DNA of 64,000 nucleotides from Anaeromyxobacteraceae bacterium. Its GTDB lineage: Bacteria > Myxococcota > Myxococcia > Myxococcales > Anaeromyxobacteraceae. The position numbers and the translations under genes are program-made. Below, in pieces: positions 1 to 64,000 of this stretch. The notes below the pieces were generated by a model. It saw only the letters and a program-made list of their open reading frames with translations, ran no database searches and was not told the origin of the DNA. The stretch is taken from assembly GCA_047602405.1 (NCBI GenBank), contig JASGHJ010000002.1:672001-736000 (forward strand), written 5' to 3'. The first letter of the stretch is position 1, and each line of letters starts with the position of its first letter.

Positions 1-1
1 C

Positions 2-553
2 CTCTTCTCGTTCCCGGGGACGCCGGTCGTCTACTACGGCGACGAGATCGGGATGGGCGACAACATCTACCTCCACGACCGCAACGGCGTCCGCACGCCC
101 ATGCAGTGGACCCCGGACCGGAACGCAGGCTTCTCGCGCGCCGATCCCGGGCGGCTCTACGCCGCGCCCATCTCCGACCCGGTCTACGGCTTCCAGGCGG
201 TGAACGTGGAGGCGCAGACCCGCGATCCGTCCTCGCTCCTCCACTGGATGAAGAACACCATCGCGCTCCGCAAGCTCTTCCAGGCCTTCGGGCGGGGCAC
301 GATGGAGTTCCTGCCGGTCGAGAACCGCCGGGTGCTCGCCTACGTGCGGGCCCTCGGCGGCGACGCGATCCTGTGCGTCGCCAACGTCTCGCGCTTCGCG
401 CAGCCCGCCGAGCTCGACCTCTCGCGCTTCGAGGGGCACGTGCCGGTGGAGATGCTCGGGTACACCGAGTTCCCGCGGATCGGGAAGCTGCCCTACTTCC
501 TCACGCTGGCGCCCTACGGCTATTACTGGTTCGAGCTGCGCAAGCCGGGGTAG
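2..553 (+). CDS. treS: Trehalose synthase / maltose alpha-D-glucosyltransferase, C-terminal part (5' truncated by window)
   Basis: Reads LFSFPGTPVVYYGDEIGMGDNIYLHDRNGVRTPMQW...NAGFS...VNVEAQ...PYFLTLAPYGYYWF, a typical TreS C-terminus; no maltokinase fusion. Confidence 0.93.
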   Translation, partial: LFSFPGTPVVYYGDEIGMGDNIYLHDRNGVRTPMQWTPDRNAGFSRADPGRLYAAPISDPVYGFQAVNVEAQTRDPSSLLHWMKNTIALRKLFQAFGRGTMEFLPVENRRVLAYVRALGGDAILCVANVSRFAQPAELDLSRFEGHVPVEMLGYTEFPRIGKLPYFLTLAPYGYYWFELRKPG

Positions 554-564
554 GCTGCCGCCCC

Positions 565-903
565 ATGGCGCGCCACCTCCTCGCGTTCGTCCTCCGCCTC
601 GTCCTCTCCGCCGCCGTCCTCTGGGTCGCGGTGAGCTTCGTCACCCCGGGGAACCCGGCGAACACGTTCGGCACCGCGGTGTTCGTCTCGGTGGTGCTCT
701 CGGTCGCCTACTACGTCACCCTCGCGAAGTTCCTCTGGTTCCTGCTCCTGCCCTGGCTGCTCTACGTCCTCGTCTGGCTCGCGGTCGTGATGGGGACGTA
801 CGGGCTCGGGTTCGGGCGAGCGCTGCTCGTGGCGATCGCGATGACGATCCTGTCGTGGGTCGCCACCGCGATCTCCGGGGTCAAGACCTTCCGGTCGGAG
901 TAG
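565..903 (+). CDS. Small 4-TM membrane protein (phage-holin/YvlD-like)
   Basis: ATG at 565 (MARHLLAFVLRLVLSA...); four hydrophobic segments; TAGGCT -10-like box 8 nt upstream. Confidence 0.7.
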   Translation: MARHLLAFVLRLVLSAAVLWVAVSFVTPGNPANTFGTAVFVSVVLSVAYYVTLAKFLWFLLLPWLLYVLVWLAVVMGTYGLGFGRALLVAIAMTILSWVATAISGVKTFRSE

Positions 904-908
904 CCGGG

Positions 909-3734
<2,826 letters not shown>

Positions 3735-3776
3735 GGGGCGAGAAGGAAAGCACGGCCCCGCGCCGAGCGGAAGGGC

Positions 3777-5319
3777 TCAGCCCGTCCGGTCGAAGAAGCT
3801 CCGCGAGCTCCCGGAGCCAGGCCGCGGCGTCCGCCCCCGGCGCGCCCGGCTCGAGGCGCCAGGTCCAGTTGCCGCCCAGCGTCGACGGCACGTTCATGCG
3901 CGCGCCCGAGCCCAGCCCGAGCACGTCCTGCATGGGGATTACCACGTCGTCCGCCACCGAGCCCTCGAGGGCCCGGATCATCGCGAGGTGGATCTCCCGC
4001 CCGCCGCCCGGGCCGAGGCCGAGGTACGCGCCCGCGAACGCCTTCTCCCGCGCGACGTCCTCCGCGCTGCGGACGCTCGCGCCCGCGCCGCCCTCCCACC
4101 AGCCGACCACGGTGTCGTTGTCGTGCGTGCCGGTGTACGCGACCGTGTCCGGCGCGTACGCGTGCGGCCGGAAGGAGGGGGCCTGGGGATTGGCGCCGAA
4201 CGCGAACTGGAGGATGGCCATCCCGGGCAGCCCGGACCCGCGGCGCAGCGCCTCCACCTCCGGCGTCACGACCCCGAGGTTCTCGGCGACGAGCGGCAGC
4301 GCCCCGCCCAGCCCGGCCCGCAGCGCCTCGAAGAACGGCGCGCCGGGGCCGGGGACCCAGCGGCCGGAGGACGCGTCCGGCGCGGCCGCGGGGATCTCCC
4401 AGTACGCCTCGAAGCCGCGGAAGTGGTCGAGCCGGATCCGGTCCACCCGCGCGAGCACGCCGCGCACCCGCTCGATCCACGTCCGGTGCCCCTCCGCCGC
4501 CGAGGCGGCCCAGTCGTGCAGGGGGTTGCCCCACCGCTGACCGGTCGCGCTGAAGTAGTCGGGCGGCACGCCCGCCACCGCCACCGGGGCGCCCGCGCCG
4601 TCGAGGCGGAAGAGGTCGGGGCGGGCCCACACCTCGGCGGAGTCGTGGGCGGGGTAGAGCGGCAGGTCGCCGAGGAGCGCGACGCCACGGGCGCGGCAGC
4701 GCTCGCGCAGCGCGAGCCACTGCCGCTCGAAGCACCACTGCACGAACGCCTCCTCGAAGCGGGCGCCGTCGAGGGCGTTCCGGGCGTCCCGGAGCGCCGC
4801 GGGGTCCCGCCGGGCGAGCGGCGCGGGCCAGAGGGGCCAGGCGGCTCCGCCGTGCGCGTCCTTGAGCGCGCGGAAGAGGGTCCAGTCGTCGAGCCAGGCG
4901 GCCTCGCGCGCGCGGAACGCGGCGAGATCGGCGGCCCGCGCCGCGGGGGCGGCGGCGCGGAACCGGGCCGCGGCGAGCGAGAGCCGCGCCCGTTTCCAGC
5001 GCTCGGCCTCGGCGAGCGCCGCGTGGCCGGCGGCCCCCTCCGGCGCGCCGGCGAGGTCGGAGGGCGCGAGCAGGCCCTCCTCCCGGAGCGCCTCGAGGGA
5101 GACCAGCACCGGGTTCCCGGCGCGGGCCGAGAGCGCCTGGTACGGCGACTCGCCGTAGCCGGTCGGGCCGAGCGGCAGCACCTGCCACAGCCGCTGCCCG
5201 GCCGAGGCGAGCCACTCGACGAACCGGTGCGCGCCGGCGCCGAGGTCGCCCGCGCCGTGGGGCCCCTCGAGCGAGGTCGGGTGCAGGAGCACGCCGCTCT
5301 TGCGGTCGCGGAGGCTCAC
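3777..5319 (-). CDS. malQ: 4-alpha-glucanotransferase (amylomaltase, GH77); apparent +1 frameshift ~3797 just before the stop
   Basis: GTG 5319 overlaps the upstream stop; SGVLLHPTSL, WQVLPLGP, GVPPDYFSATGQRWGNP, RLDHFRGF, AENLG, YTGTHDNDT, MNVP..GNWTWR. Removing one T gives ...ELFDRTG-TGA at 3777. Confidence 0.93.
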
Positions 5320-6026
5320 AGGTGCTGGATCCGGTCCTCGGGCTCGGCGCCGTCGCCGTCCGCCTCGGGGCGCCCGAGCCGGTCGATGGCCCGCGCCACC
5401 GCGTCGCGCGCGCCGAGGCCGACCGCGAGCGCGCAGGCGAGCGCGAAGGCCCCCACCACGATGGAGAACCCGATGGCGGGCAGCTGGCCCCCCACGCCCA
5501 CGTGCTGCAGCGCCATCGCCGAGGCGAGCGCGGCGATGACCACCTTCGCGGCCGAGGCCGCGAGGCGCGCCTGGCGGAACCCGGCGTTCACGAGCGCGAT
5601 GAGCACGTTGCGCTCGATGAGCCGGGCGATGCCCACGCCGGCGAGGAACACGAGGAGGCCGATCACCAGCCGGGGCAGGAGGGTGAGGAGCGCGAACCCG
5701 AAGGAGGAGACGCTCGTGCCGAGCACCTCGAGCGCGAGCGCCACCCCGCCCGCCGCCACGAGCCAGAACGCACCCGCCGCGACGAGCCGCGACGGCTCGC
5801 GCGAGGGCTCGAGCTCCATGCCGCTCGTGAGCCCCCACTCCCGGGCCCGCCGGTCGAAGCCGATGCGGGAGAGCCCGGCCCGGAGCGCCACGCGCAGCGC
5901 GGCGCCGAGCAGGACCGCGCCGAGGATCACGATCAGCATCGCCACCACCCCGGGCAGGTCGGCGGCGATGACCACCTGCAGGCGCGCGAAGGCCTCGGCG
6001 AGGACGGCTCGGATCTGGTCCAGCAT
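5316..6026 (-). CDS. MscS-type TM-helix repeat (CmpX-like) membrane protein
   Basis: Two repeated TM units (LPGVVAMLIVILG / LPRLVIGLLVFLAG) and C-terminal ALAVGLGARD motif. Confidence 0.7.
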   Translation of the reverse strand: MLDQIRAVLAEAFARLQVVIAADLPGVVAMLIVILGAVLLGAALRVALRAGLSRIGFDRRAREWGLTSGMELEPSREPSRLVAAGAFWLVAAGGVALALEVLGTSVSSFGFALLTLLPRLVIGLLVFLAGVGIARLIERNVLIALVNAGFRQARLAASAAKVVIAALASAMALQHVGVGGQLPAIGFSIVVGAFALACALAVGLGARDAVARAIDRLGRPEADGDGAEPEDRIQHL

Positions 6027-6035
6027 GCGAGGCTC

Positions 6036-7246
6036 CTATGGGCTGAACCGATCCGGCCAGCGCCAGCGGGTGATGAGGTAACGCTTCTCCAGCTCGAAGG
6101 CGGTGCACAGCCGCTCCACCCGCGCGTCGGCCTCGCCGGGCGCGAGCGGGCCCACCTCGTTCGCGAACCCGGCGAGCCAGCCGAGGTAGAGGGGCGTCAT
6201 CGAGCGCAGCAGCTGGGAGCGGTCCATGACCTTGAGCCGCCAGCCGACCGCGAAGTCGTAGACGATGCGCGCCCAGAGCGCGTCGGGCATGCGGAACGCC
6301 TCGGGCGGCTCGGTGGCGAGGCGCCCGAGCGCGTAGAGCGTCTGCGGCGGCAGCACCGCGCTCCAGAGCGGCCGGAGCTCGCGCGAGGCGAGCGAGAACG
6401 TCTCGAGCAGCGGCCGCGGCGCCGGGACCGCCTCGTGGCCGCCGGCGTCCGGGCGCGGTGGCGGGTGCTCGTCCCCCCAGGTCGCGACAGGCCGGGAGCC
6501 TTGCACCCGCTGCCAGGCCGGCGCATGGGTGTTCATCTCGTGGAACACGAGCCCGAGCACGTCCGCGATCGCGCGCGAGACGTCGGGCGGCTGCTCGGGC
6601 GGGACCGGGCGGGGGCCGAGGAACACCTGGGCCACCCGCGCGTCGGCCACGAGCGCCTTCGTCACCACCCAGAGGTCGGCGCCCGCGTGCCCGGGGTCGG
6701 TGCGCCAGTCCACCGAGGCGAGCAGGTGCTCGCAGAGCCGCCGGGAGAGCACGAGCTCGCGGCCGAGCGGCTGGCGCAGCCGGTGGCCGAAGAGCGCCGG
6801 GTGAGCGGGTAGACGATGCCGGTGACGAGCACGCCCTCGAACCGGCCGCGCGCGTAGCTCGGCGCCACGAGGTCGTAGTGCTCGTCGAGCACCGGCTGCA
6901 GCAGCGCGCGCAGCCAGCCCGGGTCCGCGGGCCGCGGCAGGGGCTCGAGGAGCGCGCACGCGGGGGCGCCGCGCGAGACGGCGAGCTCGAGGAGCGCCGG
7001 CAGCGCGGCGTCCGGGCCGCCATGACCCCCCGTGTAGACGACCGCGGGGTGGTCGCGCTCCTCCGCGTGCGGCGCGGCGCCGTCGAGCACCACCGCGAGG
7101 GTCGGCCGGTCCGGGAAGGCCTGGCGCAGCACCCCCTCCGCGGCGAGCGCCGAGCGCCGCGCGCCGCCCCCGTCGGGCGGCACGGTCGGGATCCCGACGA
7201 CGACGTCGACCGCCGGGGGCTCGCCGGTCCGGGAGGGGTCGAGCAC
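6036..7246 (-). CDS. Glucosylglycerate-synthase-like GT2 family protein, degenerate; -1 frameshift ~6799
   Basis: DVVVGIP, YDLVAPSYARGRFEG...IVYPLTR|ALFGHRLRQPLG, LWARIVYDFA, PLYLG. Two ORFs join by restoring one G (CGG GCG). Confidence 0.75.
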
Positions 7247-7304
7247 GCTCCGGAAGGTAATGCGCCCGCCTGGCCCGGGTGAGCGGCCAGGCGGGCAGGC
7301 ACCC

Positions 7305-10600
<3,296 letters not shown>

Positions 10601-10705
10601 GACTCACATGGTTGTCATGATTTGGATCAAGCGTGAAGACATTCCGGAATCCGCACAGTTACGTTGTTCAAGGTGTGTCAACCCGCTTTGGTCAATCTGT
10701 AAATC

Positions 10706-10734
10706 TTGAAAATGACGTGCTGCGTCCGTACCTT
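10706..10734 (+). promoter_or_regulatory. Putative sigma70 promoter of the RamB-like regulator, within an AT-rich divergent control region
   Basis: TTGAAA-17 nt-TACCTT followed by a GGAGG RBS before ATG 10766. Confidence 0.5.
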
Positions 10735-10765
10735 GTGAGCCTCCTGGAGGGCAGCACCCCCGGTC

Positions 10766-12214
10766 ATGCCCGAGCCCGTCCACCTCGGCGCCCGCGTGCG
10801 CGCCCTCCGCCGCGAGCGCGGCCTCACCCAGGCCCAGCTCGCGGAGCGGCTCGGCATCAGCGCGAGCTACCTGAACCTCATCGAGCACAACCGGCGCGGC
10901 CTCTCCGCGCAGCTCCTCATCAAGCTCGCCGACGTCCTGCAGCTCGATCTGCGCGCGCTCTCGCAGGACGGCCAGGATCGAACGGTCGCAGACCTGATGG
11001 AGGCGTTCGGGGACCCGGTCTTCCGGCCGCACGACCTCACGAACGCCGAGGTCAGGGAGCTCGCGAACGGCACGCCGTCCGCGGCCCGCGCGGTGCTCAC
11101 GCTCTACCAGGCGTACCGCGCCGCCCGCGAGGCCGCCGACATGCTCGCCGCGACGCTCTCCGACGGCGACCTCGGCGGGATCGACTCGACCCACCTCCCC
11201 ACCGAGGAGGTCTCGGAGCTCCTGCAGCGCCACGGCAACCACTTCCCGGAGCTCGAGGAGGGCGCCGAGGCGTTCGGACGGGACGCGCGCGGGGCCGAGG
11301 ACGTCGGGACCGCGCTCGTGCGCGCGCTCGGGAACCAGGGCGTGGAGGTCCGGGTGGCGCGCGCCTCGGCCATGGGCGGCGCGGTGCGCCGCTACGACGC
11401 CGAGGCGCGGGTCCTCTCGCTCTCCGAGGTGCTCCGCCGGGGCAGCCGGAACTTCCAGCTCGCGTACACGCTCGGGCTGCTCACCCAGGGCCCCGTGCTC
11501 GACCGGCTCCTCTCCGGCCCGCACCTCACGAGCGGCGCCTCGCGCGCGCTCGCGCGGGTCGCCCTCGCGAACTACTTCGCCGGCGCGGCGCTCATGCCGT
11601 ACCGCCCCTTCCTCGAGGCGGCCCGCACCGAGCGCTACGATCTCGATCTGCTGGGCCACCGGTTCCGCACGAGCTTCGAGCAGGTCTGCCACCGCCTCAC
11701 GACGCTCCGGCGGCCCGGCGCCGAGGGCGTGCCGTTCCACATGGTGCGGGTCGACATCGCCGGGAACATCTCGAAGCGCTTCAGCGGCTCGGGCCTGCGC
11801 TTCGCGCGGTTCTCCGGCGCCTGCCCGCGGTGGGCGGTCTTCGAGGCGTTCACGACGCCCGGCCTCTTCCGCACCCAGCTCTCCCAGATGCCCGACGGCG
11901 CCACCTACTTCTCGGTCGCGCGCACGGTGCGCCGCGAGAGCGGCGGCTTCCACGCGCCGCGCTCGGTGGTCGCCATCGCGCTCGGCTGCGAGGCCTCCCG
12001 CGCGCGGGAGCTCGTGTACGCCGACGGCGTCGACCTCGACTCGCGCGAGGCGGTCGTGCCGGTCGGCGTCACCTGCCGCCTCTGCGAGCGGATGGACTGC
12101 GAGCAGCGGGCGTTCCCGCCGCTGCAGCACCCCCTCGAGGTGAACGCGGACGTCCGGGGCGCCTCCTTCTACGCACCACCCGGACCCAGGGGAGGGCCTC
12201 GCCAGGGGCCGTAA
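10766..12214 (+). CDS. XRE-family short-chain fatty acyl-CoA regulator (RamB/ScfR/PrpR type)
   Basis: N-terminal HTH (LTQAQLAERLGISASYLNLIEHNRR), ANYFAGAALMPY, SFEQVCHRLTTL, GACPRW, C-terminal CRLCERMDCEQRAFPP; divergent from the glyoxylate shunt gene. Confidence 0.92.
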   Translation: MPEPVHLGARVRALRRERGLTQAQLAERLGISASYLNLIEHNRRGLSAQLLIKLADVLQLDLRALSQDGQDRTVADLMEAFGDPVFRPHDLTNAEVRELANGTPSAARAVLTLYQAYRAAREAADMLAATLSDGDLGGIDSTHLPTEEVSELLQRHGNHFPELEEGAEAFGRDARGAEDVGTALVRALGNQGVEVRVARASAMGGAVRRYDAEARVLSLSEVLRRGSRNFQLAYTLGLLTQGPVLDRLLSGPHLTSGASRALARVALANYFAGAALMPYRPFLEAARTERYDLDLLGHRFRTSFEQVCHRLTTLRRPGAEGVPFHMVRVDIAGNISKRFSGSGLRFARFSGACPRWAVFEAFTTPGLFRTQLSQMPDGATYFSVARTVRRESGGFHAPRSVVAIALGCEASRARELVYADGVDLDSREAVVPVGVTCRLCERMDCEQRAFPPLQHPLEVNADVRGASFYAPPGPRGGPRQGP

Positions 12215-12247
12215 TAACCCTCCACCCCCGGCGTAGTCGGGGGTGTC

Positions 12248-12427
12248 ATGCGCACCGGCATCGCCATCGTCGTCCTCGGTCTCACGCTGCAAGCCGGCTT
12301 CCTCCTGGCCTCCGGCAGGCCGCCCCCGCCTCCGCCGCCGCCGAAGGCCGAGTCGCTCCACGTGAACGAGGAGATCGTCGTGCAGGGCCACCGCCCGGCC
12401 CGGCACGTCGCCGCGAACGCGCGCTGA
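12248..12427 (+). CDS. 59-aa exported Pro-rich small protein (not in ORF track)
   Basis: MRTGIAIVVLGLTLQAGFLLASGRPPPPPPPPKAESLHVNEEIVVQGHRPARHVAANAR*; fills the intergenic gap with GC3-rich codons. Confidence 0.65.
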   Translation: MRTGIAIVVLGLTLQAGFLLASGRPPPPPPPPKAESLHVNEEIVVQGHRPARHVAANAR

Positions 12428-12452
12428 CCTGGCTCGCCCGGCTGCGGCCGAC

Positions 12453-13803
12453 TCAGCTCGCCGCGACGCCGAGCGGGTGCGCGTAGGGCGGCTCGAGCCG
12501 CACCGGCGCGCGGCCCGCCGCCCGGGCCCGCAGGAACAGGAACCGGTCGCGCTCGAGCGCGCCCCCGAGCGCCTCGGCGAGGCGGTCGAGGCGGGCCGCC
12601 TCCGTGCGCGCGGCGCGCGCCACCGCCTCGTCGAGGGCCACCCCCCGCCGCACGAGCGCGGCGAGCCGCGCGGCCATGCCGTCGCGCTCGCGCTCGAGCG
12701 CCGCGAGGTCGTCCCGGGCGCGGCCGATCGCCTCGAGCCGCCGCCCGTACGCGGCGGCCTCGCCGGCGCGGACGCGGTCCCAGGCGAGCTGCGCCTCGAG
12801 CGCGCCCTCGCGCCCCGCGAGCCGGCGGCCCGCGAGGTCGAGCGCGAACGCGGCCGCGAACGGCGCCGCGGCCACGAGCACCCCGGCGGTCCACGGGCCC
12901 GGGAGGGCCGAGGCGACCGCGAGCAGCGTCGCCGCGAGCGCCGCGAGCGCCGAGCCCGCGGCGTCCCTTCGGGTCGAGCCCTCGCCGAGCGCGCGGCCCG
13001 CGCGCCGGAGCGCCGCGAGCGCGAGCGCGACCGCGCACGCGGTGATCCCGCCGGCGAAGGCGACCGCGGCCCCGGCGGCGATGGGGGCCTCCGCGGCGGC
13101 GAGGACGAGGTCGCCGGGCGCGCCGAGCGCGCCGAGCGCGGGGAGGGCGAGGCGCCAGGCCTCGGCGAGCCCCACCAGGGCGGCGAAGCCCTGCAGCGTG
13201 CGGGCCGGCAGCGGATCGGGGACCTCCGGCCGCCCGAGCTGCTCGGGCGTCGCGAGGATCCGGGGCGGGGTGACCACCGCGCCGCTCGCGACGTCCGCCT
13301 CGAGCGCGCGCACGAGCCGCTCGGCGCGGTCCCGCGCGGCCTCGACCCGGCCGTCGAGCTCGGAGATGCGCTCCTCGGCGTCGCGCACCGCCGCCGCCGC
13401 GTGCGGCCCCTCGCGCTCGGCGAGCGTGCGCAGCCAGCGCGGGCGGCTCTCGCCCACCGCGGTCGCCGCGGCCGAGCGCGACGCCGCCGGCCGGGGCCGG
13501 GCGACCGCCTCGCCGTCCGCGATTCTCGATCGTGGCGGGCAGCTCCCTGAGCGGGACGGGCAGGCGCGCCGCGTACCCGGCCAGGCGGTCCCGCAGGAAG
13601 TCGTCGACCGCGACGCCGGCACGCACCGCGTCGCGCGCGGCGAGCCGCGCCGCGAGCTCGGAGCGCGACACCCGTGCGGGCGGGGCGGAACGCGGCAACT
13701 TGACGGTGGGTCGCCCGAACCGCTCCCGGACCGCCGCCACGGCACGTGCCGCGAGGATCCTCAGACCGTTACGCCCCACCACCGTCGCACGCGATTCGCC
13801 CAT
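12453..13803 (-). CDS. Hypothetical membrane protein with coiled-coil segments; +1 frameshift ~13523
   Basis: ORF starting MGESRAT joins the 12453 frame at ATIE|IADGEAV if one A is removed (GAGAATC to GAGATC); four Ala-rich TM segments flanked by coiled coils. Confidence 0.6.
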
Positions 13804-13965
13804 TTGAACCGTCCCTCCCGTCCAAGGGCGAACCTAGGGAGCGGCGGGAGGGCCGGGGAGCGGCCCTGCGGAGGGTGAGCGGCCCTCCCCCTTCGAGCCT
13901 GTCCCGAATCCGTCCACGGGCCACGGGATAGCCCCATCGAATCCGGCGGACCTAACCTCCTCGAC

Positions 13966-14331
13966 GTGCCGAAGCGCATCCTCATCGTCGACGACAACGA
14001 CGTCCTCCGGAACCTGCTCGCGCAGTGCCTGGAGTACGCCGGCTACACGCCCATCGGGGCGGAGTCGGGCGAGGCCGCGCTGAAGCTCATGGCCGAGGAC
14101 CCGCCGGACCTTTGCGTCGTCGACCAGGTGATGCCGGGCATGACGGGCGCGGAGCTCATCCGGGCCCTGCGCGCCTCGCAGGACGAGCGGCTCCGCGCGG
14201 TCCCCGCCATCGGCCTCTCCGGCTGGGAGGAAGGCGAGGAGGCGCTGCTCGAGGCCGGCGCCGCGCGCGCGCTCAAGAAGCCGTGCGGCGTCGAGCCGCT
14301 GCTCGAGCACGTCCGCGAGCTCGCCGCTTAG
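13966..14331 (+). CDS. Single-domain response regulator (CheY-like)
   Basis: ILIVDD, DLCVVDQVMPGMTG, LKKP. Confidence 0.92.
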   Translation: MPKRILIVDDNDVLRNLLAQCLEYAGYTPIGAESGEAALKLMAEDPPDLCVVDQVMPGMTGAELIRALRASQDERLRAVPAIGLSGWEEGEEALLEAGAARALKKPCGVEPLLEHVRELAA

Positions 14332-15515
14332 CCCCTCGCGTAGCTCTCCATCGCCCCCGCGACCGCGGCGCCCGGCTTCGGGCCCTTGCCCTGTTTCGCG
14401 AGCGCCTGCTCGAGCGCGGCGAGCACCGCGAGCACGTTCTCCTGCCGCGCCGACTCGCCCATGAGCCCGACGCGCCAGACCTTCCCGGCGAGCGGGCCGA
14501 GGCCGCCGCCGATCTCGATGCCGTGCTCGAGGAGCAGGGCCTTCCTCACCGCGGCCTCGTCGATCCCGGCGGGGACCTTCACGCAGTTGAGCGTCGGGAG
14601 CCGGCGGCCCTCCTGCGCCTGCGGCGCGCAGCCGAGCGCGCCGAGGCCGGCCATGAGCGCGGCGGAGTGGCGGCGGTGGCGCGCGAAGCGGGGCTCGAGC
14701 CCCTCCTCGAGCACGAGCCGGAGCGACTCGCGCAGCGCGTAGGCCATCGAGATGGGCGCGGTGTGGTGGTACACGCGCTTCCCCTCCGCCCAGTAGTCCG
14801 CGACCATGCCGGCGTCGAGGTACCAGCTCTGCACCTTCGTCTTCCGCGCGCGGACCGCGTCGAGCGCGCGCTGCGAGAGGCTGAGCGGCGCGAGGCCGGG
14901 CGGGCAGGAGAGGCACTTCTGCGTGCCGGAGTAGCAGGCGTCGACCTCCCAGGCGTCGAGCTCGACCGGCACGCCACCGAGGGAGGTGACGGCGTCGACG
15001 ACGAGGAGCGCGCCGTGCGCGTGGCAGAGCTTGCCGAGCCCGGCGATCGGCTGGTGCGCGCCGGTCGAGGTCTCGGCGTGCACGAGCGCGACGAGCTTCG
15101 GCTTCTCCTTCGAGAGCGCCTCCTCGATGCGCGCGTGCTCGATGGTCTCGCCCCACGGGACCTCGAGCTTCACGACCTTCGCGCCGGCGCGGCCCGCGAT
15201 GTCGACCATGCGGGTGCCGAACACGCCGGCCACCACGATCACCGCCGTGTCGCCGGGCTCGAGGAGGTTGACGAGCGCCGCCTCCATGCCCGCCGAGCCG
15301 GTGCCGGAGACCGCGATCGTGAACGGGTTCGCGGTGCCCATCACGTACCGGAGCGCGGCCTGGATCTCGTTCATGATGACGAGGAAGGCCGGGTCGAGGT
15401 GGCCGACGAGCGGCGTCGACATCGCGCGCAGCACGCGCGGGTGGACCTGGCTCGGGCCGGGACCGAGGAGGAGGCGGGACGGGGCGGCGAGCTCGGGCAG
15501 GGTGGGGGCGGGCAT
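14328..15515 (-). CDS. Alanine-glyoxylate / serine-pyruvate aminotransferase (class V PLP)
   Basis: LLGPGPS, SGTGSAGMEA, VHAETSTG, VDAVTSLGG, YSGTQKCLSCPPG, YHHT; GGAGG RBS. Confidence 0.93.
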   Translation of the reverse strand: MPAPTLPELAAPSRLLLGPGPSQVHPRVLRAMSTPLVGHLDPAFLVIMNEIQAALRYVMGTANPFTIAVSGTGSAGMEAALVNLLEPGDTAVIVVAGVFGTRMVDIAGRAGAKVVKLEVPWGETIEHARIEEALSKEKPKLVALVHAETSTGAHQPIAGLGKLCHAHGALLVVDAVTSLGGVPVELDAWEVDACYSGTQKCLSCPPGLAPLSLSQRALDAVRARKTKVQSWYLDAGMVADYWAEGKRVYHHTAPISMAYALRESLRLVLEEGLEPRFARHRRHSAALMAGLGALGCAPQAQEGRRLPTLNCVKVPAGIDEAAVRKALLLEHGIEIGGGLGPLAGKVWRVGLMGESARQENVLAVLAALEQALAKQGKGPKPGAAVAGAMESYARG

Positions 15516-15670
15516 GTCGACCTCCAGTCGAGGCGTTCGCGGCAAGGGAGTGTCGCACACCCGCGCAGTGAATGGACCGCGACCTTGCGCCGTCCCCGGC
15601 CGGGCGGGGGTTGACCCGCCCGGGCCCGCCACGCGAGCCTGGCCACGAACGCCGCACCGGGGAGCCCACG

Positions 15671-17506
15671 ATGACCCTCAGACTGCTCGCGCTCGCCGTC
15701 CTCGCCTCCCCGCTCGCCTACGCGCCGCCGGCGGCCGCCCAGGCGCCCGGCGCCGCCCACCTGCGGGACGAGGCCGACCGCGGGCTCATCGCCTCCTATC
15801 CGCTCGCCGGGGATGCCGTCGACGAGGTCACCCGCGCGCCCGCCATGAGCTACGGCGTCGTCCCGGCCGAGGGGCGCGACCGCCGTCCGGCGGGGGCGCT
15901 CCGGTTCGACGGGCGCCGCTCCTACGTGAACCTCGGCGACCGGCTCGCACCCCAGACCTTCACGGTGGCTGCGTGGATCCGGCCCGACGCGGTCGGCCCG
16001 GTGCAGGTGATCCTCTCCCGCATCCGGAACGCCCCCGGTCACTACCAGAAGAACCTCGAGCTCCGGCTCGACGCGGGCGGCGTCCTGTTCCTGCACGTGC
16101 CGAGCGGCCAGGGCTGGGAGGCGGTGCGGGGCGACCGGCCCATCCCGGCGGGGCGCTGGACGCACGTCGCGGCCACCTACGACGGCCGCCGCGCGCAGCT
16201 CTGGGTCGACGGGCAGGCCGACGGCCAGCCCCTCGACGTCGCCTACGAGCAGACCCGCACCGAGACCTTCATCGGCGCGCGGCCGGAGGGCGGGAACCCG
16301 CGCGGCCCGACGTTCTTCTTCGGCGGCCTCCTCTCGGACGTGAAGGTGTGGGACCGCGCGCTCGGCGCCGGCGAGCTCGCCCGGGTCGCGGGCCGCGCGG
16401 AGGCCCAGCCGCCGCGCTGGCCGCCGCAGCCCGGCCCGGGCCCCGGCTACCCGGGAAACCCCGGCTACCCCGGCGGCGCCGCCCAGCCGGTCGCCTCCTG
16501 GCCCCTCGACCGCGGTGACCTCCGCGACGCGGTGGGCGGCGCCGAGGGGCACGCCTCCGGCCCGCTCCGCGCGGCCGAGGATCGCCGCGGCGACCCGCAG
16601 GGCGCGATCGGCCTCGCCGGCCGCGCGTGGATCGACGCGGGCGCCGTCGTCGAGCCGGAGACCCTCACGATCACCGCGTGGGTGCGCCCGGCGCGGGTGG
16701 ACCGCGACATGGCGATCCTCTCGAAGCTCTCGAGCGCCTACGGCCCCCGCGACCGCTGGCTCGAGCTCCGGCTGGAGCGCGGTGGCAAGGTCGCGCTCGG
16801 CTTCCCGTCGCCGCTCGGGCGGGAGCCGGTGGTGCGCTCGACGCGCCCCATCGCGCCGAACCGCTGGACCCACGTCGCCGCCACCTTCGACGGCGGCCGC
16901 GCGAGGATCTATCTGGACGGCCAGGCCGCCGGCGAGGCCGTGCTCGCGCCGTTCGACGCCTCGCGCGGCCCGCTCTTCCTCGGCGCGCGCCCGGACGCCT
17001 CCGGCCGCCGCCCGCGCCTCGGCTACGACCTCGAGGGCCGCCTCGACGACGTCGGCCTCTGGCGCGGCGCGCTCGACGCCGCCGAGGTGGCGCGGCTCGC
17101 CGACCGGACGCCCACGCCTCCTCCGCCGAATCCCTACGAGCCCCCGCGGCCGGGCCACCCGCCCGGCCAGGGCGGCGGCTGGGACGACGAGCCGGTCGGG
17201 CCGCTCGCCCCGGTGGCCCGGGCGCTCGCGCGGTTCGAGTCGGCCGTCGCCCGCCGCGACGCCGCCCGCCTCGCGGCCGCCGAGGACGCCGCGCTCCGCG
17301 CGCTCGAGGACGCGGCGCAGGCCTACCGCGGCCAGCGCGACGCGGGCGCCGTGGTGCAGCGTCTCCGCCAGGCGACCCAGGAGCTCTCGGCGCAGCGCGG
17401 GCGCACCGACGCGATGAGCCTCGACCGCAAGCGCTCCGCGCTCGTCGGCGCCGCCGACGTCCTCTGGGACGACCTCGCGCACGAGGTGGACGAGCGGCCG
17501 TTCTGA
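15671..17506 (+). CDS. Secreted protein with two LamG/concanavalin-like domains
   Basis: Signal peptide; two repeats of T..AW.RP...WTHVAAT.DG....L..DG separated by a PGYPG linker; helical C-terminus. Confidence 0.85.
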   Translation: MTLRLLALAVLASPLAYAPPAAAQAPGAAHLRDEADRGLIASYPLAGDAVDEVTRAPAMSYGVVPAEGRDRRPAGALRFDGRRSYVNLGDRLAPQTFTVAAWIRPDAVGPVQVILSRIRNAPGHYQKNLELRLDAGGVLFLHVPSGQGWEAVRGDRPIPAGRWTHVAATYDGRRAQLWVDGQADGQPLDVAYEQTRTETFIGARPEGGNPRGPTFFFGGLLSDVKVWDRALGAGELARVAGRAEAQPPRWPPQPGPGPGYPGNPGYPGGAAQPVASWPLDRGDLRDAVGGAEGHASGPLRAAEDRRGDPQGAIGLAGRAWIDAGAVVEPETLTITAWVRPARVDRDMAILSKLSSAYGPRDRWLELRLERGGKVALGFPSPLGREPVVRSTRPIAPNRWTHVAATFDGGRARIYLDGQAAGEAVLAPFDASRGPLFLGARPDASGRRPRLGYDLEGRLDDVGLWRGALDAAEVARLADRTPTPPPPNPYEPPRPGHPPGQGGGWDDEPVGPLAPVARALARFESAVARRDAARLAAAEDAALRALEDAAQAYRGQRDAGAVVQRLRQATQELSAQRGRTDAMSLDRKRSALVGAADVLWDDLAHEVDERPF

Positions 17507-17553
17507 ATTTCACGGGGGGCTCGTCCCTCGACTCCGGGCCCGCTGCGCGGGCC

Positions 17554-18319
17554 CTATGCTCGGGATGAGCGGGTCGTGGGGGAAGCGCCTCCCCGGAGCC
17601 ACAGCTCGGCCTGCCCCACCGCGAACGGGACCGCCGCGTCGACGCGCAGCGGGCGCGGGCCGAGCGTCACCGGGCGAAAGCCCTTCTCGACGAGCCGGCC
17701 GGCCTCGTAGGCGGTCCAGCCGCCCTCCGGGCCGATCGCGACGACCGCGCGCAGGCCGGGCGGCGGCGGCACGGCCTCGAGCGGCGTCGCCCCGACGAGG
17801 TGCGCGAGGAGCCGGGCCGGCTCCGGGAAGAGCGCGTCGAGCCAATCCTCCAGGAACGGCTTGAAGAACCGATCGACGGTGACCTCCGGCAGCACCGTGT
17901 CCCGGCCCTGCTCGAGGCCGAGCAGGAGCTCCTCCCGGATCGCGGCGGGCTCGAGCGCGGGGGAGCCGAAGTAGACTCTTCTCGACCCGGTAGCTCCCCG
18001 AGAGCGCGATCCGCTTCACGCCCATGGCCGCCGCGGCCTGCAGCACGCGCCGCAGCATCTTCGGGCGCGGCACCGCGAGGAGCAGCGACACCGGCGAGGG
18101 CGGCGGCGGCTCGCGATCGAGCCGGGGCCGGAGCACGAGCTCCGCGTCGGTCGCGGCGAGCACCTCGGCCTCTCCGAGGCGCCCGCCGACCACGCCCGCG
18201 AGGACGACCTCGCCGGGCGCGGCGCGGAGCACCTCGCGCACGTGGAGCGCGCGCCGGCCGTCGAGGCGCGCGGTGCCGTCGGCGCGGAGCTCGCCGGGCT
18301 CGAGGAGGAGCACGTTCAT
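17554..18319 (-). CDS. rsmE: 16S rRNA m3U1498 methyltransferase; +1 frameshift ~17975
   Basis: HVREVLR, LLAVPRPKMLRRVLQ, RVEKS|YFGSP, LGLEQGRDT, AIGPEGGW, LGPRPLRVD. Confidence 0.88.
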
Positions 18320-18327
18320 CGGCGGAG

Positions 18328-18337
18328 AGGTTACAAT
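18328..18337. promoter_or_regulatory. Overlapping divergent -10 boxes (bidirectional leaderless promoter candidate)
   Basis: AGGTTACAAT reads TACAAT on + (9 nt before ATG 18347) and TAACCT on - (8 nt before ATG 18319). Confidence 0.6.
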
Positions 18338-18346
18338 CTCCCCCCG

Positions 18347-18709
18347 ATGGCCACGAGCGAAACGGGCTGGACCCTCATCTCGGTCCTCTTCTCGTCGATC
18401 CCGCTGACGTCCTCGCTCGCGGGGATGCTGCACGCGACGGCGCTCGAGCTCTACCGCACCGACGCCGCGATGAGCCCGGTCGGCGGCGACCTCGTCTCCG
18501 GGCGCGTGGTCAACCTGAAGCGCTCGATGGCGCTGGGTGGGATCGCCGGGCCCGCCTTCGAGGCGAAGCTCGAGACGGAGCGCGGGAGCGGCACCGTCCG
18601 GTACCTGCTCACGAACGACGGGCTGCAGCTGATGGGCCTCGAGGGGCCCCGGGCGGCCCCGCCGCCGGCGCGCCGGGCGCCCGCCGGGAAGCCGCCCCTG
18701 CTCAACTGA
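18347..18709 (+). CDS. Hypothetical protein
   Basis: MATSETGWTLISVLFSSIPLT..., good codon usage, TACAAT box upstream. Confidence 0.75.
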   Translation: MATSETGWTLISVLFSSIPLTSSLAGMLHATALELYRTDAAMSPVGGDLVSGRVVNLKRSMALGGIAGPAFEAKLETERGSGTVRYLLTNDGLQLMGLEGPRAAPPPARRAPAGKPPLLN

Positions 18710-18768
18710 CGGTGGCAGGCTTGTTCGGGGCCACCCCCGATTGGCACCGTACCCGCAGGGAGGGGACG

Positions 18769-21036
18769 GTGACCGAGACGGCCGGTGGACGGGGCAGGGG
18801 GGCGCTCGCCCGCTTCGCCCTCGTGGGGGCGAGCGGCGCGGCGGTGAACCTCGCGGTGCTGCACCTCGCCGCGGAGCGCCTCGGCGCGCCGGAGGTGGCC
18901 GCGTCCGCGATCGCGATCGAGGTGAGCATCCTCTGGAACTTCCTCTTCCACGAGGTCTTCACCTTCCGTGGTGGGTTGCCGCGCGTGCCGGGCCCGCTCG
19001 GGAGGCTCTGGCGCTACCACGCGGTCTCGTTCGCGGGCGCGCTCGTCCAGCTCGGGGTGTTCTCGGCGGCGGTCGCGGCCCTCGCCCACGGCGGCGCGCT
19101 CGCGCCGATGGCGCGGATCGCCGCGCAGGGCGCCGGGATCGCGGCGGCCTTCGCGCTCACCTGGCTCGGCAGCTCCCGCTACGCCTGGGCGGAGCGGCCG
19201 AGCGCCGGCCCGGCCGCCACGGAGGAGCGCTCGCTCGCCGACCGGCTCGCGCCGCTCGCGTTCGTCGTCGTGCTCGCGCTGCACGTGGTGCCGATCTGGG
19301 CGGTCGCGTACTTCCCGACCCAGGATGGCCCGCTCCACGTCGAGAACATCCTCGCGCTCCTGCGCTTCGACCGCTCGCCGTTCCTGCAGGGCTGGTACCT
19401 CGCGAACTGGGGCGCCCAGCCGAACTGGCTGACCCAGTTCCTGTTCGCGGGGCTCCTCCCGTTCGTCTCGCCCGTCGTCGCGGAGAAGCTCGTCCTCACC
19501 GGCTACACCGTGCTCCTCCCGCTCGCGTTCCGGTCGGTCCTGCCGACCGGGCGGCTCGGGTGGTGGGCCGCGCTCGCCGTGTTCCCGTTCGTGCACGGCT
19601 TCCCGTTCCACATGGGCTTCTGGAACTTCTGCTGGGGGCTCGCGCTCGCGTTCCTCGCGGTGGGCTTCTGGCTGCGCACGCGCGGCCGGCTCGGCCCGGT
19701 GCGGTTCCTCGCGCTCTCGGTGCTCTCGGCGCTGCTGTTCCTCGCGCACTCGGTGGCGTTCGCCTCGGCGATGGCGGCCATCGGGACGCTGCTCGCCTGG
19801 CGGGCGGGGCTCGCGCTGCGCCGCGCGCGCGGGCGGCCGGAGCGGCGGGCGAGGGTGCTGCGCGGGTGGGGGCTCCGCGCCGCGGCGGTCGTGCTCGCCG
19901 GCGCGCCGGGGCTCCTCCTCCTCGCGGCGTGGCTCGGCGCGCACGCCGACCGCGCCGTGGCCCGCATCCCGCTCCTCGAGCTCGTCGCCAAGTTCGCGGC
20001 GGGCTACGCGATGGTCTCGATCGACCGCCGCGAGCTCTTCCTCGGGCCGCTCGTGACCCTGCTCCTCTTCGTCGGGGCGGCGCACCTCGCGCTCCACCGC
20101 GCCGCGACCTCCTCCGCGGCCTCGTGGCCCGCGCGCCTGCGCCCGCAGGACGGCTGGCTCGCGGCGGCGGTGCTGTTCGGGGTGCTCTACCTCGCGGTGC
20201 CGGACGTGGTCTCCGCGGGCGCCCACGTGTCCGACCGCTTCGCGCTCACCTCGTTCCTGTGCGCCGCGGCCTGGCTCGGCTCCGGGGCGCGCGCGCCGGT
20301 CCGGCGCCTCGCGGTCGCGCTGGCGGCCGTCGCGGTGGTGGCGCTCGGGGTGCGGCTCGACAAGCAGCGCGTGCTCTCCGACCACCTCGCCGAGTACGTC
20401 TCCGGGGTCGCCGCCATCCCGGGCGAGCGGGTGCTGCTCCCCATCGCGGTCGAGCCCGCAGGCCCGCGCGACGAGCACGGGCGGAACCTCGGCTACCGCG
20501 TGAAGCCGTTCCTGCACGCGACCGGCTGGATCGTCGCGGAGAAGGGCGGCGTCGACCTCAAGAACAGCCAGGCGCACACCGACCACTGCCCGGTGAAGTT
20601 CCCGCCCGGCCGGGATCCCTTCCTCACCATCGCGAGCTCGCTCGACAAGATGGAGGGCGTGCCGCCGTGCCTGGACCTCCGGGCCGCGGCGCGGGCGCGG
20701 GTGGACTACCTGCTCCTGTACGGCGGGCTCTCCGACGAGCTCCCCACGTCCTGCGGGCGCGAGATGGCCCGGCAGCTCGCGGAGCAGTGGCGCCCGGTCT
20801 GGCGGTCCGCGCCCCGCGGGCTCCTCGAGGTGTGGGCGCCGCAGGGCGGCACGGCCGCCTACGGCCCCTCCTCCTCCGGCGCGAACGCGCCCGTCCTCCA
20901 GCCGAGGCGGATCGACAGGAGCCGCACGACGAAGGAGACCGCGATCGCCGGGAACGCGGCGAGCTCGCCCGGCACCCCCAGGCGCCCCGCGAGGAGGAGG
21001 AAGAGGGCCACGCCCGCCATGGCCGCCAGGGCGTAG
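18769..21036 (+). CDS. GtrA-like flippase domain fused to a multi-TM GT-C-like glycosyltransferase
   Basis: N-terminal RFALVGASGAAVNL..AIEVSILWNF.FHE.FTF (GtrA), then FPTQDGPLH, many TM helices, F.MGFWNF and a soluble C-terminal domain. The 3' end overlaps the convergent gene. Confidence 0.75.
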   Translation: MTETAGGRGRGALARFALVGASGAAVNLAVLHLAAERLGAPEVAASAIAIEVSILWNFLFHEVFTFRGGLPRVPGPLGRLWRYHAVSFAGALVQLGVFSAAVAALAHGGALAPMARIAAQGAGIAAAFALTWLGSSRYAWAERPSAGPAATEERSLADRLAPLAFVVVLALHVVPIWAVAYFPTQDGPLHVENILALLRFDRSPFLQGWYLANWGAQPNWLTQFLFAGLLPFVSPVVAEKLVLTGYTVLLPLAFRSVLPTGRLGWWAALAVFPFVHGFPFHMGFWNFCWGLALAFLAVGFWLRTRGRLGPVRFLALSVLSALLFLAHSVAFASAMAAIGTLLAWRAGLALRRARGRPERRARVLRGWGLRAAAVVLAGAPGLLLLAAWLGAHADRAVARIPLLELVAKFAAGYAMVSIDRRELFLGPLVTLLLFVGAAHLALHRAATSSAASWPARLRPQDGWLAAAVLFGVLYLAVPDVVSAGAHVSDRFALTSFLCAAAWLGSGARAPVRRLAVALAAVAVVALGVRLDKQRVLSDHLAEYVSGVAAIPGERVLLPIAVEPAGPRDEHGRNLGYRVKPFLHATGWIVAEKGGVDLKNSQAHTDHCPVKFPPGRDPFLTIASSLDKMEGVPPCLDLRAAARARVDYLLLYGGLSDELPTSCGREMARQLAEQWRPVWRSAPRGLLEVWAPQGGTAAYGPSSSGANAPVLQPRRIDRSRTTKETAIAGNAASSPGTPRRPARRRKRATPAMAARA

Positions 21037-21521
21037 AACTGGCCCGGCTTGAAGATGAGCGGCTCCTCGCGCACGAGGATGTCGCGCAGCACGCCGCCGC
21101 CGACCGCGTTCACGGCCCCGACGAGGAGCGCCGAGAGGAACGGCAGGCCGGCGGCGATCGCCTTCTGCGCGCCGACCACGCCGTAGACCCCCAGCGCGAC
21201 CGCGTCGAGGATCACGATCGCGAGCCTGAGCCGGTGGAGGTGGCGCGCGAACCAGACGGCGAACGCCGCGCCGGCGATCACCGCGCCGAGGTACCGGCCG
21301 TCGAGGAGCACCGCCGGGACCGGCGACTGGAGGAAGAGCCCGTCGCGGAGGAAGGCGCCGCCGAGCCCGGTGGCGAGCGCGAGCACGCTGATGCCGATGA
21401 CGTCGTAGCGCTTGTGCACCCCGGCGAGCGCGCCGGAGGTCGCGAACAGGAACGCCGCCGCCATGTCGAAGGCCGCCGGGAGCTGGAAGGGGCCCTCGGG
21501 GATGTGAAGGAAGCCGCTCAC
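20859..21521 (-). CDS. Trimeric intracellular cation (TRIC/YadS, UPF0126) channel family protein
   Basis: FATSGAL...ATGLGGAFLRD and DAVALG...NAVGGGVLRD repeats. Confidence 0.9.
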   Translation of the reverse strand: MSGFLHIPEGPFQLPAAFDMAAAFLFATSGALAGVHKRYDVIGISVLALATGLGGAFLRDGLFLQSPVPAVLLDGRYLGAVIAGAAFAVWFARHLHRLRLAIVILDAVALGVYGVVGAQKAIAAGLPFLSALLVGAVNAVGGGVLRDILVREEPLIFKPGQFYALAAMAGVALFLLLAGRLGVPGELAAFPAIAVSFVVRLLSIRLGWRTGAFAPEEEGP

Positions 21522-21530
21522 GCGGCGGGG

Positions 21531-21540
21531 AAGCTAACAT
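21531..21540. promoter_or_regulatory. Overlapping divergent -10 boxes (bidirectional leaderless promoter candidate)
   Basis: AAGCTAACAT reads TAACAT on + (6 nt before GTG 21547) and TAGCTT on - (9 nt before GTG 21521). Confidence 0.55.
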
Positions 21541-21546
21541 GGCGGG

Positions 21547-22281
21547 GTGCCAAGCCGCTCGCCCCCGCCTCCCGGCGTACCTCCGGTCCGCCTGGTCCTC
21601 CTGAAGCCCTCGAACCCGCAGAACCTCGGCGCGGTCGCCCGGGCCATGAAGAACATGGGGCTCGCCGACTGGGCGGTGGTGGAGCTCGGCACGCACGACT
21701 TCGCGACGGCGCGGCGGGTGGCGGTCCACGCGGAGGAGCTCCTCGACCGGCCGCGGATCGCGCGCACGCTCGAGGAGGCCGTCGCCGACTGCGCGTGGGT
21801 CGTCGGCACGACGCCGCGCAGGGTCCGGGGGCGGCGCACGCTCGCGCCCGCGGAGGTCGCCGCGGGCGTCCTCGCCCGGGCGCCCGGGCGGACCGCGATC
21901 GTGTTCGGCGAGGAGCGGAGCGGCCTCACGAACGAGGAGGCGCTGCGCTGCCACGACCTCTCGGCGATCCCGTCCGACCCGGAGCAGCCGTCGCTCAACC
22001 TCGCGCAGGCCGTGCTGCTCTACGCCTGGGAGGTCCGCCGGGCCGCGCTCTCGGCGGCCGCGCCCGCGCCCGCGCGAGGGCAAGACGGAGGGGCGGCGAC
22101 CGACGCGGAGGTCGCGGGGCTCGAGCAGCTCCTGCGCGAGCTGCTCCGGGCCTCTGGCTTCCTCGCCGGGCCCGAGCGGCACGCGGTGCGGGACCTCGCC
22201 GACGCCTTCCGGCGCGCGCGGCTCACGCGGCGCGAGGCGCGGCTGTGGAACGCGGCGCTGCGGACGCTCTCGCGGAGGTGA
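21547..22281 (+). CDS. trmJ: TrmJ/YjtD-family SPOUT RNA methyltransferase
   Basis: PSNPQNLGAVARAMKNMG, VFGEERSGLTNEE, SLNLAQAV. Confidence 0.9.
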   Translation: MPSRSPPPPGVPPVRLVLLKPSNPQNLGAVARAMKNMGLADWAVVELGTHDFATARRVAVHAEELLDRPRIARTLEEAVADCAWVVGTTPRRVRGRRTLAPAEVAAGVLARAPGRTAIVFGEERSGLTNEEALRCHDLSAIPSDPEQPSLNLAQAVLLYAWEVRRAALSAAAPAPARGQDGGAATDAEVAGLEQLLRELLRASGFLAGPERHAVRDLADAFRRARLTRREARLWNAALRTLSRR

Positions 22282-22285
22282 GCGC

Positions 22286-22326
22286 CCCCTCACCCTGTCC
22301 CTCTCCCCCGCAGGGCGGGAGAAGGC
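22286..22326. repeat. REP-like imperfect palindrome between convergent genes (possible terminator)
   Basis: CCCCTCACCCTGTCCCTCTCCCCCGCAGGGCGGGAGAAGG resembles the widespread CCCTCACCC..CCCTCTCCC..GGGAGAGGG extragenic element; single copy in this window. Confidence 0.45.
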
Positions 22327-22327
22327 G

Positions 22328-23350
22328 TCACGCGAGGTCCTCGCGGCTCGAGCCCGGGATCGACTGCGCGACGTCCGCGCCGTAGGCGCTCGACGGCGTC
22401 TGCCAGCCGCGCTTCGCGTCGCCCGCGAGCGCCCGCCGGGCGAGCTCGACGGCGGCGAGCGCGGTGAACCGGTAGGCCTCGACGTGCTGCGACCGGGAGA
22501 CGATCCGCCGGCCGTCCGGGCCGGAGGCCTCGCCGACCACGATGGACCGCCCGCGCTCGCGGGCGGCGGCGTCCGGGCCCGCCTTGCCGCGGGTGAGGAG
22601 GGCGACCGCGGCCGGGCCCACGAACGGCAGCCGCAGCGCGGGGGCGAGGTGCGGCATGAGGCGCATCGCGAGCCGCTGCTGCCGGGGCGCGGCCATGTAG
22701 GTCGCGACGTCCTTCACGCCCGTCGAGTGCGGCGCCGTCACGAGGTCGCCCCAGGCGATCGAGAGGCACGGCGCCGGGCCCCTCCCGAAGTCGAAGGTGC
22801 GGCTCGCCGGGTGGCGCCGCGGGTCGGCGGGCGCGGAGTCGGAGAGCGCCATCGCGGTCTTCGCGGTGCCGCGCGAGACGCCGCCGGTGGTCTTGAACGC
22901 GAGCACGATCGTGGTCGCGTCGGGCATGCGCCGCACGAGGTGGGCGGCCATCGCGTCGGTCGGCACGACGTCGAAGCCGGCCCCCGGGAGCAGCATCACG
23001 CCGGCCCGGCCGGCCTCGCCGGAGAGCGCCTGCGCGGCCCGGAAGACCGGGCCCTCGCCGGTGATGTCGAGGTAGTGCGCGCCCGTCGCGATGCAGGCCC
23101 GGGCCATCGCGTCGAAGGTCGCGAAGAAGGGGCCGGCGCAGTGGAGGACCACCCTCGCCCCGGCGAGGCCGCGCTTCACCTCCACCGGATCCCGGAGGCC
23201 GAACACCCGCGCGTCGAGCCCGAGCTCCTTCGCGAGCGGCTCGAGCTTCGAGGGATCGCGGCCGGCCACCACCGGCCGGATCCCGCGCTCGAGCGCGTGC
23301 CGGACGATGAGCTCGCCGGTGTAGCCGTAGGCGCCGTAGACGAGGAGCAT
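22328..23350 (-). CDS. Saccharopine dehydrogenase-like NAD(P)-binding oxidoreductase
   Basis: MLLVYGAYGYTG, HCAGPF, HYLDITGE, GAGFDVVPTD, GWQTP. Confidence 0.9.
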   Translation of the reverse strand: MLLVYGAYGYTGELIVRHALERGIRPVVAGRDPSKLEPLAKELGLDARVFGLRDPVEVKRGLAGARVVLHCAGPFFATFDAMARACIATGAHYLDITGEGPVFRAAQALSGEAGRAGVMLLPGAGFDVVPTDAMAAHLVRRMPDATTIVLAFKTTGGVSRGTAKTAMALSDSAPADPRRHPASRTFDFGRGPAPCLSIAWGDLVTAPHSTGVKDVATYMAAPRQQRLAMRLMPHLAPALRLPFVGPAAVALLTRGKAGPDAAARERGRSIVVGEASGPDGRRIVSRSQHVEAYRFTALAAVELARRALAGDAKRGWQTPSSAYGADVAQSIPGSSREDLA

Positions 23351-23361
23351 CGGCTCCTTCT

Positions 23362-24270
23362 TTACCCTCCCCGGAGCGTCCGTTCGGCGGCCGCGAGCGC
23401 GGCCTTCTGGGGCGGATCGAGGGTGGGGTAGGCGAGGTCGAGCCCGCCGAGCGCGTCGACCACCGTCGCGGCCACCACGAGCCGGGTGAACCACTTGTTG
23501 TCGGCCGGGACGACGCTCCAGGGCGCCTCGGGGGTGGCGGTCTCGCGGATGGCGTCCTCGTAGGCCGCCATGTAGGCCTTCCAGTGCGCGCGCTCGGCCA
23601 CGTCACCGGCCGAGAACTTCCAGTTCTTCTCCGGCTCCCGGATCCGCTCGAGGAAGCGCCGCTTCTGCTCGCCCTTCGAGACGTGCAGGAAGAACTTCCG
23701 GATGCAGACCCCGTTGTCGGTGAGGTAGCGCTCGAAGGCGCGGATGTCGCGGTGGCGGCGCTTCCAGAGGTCGTCGCCGAGGAGCTTCTCCGGCAGCCGC
23801 TGGCGCCCGAGGAACTCCGGGTGCACCCGCACCACGAGCACCTCCTCGTAGTGCGAGCGGTTGAAGATCCCGATCCGCCCGCGCTCCGGGAGGTGGCGCT
23901 GGCAGCGCCAGAGGAAGTCGTGGTCGAGCTCCTCGGCGGAGGGGACCTTGAACGACGCCACCTGGCAGCCCTGCGGGTTCACGCCGGACATGACGTGCTT
24001 GATCGCGCCGTCCTTGCCGGCCGCGTCCATCGCCTGGAAGACGAGGAGCACCGCCCAGCGGTCCTGGGCGTAGAGGAGATCCTGCAGCGTCGCGAGCGCC
24101 TCGACGCCCTCCCGGAGCGCCGCCTGCGCCTCCTCCTTGCCGTCCTTCCCGAGGTCGCCGGTGTCGCCCGGGTCGACGTCCTTCAGCCGGAACTTCGACC
24201 CGTCCTCGACGAGGTACCGCGAGGCGAGCTTCCGCGAGCGCTTGAGGACGGCCTTCAGGTCAGTGGGCAT
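23362..24270 (-). CDS. ppk2: Polyphosphate kinase 2 family (class III-like)
   Basis: QAMDAAGKDG, FKVPSAEELDHDFLWR, FNRSHYEEVL, VPADNKW. Confidence 0.93.
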   Translation of the reverse strand: MPTDLKAVLKRSRKLASRYLVEDGSKFRLKDVDPGDTGDLGKDGKEEAQAALREGVEALATLQDLLYAQDRWAVLLVFQAMDAAGKDGAIKHVMSGVNPQGCQVASFKVPSAEELDHDFLWRCQRHLPERGRIGIFNRSHYEEVLVVRVHPEFLGRQRLPEKLLGDDLWKRRHRDIRAFERYLTDNGVCIRKFFLHVSKGEQKRRFLERIREPEKNWKFSAGDVAERAHWKAYMAAYEDAIRETATPEAPWSVVPADNKWFTRLVVAATVVDALGGLDLAYPTLDPPQKAALAAAERTLRGG

Positions 24271-27106
24271 GCCCCGAGACTACGGCATGGGCGTGCGGCT
24301 GCGCGACCTCCTCGGCGCGCGCCCGCGTGCACCGGTCCACGAGGAACGCGATGGAGCGGTACGGCCGGTCGGCGTGGTGCGTGAGGCCGAGCTCGCAGGT
24401 GCGCGAGTTCGAGAAGCCCTCCTTGCACTCCGGCGGCAGCGCGCTCGCGAGCCCGGCGAGGGCCGCGGCGTTGAGCTCCGGGTGGCTGAACCCGCGGTCG
24501 CCCGCGAAGCCGCAGCAGCCGATGCCGGCGGGGACGACCACCCGCTCCGCGCAGCGGCGGGCGACGGCCTCCAGCTTCGGCGCGAGCCCCATCTTCGTGG
24601 ACGAGCAGGTGACGTGGAGCGCCACCGGCCCGGGCTCCTTCGTGAACGCGAGCCGGTCGAGGCAGTGGTCGTGGATGAACTCGGCGGGCTCCATCATCAC
24701 GAGGCGCGGGTCGAGCGTCTTCTTCATCCGCTGCAGACACGGGGAGGTGTCGCAGAGGATCGGGAGCGCGCCGTCGTCGCTGGCGGCGAGGAGCGCCCGC
24801 TCGAGCTCGCGGGCCTTGCGGTCGCCCTGCTCCGGGAAGCCCTTCGACTCGAACGCGAGGCCGCAGCAGAGCGTCTCGAGCCGGTCGGGGAAGACCACGT
24901 CGAACCCGGCCTTCGCGAGGATCGAGCGGACCGCGTCCGGGAGGGCGCGGTCGTCCGGGTCGGCGGCCGTGGCGCCGAAGGTCCGCGAGACGCAGGCCGG
25001 GAGGTACACGACCTTCCGGCCCCGGCCGGCCGCGACGTTCAGGTAGGGCGCCGCCTTCGCGGGGCCGGGGTAGGGCGGGCGCGCGCCGGGGCCGCCGCCG
25101 GAGAGCCCCGTGGCGCGCAGGCCTCCGAGGCCGAGGCGGACCAGGCCGGAGACGACGCCGAGCTCGCCGGCGATGCCGTCGGCGACGGTGTTCGCGAGCC
25201 CGCCGCGGTCCCGGGCGCGCAGCCCCTTCACGTAGACGCCGGTGTCGATGCCGACCGGGCAGGCCATCGCGCAGAGGCCGTCGGTCGCGCAGGTCTCCTC
25301 GCCCCACCACCGGAAATCCTCCTCGAGCCGCGCGAGCCGGGCCGGGTCCTCGGCGGAGCGCCGGAGCCGGGCCATCTCCCGCGTCACCACGATGCGCTGG
25401 CGCGGCGTCGCCGAGAGCGTGCGGGACGGACAGCGGGGCTCGCAGAAGCCGCACTCGATGCAGCGGTCGACGATCGGGTCCGCCGCGGGGAGCGGCTTCA
25501 GGCTCGCGAGGTGGGCCCGCGGGTCGTCGTTGAGGATCACGCCGGGGTTGAGGATGCGATGCGGGTCGAGGAGCGCCTTCACCCGCCGCATGAGCCCGTG
25601 CGCCTGCGGGCCCCACTCCTTCTCGACGAACGGGGCCATGTTGCGTCCGGTGCCGTGCTCGGCCTTGAGCGAGCCGTCGAAGCGGTCCACCACCGCCTCG
25701 CAGACGTCGTCGAGGAACCGCGCGTAGCGGTCGACCTCGCGCGGGTCCCCGAAGTCCTGCGTGAAGGTGAAGTGGAGGTTCCCGTCGAGCGCGTGGCCGA
25801 AGATGATGCCCTCGGCGTACCCGTGGCGCCGGAAGGCCTCCTGCAGCGCGACGGTGCCGGCGGCGAGGTGCTCCATCGGGAAGGCGACGTCCTCGATGAC
25901 CACCGTGGTGCCGATGCGGCGGGCGGCGCCGACCGCCGGGAAGAGCCCCCGCCGCACGTCCCAGAGCCGGTCGGCCGCGGCGCGGTCGGTCGTGAACACG
26001 GCGGGCGCGAGCGTCGGCACGCCGGCGAGGCGGTCGGTCGCCGCCGCGATCGCCGCGGGCAGGCCCGCCGCCGTGCCGCTGCGGACCTCGACGAGGAGCG
26101 CGCACGCGTCGGGGCCGAGCGCGGCGAGCCCGGGCGGCATGCCCGGCTTCGCCTCGACCGAGCGGATCGAGGCGCGGTCCATGATCTCCGCCGCGGACAC
26201 CACCTGCCGGTCGAGGGCCTGCACCGCGCGGGCGGCGTGCGCGATGTCGGCGTACAGGACGAGCGCGCTCGCCTTGTGCGCGTGCTCCTCGACCGTGCGG
26301 AGCGTGAGCTCCGAGATGAAGGCGAGGGTGCCCTCCGAGCCGATGAGGAGGTGGGCGAGGATGTCGATCGGGTCGTCGAAGTCGACGAAGGCGTTGAGGC
26401 CGTAGCCGGTGGTGTTCTTGATCCGGTACTTCCGGCGGATGCGGTCGGCGAGCGCGGCGTCGGCGCGGACCTCGTCCTTGATCGCGGCGAGCCCGGCGGG
26501 GATCTCCGGGTGGGCGGCGGCGAAGGCCGCGCGGGAGGCGGCGTCGCCCGTGTCGAGCACCGTGCCGTCCCAGAGCACGAGCCGGAGCGCGTCGAGGGTC
26601 TGGTAGCTGTTCTGGGCGGTGCCGCAGCACATGCCCGAGGCGTTGTTCGCGGCGATGCCGCCCAGCATCGCGGCGCCGATCGAGGCCGGATCGGGGCCGA
26701 GCTTCCGGCCGAGGGGGGCGAGGAGCGCGTTCGCCTCGGCGCCGATCACGCCCGGCTCGAGCCGCACCCGCGCGCCGCCGTCGAGCACCTCCCGCCGGGT
26801 GAACCCGCCCGCGAGCACGGCCAGGATCGAGTCGGACACCGCCTGCCCGGAGAGGCTCGTACCGGCCGCCCGGAACGTCACCGGGAGCCGCCGCTCCGCG
26901 GCGAGCCTGAGGAGGCCCGCGACCTCGGCCTCGCTGCGCACCTTCACGACGACCTCCGGCGTCAGCCGGTAGAAGCTCGCGTCGGTCCCCATCGCGAGGC
27001 GGCGGAGGGGATCGGTGACGATCCGCTCGGCGGGGAAGGAGCGACCGAGGTCGGCGACGAGCGCGGCGTAGGCGGCGGCGGGGCTGCTCGGGGCGGCGGC
27101 GGGCAT
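24260..27106 (-). CDS. FAD- and Fe-S-containing D-lactate dehydrogenase (Dld-II type)
   Basis: FRAAGTSLSGQA, GPDPAS, NNASGMCCG, GSEGTL, KAEHGTGRN, CIECGFCEPRCP, CATDGLCAMACP, CCG domains. Confidence 0.9.
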   Translation of the reverse strand: MPAAAPSSPAAAYAALVADLGRSFPAERIVTDPLRRLAMGTDASFYRLTPEVVVKVRSEAEVAGLLRLAAERRLPVTFRAAGTSLSGQAVSDSILAVLAGGFTRREVLDGGARVRLEPGVIGAEANALLAPLGRKLGPDPASIGAAMLGGIAANNASGMCCGTAQNSYQTLDALRLVLWDGTVLDTGDAASRAAFAAAHPEIPAGLAAIKDEVRADAALADRIRRKYRIKNTTGYGLNAFVDFDDPIDILAHLLIGSEGTLAFISELTLRTVEEHAHKASALVLYADIAHAARAVQALDRQVVSAAEIMDRASIRSVEAKPGMPPGLAALGPDACALLVEVRSGTAAGLPAAIAAATDRLAGVPTLAPAVFTTDRAAADRLWDVRRGLFPAVGAARRIGTTVVIEDVAFPMEHLAAGTVALQEAFRRHGYAEGIIFGHALDGNLHFTFTQDFGDPREVDRYARFLDDVCEAVVDRFDGSLKAEHGTGRNMAPFVEKEWGPQAHGLMRRVKALLDPHRILNPGVILNDDPRAHLASLKPLPAADPIVDRCIECGFCEPRCPSRTLSATPRQRIVVTREMARLRRSAEDPARLARLEEDFRWWGEETCATDGLCAMACPVGIDTGVYVKGLRARDRGGLANTVADGIAGELGVVSGLVRLGLGGLRATGLSGGGPGARPPYPGPAKAAPYLNVAAGRGRKVVYLPACVSRTFGATAADPDDRALPDAVRSILAKAGFDVVFPDRLETLCCGLAFESKGFPEQGDRKARELERALLAASDDGALPILCDTSPCLQRMKKTLDPRLVMMEPAEFIHDHCLDRLAFTKEPGPVALHVTCSSTKMGLAPKLEAVARRCAERVVVPAGIGCCGFAGDRGFSHPELNAAALAGLASALPPECKEGFSNSRTCELGLTHHADRPYRSIAFLVDRCTRARAEEVAQPHAHAVVSGHAH

Positions 27107-27209
27107 GGGACCCCGAGTCTAGCGGAGCCGGTGCCTCCGGCGGCGGGGCTCCGGGCGAACGGTCGTCCCCCGGGTGCGATCGGCCGCCGCGCCGCGGCGC
27201 GTCGGGCCG

Positions 27210-28091
27210 TCAGCCCAGGACCGGCACCGCGCGGGCGCGCTCCCTCGCCTCGCCCATGCGGCCGAGCGTCGCGCCCCCCACGCCCTCGACGGCGATCGAC
27301 CCGGCCGCCGCGCCGAGGCGCGCGGCCTCCACCGGATCGGCGCCCTCGGCCGCCGCGAGGAGCCAGCCCGCGGCGAAGGCGTCGCCGGCGCCGGTCGGAT
27401 CGACCTCGCGCGCGGGGAACGCGCCGACGCGCACGGCCCGGCCACCGGCGTGGACCTCGCAGCCGCGCGCGGCGCGGGTGAGCACGACCACCGGCACGGC
27501 GGCCCGGAGCCGCTCGACGAGGTCGCCCTGGCCGGCGAGGTCGTCCTCGCCCACGAACGCGACGCCCACGCCGTCGAGGTCGCGCGGCGCCCACGCCGGC
27601 TGCAGCACCGTGCCGTCCGGCGCGAGCCGCCGCAGGAGCCCCTGGACCCCGAGGCCGACCACCCGCGCCTCGACGGCCTCGACCCAGCGCGCCGGCACGA
27701 GCTCGTCGAGCACCGGCGCGAGGTGCAGCACGTCCACGCGCCGCCACCCGGGCTCCGGCGGGAGCGCGCCGGGCGAGAGCGGCGGGGCGGTGGCGAGCAC
27801 GCGCTGGCGGCGCCGGCCGTCCGGGCCGTGCACGTTCTCGAAGATCGTGGTCGCAGGCGAGGCGGCGACCGCGGCGGGCACGCCGAGGAGCGCGTCCGCC
27901 GGGTGGTCGGGGCCGGCGGCGGTCGCGAGGCGCGGGGACGCGCCGAGCGCGAGGAGCGCGCGGGCGGCGAACCAGGCCGAGCCGCCGGGGACGAGGCCGT
28001 CGCCGCGCCGGTCGAGCGTCACGTGGCCCACGTGCAGGCTGGTGATGGGCGCGCCGGTGATGGACAGGCCGGTGATGGACACGGTCGTCAC
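27210..28091 (-). CDS. PfkB-family carbohydrate kinase
   Basis: VGHVTLD, PGGS, VDPTGAGDAFAAG; GTG overlaps the upstream stop. Confidence 0.88.
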   Translation of the reverse strand: MTTVSITGLSITGAPITSLHVGHVTLDRRGDGLVPGGSAWFAARALLALGASPRLATAAGPDHPADALLGVPAAVAASPATTIFENVHGPDGRRRQRVLATAPPLSPGALPPEPGWRRVDVLHLAPVLDELVPARWVEAVEARVVGLGVQGLLRRLAPDGTVLQPAWAPRDLDGVGVAFVGEDDLAGQGDLVERLRAAVPVVVLTRAARGCEVHAGGRAVRVGAFPAREVDPTGAGDAFAAGWLLAAAEGADPVEAARLGAAAGSIAVEGVGGATLGRMGEARERARAVPVLG

Positions 28092-28747
28092 GGCAGGAAC
28101 CTCAGCACCCGCGCGGCGCGGACGTCGGCGTCCTCGATGGCGGTCGTGGTGGGGACCTCGTAGGTGGCGAGCACCTCGAACCCGTCCGCGGGCGCGTAGT
28201 GCCGGCCGGCGTCGCCCGCGAGCACGAGCACGCCCGCCCCGGCGAGCGCGCGGAACCACGCCGCCGACCGCTCCGCGAGCGGCCGCTCGTAGAAGACGTC
28301 GCCCGCGAGCAGCACCTCGCAGCCGGGGAGCGGCGCGCCGATGGGGTCGCCGCCGCGGAACTCGAGCGCGAGGCCGTTCAGGGCGGCGTTCACCGAGAGC
28401 ACCGCCTCGCAGGCGGGGTCGTGGTCGAGCGCGATCACCGAGGCGGCCCCCGCCCGCGCCGCCGCGAGCCCGCAGAGGCCCGAGCCGGCCGCGAAGTCGA
28501 AGACCGCGCGCCCGCGCACGAGCGCCGGCCGGTCGAGCACGAGCCGCGCGAGCGCCTGCCCGCCGGCCCAGGGGAACGCCCAGAAGGGCGCGTCGTCCCA
28601 CCCCGCGAGTTCCTCGGACGTCGCGTGCCAGAGCGCGGTCGCCTCGGTCGCCTGCTGCACGAGGAGCTCGGGGCAGAGCGGGACCGGCGCGGGCGCCGTG
28701 CGGCGCCTGACGAACTCGACCAGCTCCTCGCGCGTGCGCGTGGTCAC
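28088..28747 (-). CDS. Class I SAM-dependent (protein lysine-type) methyltransferase
   Basis: PFWAFPWAGGQALAR, DFAAGSGL, LAGDVFYE. Confidence 0.88.
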   Translation of the reverse strand: MTTRTREELVEFVRRRTAPAPVPLCPELLVQQATEATALWHATSEELAGWDDAPFWAFPWAGGQALARLVLDRPALVRGRAVFDFAAGSGLCGLAAARAGAASVIALDHDPACEAVLSVNAALNGLALEFRGGDPIGAPLPGCEVLLAGDVFYERPLAERSAAWFRALAGAGVLVLAGDAGRHYAPADGFEVLATYEVPTTTAIEDADVRAARVLRFLP

Positions 28748-28812
28748 CGGAGGGAGTGTAGCCTTGCGCCCGCCCCGGCGGCGATGGAGGATGCCCCCGG
28801 GAGGGATGCCAC

Positions 28813-29190
28813 ATGCCCAACGGAAACGAGCGCCGACGCTTCTCCCGGATCGTCTTCCACCGCCCGGCCGAGGTGGAGGTGCGGGGGCGGCACGTGCGGG
28901 GTGAGCTGCTCGACGTGTCGCTGAAGGGCGCGCTCGTGCAGGTCGGCGCCGGGGTCGGCCTCCCGGTCGGCACCTCCTGCTCCGTCTCGATCCACCTCGA
29001 CGACGGCGGCGCCATCATCCGCATGGAGGGCGAGGTCGCCCACGTGCAGGGGCTGCACGTCGGCATCCGCTGCGACGAGATCGACCTCGAGAGCATCGGC
29101 CACCTGCGCCGGCTCGTGGAGCTCAACCTCGGCGACGACGAGGTGCTGCACCGGGAGCTCGGCGCGCTCGTCGCCGAGCGGGACTTCTGA
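28813..29190 (+). CDS. PilZ-domain c-di-GMP-binding protein
   Basis: ERRRFSR and DVSLKG motifs; HLRRLVELNLGD. Confidence 0.9.
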   Translation: MPNGNERRRFSRIVFHRPAEVEVRGRHVRGELLDVSLKGALVQVGAGVGLPVGTSCSVSIHLDDGGAIIRMEGEVAHVQGLHVGIRCDEIDLESIGHLRRLVELNLGDDEVLHRELGALVAERDF

Positions 29191-29191
29191 G

Positions 29192-30235
29192 CTACTTCGC
29201 GGGGGCGGGCTTCGGCTTCGGGTGCATCTCGCGCAGCTTCGCGCAGGGATCCGGGCGCTCGGCCCCGGGCGTGAAGATGACGTAGTCGAAGGGCAGGCCG
29301 CCGGCGGTCCCCCAGTCGACGACGTAGTCCTTCGGCTGCGGGCGGCCGGACTCGACCTCGAGGATGCCGACCGAGACGACCCGCCGCCCCGGCGCGTCCT
29401 TCGCGAGGACCGCCGGCACGCCGCGGTCGTTGCGGGCGTGGCCGTTGCCGGTCACCAGGATCGCGCCCGCGGCGCCGGTGGCCTCGAGCGTGAGCGCCAT
29501 CTGCGCGTCGCGCGCGCGCTGCGCGAGCGCCATCGGGTCGAGCAGCGGCTCGGGCAGCACGTTGCAGTGGCTCGTGCGCATCTCCTCGCGGAGCTCCTTC
29601 ACGACCGGCTCGGGCAGCGGCTCGTCGCGGGAGAGCCGCGCGCGGATCGCCTCCGGGAGCCCGTCCTTGCCCTGCTTCACGGCCGCCTTGGCGAGCGGCT
29701 TCGGGAGGTTCGCGGCCTTCACCGGCATCCCGGCGTCGAGCGCGGCGACGAGGATCGGGCGGTACATGACGAACTCCGGCCAGCCCGACTCGTCCCACTT
29801 CACGGCCTTCGCGAACGCGTCGGCGCTCCGCGGGTCCGCCGCGAGGGCGCGGTCCACCTCCGGCTGCACGTCGGCGTCGAGCATCTCCATCGCGAGCGCC
29901 GGCTTCTTCCCGGCCGCCGAGGCCGCGCGCACGAGGCGGGCCTGCAGGAGGTGCGCGTCCGGGTTGTCGTGCACCTCGCCGAGCAGCACGAAGTCCGAGC
30001 CCGCGACCGCCGAGGCGAGGAACCCCTCGTCGGCGAAGACCTGCCGCTTCACGTCCCAGATGCGCCCCGCGAGCGGGTGCGAGCGCTGGCGGGTGGCGAG
30101 CCACTCGCGCCCCGGTGCGATGGGCTGGGCGACGAGCTGCGCGATCGGCGGGTGCGCCGCGGGGTGGGCCCCGGCGCAGGCGGTGACGAGCGAGCACAGC
30201 AGGAGCGGGAGCGCGGGGGCGGGCGTGCGGGTCAC
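29192..30235 (-). CDS. ChaN-family (heme/iron uptake) lipoprotein
   Basis: Lipobox VTAC, VLLGEVHDNPDAH..Q, LAMEM, QRARDAQMA, GNGH. Confidence 0.85.
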   Translation of the reverse strand: MTRTPAPALPLLLCSLVTACAGAHPAAHPPIAQLVAQPIAPGREWLATRQRSHPLAGRIWDVKRQVFADEGFLASAVAGSDFVLLGEVHDNPDAHLLQARLVRAASAAGKKPALAMEMLDADVQPEVDRALAADPRSADAFAKAVKWDESGWPEFVMYRPILVAALDAGMPVKAANLPKPLAKAAVKQGKDGLPEAIRARLSRDEPLPEPVVKELREEMRTSHCNVLPEPLLDPMALAQRARDAQMALTLEATGAAGAILVTGNGHARNDRGVPAVLAKDAPGRRVVSVGILEVESGRPQPKDYVVDWGTAGGLPFDYVIFTPGAERPDPCAKLREMHPKPKPAPAK

Positions 30236-30282
30236 GTCCCGACCTTAGCGCAGGTCGGGCCGGCGCGCCGCTCCCCGGAGCA

Positions 30283-31365
30283 TCACCGCGCGAAGCGGAT
30301 CGGCATCGTCACCCACATGCGCGCGGGCTTGCCCTGGGCGTCGGCGCCCGGGGTGAACGCGCACTTGCGCACGGCCGTCTCGAGCATCTCCGGCAGGCGC
30401 GGGTCCGGGACGTCGCCCATGATCTGGAAGAGCGACACGTCGCCGTCCGGCCCCACCGCGAAGCGGATCGTCACCGGTCCGTCGAGGCGCTCGGCGAGGT
30501 CGCGGGGCGGCCGGATGGACCGCTGCACGCAGCCGGGCTCGGTCATGGTGGGCCGGCGGTAGCCCTCGGTCGCGTAGCGGGGCGCGTCCTCGATGGCCGA
30601 CGGCGCCGAGGAGACCGCGGGCGGCGGGGGCGGCGAGGTGATCGCGGCGGGCGCGCGCTGCGGAGGCGCCGCCGGGATCGCCGCGGGCTGCGCGGCGGGC
30701 GCCGGCGTGGGCGCGGGCGGCGCGGCGGCGACCTGGACGGCGGGCTCGCGGCCGCGGGTCGGGCGCGGAGGAGGGACGGTGCGCCGCTCGGCGCGGGGCT
30801 CGGGCTTCGCGCTGACGGTGCGGGCCTGGGTCTCCGGAGTGGCCGCGGCCGCCGGCACGATGGGGGCCGGCTCGGGGGCGGCGGCGGGCGCGGGCGGCTG
30901 CTGGGCCGGGGCGGGGGCGGCCGCGACCGGCGGGGACGCGGGCGCGGACGCCGCCGTCTCGTCGCCGCCGCGGGAGAAGAAGACGCCCACGAGGATCAGC
31001 ACGACGCAGGCCACGCCGACCCAGAGGACGATGGGCAGGATCGACTTCGCCGAGCCCGGCACCTCCTTCGGCGCGACCGCCGCGAACGCGGGGGCGCTCT
31101 TCGACGTCGTCCGGCGGCGCGGCGCCCCGGGGGCGGGGGTCGCCTGCGGGGCGCCGACGTCCTTGCCGGCGTCGCCGAGGTCGAGGTCGAGGTAGCCGCC
31201 GGGCGGGGCCTCGGCGGAGGGCTCCACCTCGGTCGCGACCTGGCCCGCCGGCGCGGGGAGGGGCGGCACCCGGAAGCCCGCCGGCACGTGGCCGCACCGG
31301 GGGCAGGCGCCGCTCGCCAGCCGCTCTCCCGTGAAGCCACAGTTGTCGCAATTGAAGGATGCCAT
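30283..31365 (-). CDS. TonB-family energy transducer with N-terminal zinc ribbon
   Basis: CDNC...CPRC, single TM, Pro/Ala linker, TonB C-terminal domain (GPVTIRFAVGPDG...FTPG...PIRF). Confidence 0.8.
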   Translation of the reverse strand: MASFNCDNCGFTGERLASGACPRCGHVPAGFRVPPLPAPAGQVATEVEPSAEAPPGGYLDLDLGDAGKDVGAPQATPAPGAPRRRTTSKSAPAFAAVAPKEVPGSAKSILPIVLWVGVACVVLILVGVFFSRGGDETAASAPASPPVAAAPAPAQQPPAPAAAPEPAPIVPAAAATPETQARTVSAKPEPRAERRTVPPPRPTRGREPAVQVAAAPPAPTPAPAAQPAAIPAAPPQRAPAAITSPPPPPAVSSAPSAIEDAPRYATEGYRRPTMTEPGCVQRSIRPPRDLAERLDGPVTIRFAVGPDGDVSLFQIMGDVPDPRLPEMLETAVRKCAFTPGADAQGKPARMWVTMPIRFAR

Positions 31366-31570
31366 CGCTGCCCCTGGGCCCGGGACGCGCGCGCCTTCCC
31401 AGCGGCGCGTTCGCCTGTCCGTGTACCTCAACGTTCTACCGGATCGCGCAGGCCGTTGCGATGTGGGCAGCCGGGTGCCTGGATACGGCCGATACCGGCT
31501 TTTGCTGCCGCGTCCCTCGACCGTGTGGCAGAATCCGCCCCCGTCTCTTGAGACCAAGGAGCATCAGACC

Positions 31571-32200
31571 GTGAACCGGAACGTCGTCATCGCCCTCGTG
31601 GCCGGCCTGCTGGCAGGCCTCGCCGTCGGCTACTCCATCGGCAGCAGCGTCTCCCAGTCCTCCGCTCCGGTGGTCGCGGCGCCGACCGCGGCGCCGATCC
31701 CGAACCCCCCGCCGCCCGGCATGGGCGGCGGCATGGGCCAGATGCCCCCGGGCATGCCCGGGCAGGGCGGCCAGCCCGACCTCCTCGCGCGCATCGCGCA
31801 GCACGAGGGGATCGTGAAGCAGGATCCGAAGAACGCCTCGGCCTGGATCCAGCTCGGGAACGACTACTTCGACACGCACCAGGCCCAGAAGTCGATCGAC
31901 GCCTACGCGAAGGCGCTCGCGCTGCAGCCCAACAACCCGGACGTGCTCACCGACCAGGGGATCATGTACCGGGAGGCGAAGCAGTTCGAGCAGGCCGCGA
32001 AGAACTTCGAGAAGGCGAGCCAGCTCGACCCGCGCCACCTGCAGTCGCTGTTCAACCTGGGCGTCGTCTACGCGTACGACCTCAAGCAGACGGACAAGGC
32101 GGTCGCGGCCTGGTCGAGGGTGATCCAGCTCGATCCGAACAGCTCGCAGGCCATCCAGGCCCGCGCCGCGCTGCAGGGGCTCCAGGGCGGGCCGAAGTAG
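31571..32200 (+). CDS. Membrane-anchored TPR protein (CcmH/CycH-like C-terminus)
   Basis: N-terminal TM, Pro/Gly/Met linker, TPRs (AWIQLGNDYFD, VLTDQGIMYR, LFNLGVVY). Confidence 0.85.
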   Translation: MNRNVVIALVAGLLAGLAVGYSIGSSVSQSSAPVVAAPTAAPIPNPPPPGMGGGMGQMPPGMPGQGGQPDLLARIAQHEGIVKQDPKNASAWIQLGNDYFDTHQAQKSIDAYAKALALQPNNPDVLTDQGIMYREAKQFEQAAKNFEKASQLDPRHLQSLFNLGVVYAYDLKQTDKAVAAWSRVIQLDPNSSQAIQARAALQGLQGGPK

Positions 32201-32277
32201 CGACGGCCCACACCGAAGTGGTCGCAGCCCCAACAGGGGCGTCAGGTCCGTCACCCGGGTCTGCCACCGTGATCGGC

Positions 32278-32796
32278 GTGGAGCTCCTCCTCGTCCGCCA
32301 CGCGATCGCCGAGGACGCCGAACGGCCGGGGCCGCGCGCGGACGCCGCGCGGGCCCTGACCGCGGCGGGCCGCGCCCGGATGAAGGAGGGCGCGAAGGGG
32401 CTGCGCGAGCTCGTCCCCGCCGTCTCGGCGGTGGTGTCGAGCCCCCTCGTCCGGGCGGAGGAGACCGCCCGCATCGTCGCGGCCGCCTGGCGGGTGGAGG
32501 TGGAGCTCCTCCCCGCGCTCGCGCCCGGCCGCGACCCGCGCGCGCTCCTGCGCTGGCTCGCCGCGCGCAAGAACGGGGGCGCGCCGCTCGCGCTCGTCGG
32601 GCACGAGCCTTCCCTGTCCACGCTCCTCGCGCTGCTCGTGACGGGCAGGCGGACGCCGTTCCTCGAGCTCAGGAAGGGCGGCGCGTGCCTGCTCGAGCTC
32701 GAGCACGCCCCTTCTCCGGCGCGGAAGGCGGGCGTGGCGCGGATCGAGTGGGTCCTCACCGCGCGGGCGCTGCGCCTCCTGTCCGAGGCGCGGTGA
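32278..32796 (+). CDS. sixA: SixA-family phosphohistidine phosphatase
   Basis: LLVRHA, SSPLVRAEETA, LVGHEP. Confidence 0.88.
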   Translation: MELLLVRHAIAEDAERPGPRADAARALTAAGRARMKEGAKGLRELVPAVSAVVSSPLVRAEETARIVAAAWRVEVELLPALAPGRDPRALLRWLAARKNGGAPLALVGHEPSLSTLLALLVTGRRTPFLELRKGGACLLELEHAPSPARKAGVARIEWVLTARALRLLSEAR

Positions 32797-33756
32797 CGTC
32801 GGGGCTCCCGGCGCTCGGCCTGCCGGTCGAGGAGGGCGCGCGCCTCCTCGCGCTCGCCCGGGTGGCCGCCGTCGACGCCGCCTCCGCGCGCCTCTCCGGC
32901 GACGCCGACCCGGAGGCGCTCCACGACTTCCGGGTGGAGCTGCGCCGGCTGCGCTCGCTCCTGCGCGCCTTCCGTCCGTGGCTGCGGGCCGGGCCGCGGC
33001 GCCGCCACCTGCGGGCGCTCCGGCGCCTCGCCGCCGGGACGGGCGCGTCGCGCGACGCGGAGGTGCAGCTCGCCGTGCTCGCCGGCGAGCGGGCCCGGAT
33101 CCCGCCCGACCGCCGGGCCGGGCTCGACTGGCTCGTCGCGCGGCTCGAGGCCGCGGCCGAGGCCGGCGCCGGCGACACGGCGCGGGCCGTGCGCCGCTGG
33201 CGGAAGCTCTCGCGCCGGCTCCGGCGGCGGCTCTCGACCTACGAGCGGAGGCTCCGCCCGCTCGAGCTCGAGTCCTTCGGCGGCGTCCTCGCCGCGCTCG
33301 TCGAGGGCCAGCTCGAGGCGTTCCTCGCGGCGCTCGCCGCGGTGGAGGGGGCGGGGGACGTCGCCCGCGCCCACCGCGCGCGCCTCGAGGCGAAGCGGCT
33401 GCGTTACCTCGTCGAGCCGCTCCGGGACGCGCCGGGGCTCGGGGCCCGGACGGCGGTGGAGCGGCTGCAGGGCGTGCAGGACGCCCTCGGGGAGCTCCAC
33501 GACGCGCACGTGCTCGAGGCCGCCGTCGAGGCGGCGCGGCGCGGCGCGGCGCGCGCCGGGGAGGGCAGGGCGCCGGCCCTGTCCCCGGTGACGCGGGTGG
33601 TGCGCGCCCGGCGCGACCGGGCCTACGGCGCGCTCCTGCGCTCGGGGGACGCCCTCGAGGCGCTCTCGGGCGAGCTGAAGCGGCTCGCTCGCGCGGCCGC
33701 CTCGCCGGGATCGACCCTCTGGATCGCGCGCCCCGCGGACGGTATACGAGGGCGCG

Positions 33757-33773
<17 letters not shown>
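32793..33773 (+). CDS. CHAD-domain (polyphosphate-binding) protein
   Basis: DPEALHDFRVELRRLRS, RDAEV, HRARLEAKRLRY, QDALGELHD. Confidence 0.9.
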
Positions 33774-34643
<870 letters not shown>

Positions 34644-34647
<4 letters not shown>

Positions 34648-35726
34648 GCCCGGCCGCGCCGTCCTCGTGGCGCATGCCGGCGGAGTGGCTCCGCCACGAC
34701 GCGACCTGGCTCGCCTGGCCGCACAACGTCGCCGACTGGCCCGGGCGCTTCGCGCCAATCCCGTGGGTCTACGCGGAGATCGTCCGCAACGTCGCCGCGG
34801 GCGAGCGGGTGCACCTCCTCGTCGACGGGCCCGCGGGCGAGAAGAAGGCGCGGAGCGTGCTCGCCCGCGCCGAGGTGCCGCTCGAGCGCGTCACCTTCCA
34901 TCGCCAGCGCACCGATCGCATCTGGACCCGCGACACGGGGCCGATCTTCGTGACCGGGGACGGCGCCTCCGGCCAGAAGCGCAAGGCGGTCGCCCGCTTC
35001 CGCTTCAACGCCTGGGCGAAGTACCCGAACTGGAAGAACGACGCGAAGAACCCCGAGCGCGCCGCGAAGGCGCTCAAGGTGCCGCTGTTGCCCGTGGAGC
35101 ACGGCGGGCGCGAGGTGGTGCTCGAGGGCGGCGCCATCGACGTGAACGGGCGCGGGACGATCCTCACCACCGAGGAGTGCCTGCTCGACCCCGCGGTGCA
35201 GGTCCGCAACCCGGGCTTCGCGCGCGAGGACTACGAGGCGGTCTTCGCCGCGGCGCTCGGCGCGCCGAACACCCTCTGGCTGGGCAAGGGCATCGCCGGC
35301 GACGACACCCACGGGCACGTCGACGACCTCGCCCGCTTCGTGAACCCGCGCACGATCGTGATCGCGAGCGAGCCGGACGGCCGGGACCCGAACCACCGGC
35401 CGCTCGCCGAGAACCTGGAGCGCCTGCAGGGCGCGCGCCTCGAGGACGGGAGCCGGCCCGAGGTGGTCGAGCTGCCGATGCCGCGGGCGATCGTCTTCGA
35501 CGGCCAGCGCCTGCCGGCGAGCTACGCCAACTTCTACGTCTGCAACGCCGCGACGCTCGTGCCCACGTTCGACGACCCGCGGGACCGCGTGGCGCTCGGT
35601 ATCCTCGCGGAGCTCCTGCCGGATCGCCCGGTGGTGGGCATCCACGCGCTCGACCTCGTCTGGGGCCTGGGGACGCTCCACTGCCTGTCCCAGCAGGAGC
35701 CTGCGGCCGGCGACGGGGCCCGTTAG
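34644..35726 (+). CDS. aguA: Agmatine deiminase
   Basis: RMPAEW, WTRDTGP, LEGGAID, DDTHGHVD, ASYANF, LHCLSQQEP. Start is TTG 34644 or ATG 34674. Confidence 0.92.
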
Positions 35727-35735
35727 CAACAGGGC

Positions 35736-36212
35736 ATGCTCAAGCCCGGCGACGCCGCCCCCCCCTTCAGCGCCACGGATCACCTCGGCAACCCGGTGTC
35801 CCTGGCGGACCTGCACGGCAAGACGGTCGTGCTCTGGTTCTACCCCAAGGCCGACACCCCGGGTTGAACGCGTGAGGGTTGCGGGTTCCGCGACCTCAAG
35901 GCGGAGTTCGACCGCAGGAACGCCGTGATCTACGGCGTGAGCTTCGACACCCCGGAGGAGAACCGCGCGTTCGCGGAGAAGTTCTCCTTCAACTTCCCGC
36001 TCCTCTGCGACGAGGACCGCGCGATGGGCCTCGCCTACGGCGCGGCCGACTCCTCGAACGCGGGGAGCGCGAGGCGGGTGGGCGTCGTCATCGGCCCGGA
36101 CGGGCGGATCGTCGAGTGGCTGCCGAAGGTGGACGCCTCGGCCTATCCGCACGAGGTGCTCGCGCGGCTCCCGGCCGCGAACGCGCTGGACGATCGGCGG
36201 CCGCCGGGGTAG
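35736..36212 (+). CDS. bcp: Selenocysteine-containing peroxiredoxin (BCP/PrxQ); UGA at 35865-35867 decoded as Sec
   Basis: MLKPGDAAPPFSATDHLGNPVSLADLHGKTVVLWFYPKADTPG-TGA-TREGCGFRD...GVSFD...FPLLCD. TGA is codon 44, exactly at the peroxidatic Cys position. Confidence 0.92.
35873..35898 (+). promoter_or_regulatory. Bacterial SECIS element (hairpin 3' of UGA)
   Basis: TGAG-G-GTTGCGG-GTT-CCGCGAC-CTCA forms a stem with a G-starting apical loop about 17 nt after UGA. Confidence 0.8.
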
Positions 36213-36221
36213 CTCCCTGGC

Positions 36222-37094
36222 ATGACCGGCGCCTCGAAGCGGCTCGCGTTCCTCGGCATGGGCCTCCTCGGCTCGAACTTCGTCCGCGCGCTGCGCGGGC
36301 GAGGCGAGGAGGTCCGGGTCTGGAACCGGTCGCCCGGGAAGGCGCGGGCGGTGGCGGCCGAGACCGGCGCCACCGCCTTCGACGACCCCGCCGAGGCGGT
36401 GCGCGGCGCCGCCCGCGTCCACCTCGCCTTGACCGACGACGCCGCCGTCGACGCGACGCTCGAGGCGGTGCGGGCGGGCCTCGCCCCGAACGTCGCGATC
36501 GTGGACCACACCACGACCTCGCGCGAGGGCGCCATCGCCCGCACCGCGCGCTGCACCGCGCTCGGCTTCGCGTTCCAGCACGCGCCGGTCTTCATGGGCC
36601 CGGGCAACGCGCGCGAGGCGACCGGCATCATGCTGGCGTCCGGCTCCCGGGCGCTCTTCGACCGGCTCGAGCCCGAGCTCGCGAGGATGACCGGGAAGCT
36701 CGTCCACGTCGGCGACGCCCCCGGCCTCGCCGCCGCGTACAAGCTCCTCGGCAACCAGTTCCTCGTCGCGATGACCGCCGGGCTCGCCGACACCTTCGCG
36801 CTCGCGAAGGGGATGGGGCTCTCGACCGCGGACGTGGAGGGGCTGTTCGGCTTCTTCAACCCCGCCTCGTCGCTCGGGCCGCGCATGAAGCGGCTCCTCG
36901 CCGCCGACTACGGCAACCCGAGCTGGGGCCTCGCGATGGCGAGGAAGGACACCCGCCTCATGATCGAGGCCGCGCGCGCCGGCGGGGTGGAGCTCGCGGT
37001 GATGAACGCCATCGCCGCCGAGATGGACCGCTGGATCGCGAAGGGCCACGCCGCCGACGACTGGACGGTCATCGCGAAGGATGCGGTGAGGTAG
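36222..37094 (+). CDS. NAD(P)-dependent beta-hydroxyacid dehydrogenase family oxidoreductase
   Basis: AFLGMGLLG, VWNRS, APVFMGP, YKLLGN, MARKD. Confidence 0.88.
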   Translation: MTGASKRLAFLGMGLLGSNFVRALRGRGEEVRVWNRSPGKARAVAAETGATAFDDPAEAVRGAARVHLALTDDAAVDATLEAVRAGLAPNVAIVDHTTTSREGAIARTARCTALGFAFQHAPVFMGPGNAREATGIMLASGSRALFDRLEPELARMTGKLVHVGDAPGLAAAYKLLGNQFLVAMTAGLADTFALAKGMGLSTADVEGLFGFFNPASSLGPRMKRLLAADYGNPSWGLAMARKDTRLMIEAARAGGVELAVMNAIAAEMDRWIAKGHAADDWTVIAKDAVR

Positions 37095-37210
37095 GGGAGG
37101 CGACGGAGGTGCCGCGCGAAGGTCGGGTCGCGTCTCGGAGCCTTTCTCCGGAGAAGGTCGTGGGGCGACCGGGTTTCAGTGGCAGGTTCTCGCTCCCCGG
37201 CGGCGAGAAG

Positions 37211-37291
37211 TGCTATCAAATGTGATAATCCGCTCCCGGCTGGGCAGGGACGCCCCGGACGGGGCAGGCCGATGCTATCAAATGTGATAGC
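37211..37291. promoter_or_regulatory. Two identical 17-bp palindromic operators upstream of the XRE gene
   Basis: TGCTATCAAATGTGATA at 37211 and 37273; the second extends to a perfect GCTATCA-N4-TGATAGC. Confidence 0.75.
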
Positions 37292-37303
37292 GTTTCCCCG
37301 CGC

Positions 37304-37798
37304 GTGAGAAGGACCCCGAAGACCCCGCCTCCCGACGAGTTCTGGCGCGACCGGCGCGGGCTCGACCTCGTCCACGCGGCGCTGCGCCCGGGCGGCAAGG
37401 TGCTGGAGGTCCGGTTCCGGTGGGGGCAGCGGTACGAGGTCGAGATCGAGAACCTCGGCTTCGACAGGCCCCCGCTGCTCGCCACCGTGGGCGACGACCC
37501 GCGCGTCGTGGTGCTGGGCCTGCGGGACGGGTCCATGACCGACGTCCCCGCGACCGCCATCCTCGCGCTCGCCGAGCCCGCCTTCACCGCGAAGGTGACG
37601 GCGAAGGCGGACACCGTCGGCGCCAAGGTCCGTGCGCTGCGGCTCGCCGCGGGGCGGACGGCCTCGGAGGTCGCGGCAGCGTCAGGGATGGCGCGCTCGA
37701 ACTACGCCCGCCTCGAGATGGGCCGCTACGAGCCCCGCCTCGCCACGCTCCGCCGCGTGGCGGAGGCGCTCGGTCAGCCGCTCGAGGCGCTGCTCTGA
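37304..37798 (+). CDS. Protein with unrecognised N-terminal domain and C-terminal XRE HTH
   Basis: VGAKVRALRLAAGRTASEVAAASGMARSNYARLEMGRYEPRLATLRRVAEALG. Confidence 0.85.
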   Translation: MRRTPKTPPPDEFWRDRRGLDLVHAALRPGGKVLEVRFRWGQRYEVEIENLGFDRPPLLATVGDDPRVVVLGLRDGSMTDVPATAILALAEPAFTAKVTAKADTVGAKVRALRLAAGRTASEVAAASGMARSNYARLEMGRYEPRLATLRRVAEALGQPLEALL

Positions 37799-37828
37799 GG
37801 CTGCGCGCGCCTGAGGCTGGCGGCGAGC

Positions 37829-38860
37829 TCAGCCCGCCCAGTCCAGCACGACCTTGCCGGACTGCCCGCTCCGCATGACGTCGAAGCCCTTCTGGAAGTC
37901 GGCGATGGGGTAGCGGTGCGTGATCACGGGCGAGAGGTCGAGCCCGGACTGCAGCATCGCGACCATCTTGTACCAGGTCTCGAACATCTCCCGGCCGTAG
38001 ATGCCCTTCAGGAAGAGCCCCTTGAAGACGACCTGGCTCCAGTCGATCGCCTCCTGCCCGGGCATGATCCCGAGGAGCGCGATGCGCCCGCCGTGGTTCA
38101 TCACCTCCAGCATCTGCCGGAAGGCGCGGCCGTTGCCGCTCATCTCGAGGCCGACGTCGAACCCCTCCTTCATGCCGAGCTCGGCCATGACCCCGCGCAG
38201 GTCCTCCTTCGCGACGTTCACGGTGCGGGTCGCGCCCATCTCCTTGCCGAGCTTGAGCCGGTAGTCGTTCACGTCGGTGAGCACGACCTGCCGCGCGCCG
38301 ACGTGGCGGGCGATGGCGCAGGCCATCACGCCGATGGGGCCGGCGCCGGTCACGAGCACGTCCTCGCCCACGAGGTCGAAGGAGAGCGCGGTGTGGGTCG
38401 CGTTGCCGTACGGGTCGAAGATCGAGGCGACCTCGTCCGGGATGTCGTCGGGGATCTTGTAGACGTTGACCGCCGGGATGGAGAGGTACTCGGCGAAGGA
38501 GCCGGGGCGGTTCACGCCCACGCCCTTCGTGTTCCGGCAGAGGTGGCGGCGCCCCGCCCGGCAGTTGCGGCAGAAGCCGCAGGTGAGGTGGCCCTCGCCG
38601 CTCACCCGGTCGCCGGGCTCGAAGGCGTCGACCTCGGCGCCCACCCGCTCCACGATCCCGAAGTACTCGTGGCCGACGATCATCGGCACCGGGATGGTGC
38701 GCTGGCTCCACTCGTCCCAGTTGTAGATGTGGACGTCGGTGCCGCAGATGGCGCTCTTGTGGATCTTGATGAGGACGTCGTGGACGCCGATCTCGGGGAC
38801 CGGCGCGTCCTCGATCATCCAGATGCCCGGCTCCTGCCTCGACTTGATGAGCGCTCTCAC
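37829..38860 (-). CDS. tdh: L-threonine 3-dehydrogenase
   Basis: [49 protein letters not shown]. Confidence 0.96.
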
Positions 38861-38871
38861 GTTGGAATCTC

Positions 38872-40065
38872 CTAGCGAACCACGCCGAGGGCCTTGCCGA
38901 CCTTCGTGAACGCCGCGACCGCCTGCTCGAGGTCGGCCCGCTCGTGGGCCGCGCTCATCTGCGTGCGGATGCGGGCCTGACCCTTCGGCACCACCGGGAA
39001 GAAGAAGCCGATGGCGTAGACGCCGTCCTCGAGGAGCCGCCGCGCGAACTCCTGCGCGAGCGGCGCCTCGCGGAGCATCACCGGGATGATCGGGTGCTCG
39101 CCGGGGAGGAGCTCGAAGCCGGCCCGGGTCATCTCGGCCCGGAAGAACGTCGCGTTGGCGCGGAGCTTCGCGCGCAGGTCGTCGGCCTGCTCGACGAGGT
39201 CGAGGACCCCGAGCGACACCGCCGCGATGACCGGGGCGAGGGTGTTCGAGAAGAGGTACGGCCGCGCCTTCTGGCGGAGCCACTCGACCATGGGCCCGGA
39301 GCCCGCGACGTAGCCGCCCGACGCGCCGCCGAGGGCCTTCCCGAGCGTGCCGGTGACGAGGTCGACCCGGCCCATCACCCGGTGGTGCTCGTGGGTGCCG
39401 CGCCCCTTCTCGCCGATGAAGCCGACCGCGTGCGAGTCGTCGACCATCACCATCGCCCGGTGCTTCTCGGCGACGTCGCAGATCTGCGGCAGCTTCGCGA
39501 GGTAGCCGTCCATCGAGAAGACGCCGTCGGTCACCACGAGGACGTTCCGGGCGCCCTGCGCGCGGGCGGCCGTGAGCTGGGCGTCGAGGTCCGCGACGTC
39601 GCCGTTCGCGTAGCGGAGCCGCTTCGCCTTGCAGAGCCGGATGCCGTCGATGATCGAGGCGTGGTTGAGCGCGTCGGAGACGATCGCGTCCTCCTCTCCG
39701 AGGAGCGCCTCGAAGACGCCGCCGTTCGCGTCGAAGCACGACGAGAACAGGATCGCATCCTCGAACCCGAGGAAGGCGGCGAGCCGCCGCTCGAGCTCCT
39801 TGTGGATCTCCTGCGTGCCGCAGATGAAGCGGACCGAGGAGAGGCCGAAGCCCCAGCGCGGCAGCGCCTCCTGGGCCGCCTCGACGAGCTCGGGCCGGCC
39901 GGAGAGGCCGAGGTAGTTGTTGGCGCAGAGGTTCACGACCCGCCGGCCGTCCGCCTGGACCCAGGCGCCCTGCGGGGTGGTGATGACGCGCTCCTTCTTG
40001 AGGAGCCCGTCGGCCTCGAGCTGCGCGAGCTGCTGCTTCAGGTGCTCGTCGAAGGCGGCGTGCAT
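38872..40065 (-). CDS. kbl: Glycine C-acetyltransferase (2-amino-3-ketobutyrate CoA ligase)
   Basis: [45 protein letters not shown]. Confidence 0.96.
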
Positions 40066-40145
40066 GGGGGCACGGTTTAACCCGAATCCCGGCTCCTGGC
40101 GACGGTGGCGCGGCCCGCCCTCCTCGGGGTATGGACAGGTCCCCC

Positions 40146-41741
40146 ATGACGAAGAAGCCCGACCCGCCGCCCGGCAAGGTCTCGATCGGCAACGACGAGA
40201 TCGCGACCGCCCTCGAGGTGCTCGAGCGGGTGGCCTCCGACCGTGGCCTGCTCGCGTCGGTGGACCGGGAGACCCGCGAGCGCCTGCAGAAGCTCGCCGG
40301 CTCGGTCGGCCGGCCGGACGTGATCCAGCGCCGCCGGCTCAGGAAGGCCCTCGGCAAGGCCGAGCGCGACGCCCGGCGCGAGGCGAACCGCGGGCTGCGC
40401 CGCGGCACCGGCATCCGCAAGCTCCGCGAGGACCCCGTCTTCCGCACGCCGCTGCCGCCCGCGCCGGTCGACGAGGCGGCGTCGGCCGAGGCGGAGGGCC
40501 CCGAGCTCACCGACCCGCACCGCTGCTACGTCTGCAAGGCCCGCTACACGCGGCTCCACCCGTTCTACGACCAGCTCTGCCCGGCCTGCGGCGACGCGAA
40601 CTTCGCCCGCCGCAACGCCGCCGTCGACCTCCGCGGGCGCGTCGCGCTCGTCACCGGCGCCCGCGTGAAGATCGGCTACCAGGCCGCGATCATGCTGCTC
40701 CGCGCCGGCTGCACGGTGGTCGCCTGCACGCGCTTCCCGCGCGACGCGGCCGCCCGCTACGCGCGCGAGCCGGACTTCGCCGCCTGGAAGGACCGCCTGC
40801 AGGTGTGGGGCATCGACCTGCGCCACACGCCGTCGGTCGAGCTCCTCTGCCACCGGCTCGACGCCGCGCTGCCCCGGCTCGACTTCCAGGTCCACAACGC
40901 CTGCCAGACCGTGCGCCGCCCGCCCGGCTTCTACGCCCACCTCGTCGAGCGCGAGCTCGGGCCGTGGAGCGGCGTGCCCGGGATGGAGCGGCCGCTGCTC
41001 GAGCGCTACGAGGAGGCGCGCAGCCACGCCTCCGAAGGCGCGCACGGGCTCGCGCGGCCGGCCGCGCTCACCCAGGCCGCCACCGCGGCGGACGCCGTGG
41101 GGGCGGGGACCGCCGACGTGGGCACGGTGCCCGCCGCGCTCCTCCCCGAGGCGGTCCGCCCCGCGGTCGAGCTCTTCCCGCGCGGCGTGCTCGACCAGGA
41201 CCTGCAGCAGGTGGACCTGCGCACCCACAACTCCTGGCGGCTGCGCCTGCACGAGGTGCCGACCCTCGAGCTCCTCGAGGTCATGCTCGTGAACGCCACC
41301 GCGCCGTTCGTGATGGCCGCGCGGCTGAAGCCGCTCATGCTCCGCGTGCCCGGCGCGCCCGCGGGGACCGGGACCTCGCACGACCCCGCCCGCCACGTCG
41401 TGATGGTCTCGGCGATGGAGGGGCAGTTCTACCGGGGCAAGAAGACCGACAAGCACCCGCACACCAACATGGCGAAGGCCGCGCTCAACATGGTGGTGCG
41501 GACGAGCGCGCCCGACTACGCGCGCGACGGCATCTTCCTCAACGCGGTCGACACCGGCTGGGTGACCGACGAGGACCCGGCCCACCTCGCCGAGCGCAAG
41601 GCCGAGGAGCACGGCTTCTCGCCGCCGCTCGACATCGTGGACGGCGCCGCGCGGATCCTCGCCCCCATCTTCGAGGGGTTCACCACGGGGAAGCACCCCT
41701 CGGGCGTCTTCTTCAAGGACTACGCGCCGGCCCCCTGGTAG
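40146..41741 (+). CDS. Atypical SDR oxidoreductase with zinc-ribbon insertion
   Basis: CYVCK...[44 protein letters not shown]. Confidence 0.85.
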
Positions 41742-41753
41742 TACACTCCGACC

Positions 41754-42917
41754 GTGCCGGGCCCCCACCACGTGCTGCTGATCCCGGGCTTCTTCGGGTT
41801 CGCGAACCTCAACGACTTCGCGTACTTCGGGCACGTCCGGGACTACCTCGTCGAGATCGGGCCCGGGCACGGCCTCGACGGCGAGATCCGCGTGGTCGAG
41901 ACCCCGCCGACCGCCTCGCTGCGCAAGCGCGCGGCGCGCCTCGCGGAGGCGATCGCGAGGCTCCTCGACGAGAGCCCGCCGAACGCGCGGGTGAGCCTCG
42001 TCGGCCACTCGTCGGGCGGCCTCGACGCGCGGCTCGTCGTCTCGCCGGAGGTGAGCCTCCCGACGTCCGCCGACGTGCGGCGCGCGGCCGCGGCCGTCCC
42101 GGCGGTGGTCTGCGTCTCGACGCCGCACCTCGGCACGCCGCTCGCGCACCTCTTCAACACGCTGCTCGGGCAGCAGCTCCTGCGCGTGCTCTCGGTCGCG
42201 ACGATCTACTCGCTGCGCGCGGGGCGCCTGCCGCTCAAGGTGGTGCTCCGGCTCGCGCGCCTGTTCCAGAAGGCGGACGCGCCGGCCGACGGGATGATCG
42301 AGTCGCTCGCCCGCGACCTCCTCGCCGACTTCTCGAAGCCGCGGCGGCTCGCGATCGAGGAGTTCCTCGAGAACCTCGGCAAGGACCAGGACCTCCTCGG
42401 CCAGATCACGCCGGGCGGGATGGACCTCTTCAACGCCGCCACCGGCGACCGGCCCGGCGTGCGCTACGGCTGCGTCGTGACCCGGGCGCGGGCGCCCGGG
42501 CTGCGCTCCGTCATCGCGGCGGGGCTCGACCCCTACGCGCAGGCCACCCACGCGCTCTTCGTCGCCCTCTACCGGCTGGGCGCCCGCACCCCGCAGGAGC
42601 GGACGCCGCGCCTCGACCGCCAGCAGCTCATCGAGCTCCGCCGCGCGTACGGCCACCGCCCCGACGTCTCGGCGAACGACGGGATGGTCCCGACGCTCTC
42701 GCAGGTGCGCGGCACCGTCGTGCACGCCGTCTGGGCCGACCACCACGACGTGATCGGCCACTTCCACCAGCCGCGCCACGTGCCGCCTCACCTGGACTGG
42801 CTCACGAGCGGGAGCGGCTTCGACCGGGCCGGGTTCGAGGCCACCTGGCAGCGGGTCGTGGCCTGGCTCGCCGCCGCCCCTCCGCGGCAGGAGGCGAGCG
42901 GCGTGGGGCTCGCCTGA
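41754..42917 (+). CDS. Alpha/beta hydrolase (lipase/esterase)
   Basis: LIPGFFG, VGHSSGGLD, STPHLGT, NDGMVP, DHHDVIGH. Confidence 0.88.
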   Translation: MPGPHHVLLIPGFFGFANLNDFAYFGHVRDYLVEIGPGHGLDGEIRVVETPPTASLRKRAARLAEAIARLLDESPPNARVSLVGHSSGGLDARLVVSPEVSLPTSADVRRAAAAVPAVVCVSTPHLGTPLAHLFNTLLGQQLLRVLSVATIYSLRAGRLPLKVVLRLARLFQKADAPADGMIESLARDLLADFSKPRRLAIEEFLENLGKDQDLLGQITPGGMDLFNAATGDRPGVRYGCVVTRARAPGLRSVIAAGLDPYAQATHALFVALYRLGARTPQERTPRLDRQQLIELRRAYGHRPDVSANDGMVPTLSQVRGTVVHAVWADHHDVIGHFHQPRHVPPHLDWLTSGSGFDRAGFEATWQRVVAWLAAAPPRQEASGVGLA

Positions 42918-43011
42918 AACTGCGGGTGTAGACCGCCCGGGATCCGGCCGCGCGCGAGAGGGTGACCCCGGTCGGGGTCGGGGTTGAACCGACCACCCCT
43001 CATCGCGATAC

Positions 43012-43503
43012 ATGGAGCCATCCGTGACCGAGCACCTCTCCCCCGAGCTCAGGGCGTTCGCCGAGTCCGGCGTGTCGATCCACGTCGGCACGGCCGACGC
43101 GCGGCTCGTCCCCGAGGCGGCGCGGGTGATGGGCTGCCGGGTGGAGCCGGGCGGGGACGAGGTGACGCTGTTCGTCCCCCGGGCGGCGGCGGGCCGCACG
43201 CTCGACAACCTCGCGCTGAACGGCCGGGTGGCCGCGGTGTTCGCGCGGCCGCTCGACGATCTCTCGTTCCAGCTGAAGGGCGCGGTCCTCGAGGTGCGGG
43301 ACGCGACCGAGGCCGACCGGCCCATCATCGAGCGCTACCGGCCGCTCCTCTCGGAGATGTTCCAGTTCGTCGGCATCCCGTCGCGCATCACCTTCGCGAT
43401 CGCGGTCTGGCCGGCCGTCGCCGTCCGGTTCCGCGTGGAGAGCATCTTCGTGCAGACGCCGGGGCCGAAGGCGGGCGCGCCGCTCGTGGAGGGCCGCGGG
43501 TGA
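43012..43503 (+). CDS. Pyridoxamine 5'-phosphate oxidase-like FMN-binding split-barrel protein
   Basis: IHVGTADA..P, TLDNL..NGRVAAVF, QLKG, F.QTPGPKAG. Confidence 0.78.
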   Translation: MEPSVTEHLSPELRAFAESGVSIHVGTADARLVPEAARVMGCRVEPGGDEVTLFVPRAAAGRTLDNLALNGRVAAVFARPLDDLSFQLKGAVLEVRDATEADRPIIERYRPLLSEMFQFVGIPSRITFAIAVWPAVAVRFRVESIFVQTPGPKAGAPLVEGRG

Positions 43504-44883
43504 AGCCGAAGCTCTCCGACCTCTTCGACGCCTTCCAGGGCGTCGTCCCGTCGATCATCGCGACCGCCGGCGCCGACGGCACGCCGAACGTCACCTACAA
43601 CTCGCAGGTCTACTTCGTCGACGAGAACCACGTCGCGCTCTCCTGCCAGTTCTTCAACAAGACCCACCGGAACGTGCGCGAGAACCCGGCCGCCACGGTC
43701 GAGGTCTACGAGCCGGTGACGCTGCAGGCGTGGCGCCTGAGGCTCCACTTCGACCACATGGAGACCGAGGGCCCGCTCTTCGACGCGATGGCGCTGCGCA
43801 TCCAGGTGATCGCCTCGCACACCGGCATGTCCGGCGTGTTCAAGCTCCGCTCGGCGGACGTCTACGAGGTGCTGTCGCTCGAGCCGGTGGAGGGGATGTT
43901 CCTGCCCATCGACCCCGGCGCGCCGGTGGCGCTCCCGCTCGGGCCGCTGACCGAGCTCCGGGGCCTCCAGCTCGTCTCGGATCGCATCAACCGCGCGACC
44001 GATCTCGAGGGGCTCCTCGCCGGGGCGCTCGAGTCGCTCGACGAGACCTTCGGCTTCTCGCACGCGATGGTGCTCGTGCCGGAGGAGGCCGACGCGGGCC
44101 ACCTCGTCGCGCTCGCCACCCGCGGCTACGGCGCGGCGGGCGTCGGCGCCGAGGTGCGGCTCGGGGAGGGGATCATCGGCCTCTGCGCCGAGCGCCGGAA
44201 GATCATCCGGCTCGGCGGGATGGGCGGCGAGCTCCGCTACGGCCGGGCGCTCCGGGCCCGCGCCGCCACCGAGGGCGGGAAGCTCGCGCCGGAGGTGCCG
44301 CTCCCCGGGCTCGACCGGCCGCAGGCGCAGCTCGCCATCCCGCTCCAGGTCGGCGGCAGGCTCCTCGGCGTGCTCGCGCTCGAGAGCGAGGATCCGCTCC
44401 GCTTCGACGACTGGGACGAGCCGTACCTCACGGTCGTCGCGAACCAGAATCGCGCTCGGCATGGACCGGATGATGGGCCAGGAGGAGGACCCGGGCCACC
44501 CGCCCGCGCCCGCCCGCCGCGGCGCGGGGAAGCTCACCCCGCCCCCCGCCGCGAAGACCCGGCGCTTCCGCTACTACCTGAACGACGACTGCGTCTTCGT
44601 GGACGGCGAGTACCTCGTCCGGAACGTCCCGGCGAAGATCCTCTGGAAGGTGCTCGGCGAGCACGCGCGCGACGGCCGGCTCGAGTTCACGAACCGCGAG
44701 CTGCGCCTCGATCCGTCGCTGGGGCTGCCGGCCCTGAAGGACAACCTCGAGTCCCGGCTGATCCTCCTGCGCAAGCGGCTCGAGGAGAAGTGCCCCGACG
44801 TGAAGCTCGTGCCCGTCCGCCGCGGCCGCTTCGCCCTCCAGCTCTGCGCCGCCGTGGAGCTGGAGGAGGCGGCGACCGGGTAG
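43500..44883 (+). CDS. PNPOx-like barrel - GAF - winged-helix-like regulator; +1 frameshift ~44448
   Basis: GTG overlaps the upstream [30 protein letters not shown] ([22 protein letters not shown]); C-terminal [37 protein letters not shown]. Removing one A restores NQIALGMD. Confidence 0.82.
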
Positions 44884-44902
44884 TCGCCGCCTCCCGCTCA
44901 CG

Positions 44903-45466
44903 CTACTTCGCCGGCATCGCCGCCGGCGGGATCGGCTCCTGCACCGCGTTCTTCACCGCCGGGATCGACTGGAGGTAGGCGAAGATCGCCTTCAGGTCCT
45001 CGTCGGTGGCCTCGGCGTAGTTCGGCCAGGGCATCGGCGGGAGCAGCGGCCGCCCGTGTCCCATGCGCTTCCCGGTGCGGATCGTCTGGATGAAGTCCTT
45101 CTCGGTCCACCCGCCGGTGCCGGTCTCCTTGTCCGGGGTGAGGTTCCGGGCGAACGACACGCCCCACGGCCCCGCGACGGCGGTGTTGGTCGCGTACCAG
45201 GCCGACATCCACGGCATGCCGAGGGCCGGGGCCGCGTCCACCTTCGCCTCCGCCGGGTGGCCGGAGAGCTGGCGGGTCATGTCCGGCGCGGGGCCGTTCG
45301 GGCCCATCTTCCACGGCGTGTGGCAGTCGTTGCAGCCGCCGAGGGTGACGAGGTACTTGCCGCGCGCGACCTGCTTCGGGTCGGCCTTCGAGGGCGCGGC
45401 GGCGGCGACGCCGACGCAGGCGAGCACGGCGGCGAGGGTGAGGACGGGCTTCACGGAGCGGTTCAT
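44903..45466 (-). CDS. Periplasmic monoheme c-type cytochrome
   Basis: Signal peptide, RGKYL..GGCNDCHTP, ARNLTPD..TG, PPMPW (Met ligand). Confidence 0.9.
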   Translation of the reverse strand: MNRSVKPVLTLAAVLACVGVAAAAPSKADPKQVARGKYLVTLGGCNDCHTPWKMGPNGPAPDMTRQLSGHPAEAKVDAAPALGMPWMSAWYATNTAVAGPWGVSFARNLTPDKETGTGGWTEKDFIQTIRTGKRMGHGRPLLPPMPWPNYAEATDEDLKAIFAYLQSIPAVKNAVQEPIPPAAMPAK

Positions 45467-45500
45467 TGGTTCTTCCTCTTGGGGTTGGAGCTGCAGGGGG

Positions 45501-46580
45501 TCAGGGGCGCTGCGCGACGCGCCGGCCGGGAGCGTCGAGCTCCTCGACGAACGCGCGGACGAGCTTCACGGCCTCGTCGTCCACGAGGTGGGTGCCCATC
45601 GGCGGCATCTGCGCCGACGGGTTCCGGGAGGAGATGCGGGCGACGAGCGCGCTGCGCTCCGGGTCGCCCGGCGCGATGCGGGGCACGGCCCCGCGGGCGC
45701 CGGCCGGCCGGTACCGGCTCGGCACGTTCACCGCGGTCGCGAGCGGGCCCGCGCCGGGGGTGGGCTCGACCCGCTGGGTGAGGTCGAGGCCGAGCGAGGC
45801 GAGGTCGCCGCGCGCGTCGTGGCAGCTCGCGCAGTTGCCGTGCAGGTAGCCGAGCGCGGCGCGCGCGGTGGGCGTCGGGGCCTCGACCCGCGGCGGGCGC
45901 CGGAGCAGCGCGGGCGGCAGGTCGACGAGGAGCCCCCGCCCGGCGAGCTCGGGCAGGTCCACGTCGCGCGGCGAGCCCGCCTCGCGGTGCGGCGCGTTCG
46001 GATCGCGGTCGGGCGAGAGCTGCAGGGCCGAGAAGCCGAGCACCGGGGTGGGCCCCGCGGTGTGGCAGGAGATGCAGTCGCCCATCGAGGGCAGGTCGTG
46101 GCTCACCGCGGGGGCGCCGGCGCGGGCGGGGCGGAGCTCCGCCGCGGCGAGGACGCCGCGGTTCGGGGCGAGCACGGCGTCCTTGCCGTCCTCCGTCCAG
46201 CGGTAGGTCGCGAAGATCCAGGAGCCGTCCTGCCGCCGCTCCATGTAGCGGGTCTCGACGGCGCGACCGAAGCTGAACTCCTTCCAGAGCTTCGTGCCCA
46301 CCGGGAAGACCCACGCGTCCGGCTCGGTGGCGTCGATGGCCTTGCCGGGCGGGAGCCGCACGAAGCGCCGCTTGGTCGCCCCGTCCGACCAGAGCGGGTA
46401 CTGGGGCGTCCAGGTGAGGACGTCGGCGGCGACGCGGCGCGCGGCGAAGTCGGCGTAGAGGCCGGTCTCCTCGAGGCGGGCGGGCGCCTGGCGCTGCCCG
46501 GGCTCCTCGGCGCGGGCGGCGGAGAGCGCCGCGGCGGCGAGGGCGGCCGCGCAGCCGGCGGCGAGGCGGCGGATCGTCAT
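45501..46580 (-). CDS. Periplasmic diheme c-type cytochrome (SO2930-like architecture)
   Basis: Signal peptide, YPLWSDGATKRR, FPVGT..WKEF, CISCH, YLHGNCASCH, QMPP; ATG overlaps the hemerythrin stop. Confidence 0.85.
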   Translation of the reverse strand: MTIRRLAAGCAAALAAAALSAARAEEPGQRQAPARLEETGLYADFAARRVAADVLTWTPQYPLWSDGATKRRFVRLPPGKAIDATEPDAWVFPVGTKLWKEFSFGRAVETRYMERRQDGSWIFATYRWTEDGKDAVLAPNRGVLAAAELRPARAGAPAVSHDLPSMGDCISCHTAGPTPVLGFSALQLSPDRDPNAPHREAGSPRDVDLPELAGRGLLVDLPPALLRRPPRVEAPTPTARAALGYLHGNCASCHDARGDLASLGLDLTQRVEPTPGAGPLATAVNVPSRYRPAGARGAVPRIAPGDPERSALVARISSRNPSAQMPPMGTHLVDDEAVKLVRAFVEELDAPGRRVAQRP

Positions 46581-47152
46581 GGCGTCACCTCCCGCGTCGC
46601 GGCGAGGACGGCGGCGCGCTCCGGGGCGGAGAGGGCGGGGAGGAGGAGCTCGAGCCAGGCCTGGCCGCGCTCGGGCGGGGTGGCGGCGCGGATGCGCGCG
46701 AGGACGCTGCGGAGCTCGTCGTCGGTGCGGTGGGCCCACAGCGCGCGGTTGGCGTCGGCCTCCTCGCTCGCCATGTGCCGGAGCTGCTCGGCGGTGAGCG
46801 CCAGCAGGCGGTCGTGCAGGCGGGCGCCGGCGGCGACCCGCGCGGCGCCGTCCGCGAGGCGCAGCCGCGCCACCCAGCCCCGCACCTCCTGCTGGACGCT
46901 CGACACGCGGCCGTGGTCGGCGGCGACGGCGGCGTGGAGCTCCGGGGCGATGGCGGCGAGCTCGGGCATGATCTGCCGCTCCTCGTGCTCCGCGTGCTCG
47001 TCCAGCCAGCCGAGGAGCGCGTCGGCCGACGCGGCGAGGCGCGCGGCCTCGCCGGCGTCGGCGAAGTCGGTGCGCGCCGCGAGCGCGGCGGTCTCGAAGA
47101 GCAGGGCCCGGAGCGCCTTGTGCGCCAGCCCGTAGACGTCGACCCGGTTCAT
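46577..47152 (-). CDS. Hemerythrin-like (HHE) domain protein
   Basis: HKALR, HAEHEE, DH, HMASEE pattern; GGAGG RBS before ATG 47152. Confidence 0.85.
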   Translation of the reverse strand: MNRVDVYGLAHKALRALLFETAALAARTDFADAGEAARLAASADALLGWLDEHAEHEERQIMPELAAIAPELHAAVAADHGRVSSVQQEVRGWVARLRLADGAARVAAGARLHDRLLALTAEQLRHMASEEADANRALWAHRTDDELRSVLARIRAATPPERGQAWLELLLPALSAPERAAVLAATREVTP

Positions 47153-47206
47153 GCGCGCCTCCGTACGTCGTGCATGACGGGATGATTTCAACTTCCGCGA
47201 GGCGCC

Positions 47207-47272
47207 GTTCCTAAGTGTTCGCTGGGTGGATCGTGAGAGTTCGCTCACGACTTCCTAAGCACTCCCTAAGGC
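47207..47272. promoter_or_regulatory. Array of six degenerate 11-bp direct repeats upstream of the hemerythrin-cytochrome operon
   Basis: gttcCTAAGtg / ttcgCTGGGtg / gatcGTGAGag / ttcgCTCACga / cttcCTAAGca / ctccCTAAGgc; includes the inverted repeat TCGTGAG-N6-CTCACGA (47231-47250). Confidence 0.62.
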
Positions 47273-47336
47273 CTTCCCGCGCGGGGCGTGGAGGGCGTCC
47301 CCGGCCGCTGGTAGCCTCGACCGGACTCCCCCGGAG

Positions 47337-47783
47337 GTGCCCGTGACGCCGCTCCGAGCCGCCCTCGCCCTGACCGCCCTCGCGCTCGCCACCGCGGCGG
47401 CGCCCGCCCGCGCGGGCACCGCGATCGGCCTGGGCGCCGACTGGTGGACCAATCCCTCGGTCGGCGCGCTCGAGCTGACGCTCGCGGCGGACCGGCCGGT
47501 CGCGCGCGGCCTCGCGATCGGGGGCCGGATCGGCGCGCTGCTCGCCACCGACGGCGTCGGGCCGGGCGTGCCGATCGATCTCAGGCTCCGCCTGCGCGGC
47601 GAGCGGCTCTACGTGGACGGCCTGGTCGGCCCGTGGGTCTTCTTCGACGACGGCGACGCCGTCCGGATGCACGCGGCGATCGGGTTCGGGCTCCTGCAGC
47701 GAGGCGGGCTCTCGGTCGGCCTCGAGGTCGGCTGGGTGAACCCGACGGCGACCGTCGGCATCCGCCTGGCCTGGGCCATCTAA
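47337..47783 (+). CDS. Small outer-membrane beta-barrel-like protein
   Basis: Signal peptide followed by about 8 amphipathic strands; ends in VGIRLAWAI. Confidence 0.65.
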   Translation: MPVTPLRAALALTALALATAAAPARAGTAIGLGADWWTNPSVGALELTLAADRPVARGLAIGGRIGALLATDGVGPGVPIDLRLRLRGERLYVDGLVGPWVFFDDGDAVRMHAAIGFGLLQRGGLSVGLEVGWVNPTATVGIRLAWAI

Positions 47784-48950
47784 CCCTGCTTCCGGAGCCT
47801 CTTCAGCGCCGCCCGCGCGAGGTCGCCGTCGCCGCACCGGCCCGCCGGCCACAGCGCGCGGCCGAGCCGCGCGAGCGCGTCGTGCGGCACCTCGGGCTCG
47901 TCGGCGGCGAGCGCCTCGAGCGGCCCCTGGGCCTCGGGCGAGCCCGAGGCGGCGAGCGCCTTCGCGGCGAGGCGGCGCCGCTCGCAGGCGGGGGAGTGCG
48001 CCTGCCGGGTGAGCCACTCGAGCGCGGTGGGGCTCCCGTCGGCGAGCGCGCGCGACCAGGCCTCGAACGAGGCGACGAGCTCGTGGCCGCCGGTCGGCAC
48101 CCGGGCGGCCTCGAGCTTGCGCTCCGCGGCGCGCACGTCGGCGTCCTCGAGCCCGCGGTCCACCGCCAGCGCGCCGAGGAGCAGCTCGGCCTCCTCGAGC
48201 TTCCCGTCCTGCACGAGCTCGTCGAAGCTCGGGCGGACGTGCTGCCAGACGAGGAGCGCGGTCGCGAGGCCGAGCAGCACGAGGAGCGCCGCGAGCGGCC
48301 AGCGCGGGCGGGTCTCGCGGACCGGCCCGGCGGCGATCCGGCGCGCGAGCTCCTCCGGATCCGGCGGGGCGAGCCCGTTCACGAGCGCGAGCCCCTGGTT
48401 CGCGTAGGGCGGGTCGTCGGGCCGGTCGCGGCGCGCGACGCGGAAGAGCCGCACCGCCTCCGGGAACCCCTTGAGCGAGCGCGAGCCCAGGTCCTCGAGC
48501 TCGACGCGCGAGCGATCCATGACCCACCAGACCGACTCGGAGAGCCAGACCTCGCCCGACTCCGCCTCGCCCTCGATGCGCGAGGCGAGGTTCACCGCCT
48601 CGCCGAAGACGTCGTCCACGCCGGCGGTCCGGACGAGGCGCACCTCGCCGAGCGCGACCGCCACCCGCACCTCGATGCGCTGGCTCTCCGGCACGCGGCG
48701 GGCGTACTCCCAGAGCCGGTCCTGGATCGCCGTGCCGCAGAGGATCGCCTCGGTCGGCGCCTCGAAGAGCACGAGGTAGGAGTCGCCGATGCCTCTTCAC
48801 CCGGCGCCCGCGGAACGCCCGGATCACCGGGGAGAGCAGGGCGTCGTGGAGGGCCAGCATGCGCGCGGTCTCCTCGCGCGTCTGGCGGCTCGTCGCCGCC
48901 GTGAAGCCCTTCATGTCCGTGAGCAGGACGACCCGGTTCTCCGAGAGCAT
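47780..48950 (-). CDS. Class III adenylate cyclase with TM and C-terminal external domain; +1 frameshift ~48792
   Basis: LLTDMKGFT, VK|SIGDSYL (after removing one G), VRVAVALGEV, DVFGEAVNLASRIE, LKG. Confidence 0.85.
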
Positions 48951-48960
48951 GGCGAGCGCC

Positions 48961-50856
48961 TCAGGAGAGCGGCCGGATGAGCGCGGCGCGGTGGACGGGG
49001 ACCCGGGCCCGGGCCGCCTCGCGCGCGCGGCCGACGCCGAAGAGGCCGCGCTCGAGCCAGAGCGGCGGGGTGCGGTGGCTCCAGCCGAAGAAGCGCACCG
49101 CGAGGAGGAGGCCCTGCGTGCCGAGCAGGGCGAGGTCCACGAGGCGGAGGGCGCCGATCGCGAGGGCCGCCCAGGCCACCCGGAAGGTCGCGCGCACGCG
49201 CCCCTCGGCGGCGGCGTCGCCGATGGAGGAGAGCCCGTCGGCGAGCGGGGCGATCGCCCGGGTCACCCGCTCCGACGCCTCCACCCGCTCCGCCTCGCGG
49301 CCGCCGTACGGCCACGGGCCGGCCTGCCGCTCGACGCGGTAGAGGGGCAGCGCCTCCTGGCCCTGCCCGAGCTCGAGCGGCGGCAGGGCCTCGAGGTGGA
49401 CCTCGCCGCGGCTCATCGAGAGGTACACGCTGCGCGTGACCCGGATCTCGCCGGGCTCGGTGAGCCGCCGCACCGCGCCGCCCACCGCGAGCGGCTCGCC
49501 CACGAGGTCGCCCTTCTCCTCGCGCGTCTCGCCCAGGTGCACGGCGACCTTGAGGGCCAGGCGGTCGCCGCCGCCGGCCACGTTCCGCGCGGCGAGGCGG
49601 TCCTGGATCGCCATCGCGCAGAGCACGGCGTTCGTCGGCGAGGGGAACGCCGCGACGAGGGTCTCGTCCTTCGACTTGATCCGGCGCCCGTGGTAGGCGC
49701 GGATGGCCGGGAGGACGAGGTGGTCGTGCTCGGTGAGGAGCCCGGCGACCTCCTCCCTGCCGCGGGTCCTCGAGAGCGTCCCCCAGTCGGCGATCTCGGT
49801 GAGGAGCAGGGTCAGGTTGAGGGCGCGCGGCGCGCTCGAGGAGACCGGGCGGAGCAGGCCGGAGATCGAGGTCTCCCGCGAGGGCGTGCGCTGGAGCGGG
49901 ATCACCGGTCCGCTCTGGGGCTTGCGGCCCGCGCCGCCGGGGCGGCCCTCGAGCACCTCGAGCAGCTCCGCGGCGCTCTGGGCCCGCAGGTTGCGGTCCT
50001 TCTCGCAGGCGCGGTTCACGAAGCGCAGGAGGGCCGGGTGCGCGACGAGCTCGGGCAGCTCGCGGACGGGCGAGGGCACCGGGTCGAACGCGTGCGCGCG
50101 CAGGAGCCCGCGGGCGTCGTTCGTGGGGAAGGGGTGGCGGCCGGTGAGCATCAGGTACGCGATGATGCCGGCGCTGTAGAGGTCCGCCCGGTGGTCGACG
50201 TCGCCGCCCACCGCCTGCTCGGGCGAGAGGTACTGCGGCGTGCCCATCACGAGGCCGGCCTGGGTCCGCTCGGTGCCGCCCATCGGGCCCGAGACCTTCG
50301 CGATGCCGAAGTCGAGGATCTTGAGCCGGAGGCGCCCGTCGTCCGGCACGAGCCACAGGTTCTCCGGCTTGAGATCCCGGTGGACGATGCCGGCCCGGTG
50401 GGCGGCGTCGAGGCCGCGCATGAGCTGGCGCAGGAGCCGCCCCACCTCCTCCGGGACCATCCGGCCCTCGCGGCGCACCCGCTCCTTGAGCGACTCGCCC
50501 TCGAGGAGCTCCATCACGAGGTAGAGCGCGCCGCTCTTCGTCGTCTGGCCGAAGTCGAGGACGTCCACGACGTAGGGCGACTTCAGGCGCACCGCGATCT
50601 GCGCCTCGCGGCGGAAGCGCTCGGTCTCGAGCGGGCTGTGCGAGATCTCCGGGTGCAGGAGCTTCACGGCCACGGCCTTGTGGATGCGCAGGTGGTCCGC
50701 GCGCCACACCGTGCCCATCCCGCCCTCGCCGAGGAGCACGTCGAGCCGGTAGCGGCCCTCGAGCACGTCGCCGGCCCCGAACTTCCCCGGGACGGGCTCG
50801 CCGTCCGGGTCGGTCGTGGGGTCCTCGTCGGCGATGTGGAGGGTCTTGTCGGTCAT
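48961..50856 (-). CDS. Ser/Thr protein kinase fused to a degenerate class III cyclase domain
   Basis: GEGGMG, VAVK, HRDLKPEN, DFG, GTPQYLSPEQ; the C-terminal cyclase fold lacks catalytic residues. Confidence 0.9.
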   Translation of the reverse strand: MTDKTLHIADEDPTTDPDGEPVPGKFGAGDVLEGRYRLDVLLGEGGMGTVWRADHLRIHKAVAVKLLHPEISHSPLETERFRREAQIAVRLKSPYVVDVLDFGQTTKSGALYLVMELLEGESLKERVRREGRMVPEEVGRLLRQLMRGLDAAHRAGIVHRDLKPENLWLVPDDGRLRLKILDFGIAKVSGPMGGTERTQAGLVMGTPQYLSPEQAVGGDVDHRADLYSAGIIAYLMLTGRHPFPTNDARGLLRAHAFDPVPSPVRELPELVAHPALLRFVNRACEKDRNLRAQSAAELLEVLEGRPGGAGRKPQSGPVIPLQRTPSRETSISGLLRPVSSSAPRALNLTLLLTEIADWGTLSRTRGREEVAGLLTEHDHLVLPAIRAYHGRRIKSKDETLVAAFPSPTNAVLCAMAIQDRLAARNVAGGGDRLALKVAVHLGETREEKGDLVGEPLAVGGAVRRLTEPGEIRVTRSVYLSMSRGEVHLEALPPLELGQGQEALPLYRVERQAGPWPYGGREAERVEASERVTRAIAPLADGLSSIGDAAAEGRVRATFRVAWAALAIGALRLVDLALLGTQGLLLAVRFFGWSHRTPPLWLERGLFGVGRAREAARARVPVHRAALIRPLS

Positions 50857-50932
50857 CCGCCGCCCGCCCGGCGCACGCCGGACGGGGATGGCTCACAACG
50901 TACCGGAAAGCCCGGGCTCGGGGCTAGTTCGG

Positions 50933-53105
50933 CTACGGAGCAGGCGGAGGCGGCGGCGGTGGCGTCGCGCAGACACCGGACTGACAGACCTTGGCCGGGT
51001 CGCCGATGTCGCAGGCCAGCCCCTCGTTCGTGCCCACGGCTCCGTCGACGCACGCGGGCGCGGTGCCCGCGCAGGAGAATCACGCCCGCGAGGCAGAAGC
51101 TCGGGTTGCCCGTGCAGGGGGTCCCCTCGTTGCAGACGCACGTGCCGGAGCCGTTGCAGGTCGACCCGAGGCCGCAGCTCGTGTCGGCGGCCTTGGGCGC
51201 TCCGTCGACGCAGATGGGCGTGCCGCTTCCGCACTCCCACGCCGCGTCGAGGCAGAGGTTCGGGCTCGTGCAGGCGTCACCCTGCGCGCAGGCGATGCAG
51301 GTGCCGGCGCCGTCGCAGACGTGGCCCGAGCCGCAGGCCGTGCCGCCGGCGCGAGGGGTCGCCGTGTCGGTGCAGACCGGCGCGCCGGAGCCGCACTGCA
51401 CGAACGACTGGAGGCACGCGCTCGGCGCGGGGTTCGTGCAGCCCTCGCCCTGGACGCACGCCACGCAGACGCCCGCCGGAGGGCTGCACACCGACACGCC
51501 GTCGGCGCAGGTCGTGCCGACCTTCACGGTGTCGTCGCGGCAGGTCTGGACGCCGGTCGCGCAGGAGGTCTTGCCGGTGTGGCAAGCCGGGTCGGGGTTG
51601 GTCTGGCAGTCGAGGCCGGCCGCGCACGCCACGCAGGTGCCCGCGGGGCCGCAGACCTGATCGGTGCCGCAGGTCGTCCCGAGCTTCACCGCGCCGTCGA
51701 CGCAGGCCTGGAGGCCGGTCGAGCACGAGGTCACGCCGTCGTGGCAGACCGGGTCCGGGTTGGTCGCGCAGGAGGCGCCGGCGGTGCAGGCGGTGCACGT
51801 GCCCGCGGGGCTGCACACGAGGCCGCCGCCGCACGCCGTGCCCGCGACGAAGGCCGCCCCGTCGACGCAGGCCTGGGCGCCGGTCGCGCAGCTCGTCACG
51901 CCCGCGTGGCAGAGGTTTTCGGGGTTGCTGCCGGTGCAGTCGAGCCCCGCCGTGCAGGCCACGCAGGCGCCGCTGCCGTTGCACACCTGGTTCGTGCCGC
52001 ACGCCTTCCCGGCGGCGCTCGGCGTCGCCGTGTCGGCGCAGACCGGTCTGCCGGTCGCGCAGGAGACGGCGCCCGCCACGCACAGGTTTCCGTTCGTCTG
52101 GCAGGCGACCCCCGGCGTGCACGAGACGAGGTCGAGGTGCATCGAGACCGCGCCCTGCGCGCCGCAGTCGACCTGGTAGGTGCCGAGCACCTGGTCCGCG
52201 GTGATCGTGGGCGTCCCCACCCAGCCGCGCGTGCAGCCGATCCCCGAGACGCCGACGGTGTCGATCGCGAAGGAGGTGGTCGTGCTCGCCACGCTCCCGC
52301 CGGTGCAGGCGAGCTGCCAGAGGCCCGACAGGCCGAGCTCGAGCTTCGTCGGCGACGCCGCGAGCGTCGCGACGTTCGTCTTGAGCGTCCACGTCGGCGC
52401 GATCGCGTTGCAGCTGCCGCCCGCGTACGCGACCGGCTCGGTGAGGAGCAGCGAGCCGCCCCCGAGGTAGTAGGAGAGGGCCGCGTCGCCGCCGGCGTAG
52501 GAGAGCGTCAGGGCGCCGGTCGCGGTGACCGGGATGTCCATCGTGGAGACCACCGTCACGAAGCCGTTGAGGTCGCGCGAGGTCGTCGCGGTCTGCAGCG
52601 CCCAGTCGCTGAAGTGGTCGACCGGCGTCGAGAGGGCGGGCGGGGCGGGGACGCGGGTTGCCCCCGCGGTCCGCAGCCAGTACGCCGCCCCCGTGCCGTC
52701 GCCCTGCGTGGCGATCGCGAGGTCGTTCACCGAGGTGGTGACGGAGGCCGGGACCGCGAAGGTGAGCGTGACCGGCGCCGCGAGCTCGAGCCCGGCCGGC
52801 GCGAGGCGGTAGGCGTTGCCGATGCCGCCCGGGGCGGTGTTGGTGATCTCGGTGATCGTGAAGTCCGTGTCGGCGGCGACGGCGCCGGCGGGGACTTCGA
52901 CCGTGAGCACGCCATCGGGGGAGGTGACCGAACCGCCCGCGGCGCCGATGACGAGGCTCGCGGCCCGCCCGGTGGGGACGCCGCGGGGCGAGGGCTGCGG
53001 TCCGCCGGCGGACGTGGCCTTGCCTCCGCCGCAAGCCGACAGCGTCATCCCCACGACGAGGGAAAGCGCTGCCGCGCAGCGCACCGACGGGCGATACCGG
53101 GTCAT
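50933..53105 (-). CDS. Lipoprotein with ZU5-like domain and seven 8-Cys repeats; +1 frameshift ~51078
   Basis: Lipobox LSAC; IGAAGGSVTSPDG..VPAGA..L.P.G...APVTL..HFS; ~55-aa Cys repeats. Removing one T gives ...SCAGTAPACVDG...VCATPPPPPPAP* at 50933. Confidence 0.82.
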
Positions 53106-53209
53106 GAGGACCCGAGGCTAGCACGGGTCACACCTGGGGTGTTCGCAGGTGCCGGCGACGGGTGTGGCGCGTTGTCGCATGCCCGACGACGCGGCGCGCG
53201 GTGGCTGGC

Positions 53210-53656
53210 TCAGGCCACGCCGGCCGCGGCGAGCAGGGCGTCGAGCGACGCGAGGGCGGGGATCGCGTCCTGGGCGTTCAGACCGATGGTGAACTCGAGC
53301 CGGTGGAGCACCGCGTCGGGATCCCGCAGCTCGCAGCGCGCGTCGAGGTGGCCGAAGCCGTCGCCGAAGAGGCGCACCGCGAGCCAGCCGTCCTCGGTCT
53401 CGAGCGCGGCGCGCCCGCGGGGATCGGCGGGGAGCGCGGCGAGGGCCTCGCGGAAGCGGCGCAGCTCGGAGGCGAGGACGCTCGCGGCGGCCTCGGCGCG
53501 GAAGACGCCCGCCGCCACGGCGACGCGCAGCGGCACCCACGGGTCGCCGGGCTCCGGGCCCTCCTCCGCCGGCCCGGCCTCGAGGCGCAGGTGATCGCCC
53601 TCGGGGTCGCCGAGGACGAGGCAGGCGGCGGCGCTTTCATCCTCGACGCGGACCAC
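53210..53656 (-). CDS. Hypothetical protein (possibly WapI-like immunity fold)
   Basis: GTG 53656; fills the gap; weak pattern W.P.RV.V..GVFRAE...EL..F...L. Confidence 0.55.
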   Translation of the reverse strand: MVRVEDESAAACLVLGDPEGDHLRLEAGPAEEGPEPGDPWVPLRVAVAAGVFRAEAAASVLASELRRFREALAALPADPRGRAALETEDGWLAVRLFGDGFGHLDARCELRDPDAVLHRLEFTIGLNAQDAIPALASLDALLAAAGVA

Positions 53657-53697
53657 GGCGCACGTTAACACTCGGAGGCCCTTTCTCGGGAGGAACC

Positions 53698-54183
53698 ATG
53701 ACCAGCGCGCCGTTCGCCGACGTCCTGAAGCGGTTTCCCCTGGGGGTCAGCGTCATGACCGTGGGGCGCGGGGGCGCGGTGAACGCGCTCACCGTGTCCT
53801 GGGCGACCCCCGTCTCGTTCGAGCCCCCGCGCTTCCTCGTGGCGCTCGACCGCCTGCACTACAGCCTCGACTTCCTGCGCTCGACGCGGAACTTCGCGCT
53901 CAACGTGCTGCGCGAGGGGCAGGAGCGGATCGCCGGCCACTTCGCGCGCCAGGCGATGTCGACCGAGGAGAAGCTCGACGACGTGAAGACGCACGAGGCG
54001 ACCACCGGGGCCGCCATCCTCGACGACGCCATCGCCTGGTTCGACTGCGAGGTCGTCTCGCTCCTCGAGTGCGGCGATCACGTGCTCGTCATCGGCGACG
54101 TCGTCGACGCGGGCGCCAAGGGGGACGGGGCGCCGCTCGTCAGCACGGCCGGCGCCGGCCTGCGGTACCTCAAGGCCCGCTGA
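53698..54183 (+). CDS. Flavin reductase-like protein
   Basis: RFPLGVSVMT, PVSFEPP, FALNVL, AWFDCEV, GDH; GGAGG RBS. Confidence 0.9.
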   Translation: MTSAPFADVLKRFPLGVSVMTVGRGGAVNALTVSWATPVSFEPPRFLVALDRLHYSLDFLRSTRNFALNVLREGQERIAGHFARQAMSTEEKLDDVKTHEATTGAAILDDAIAWFDCEVVSLLECGDHVLVIGDVVDAGAKGDGAPLVSTAGAGLRYLKAR

Positions 54184-54282
54184 GACTCCCGGCCCTCGAC
54201 GCTCCGCGCCAATCGAAAACGGACCTTCCGCGGCGGAGGGGGGACTAGACTCACGCCCCTTTTCGAGACGGAGGCGGTCGAG

Positions 54283-59543
<5,261 letters not shown>

Positions 59544-59547
<4 letters not shown>

Positions 59548-59969
59548 CGCAGCGGGCTCGAGGCGAAGGCCGCCACGACGTCGTCGGTGTACGACGACAC
59601 GAGCGCGGCCGCCTCGGGGCCGCAGTCGCCGAGCGCGCGGGCGGAGTCCGCCTCGAGCGCGCACGCGAGCGTGTCGGGCGCCCAGGCGCCGCAGCCGCGC
59701 TCGAGCTCGGGCCGGTGGAGGGCCTTCCACTCCACCGCCCGGGCGCGGGCGCGGGCCTCGGCCGGCGCGGTGCTCGCGCCGTCGCGCGCGGCCGCGTAGC
59801 GGCGCATGCCCTCGAGGTACTCGTCGAGGGCCCGGTCCAGCACGGCCGAGGCGCGCGCAGAGAGCGCCGGGCAGCGCGCGTCGCCGCGCGCCCCCGCGCC
59901 GGCGGGGCGCTGGGCGCCCGCGCAGGCGGCGAGCGCGAGGAGCGCGGCGGCGGGGAGCGCCCGGCGCAT
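59544..59969 (-). CDS. Hypothetical Cys-containing lipoprotein
   Basis: Lipobox LAAC, four further Cys. Confidence 0.7.
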
Positions 59970-59972
59970 GGG

Positions 59973-60572
59973 CTACTTCTTCGGCGGGGCCGGCTTCTTG
60001 TCGGCCGGGGCGGGCGCGCCGCCCATCGGCGGGTGGCCGGCGGGCATGCCCGGCATGGCCTCCGGCTTCTTCGCGCCCGGGGGCGACTTCGCGAGCGCGC
60101 CGAGCTTCGTCATGATCTCGGGCATCTTCTCGCGCAGCTGCGCCATCGTGGCGGCGTTCGCCTTCTCGGCGACGCTGCCCGAGGTGGCCATCCACTTCGA
60201 GCCGCTCGGCGACTTGAAGAACGCGAGCACGTCCTTGAGCTCGGCGTCGCTGTACGCCGCGGCGAGCTCCTTCGTGTGCAGCGCGACCATCGACTCGTAG
60301 GGGAACGCCTTCTCGACCTCGGCGCGGACCTGCTTCTGGAAGTCGGCGGGCCACTCGAGCTTCGAGCCCGGGTGCGACTGCATCCGGGCCTGCGTGTCCT
60401 GCGCGAGGCCGTCCACCCAGGACGTCCAGAGCTGCTTCGAGATCGTGTGGTGCGCGACCTCGCCGGCGAGCGCCGCGTCGGCGGCGAGCGCGGGCGCGGC
60501 GAACAGCAGGGCGGCGGCGGCGGCGAACGTGCTGAGCTGCTGCGAGACATGCTTCTGCGAAACACGGGTCAC
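59973..60572 (-). CDS. DUF2059-like exported protein
   Basis: Signal peptide; YSDAELKDVLAFFKSPSGSK. Confidence 0.78.
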   Translation of the reverse strand: MTRVSQKHVSQQLSTFAAAAALLFAAPALAADAALAGEVAHHTISKQLWTSWVDGLAQDTQARMQSHPGSKLEWPADFQKQVRAEVEKAFPYESMVALHTKELAAAYSDAELKDVLAFFKSPSGSKWMATSGSVAEKANAATMAQLREKMPEIMTKLGALAKSPPGAKKPEAMPGMPAGHPPMGGAPAPADKKPAPPKK

Positions 60573-60700
60573 GCGGGTTCTCCCGGAGAAAGGGCGCGCA
60601 ACGTAGCACGGAACGAGGACCCGGTTCCCGCCGGCCCGCGCTGCACTGCGTCGGTCGGTGCCCCTCGCGCACGGGACGCGGATCCGGTACAGATCGTCGC

Positions 60701-61168
60701 ATGCCCTATCTCGTCCGTTTCGCGTCGAGGCCCGAGGACCTCGACAGCGCGTTCGCGCTCCGCCGGCACGTGTTCGAGGTGGAGAAGAGCGTCCCCCGGC
60801 CGATGTTCCCGGACAGCTTCGACAGCATCGCCGACCACGCGGTGGCGTACGGCCCCGACGGCCGCTGCGTCGGCACCGGCCGGGCGTACCGGCTCGACGC
60901 CCGGACCTTCCGGATCGGCCGGCAGGTCGTGGCCCCCGACGTGCGGGGCGCGGGCGTGGGCTCCGCGCTCCTCGAGGCCCTCGAGCGGATCGCCGAGCTG
61001 CGCGGCGTGCGCGAGCTCGTCGTGCACGCGCAGCTCGCCGCCGAGCCCTGGTATGTGAAGCGCGGCTACGAGGCGGAGGGCTCGGTCTTCGACGAGGCCG
61101 GCACGACGCGCCGCCGCCTGCGCAAGGTGATCACCCCGCACCCGCTGGAGTGGGACGGGACGCACTGA
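60701..61168 (+). CDS. GNAT acetyltransferase (ElaA/YjcF-like)
   Basis: LRRHVFEVE, IGRQVV...RGAGVG, HAQ, WY.KRGY. Confidence 0.88.
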   Translation: MPYLVRFASRPEDLDSAFALRRHVFEVEKSVPRPMFPDSFDSIADHAVAYGPDGRCVGTGRAYRLDARTFRIGRQVVAPDVRGAGVGSALLEALERIAELRGVRELVVHAQLAAEPWYVKRGYEAEGSVFDEAGTTRRRLRKVITPHPLEWDGTH

Positions 61169-61907
61169 CCGGGCCCTCCGCGGCGAGCCGGTCCCAGAGG
61201 CGCCGGCGCGCGGCGCCGCGCCGCGCGTGCAGCAGGCCCATCGCCGGGCCGATGAGGCAGTAGACGAGCCCCGCCCACGCGACGCGTGCGCCCGCCGCCA
61301 CCAGCGCGGCCGAGGCGGCGGCGACCGCGACGAGCACGCCCTGCGCGAGCAGCTCGGTCACCGTGTCGTGGCGCTCGAGCGGCGTGAGCGCGAGCACCTC
61401 CGCCTGCCGGAGCGCGTTGGCGTACAGGAGCGCGAACGTGATCGCGATGGCCGCGAACCCGGCCGCGTACACGTACATGAGCGTCGAGAGCTGCCCCGGG
61501 CGGATCACGACGAGGTCCCGCAGCGCGGCGGGGACCACCCCCACGAACTCCCAGCCCAGGAGCGTGAAGAGGAACTTGAGCGGGTAGACGTAGGCGAGCA
61601 CCACGAAGAGCAGGACCGAGTTGAGCAGCACGGTCCAGCCGTCGTCGAGCGCGTAGCGGCGGAAGAACCGGCGGTGCTCGAGCCAGATCTGCAGGAACAG
61701 GGCGAAGCAGATCGCGAACGGCACGAGCCCGCCGAGCGCGTCGGAGAGCTCGTCGAAGGTGCGCGGCGGCTGCAGCGACACCACGAGCAGGGTGAGCGCG
61801 AAGCCGAAGACGGCGTCGCTGAAGCCCTCCAGGCGCGACACCCCGTGGGCGCGCAGGCGGAACGGCGGAGCGGGGACGACGGTCGCGCCCTCGATGTGGC
61901 GTGGCAT
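61131..61907 (-). CDS. TMEM175-family potassium channel
   Basis: [24 protein letters not shown]; six TM segments. Confidence 0.87.
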
Positions 61908-62024
61908 GCGCTCCTCCGGAGGTGGATCTCCCCGTTCATGCCCCGGCCCCGGGCGCCGCGCAACCGCCCGGATTAGGCATCGGGGCGGGCGGCCGTCGCC
62001 GCCAGTTCGGGGAGGTCGATCGCG

Positions 62025-63032
62025 ATGCAGCTCGGGATGGTGGGGCTCGGCCGGATGGGCGGGAACATGGTGCGGCGCCTGCTCGGGGCCGGGGTGTCGT
62101 GCGTGGTCTACGACCCGTCGCCCGAGGCCGCGGCGCCGCTCGTCCGCGCCGGCGCGGCGGCCGCGGGCTCGCCCGCCGAGCTCGCCGCGAAGCTCCCCGC
62201 GCCGCGCGCCATCTGGCTCATGGTGCCCGCCGCGGTGGTCGATCGGAGCATCGCCGAGCTCCTCCCGCACCTCGCGCCCGGCGACGTGCTGATCGACGGC
62301 GGGAACTCCTTCCACGGCGACTCGGCGCGGCGGGCGCGCGAGCTCCTCGCGAAGGGGGTCCGGTTCCTCGACGTCGGCACGAGCGGGGGCGTGTGGGGCC
62401 TCGAGCGCGGCTACTGCCTCATGATCGGCGGCGAGCGCGAGGCCGTGGCGCGGCTCGAGCCGGTGTTCGCGGCGCTCGCGCCGGGCCCCGGCGCGGCGCC
62501 GCCGACGCCCGGGCGCGCGCCGGGCGGCGCGGATCGCGGCTGGCTCCACTGCGGGCCGAGCGGCGCGGGCCACTTCGTGAAGATGGTGCACAACGGGATC
62601 GAGTACGGCCTCATGGCCGCGTACGCCGAGGGGCTGAACCTCCTCCGCCACGCCGGCGCGGGGCGCGAGGCGCGCGCGGCGGACGCCGAGACCGCCCCGC
62701 TCGCCGACGCCCACCGGTACCACTACGACCTCGACGTCGCCGAGGTCGCGGAGCTCTGGCGGCGCGGCAGCGTGGTCGCGTCCTGGCTGCTCGACCTCAC
62801 CGCGGGCGCGCTCGCGGCCGACCCGCGGCTCGACGGCTTCGAGGGGCGGGTGTCGGACTCCGGCGAGGGGCGCTGGACCGTGCAGGCCGCGCTCGACACC
62901 GCGACGCCCACCCCGGTCCTCGCGGCGGCGCTCTTCCAGCGGTTCGCCTCGCGCGGGGAGGGCGACTACGCGGGGAAGGTCCTCTCCGCGATGCGGGCCG
63001 CCTTCGGCGGGCACGCGGAGAAGAAGCCGTGA
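62025..63032 (+). CDS. gnd: 6-phosphogluconate dehydrogenase (decarboxylating, short type)
   Basis: [47 protein letters not shown]. Confidence 0.96.
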
Positions 63033-64000
63033 GCGCCGGGCACGCCGACGCGCTCGTCTTCTACGGTGCCACCGGCGACCTCGCGACGAAGAAGGTGTTC
63101 CCCGCCCTGCAGCGGCTCGTCCTCGCGGGCGAGCTCGCGGGGCCCCTCGTGGGCGTGTCCCGCGGAGGGTGGACCCTCGAGCGGCTCAAGGAGCGCGCCC
63201 GGGAGAGCGTCGAGAAGCACGGCGGGGGCGCCCACCCGGTCGCCTTCCCGAAGCTCCTCTCGATGCTCAGGTACGTCGAGGGCGAGTACGAGTCGCCGGC
63301 CACGTTCGAGGCGCTCCGGCGGGCGCTCGGGGGCGCGGCGCGGCCGGTCCACTACATGGCGATCCCGCAGGACATGTTCGAGGTGGTGGTCCGGGGCATC
63401 GCCGAGAGCGGCTGCGCCCGCGGCGCCCGGCTCGTGCTCGAGAAGCCCTTCGGGCGGGACCTCGCCTCGGCGCGCCGGCTCTCCGAGATCCTCCACCGGC
63501 ACTTCGCGGAGCAGGACGTCTTCCGCATCGACCACTACCTCGGCAAGGAGGCGGTGCAGAACCTGGTCTTCTTCCGGTTCGCGAACACCTTCCTCGAGCC
63601 CATCTGGAACCGCCGCTACGTGGAGTCGGTGCAGATCACCTTCGCCGAGCGGTTCGGCATCGAGGGCCGGGGCGCGTTCTACGACCGCGCGGGCGCGATC
63701 CGCGACGTGGTGCAGAACCACGTGCTCCAGGTGGTCTCGAACGTGGCGATGGAGCCGCCGCCGTCGTCGCACGACACCGAGACCCTGCGCGACGAGAAGG
63801 TGAAGGTGCTGAAGGCGATCCCCCCGCCCGCCCCGGCCGCGGTGGTGCGCGGGCAGTACCGCGGCTACCTCGCCGAGAAGGGCGTCGCGCCCGGCTCGCG
63901 GACCGAGACCTTCGCGGCGATGCGCCTCGAGGTGAACTCCTGGCGCTGGGAGGGCGTGCCGTTCTACGTGCGGGCCGGGAAGTCCCTGCCGGTGAACCGG
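63029..64000 (+). CDS. zwf: Glucose-6-phosphate dehydrogenase (3' truncated by window; absent from ORF track)
   Basis: [48 protein letters not shown]. Confidence 0.96.

Follow-up and report, generated by a model that had tools for sequence, protein, structure and literature searches.

Selenocysteine (Sec) occupies the peroxidatic site in PrxU of Eubacterium acidaminophilum, which we take to be a Sec-peroxiredoxin shown by experiment. The COG of Bcp is COG1225. Peroxiredoxins count among the established selenoprotein families of bacteria (PMC13188914); a Sec-peroxiredoxin family of 43 genes with the motif TxxU, assigned to PF00578 and COG1225, was listed in 2005 (PMC1088965), and a list of 12 Sec-peroxiredoxins, several of them plainly BCP-like and three from Anaeromyxobacter dehalogenans, appeared in 2006 (PMC1794560). 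The statement in the preliminary description of this locus that Sec-peroxiredoxins are known in bacteria is thus correct and extends to the BCP type; since BCP-type members have been predicted since 2005-2006, the gene described here reveals no new kind of system. In the literature searched, which leaves most subscription journals outside its coverage, no study of a Sec-PrxQ enzyme was found. The sulfur-based counterparts are the 2-Cys PrxQ/BCP enzymes of the CxxxxC type, with the consensus PKxxTPGCTxEAC (PMC8945050).

The window, a 64,000-nucleotide stretch of DNA from an Anaeromyxobacteraceae bacterium, contains a BCP/PrxQ-type gene whose frame runs from the ATG at 35736 to the TAG ending at 36212 with a single internal stop, a TGA within FYPKADTPG*TREGC (Table 1). 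The preliminary description had placed this TGA at the peroxidatic position of an otherwise intact BCP and had noted that the list of open reading frames reports only the C-terminal 95 residues, from a GTG start. All of this was borne out when the frame was read: in the alignment to solved BCP/PrxQ structures codon 44 falls on the peroxidatic Cys, each half separately matches AhpC-TSA PF00578 (E 5.9e-10 and 3.2e-10), and the third-position GC content is 0.95-0.98 on either side of the TGA. The read-through protein scores 116 bits against PF00578, and the match takes in positions 1-122 of the 124 in the model. Its segment PKADTPG-U satisfies the PrxQ motif P(K/A/R)(D/A)xTxGC (PMC5302317), with U replacing C and a Gly before the peroxidatic residue. 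The G(V/I)SxD motif of PrxQ/BCP is present as GVSFD at residues 67-71, and the conserved arginine of the active site has an established catalytic role in peroxiredoxins. In assembled contigs of a relative with ~93% identity (runs X2, X3 and X5; another genome), positions 35865-35867 are unchanged among the matches listed. No match to a sigma-70 promoter or a terminator was found within 33500-37400, and a plasmid search gave nothing beyond two short 73% matches.

Table 1. Coordinates of the features in the window.
Feature	Position	Strand	Evidence
Gene for a BCP/PrxQ peroxiredoxin (158 codons and TAG, with one TGA read through)	35736..36212	+	PF00578, structures, AlphaFold2, family
Active-site motif PKADTPGU (Pro37, Thr41, Sec44)	35844..35867	+	Fits PrxQ motif; Thr41 invariant in 85/85
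In-frame TGA (codon 44): predicted peroxidatic Sec, where helix 44-60 starts	35865..35867	+	
SECIS-type upper stem-loop, 8 bp stem, encodes Gly48-Cys49-Gly50-Phe51-Arg52-Asp53	35877..35895	+	Fold, covariation
Cys49 (TGC), candidate resolving Cys, Sec +5	35880..35882	+	Cys in 52/62 TGA genes and 23/23 Cys genes
GUU loop, 17 nt after UGA	35885-35887	+	
95-aa ORF from GTG, standard-caller output	35925..36212	+	Fragment without active site
Cys91 in FPLLCD, strand 89-91	36006..36008	+	Kept in 54/62 TGA genes and 21/23 Cys genes
Arg114, conserved active-site arginine	36075..36077	+	Invariant in 85/85; Arg in aligned 2ywn

An AlphaFold2 model was built with Cys substituted for Sec from a 110-sequence alignment (pLDDT 90.1). 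BCP/PrxQ proteins came first both in a sequence search of solved structures and in a fold search with this Cys-substituted model, where the top 12 matches were all of BCP/PrxQ type and the best of them reached TM values of about 0.8-0.85. Residues 146-158 form a low-confidence tail that is missing in most relatives. With the solved 2-Cys PrxQ/BCP members (2ywn, 3drn, 3hjp, 5epf, 5enu) the protein shares the fold, PKADTPG, GVSxD, the arginine and the Cys at +5; it differs in the Sec at the peroxidatic site, in GCG rather than ACx around the resolving Cys and in an additional Cys91, and the structural identity is only 31-35%. Cys91 (LLCD) corresponds to Ser in the solved BCPs aligned, and 75 of the 85 family members retain it. 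The scores for the named NCBIfam equivalogs lie below the cut-offs for NF006960 bcp (97.7 vs 140) and NF053650 PrxQ (100.1 vs 260). PrxU (NF040737) shares the Sec at the peroxidatic site but is a different subfamily, with a score of 31.4 bits (cut-off 270) and a model of 233 positions compared with 158 aa here.

The TxxU family of 2005 has in common with the studied gene the Sec in place of the peroxidatic Cys in PxxxTxxU, the Pfam domain and an in-frame UGA followed by a SECIS in coding sequence; its 43 Sargasso genes were compared through the published tables (PMC1088965). The BCP-type entries of the 2006 list, from A. dehalogenans, Geobacter metallireducens, Syntrophobacter and Syntrophus, begin helix 2 with the same FYPK..T.GU, but unlike the studied gene none of those in the list has a Cys five residues after the Sec (PMC1794560). 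We assign the studied gene to a clade separate from them.

The genome (6.16 Mb, 98% complete, 74% GC) encodes the machinery for Sec insertion, which the preliminary description had named as a point to check. A selA gene was found (E 3.5e-123), selB is present in one copy over the cut-off, and selD, also over the cut-off, carries an in-frame TGA of its own. The tRNA-Sec (selC) scores 76.7 bits (cut-off 47) and is the sole tRNA with a TCA anticodon among 65.

Downstream of the TGA lies the hairpin GGTTGCGGGTTCCGCGACC, with a stem of 8-9 bp and a GUU loop. In the bacterial SECIS (bSECIS) model a loop of 3-9 nt with a G in the first two places tops a stem of 4-16 bp, at 16-37 nt from the UGA and with a minimum free energy (MFE) of at most -7.5 (PMC13188914). 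The hairpin falls within all four constraints (GUU, 8-9 bp, 17 nt, -21.1 kcal/mol). The generic rule was rejected as proof, as 43% of random TGAs from the same 74% GC genome (1304 of 3000) satisfy it; hence, the case for the hairpin depends on comparative evidence, and conservation and covariation carry the weight. The segment 35868-35910 folds with a stability z of -2.7, and 4 of 200 shuffles were equally stable. The exact geometry, a GUU 17 nt after the TGA with at least 7 perfect pairs, occurs at 1 of 89,127 TGAs, a count for a pattern that was itself derived from the site and the family. An Rfam scan of 35600-36400 with E up to 10 returned seven chance-level matches and no SECIS family.

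The close resemblance to the core of the E. coli fdhF SECIS claimed in the preliminary description stands, with some differences. The quoted core is correct, and both elements have a GGUUGC 5' arm, a GGU at the apex and a stem closing on ACC. The arm starts 9 nt after the UGA here compared with 11 in E. coli fdhF, the bulged base of the E. coli upper stem is absent, and the loop of the MFE fold is a GUU triloop rather than GGUC. Compared with the E. coli element and with the three formate-dehydrogenase-type (FDH-type) genes of this genome, the loop is about 2 nt nearer to the UGA.

For the comparison, a search of genome contigs yielded at least 500 related stretches, of which the best 80 (58-92% identity) were used together with the studied gene and four loci of orthologue level (L010-L013) from the search within the genus; L009, a near-copy of L040, was left out. 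The resulting 85 loci contain no identical coding sequences, and two of them (L064 and L068) share one genome. The alignment with Cys orthologues that had been proposed for this gene shows TGA at codon 44 in 62 of these 85 loci, TGC in 21, TGT in 2 and TAA or TAG in none. Eight phylum labels are represented among the TGA forms, chiefly Acidobacteriota (20), Myxococcota (19) and Rokubacteria/Methylomirabilota (15). The named locus nearest to the studied gene, L040, is 92% identical and has the TGA followed by 45 identical bases; by this locus the genome is Anaeromyxobacter-like. The absence of differences to L040 from -3 to +47 of the TGA was not used as evidence, as a longer difference-free stretch (+53 to +139) adjoins it. 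Within the genus, an orthologue was found in 1 of 24 other genomes drawn, while the best matches in the remaining 23 (E 1e-16 to 1e-32, about 36-44% identity) are far below orthologue level.

At 17 nt from codon 44, the MFE fold shows a GUU loop in 61 of the 62 TGA genes and in none of the 23 Cys genes; a looser rule finds the loop in 3 of the 23. Over 46 distinct TGA rows the eight-pair stem is 96.5% paired, with eight cells changed on both sides; none of 500 shuffles paired as highly, and controls slid along the sequence gave 37-54%. In the Cys genes (21 distinct rows) pairing is 69%, without any two-sided change. Six of the eight two-sided changes combine TGC to TCC at the resolving-Cys codon with CGC to CGG, in six genes of one clade of related Acidobacteriota (five without L100, whose genome is marked as unpublished), so that few independent events underlie them. 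In the studied gene the corresponding pair is G35881, the middle base of the Cys49 codon, with C35891, the wobble base of Arg52. The stretch from Gly48 to Asp53 is doubly coded, as part of the active-site helix and as SECIS, which accounts for a rare codon at Gly48 and a near-fixed Gly50: Gly48 is GGT in 60 of 62 TGA genes but in 2 of 23 Cys genes, although GGT makes up 2.5% of Gly codons in the genome and about 11% elsewhere in the family genes, and Gly50 is present in 61 of 62 TGA genes compared with 7 of 23 Cys genes, where residue 50 is mostly Ser.

Generally, the Sec machinery, the distribution of 62 TGA and 23 Cys codons and the covarying stem that tracks the TGA support the proposal that Sec is the peroxidatic residue, and we are highly confident that this is a real selenoprotein gene with Sec predicted at codon 44. 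The hairpin just downstream, SelB and tRNA-Sec very likely act together in decoding the TGA as Sec.

Sec and Cys forms alternate within the family. A quick tree without the active-site columns gives nine Sec/Cys changes (134 columns; unrooted, with 12 of 82 branches well supported). Independent Sec/Cys pairs number four when well-supported branches are used and nine on all branches, and the hairpin never goes the wrong way; a sign test on them gives a median p of 0.125-0.25, the pairs being too few to reach significance. The loops found under the loose rule in 3 of 23 Cys genes were rejected as vestigial SECIS elements that would prove a Sec-to-Cys direction, the tree being unrooted. A match to selA was obtained in 46 of 50 TGA-form genomes tested (45 strong, one weak; the sample covers 50 of the 59 TGA loci among L040-L119), and the four blanks are metagenome bins. 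Since selA was likewise found in every one of the 23 genomes with a Cys form, loss of this gene does not account for those forms, and its presence is useless for separating the two. The genome of locus L060 has selA in two pieces in different frames (G079:C169:12762-13837; model positions 1-203 and 203-366), which is a frameshift or an assembly error; its peroxiredoxin has the TGA and an intact SECIS. Locus L013 (G037) is a divergent TGA member with zero cysteines (UTVQGK) and another hairpin, with a 7-nt loop at 21 nt.

In the proposed mechanism, SelB bound to the GUU loop would deliver Sec-tRNA, and Sec would be inserted at codon 44. Held by Thr41 and Arg114, Sec44 would attack ROOH and form a selenenic acid; helix 2, which in the AlphaFold2 model includes Cys49 (helix 44-60), would then unfold locally and allow Cys49 to react with the selenenic acid, giving a Se-S bond within the molecule. 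This bond would be recycled by thioredoxin and thioredoxin reductase, for which three genes and one gene, respectively, score over the cut-off in the genome, and peroxides would be reduced by selenium in place of sulfur. The catalytic steps are modelled on those of 2-Cys PrxQ enzymes (PMC8945050). Given Sec, resolution of the Sec44 selenenic acid by Cys49 to a Se-S bond is probable. The preliminary description had held that UxxxxC implies a selenenylsulfide cycle; the Cys at +5 is indeed there, but the motif alone is no proof, as 10 of 62 TGA members are without this Cys, which is hence not essential in the family.

The main alternative, rather unlikely in our estimate, concerns this cycle and not the Sec reading: the protein would be a selenoprotein whose selenenic acid is either reduced by thioredoxin or a small thiol without a resolving residue (a 1-Sec mode) or resolved by Cys91, and Cys49 would be retained partly through the place of its codon in the SECIS stem. 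The losses of Cys49 in the TGA genes, which correspond to about five changes on the tree, compare with none in 23 Cys genes, although the difference has a Fisher p of 0.056 with kinship ignored. Cys91 is retained in 9 of the 10 TGA genes without Cys49; however, it lies on strand 89-91 and is equally conserved in the Cys forms. The lack of a +5 Cys in all 12 Sec-peroxiredoxins of the 2006 supplement (PMC1794560) and the description of 1-Cys BCPs for which Trx or GSH/Grx is the direct reductant (PMC8945050) also speak for this alternative. On the other hand, TCC is tolerated in the stem with a compensating CGG, so that pairing does not force a Cys, yet Cys49 is kept in 52 of 62 TGA genes. Resolution by Cys49 stays our preferred reading of the cycle.

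Decoding of the UGA as another residue, either Cys through a non-canonical tRNA or selenium shortage or Trp under a changed code, would give an ordinary or inactive BCP. UGA-to-Cys systems exist in some bacteria, Cys is functional at codon 44 in the 23 relatives with Cys codons, and Trp stands at this position in seven of 120 full-length database matches, records that are best read as gene calls under another code table. TGA, however, is used as a stop more often than any other codon, ending 1119 of 1908 long coding-like ORFs, which rules out a changed code, the only tRNA with a TCA anticodon scores as tRNA-Sec, and there is one selB; we consider this decoding very improbable. Least credible of all is a true stop, whether the gene is a pseudogene with a nonsense mutation, is split in two or was assembled wrongly. 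A single base change makes a TGA of TGC, and two other BCP paralogues in the genome could cover a loss, but the same TGA recurs at 61 further loci, with eight phylum labels among them, and is never TAA or TAG, coding bias is kept in both halves while neither fragment has a whole active site, the 92%-identical L040 has both the TGA and the same following 45 bases, and the stem pairing of TGA genes with its compensatory changes contradicts it.

In databases, the 43-residue piece before the TGA has been deposited as a protein for loci L048, L050, L060 and L040; named records of this length include NMO15949.1 (Pyxidicoccus fallax), MBZ4419430.1 (Myxococcus sp.) and AKJ07223.1 (Archangium gephyra; L048 cluster). 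Together with the seven Trp records, these stubs agree with the claim that such genes are routinely mis-annotated. None of the 120 full-length matches has U at this position; the look-up was blind to U records, so that correct RefSeq entries may exist.

Two further BCP genes were noted in the genome. One is a second Sec-BCP paralogue (UTQEAC; G000:C1:1570007-1570453, L038) with a SECIS of another type, a 7-bp stem and a 6-nt loop starting with CG at 21 nt from the UGA, compared with the GUU loop at 17 nt of the studied gene. Paralogues of this type are frequent in the genus; their +5 residue is Cys or Ser, some have TGC in place of the TGA, and by eye the one here closely resembles entry 1 of A. 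dehalogenans in the 2006 list (PMC1794560). The other, a Cys-form BCP (G000:C2:852869-853303, L039), looks by eye like entry 2 of A. dehalogenans, which has Sec (PMC1794560); the two represent an apparent further Sec/Cys switch within the genus. Other candidate selenoproteins are an AhpC-TSA-like redox protein with an in-frame TGA in RHFG*MFCRE (UxxC; G000:C2:2215535) and a thioredoxin-like domain with one in WAPW*PTC, in a long frame after a signal-like N-terminus (G000:C1:1785035). In three molybdopterin oxidoreductases the formate-dehydrogenase motif contains a TGA, and these genes have hairpins of the fdh type (G000:C2:524560-525987, 776747-777688 and 3601466-3601876).

The gene stands in a same-strand run at 33757-37094 of the window, after an aguB-like amidase and an aguA-like deiminase and before a 3-hydroxyisobutyrate-dehydrogenase-like gene, with a gap of 9 nt to each neighbour. 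A functional link to these neighbours was rejected for the family as a whole: the same company occurs at 1 of 84 other loci (L040; flanks of 1.5-4 kb or less), so that it says nothing on function. Clustering of the flanking ORFs gave no family-wide neighbour and one block common to about 20 myxococcal loci (L045-L109). There, the Sec forms of Archangium, Myxococcus sp. and Pyxidicoccus have the same neighbours as the Cys forms of Corallococcus and Hyalangium; by eye these resemble a membrane transporter and a pair of ECF sigma and anti-sigma factors.

The gene adds a SECIS with covariation support across a family; of mild interest is the resolving-Cys codon inside the SECIS stem. The annotation is also corrected, as three named orthologues in cultured myxobacteria are on record as 43-aa stubs. 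A wider interpretation, which we put forward tentatively as a possibility, is that the gene belongs to a large uncatalogued Sec-PrxQ clade of Myxococcota, Acidobacteriota and Rokubacteria/Methylomirabilota. In this clade the SECIS would lie over the resolving-Cys helix, with RNA and catalysis constraining each other, the resolving Cys would be dropped only in the Sec form and with a compensating base, and Sec and Cys would have been swapped repeatedly with selA kept, also among cultured aerobic myxobacteria, where the locus has the same neighbours in Archangium and Pyxidicoccus (Sec) as in Corallococcus (Cys). The practical value lies in close natural Sec/Cys pairs, and in Sec forms that either have or lack the resolving Cys, in strains that can be cultured; such series exist in culturable myxobacteria and in Acidobacteriota. 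If the interpretation is true, the family would offer a natural matched series on what selenium buys a peroxiredoxin and on why it is given up while still available.
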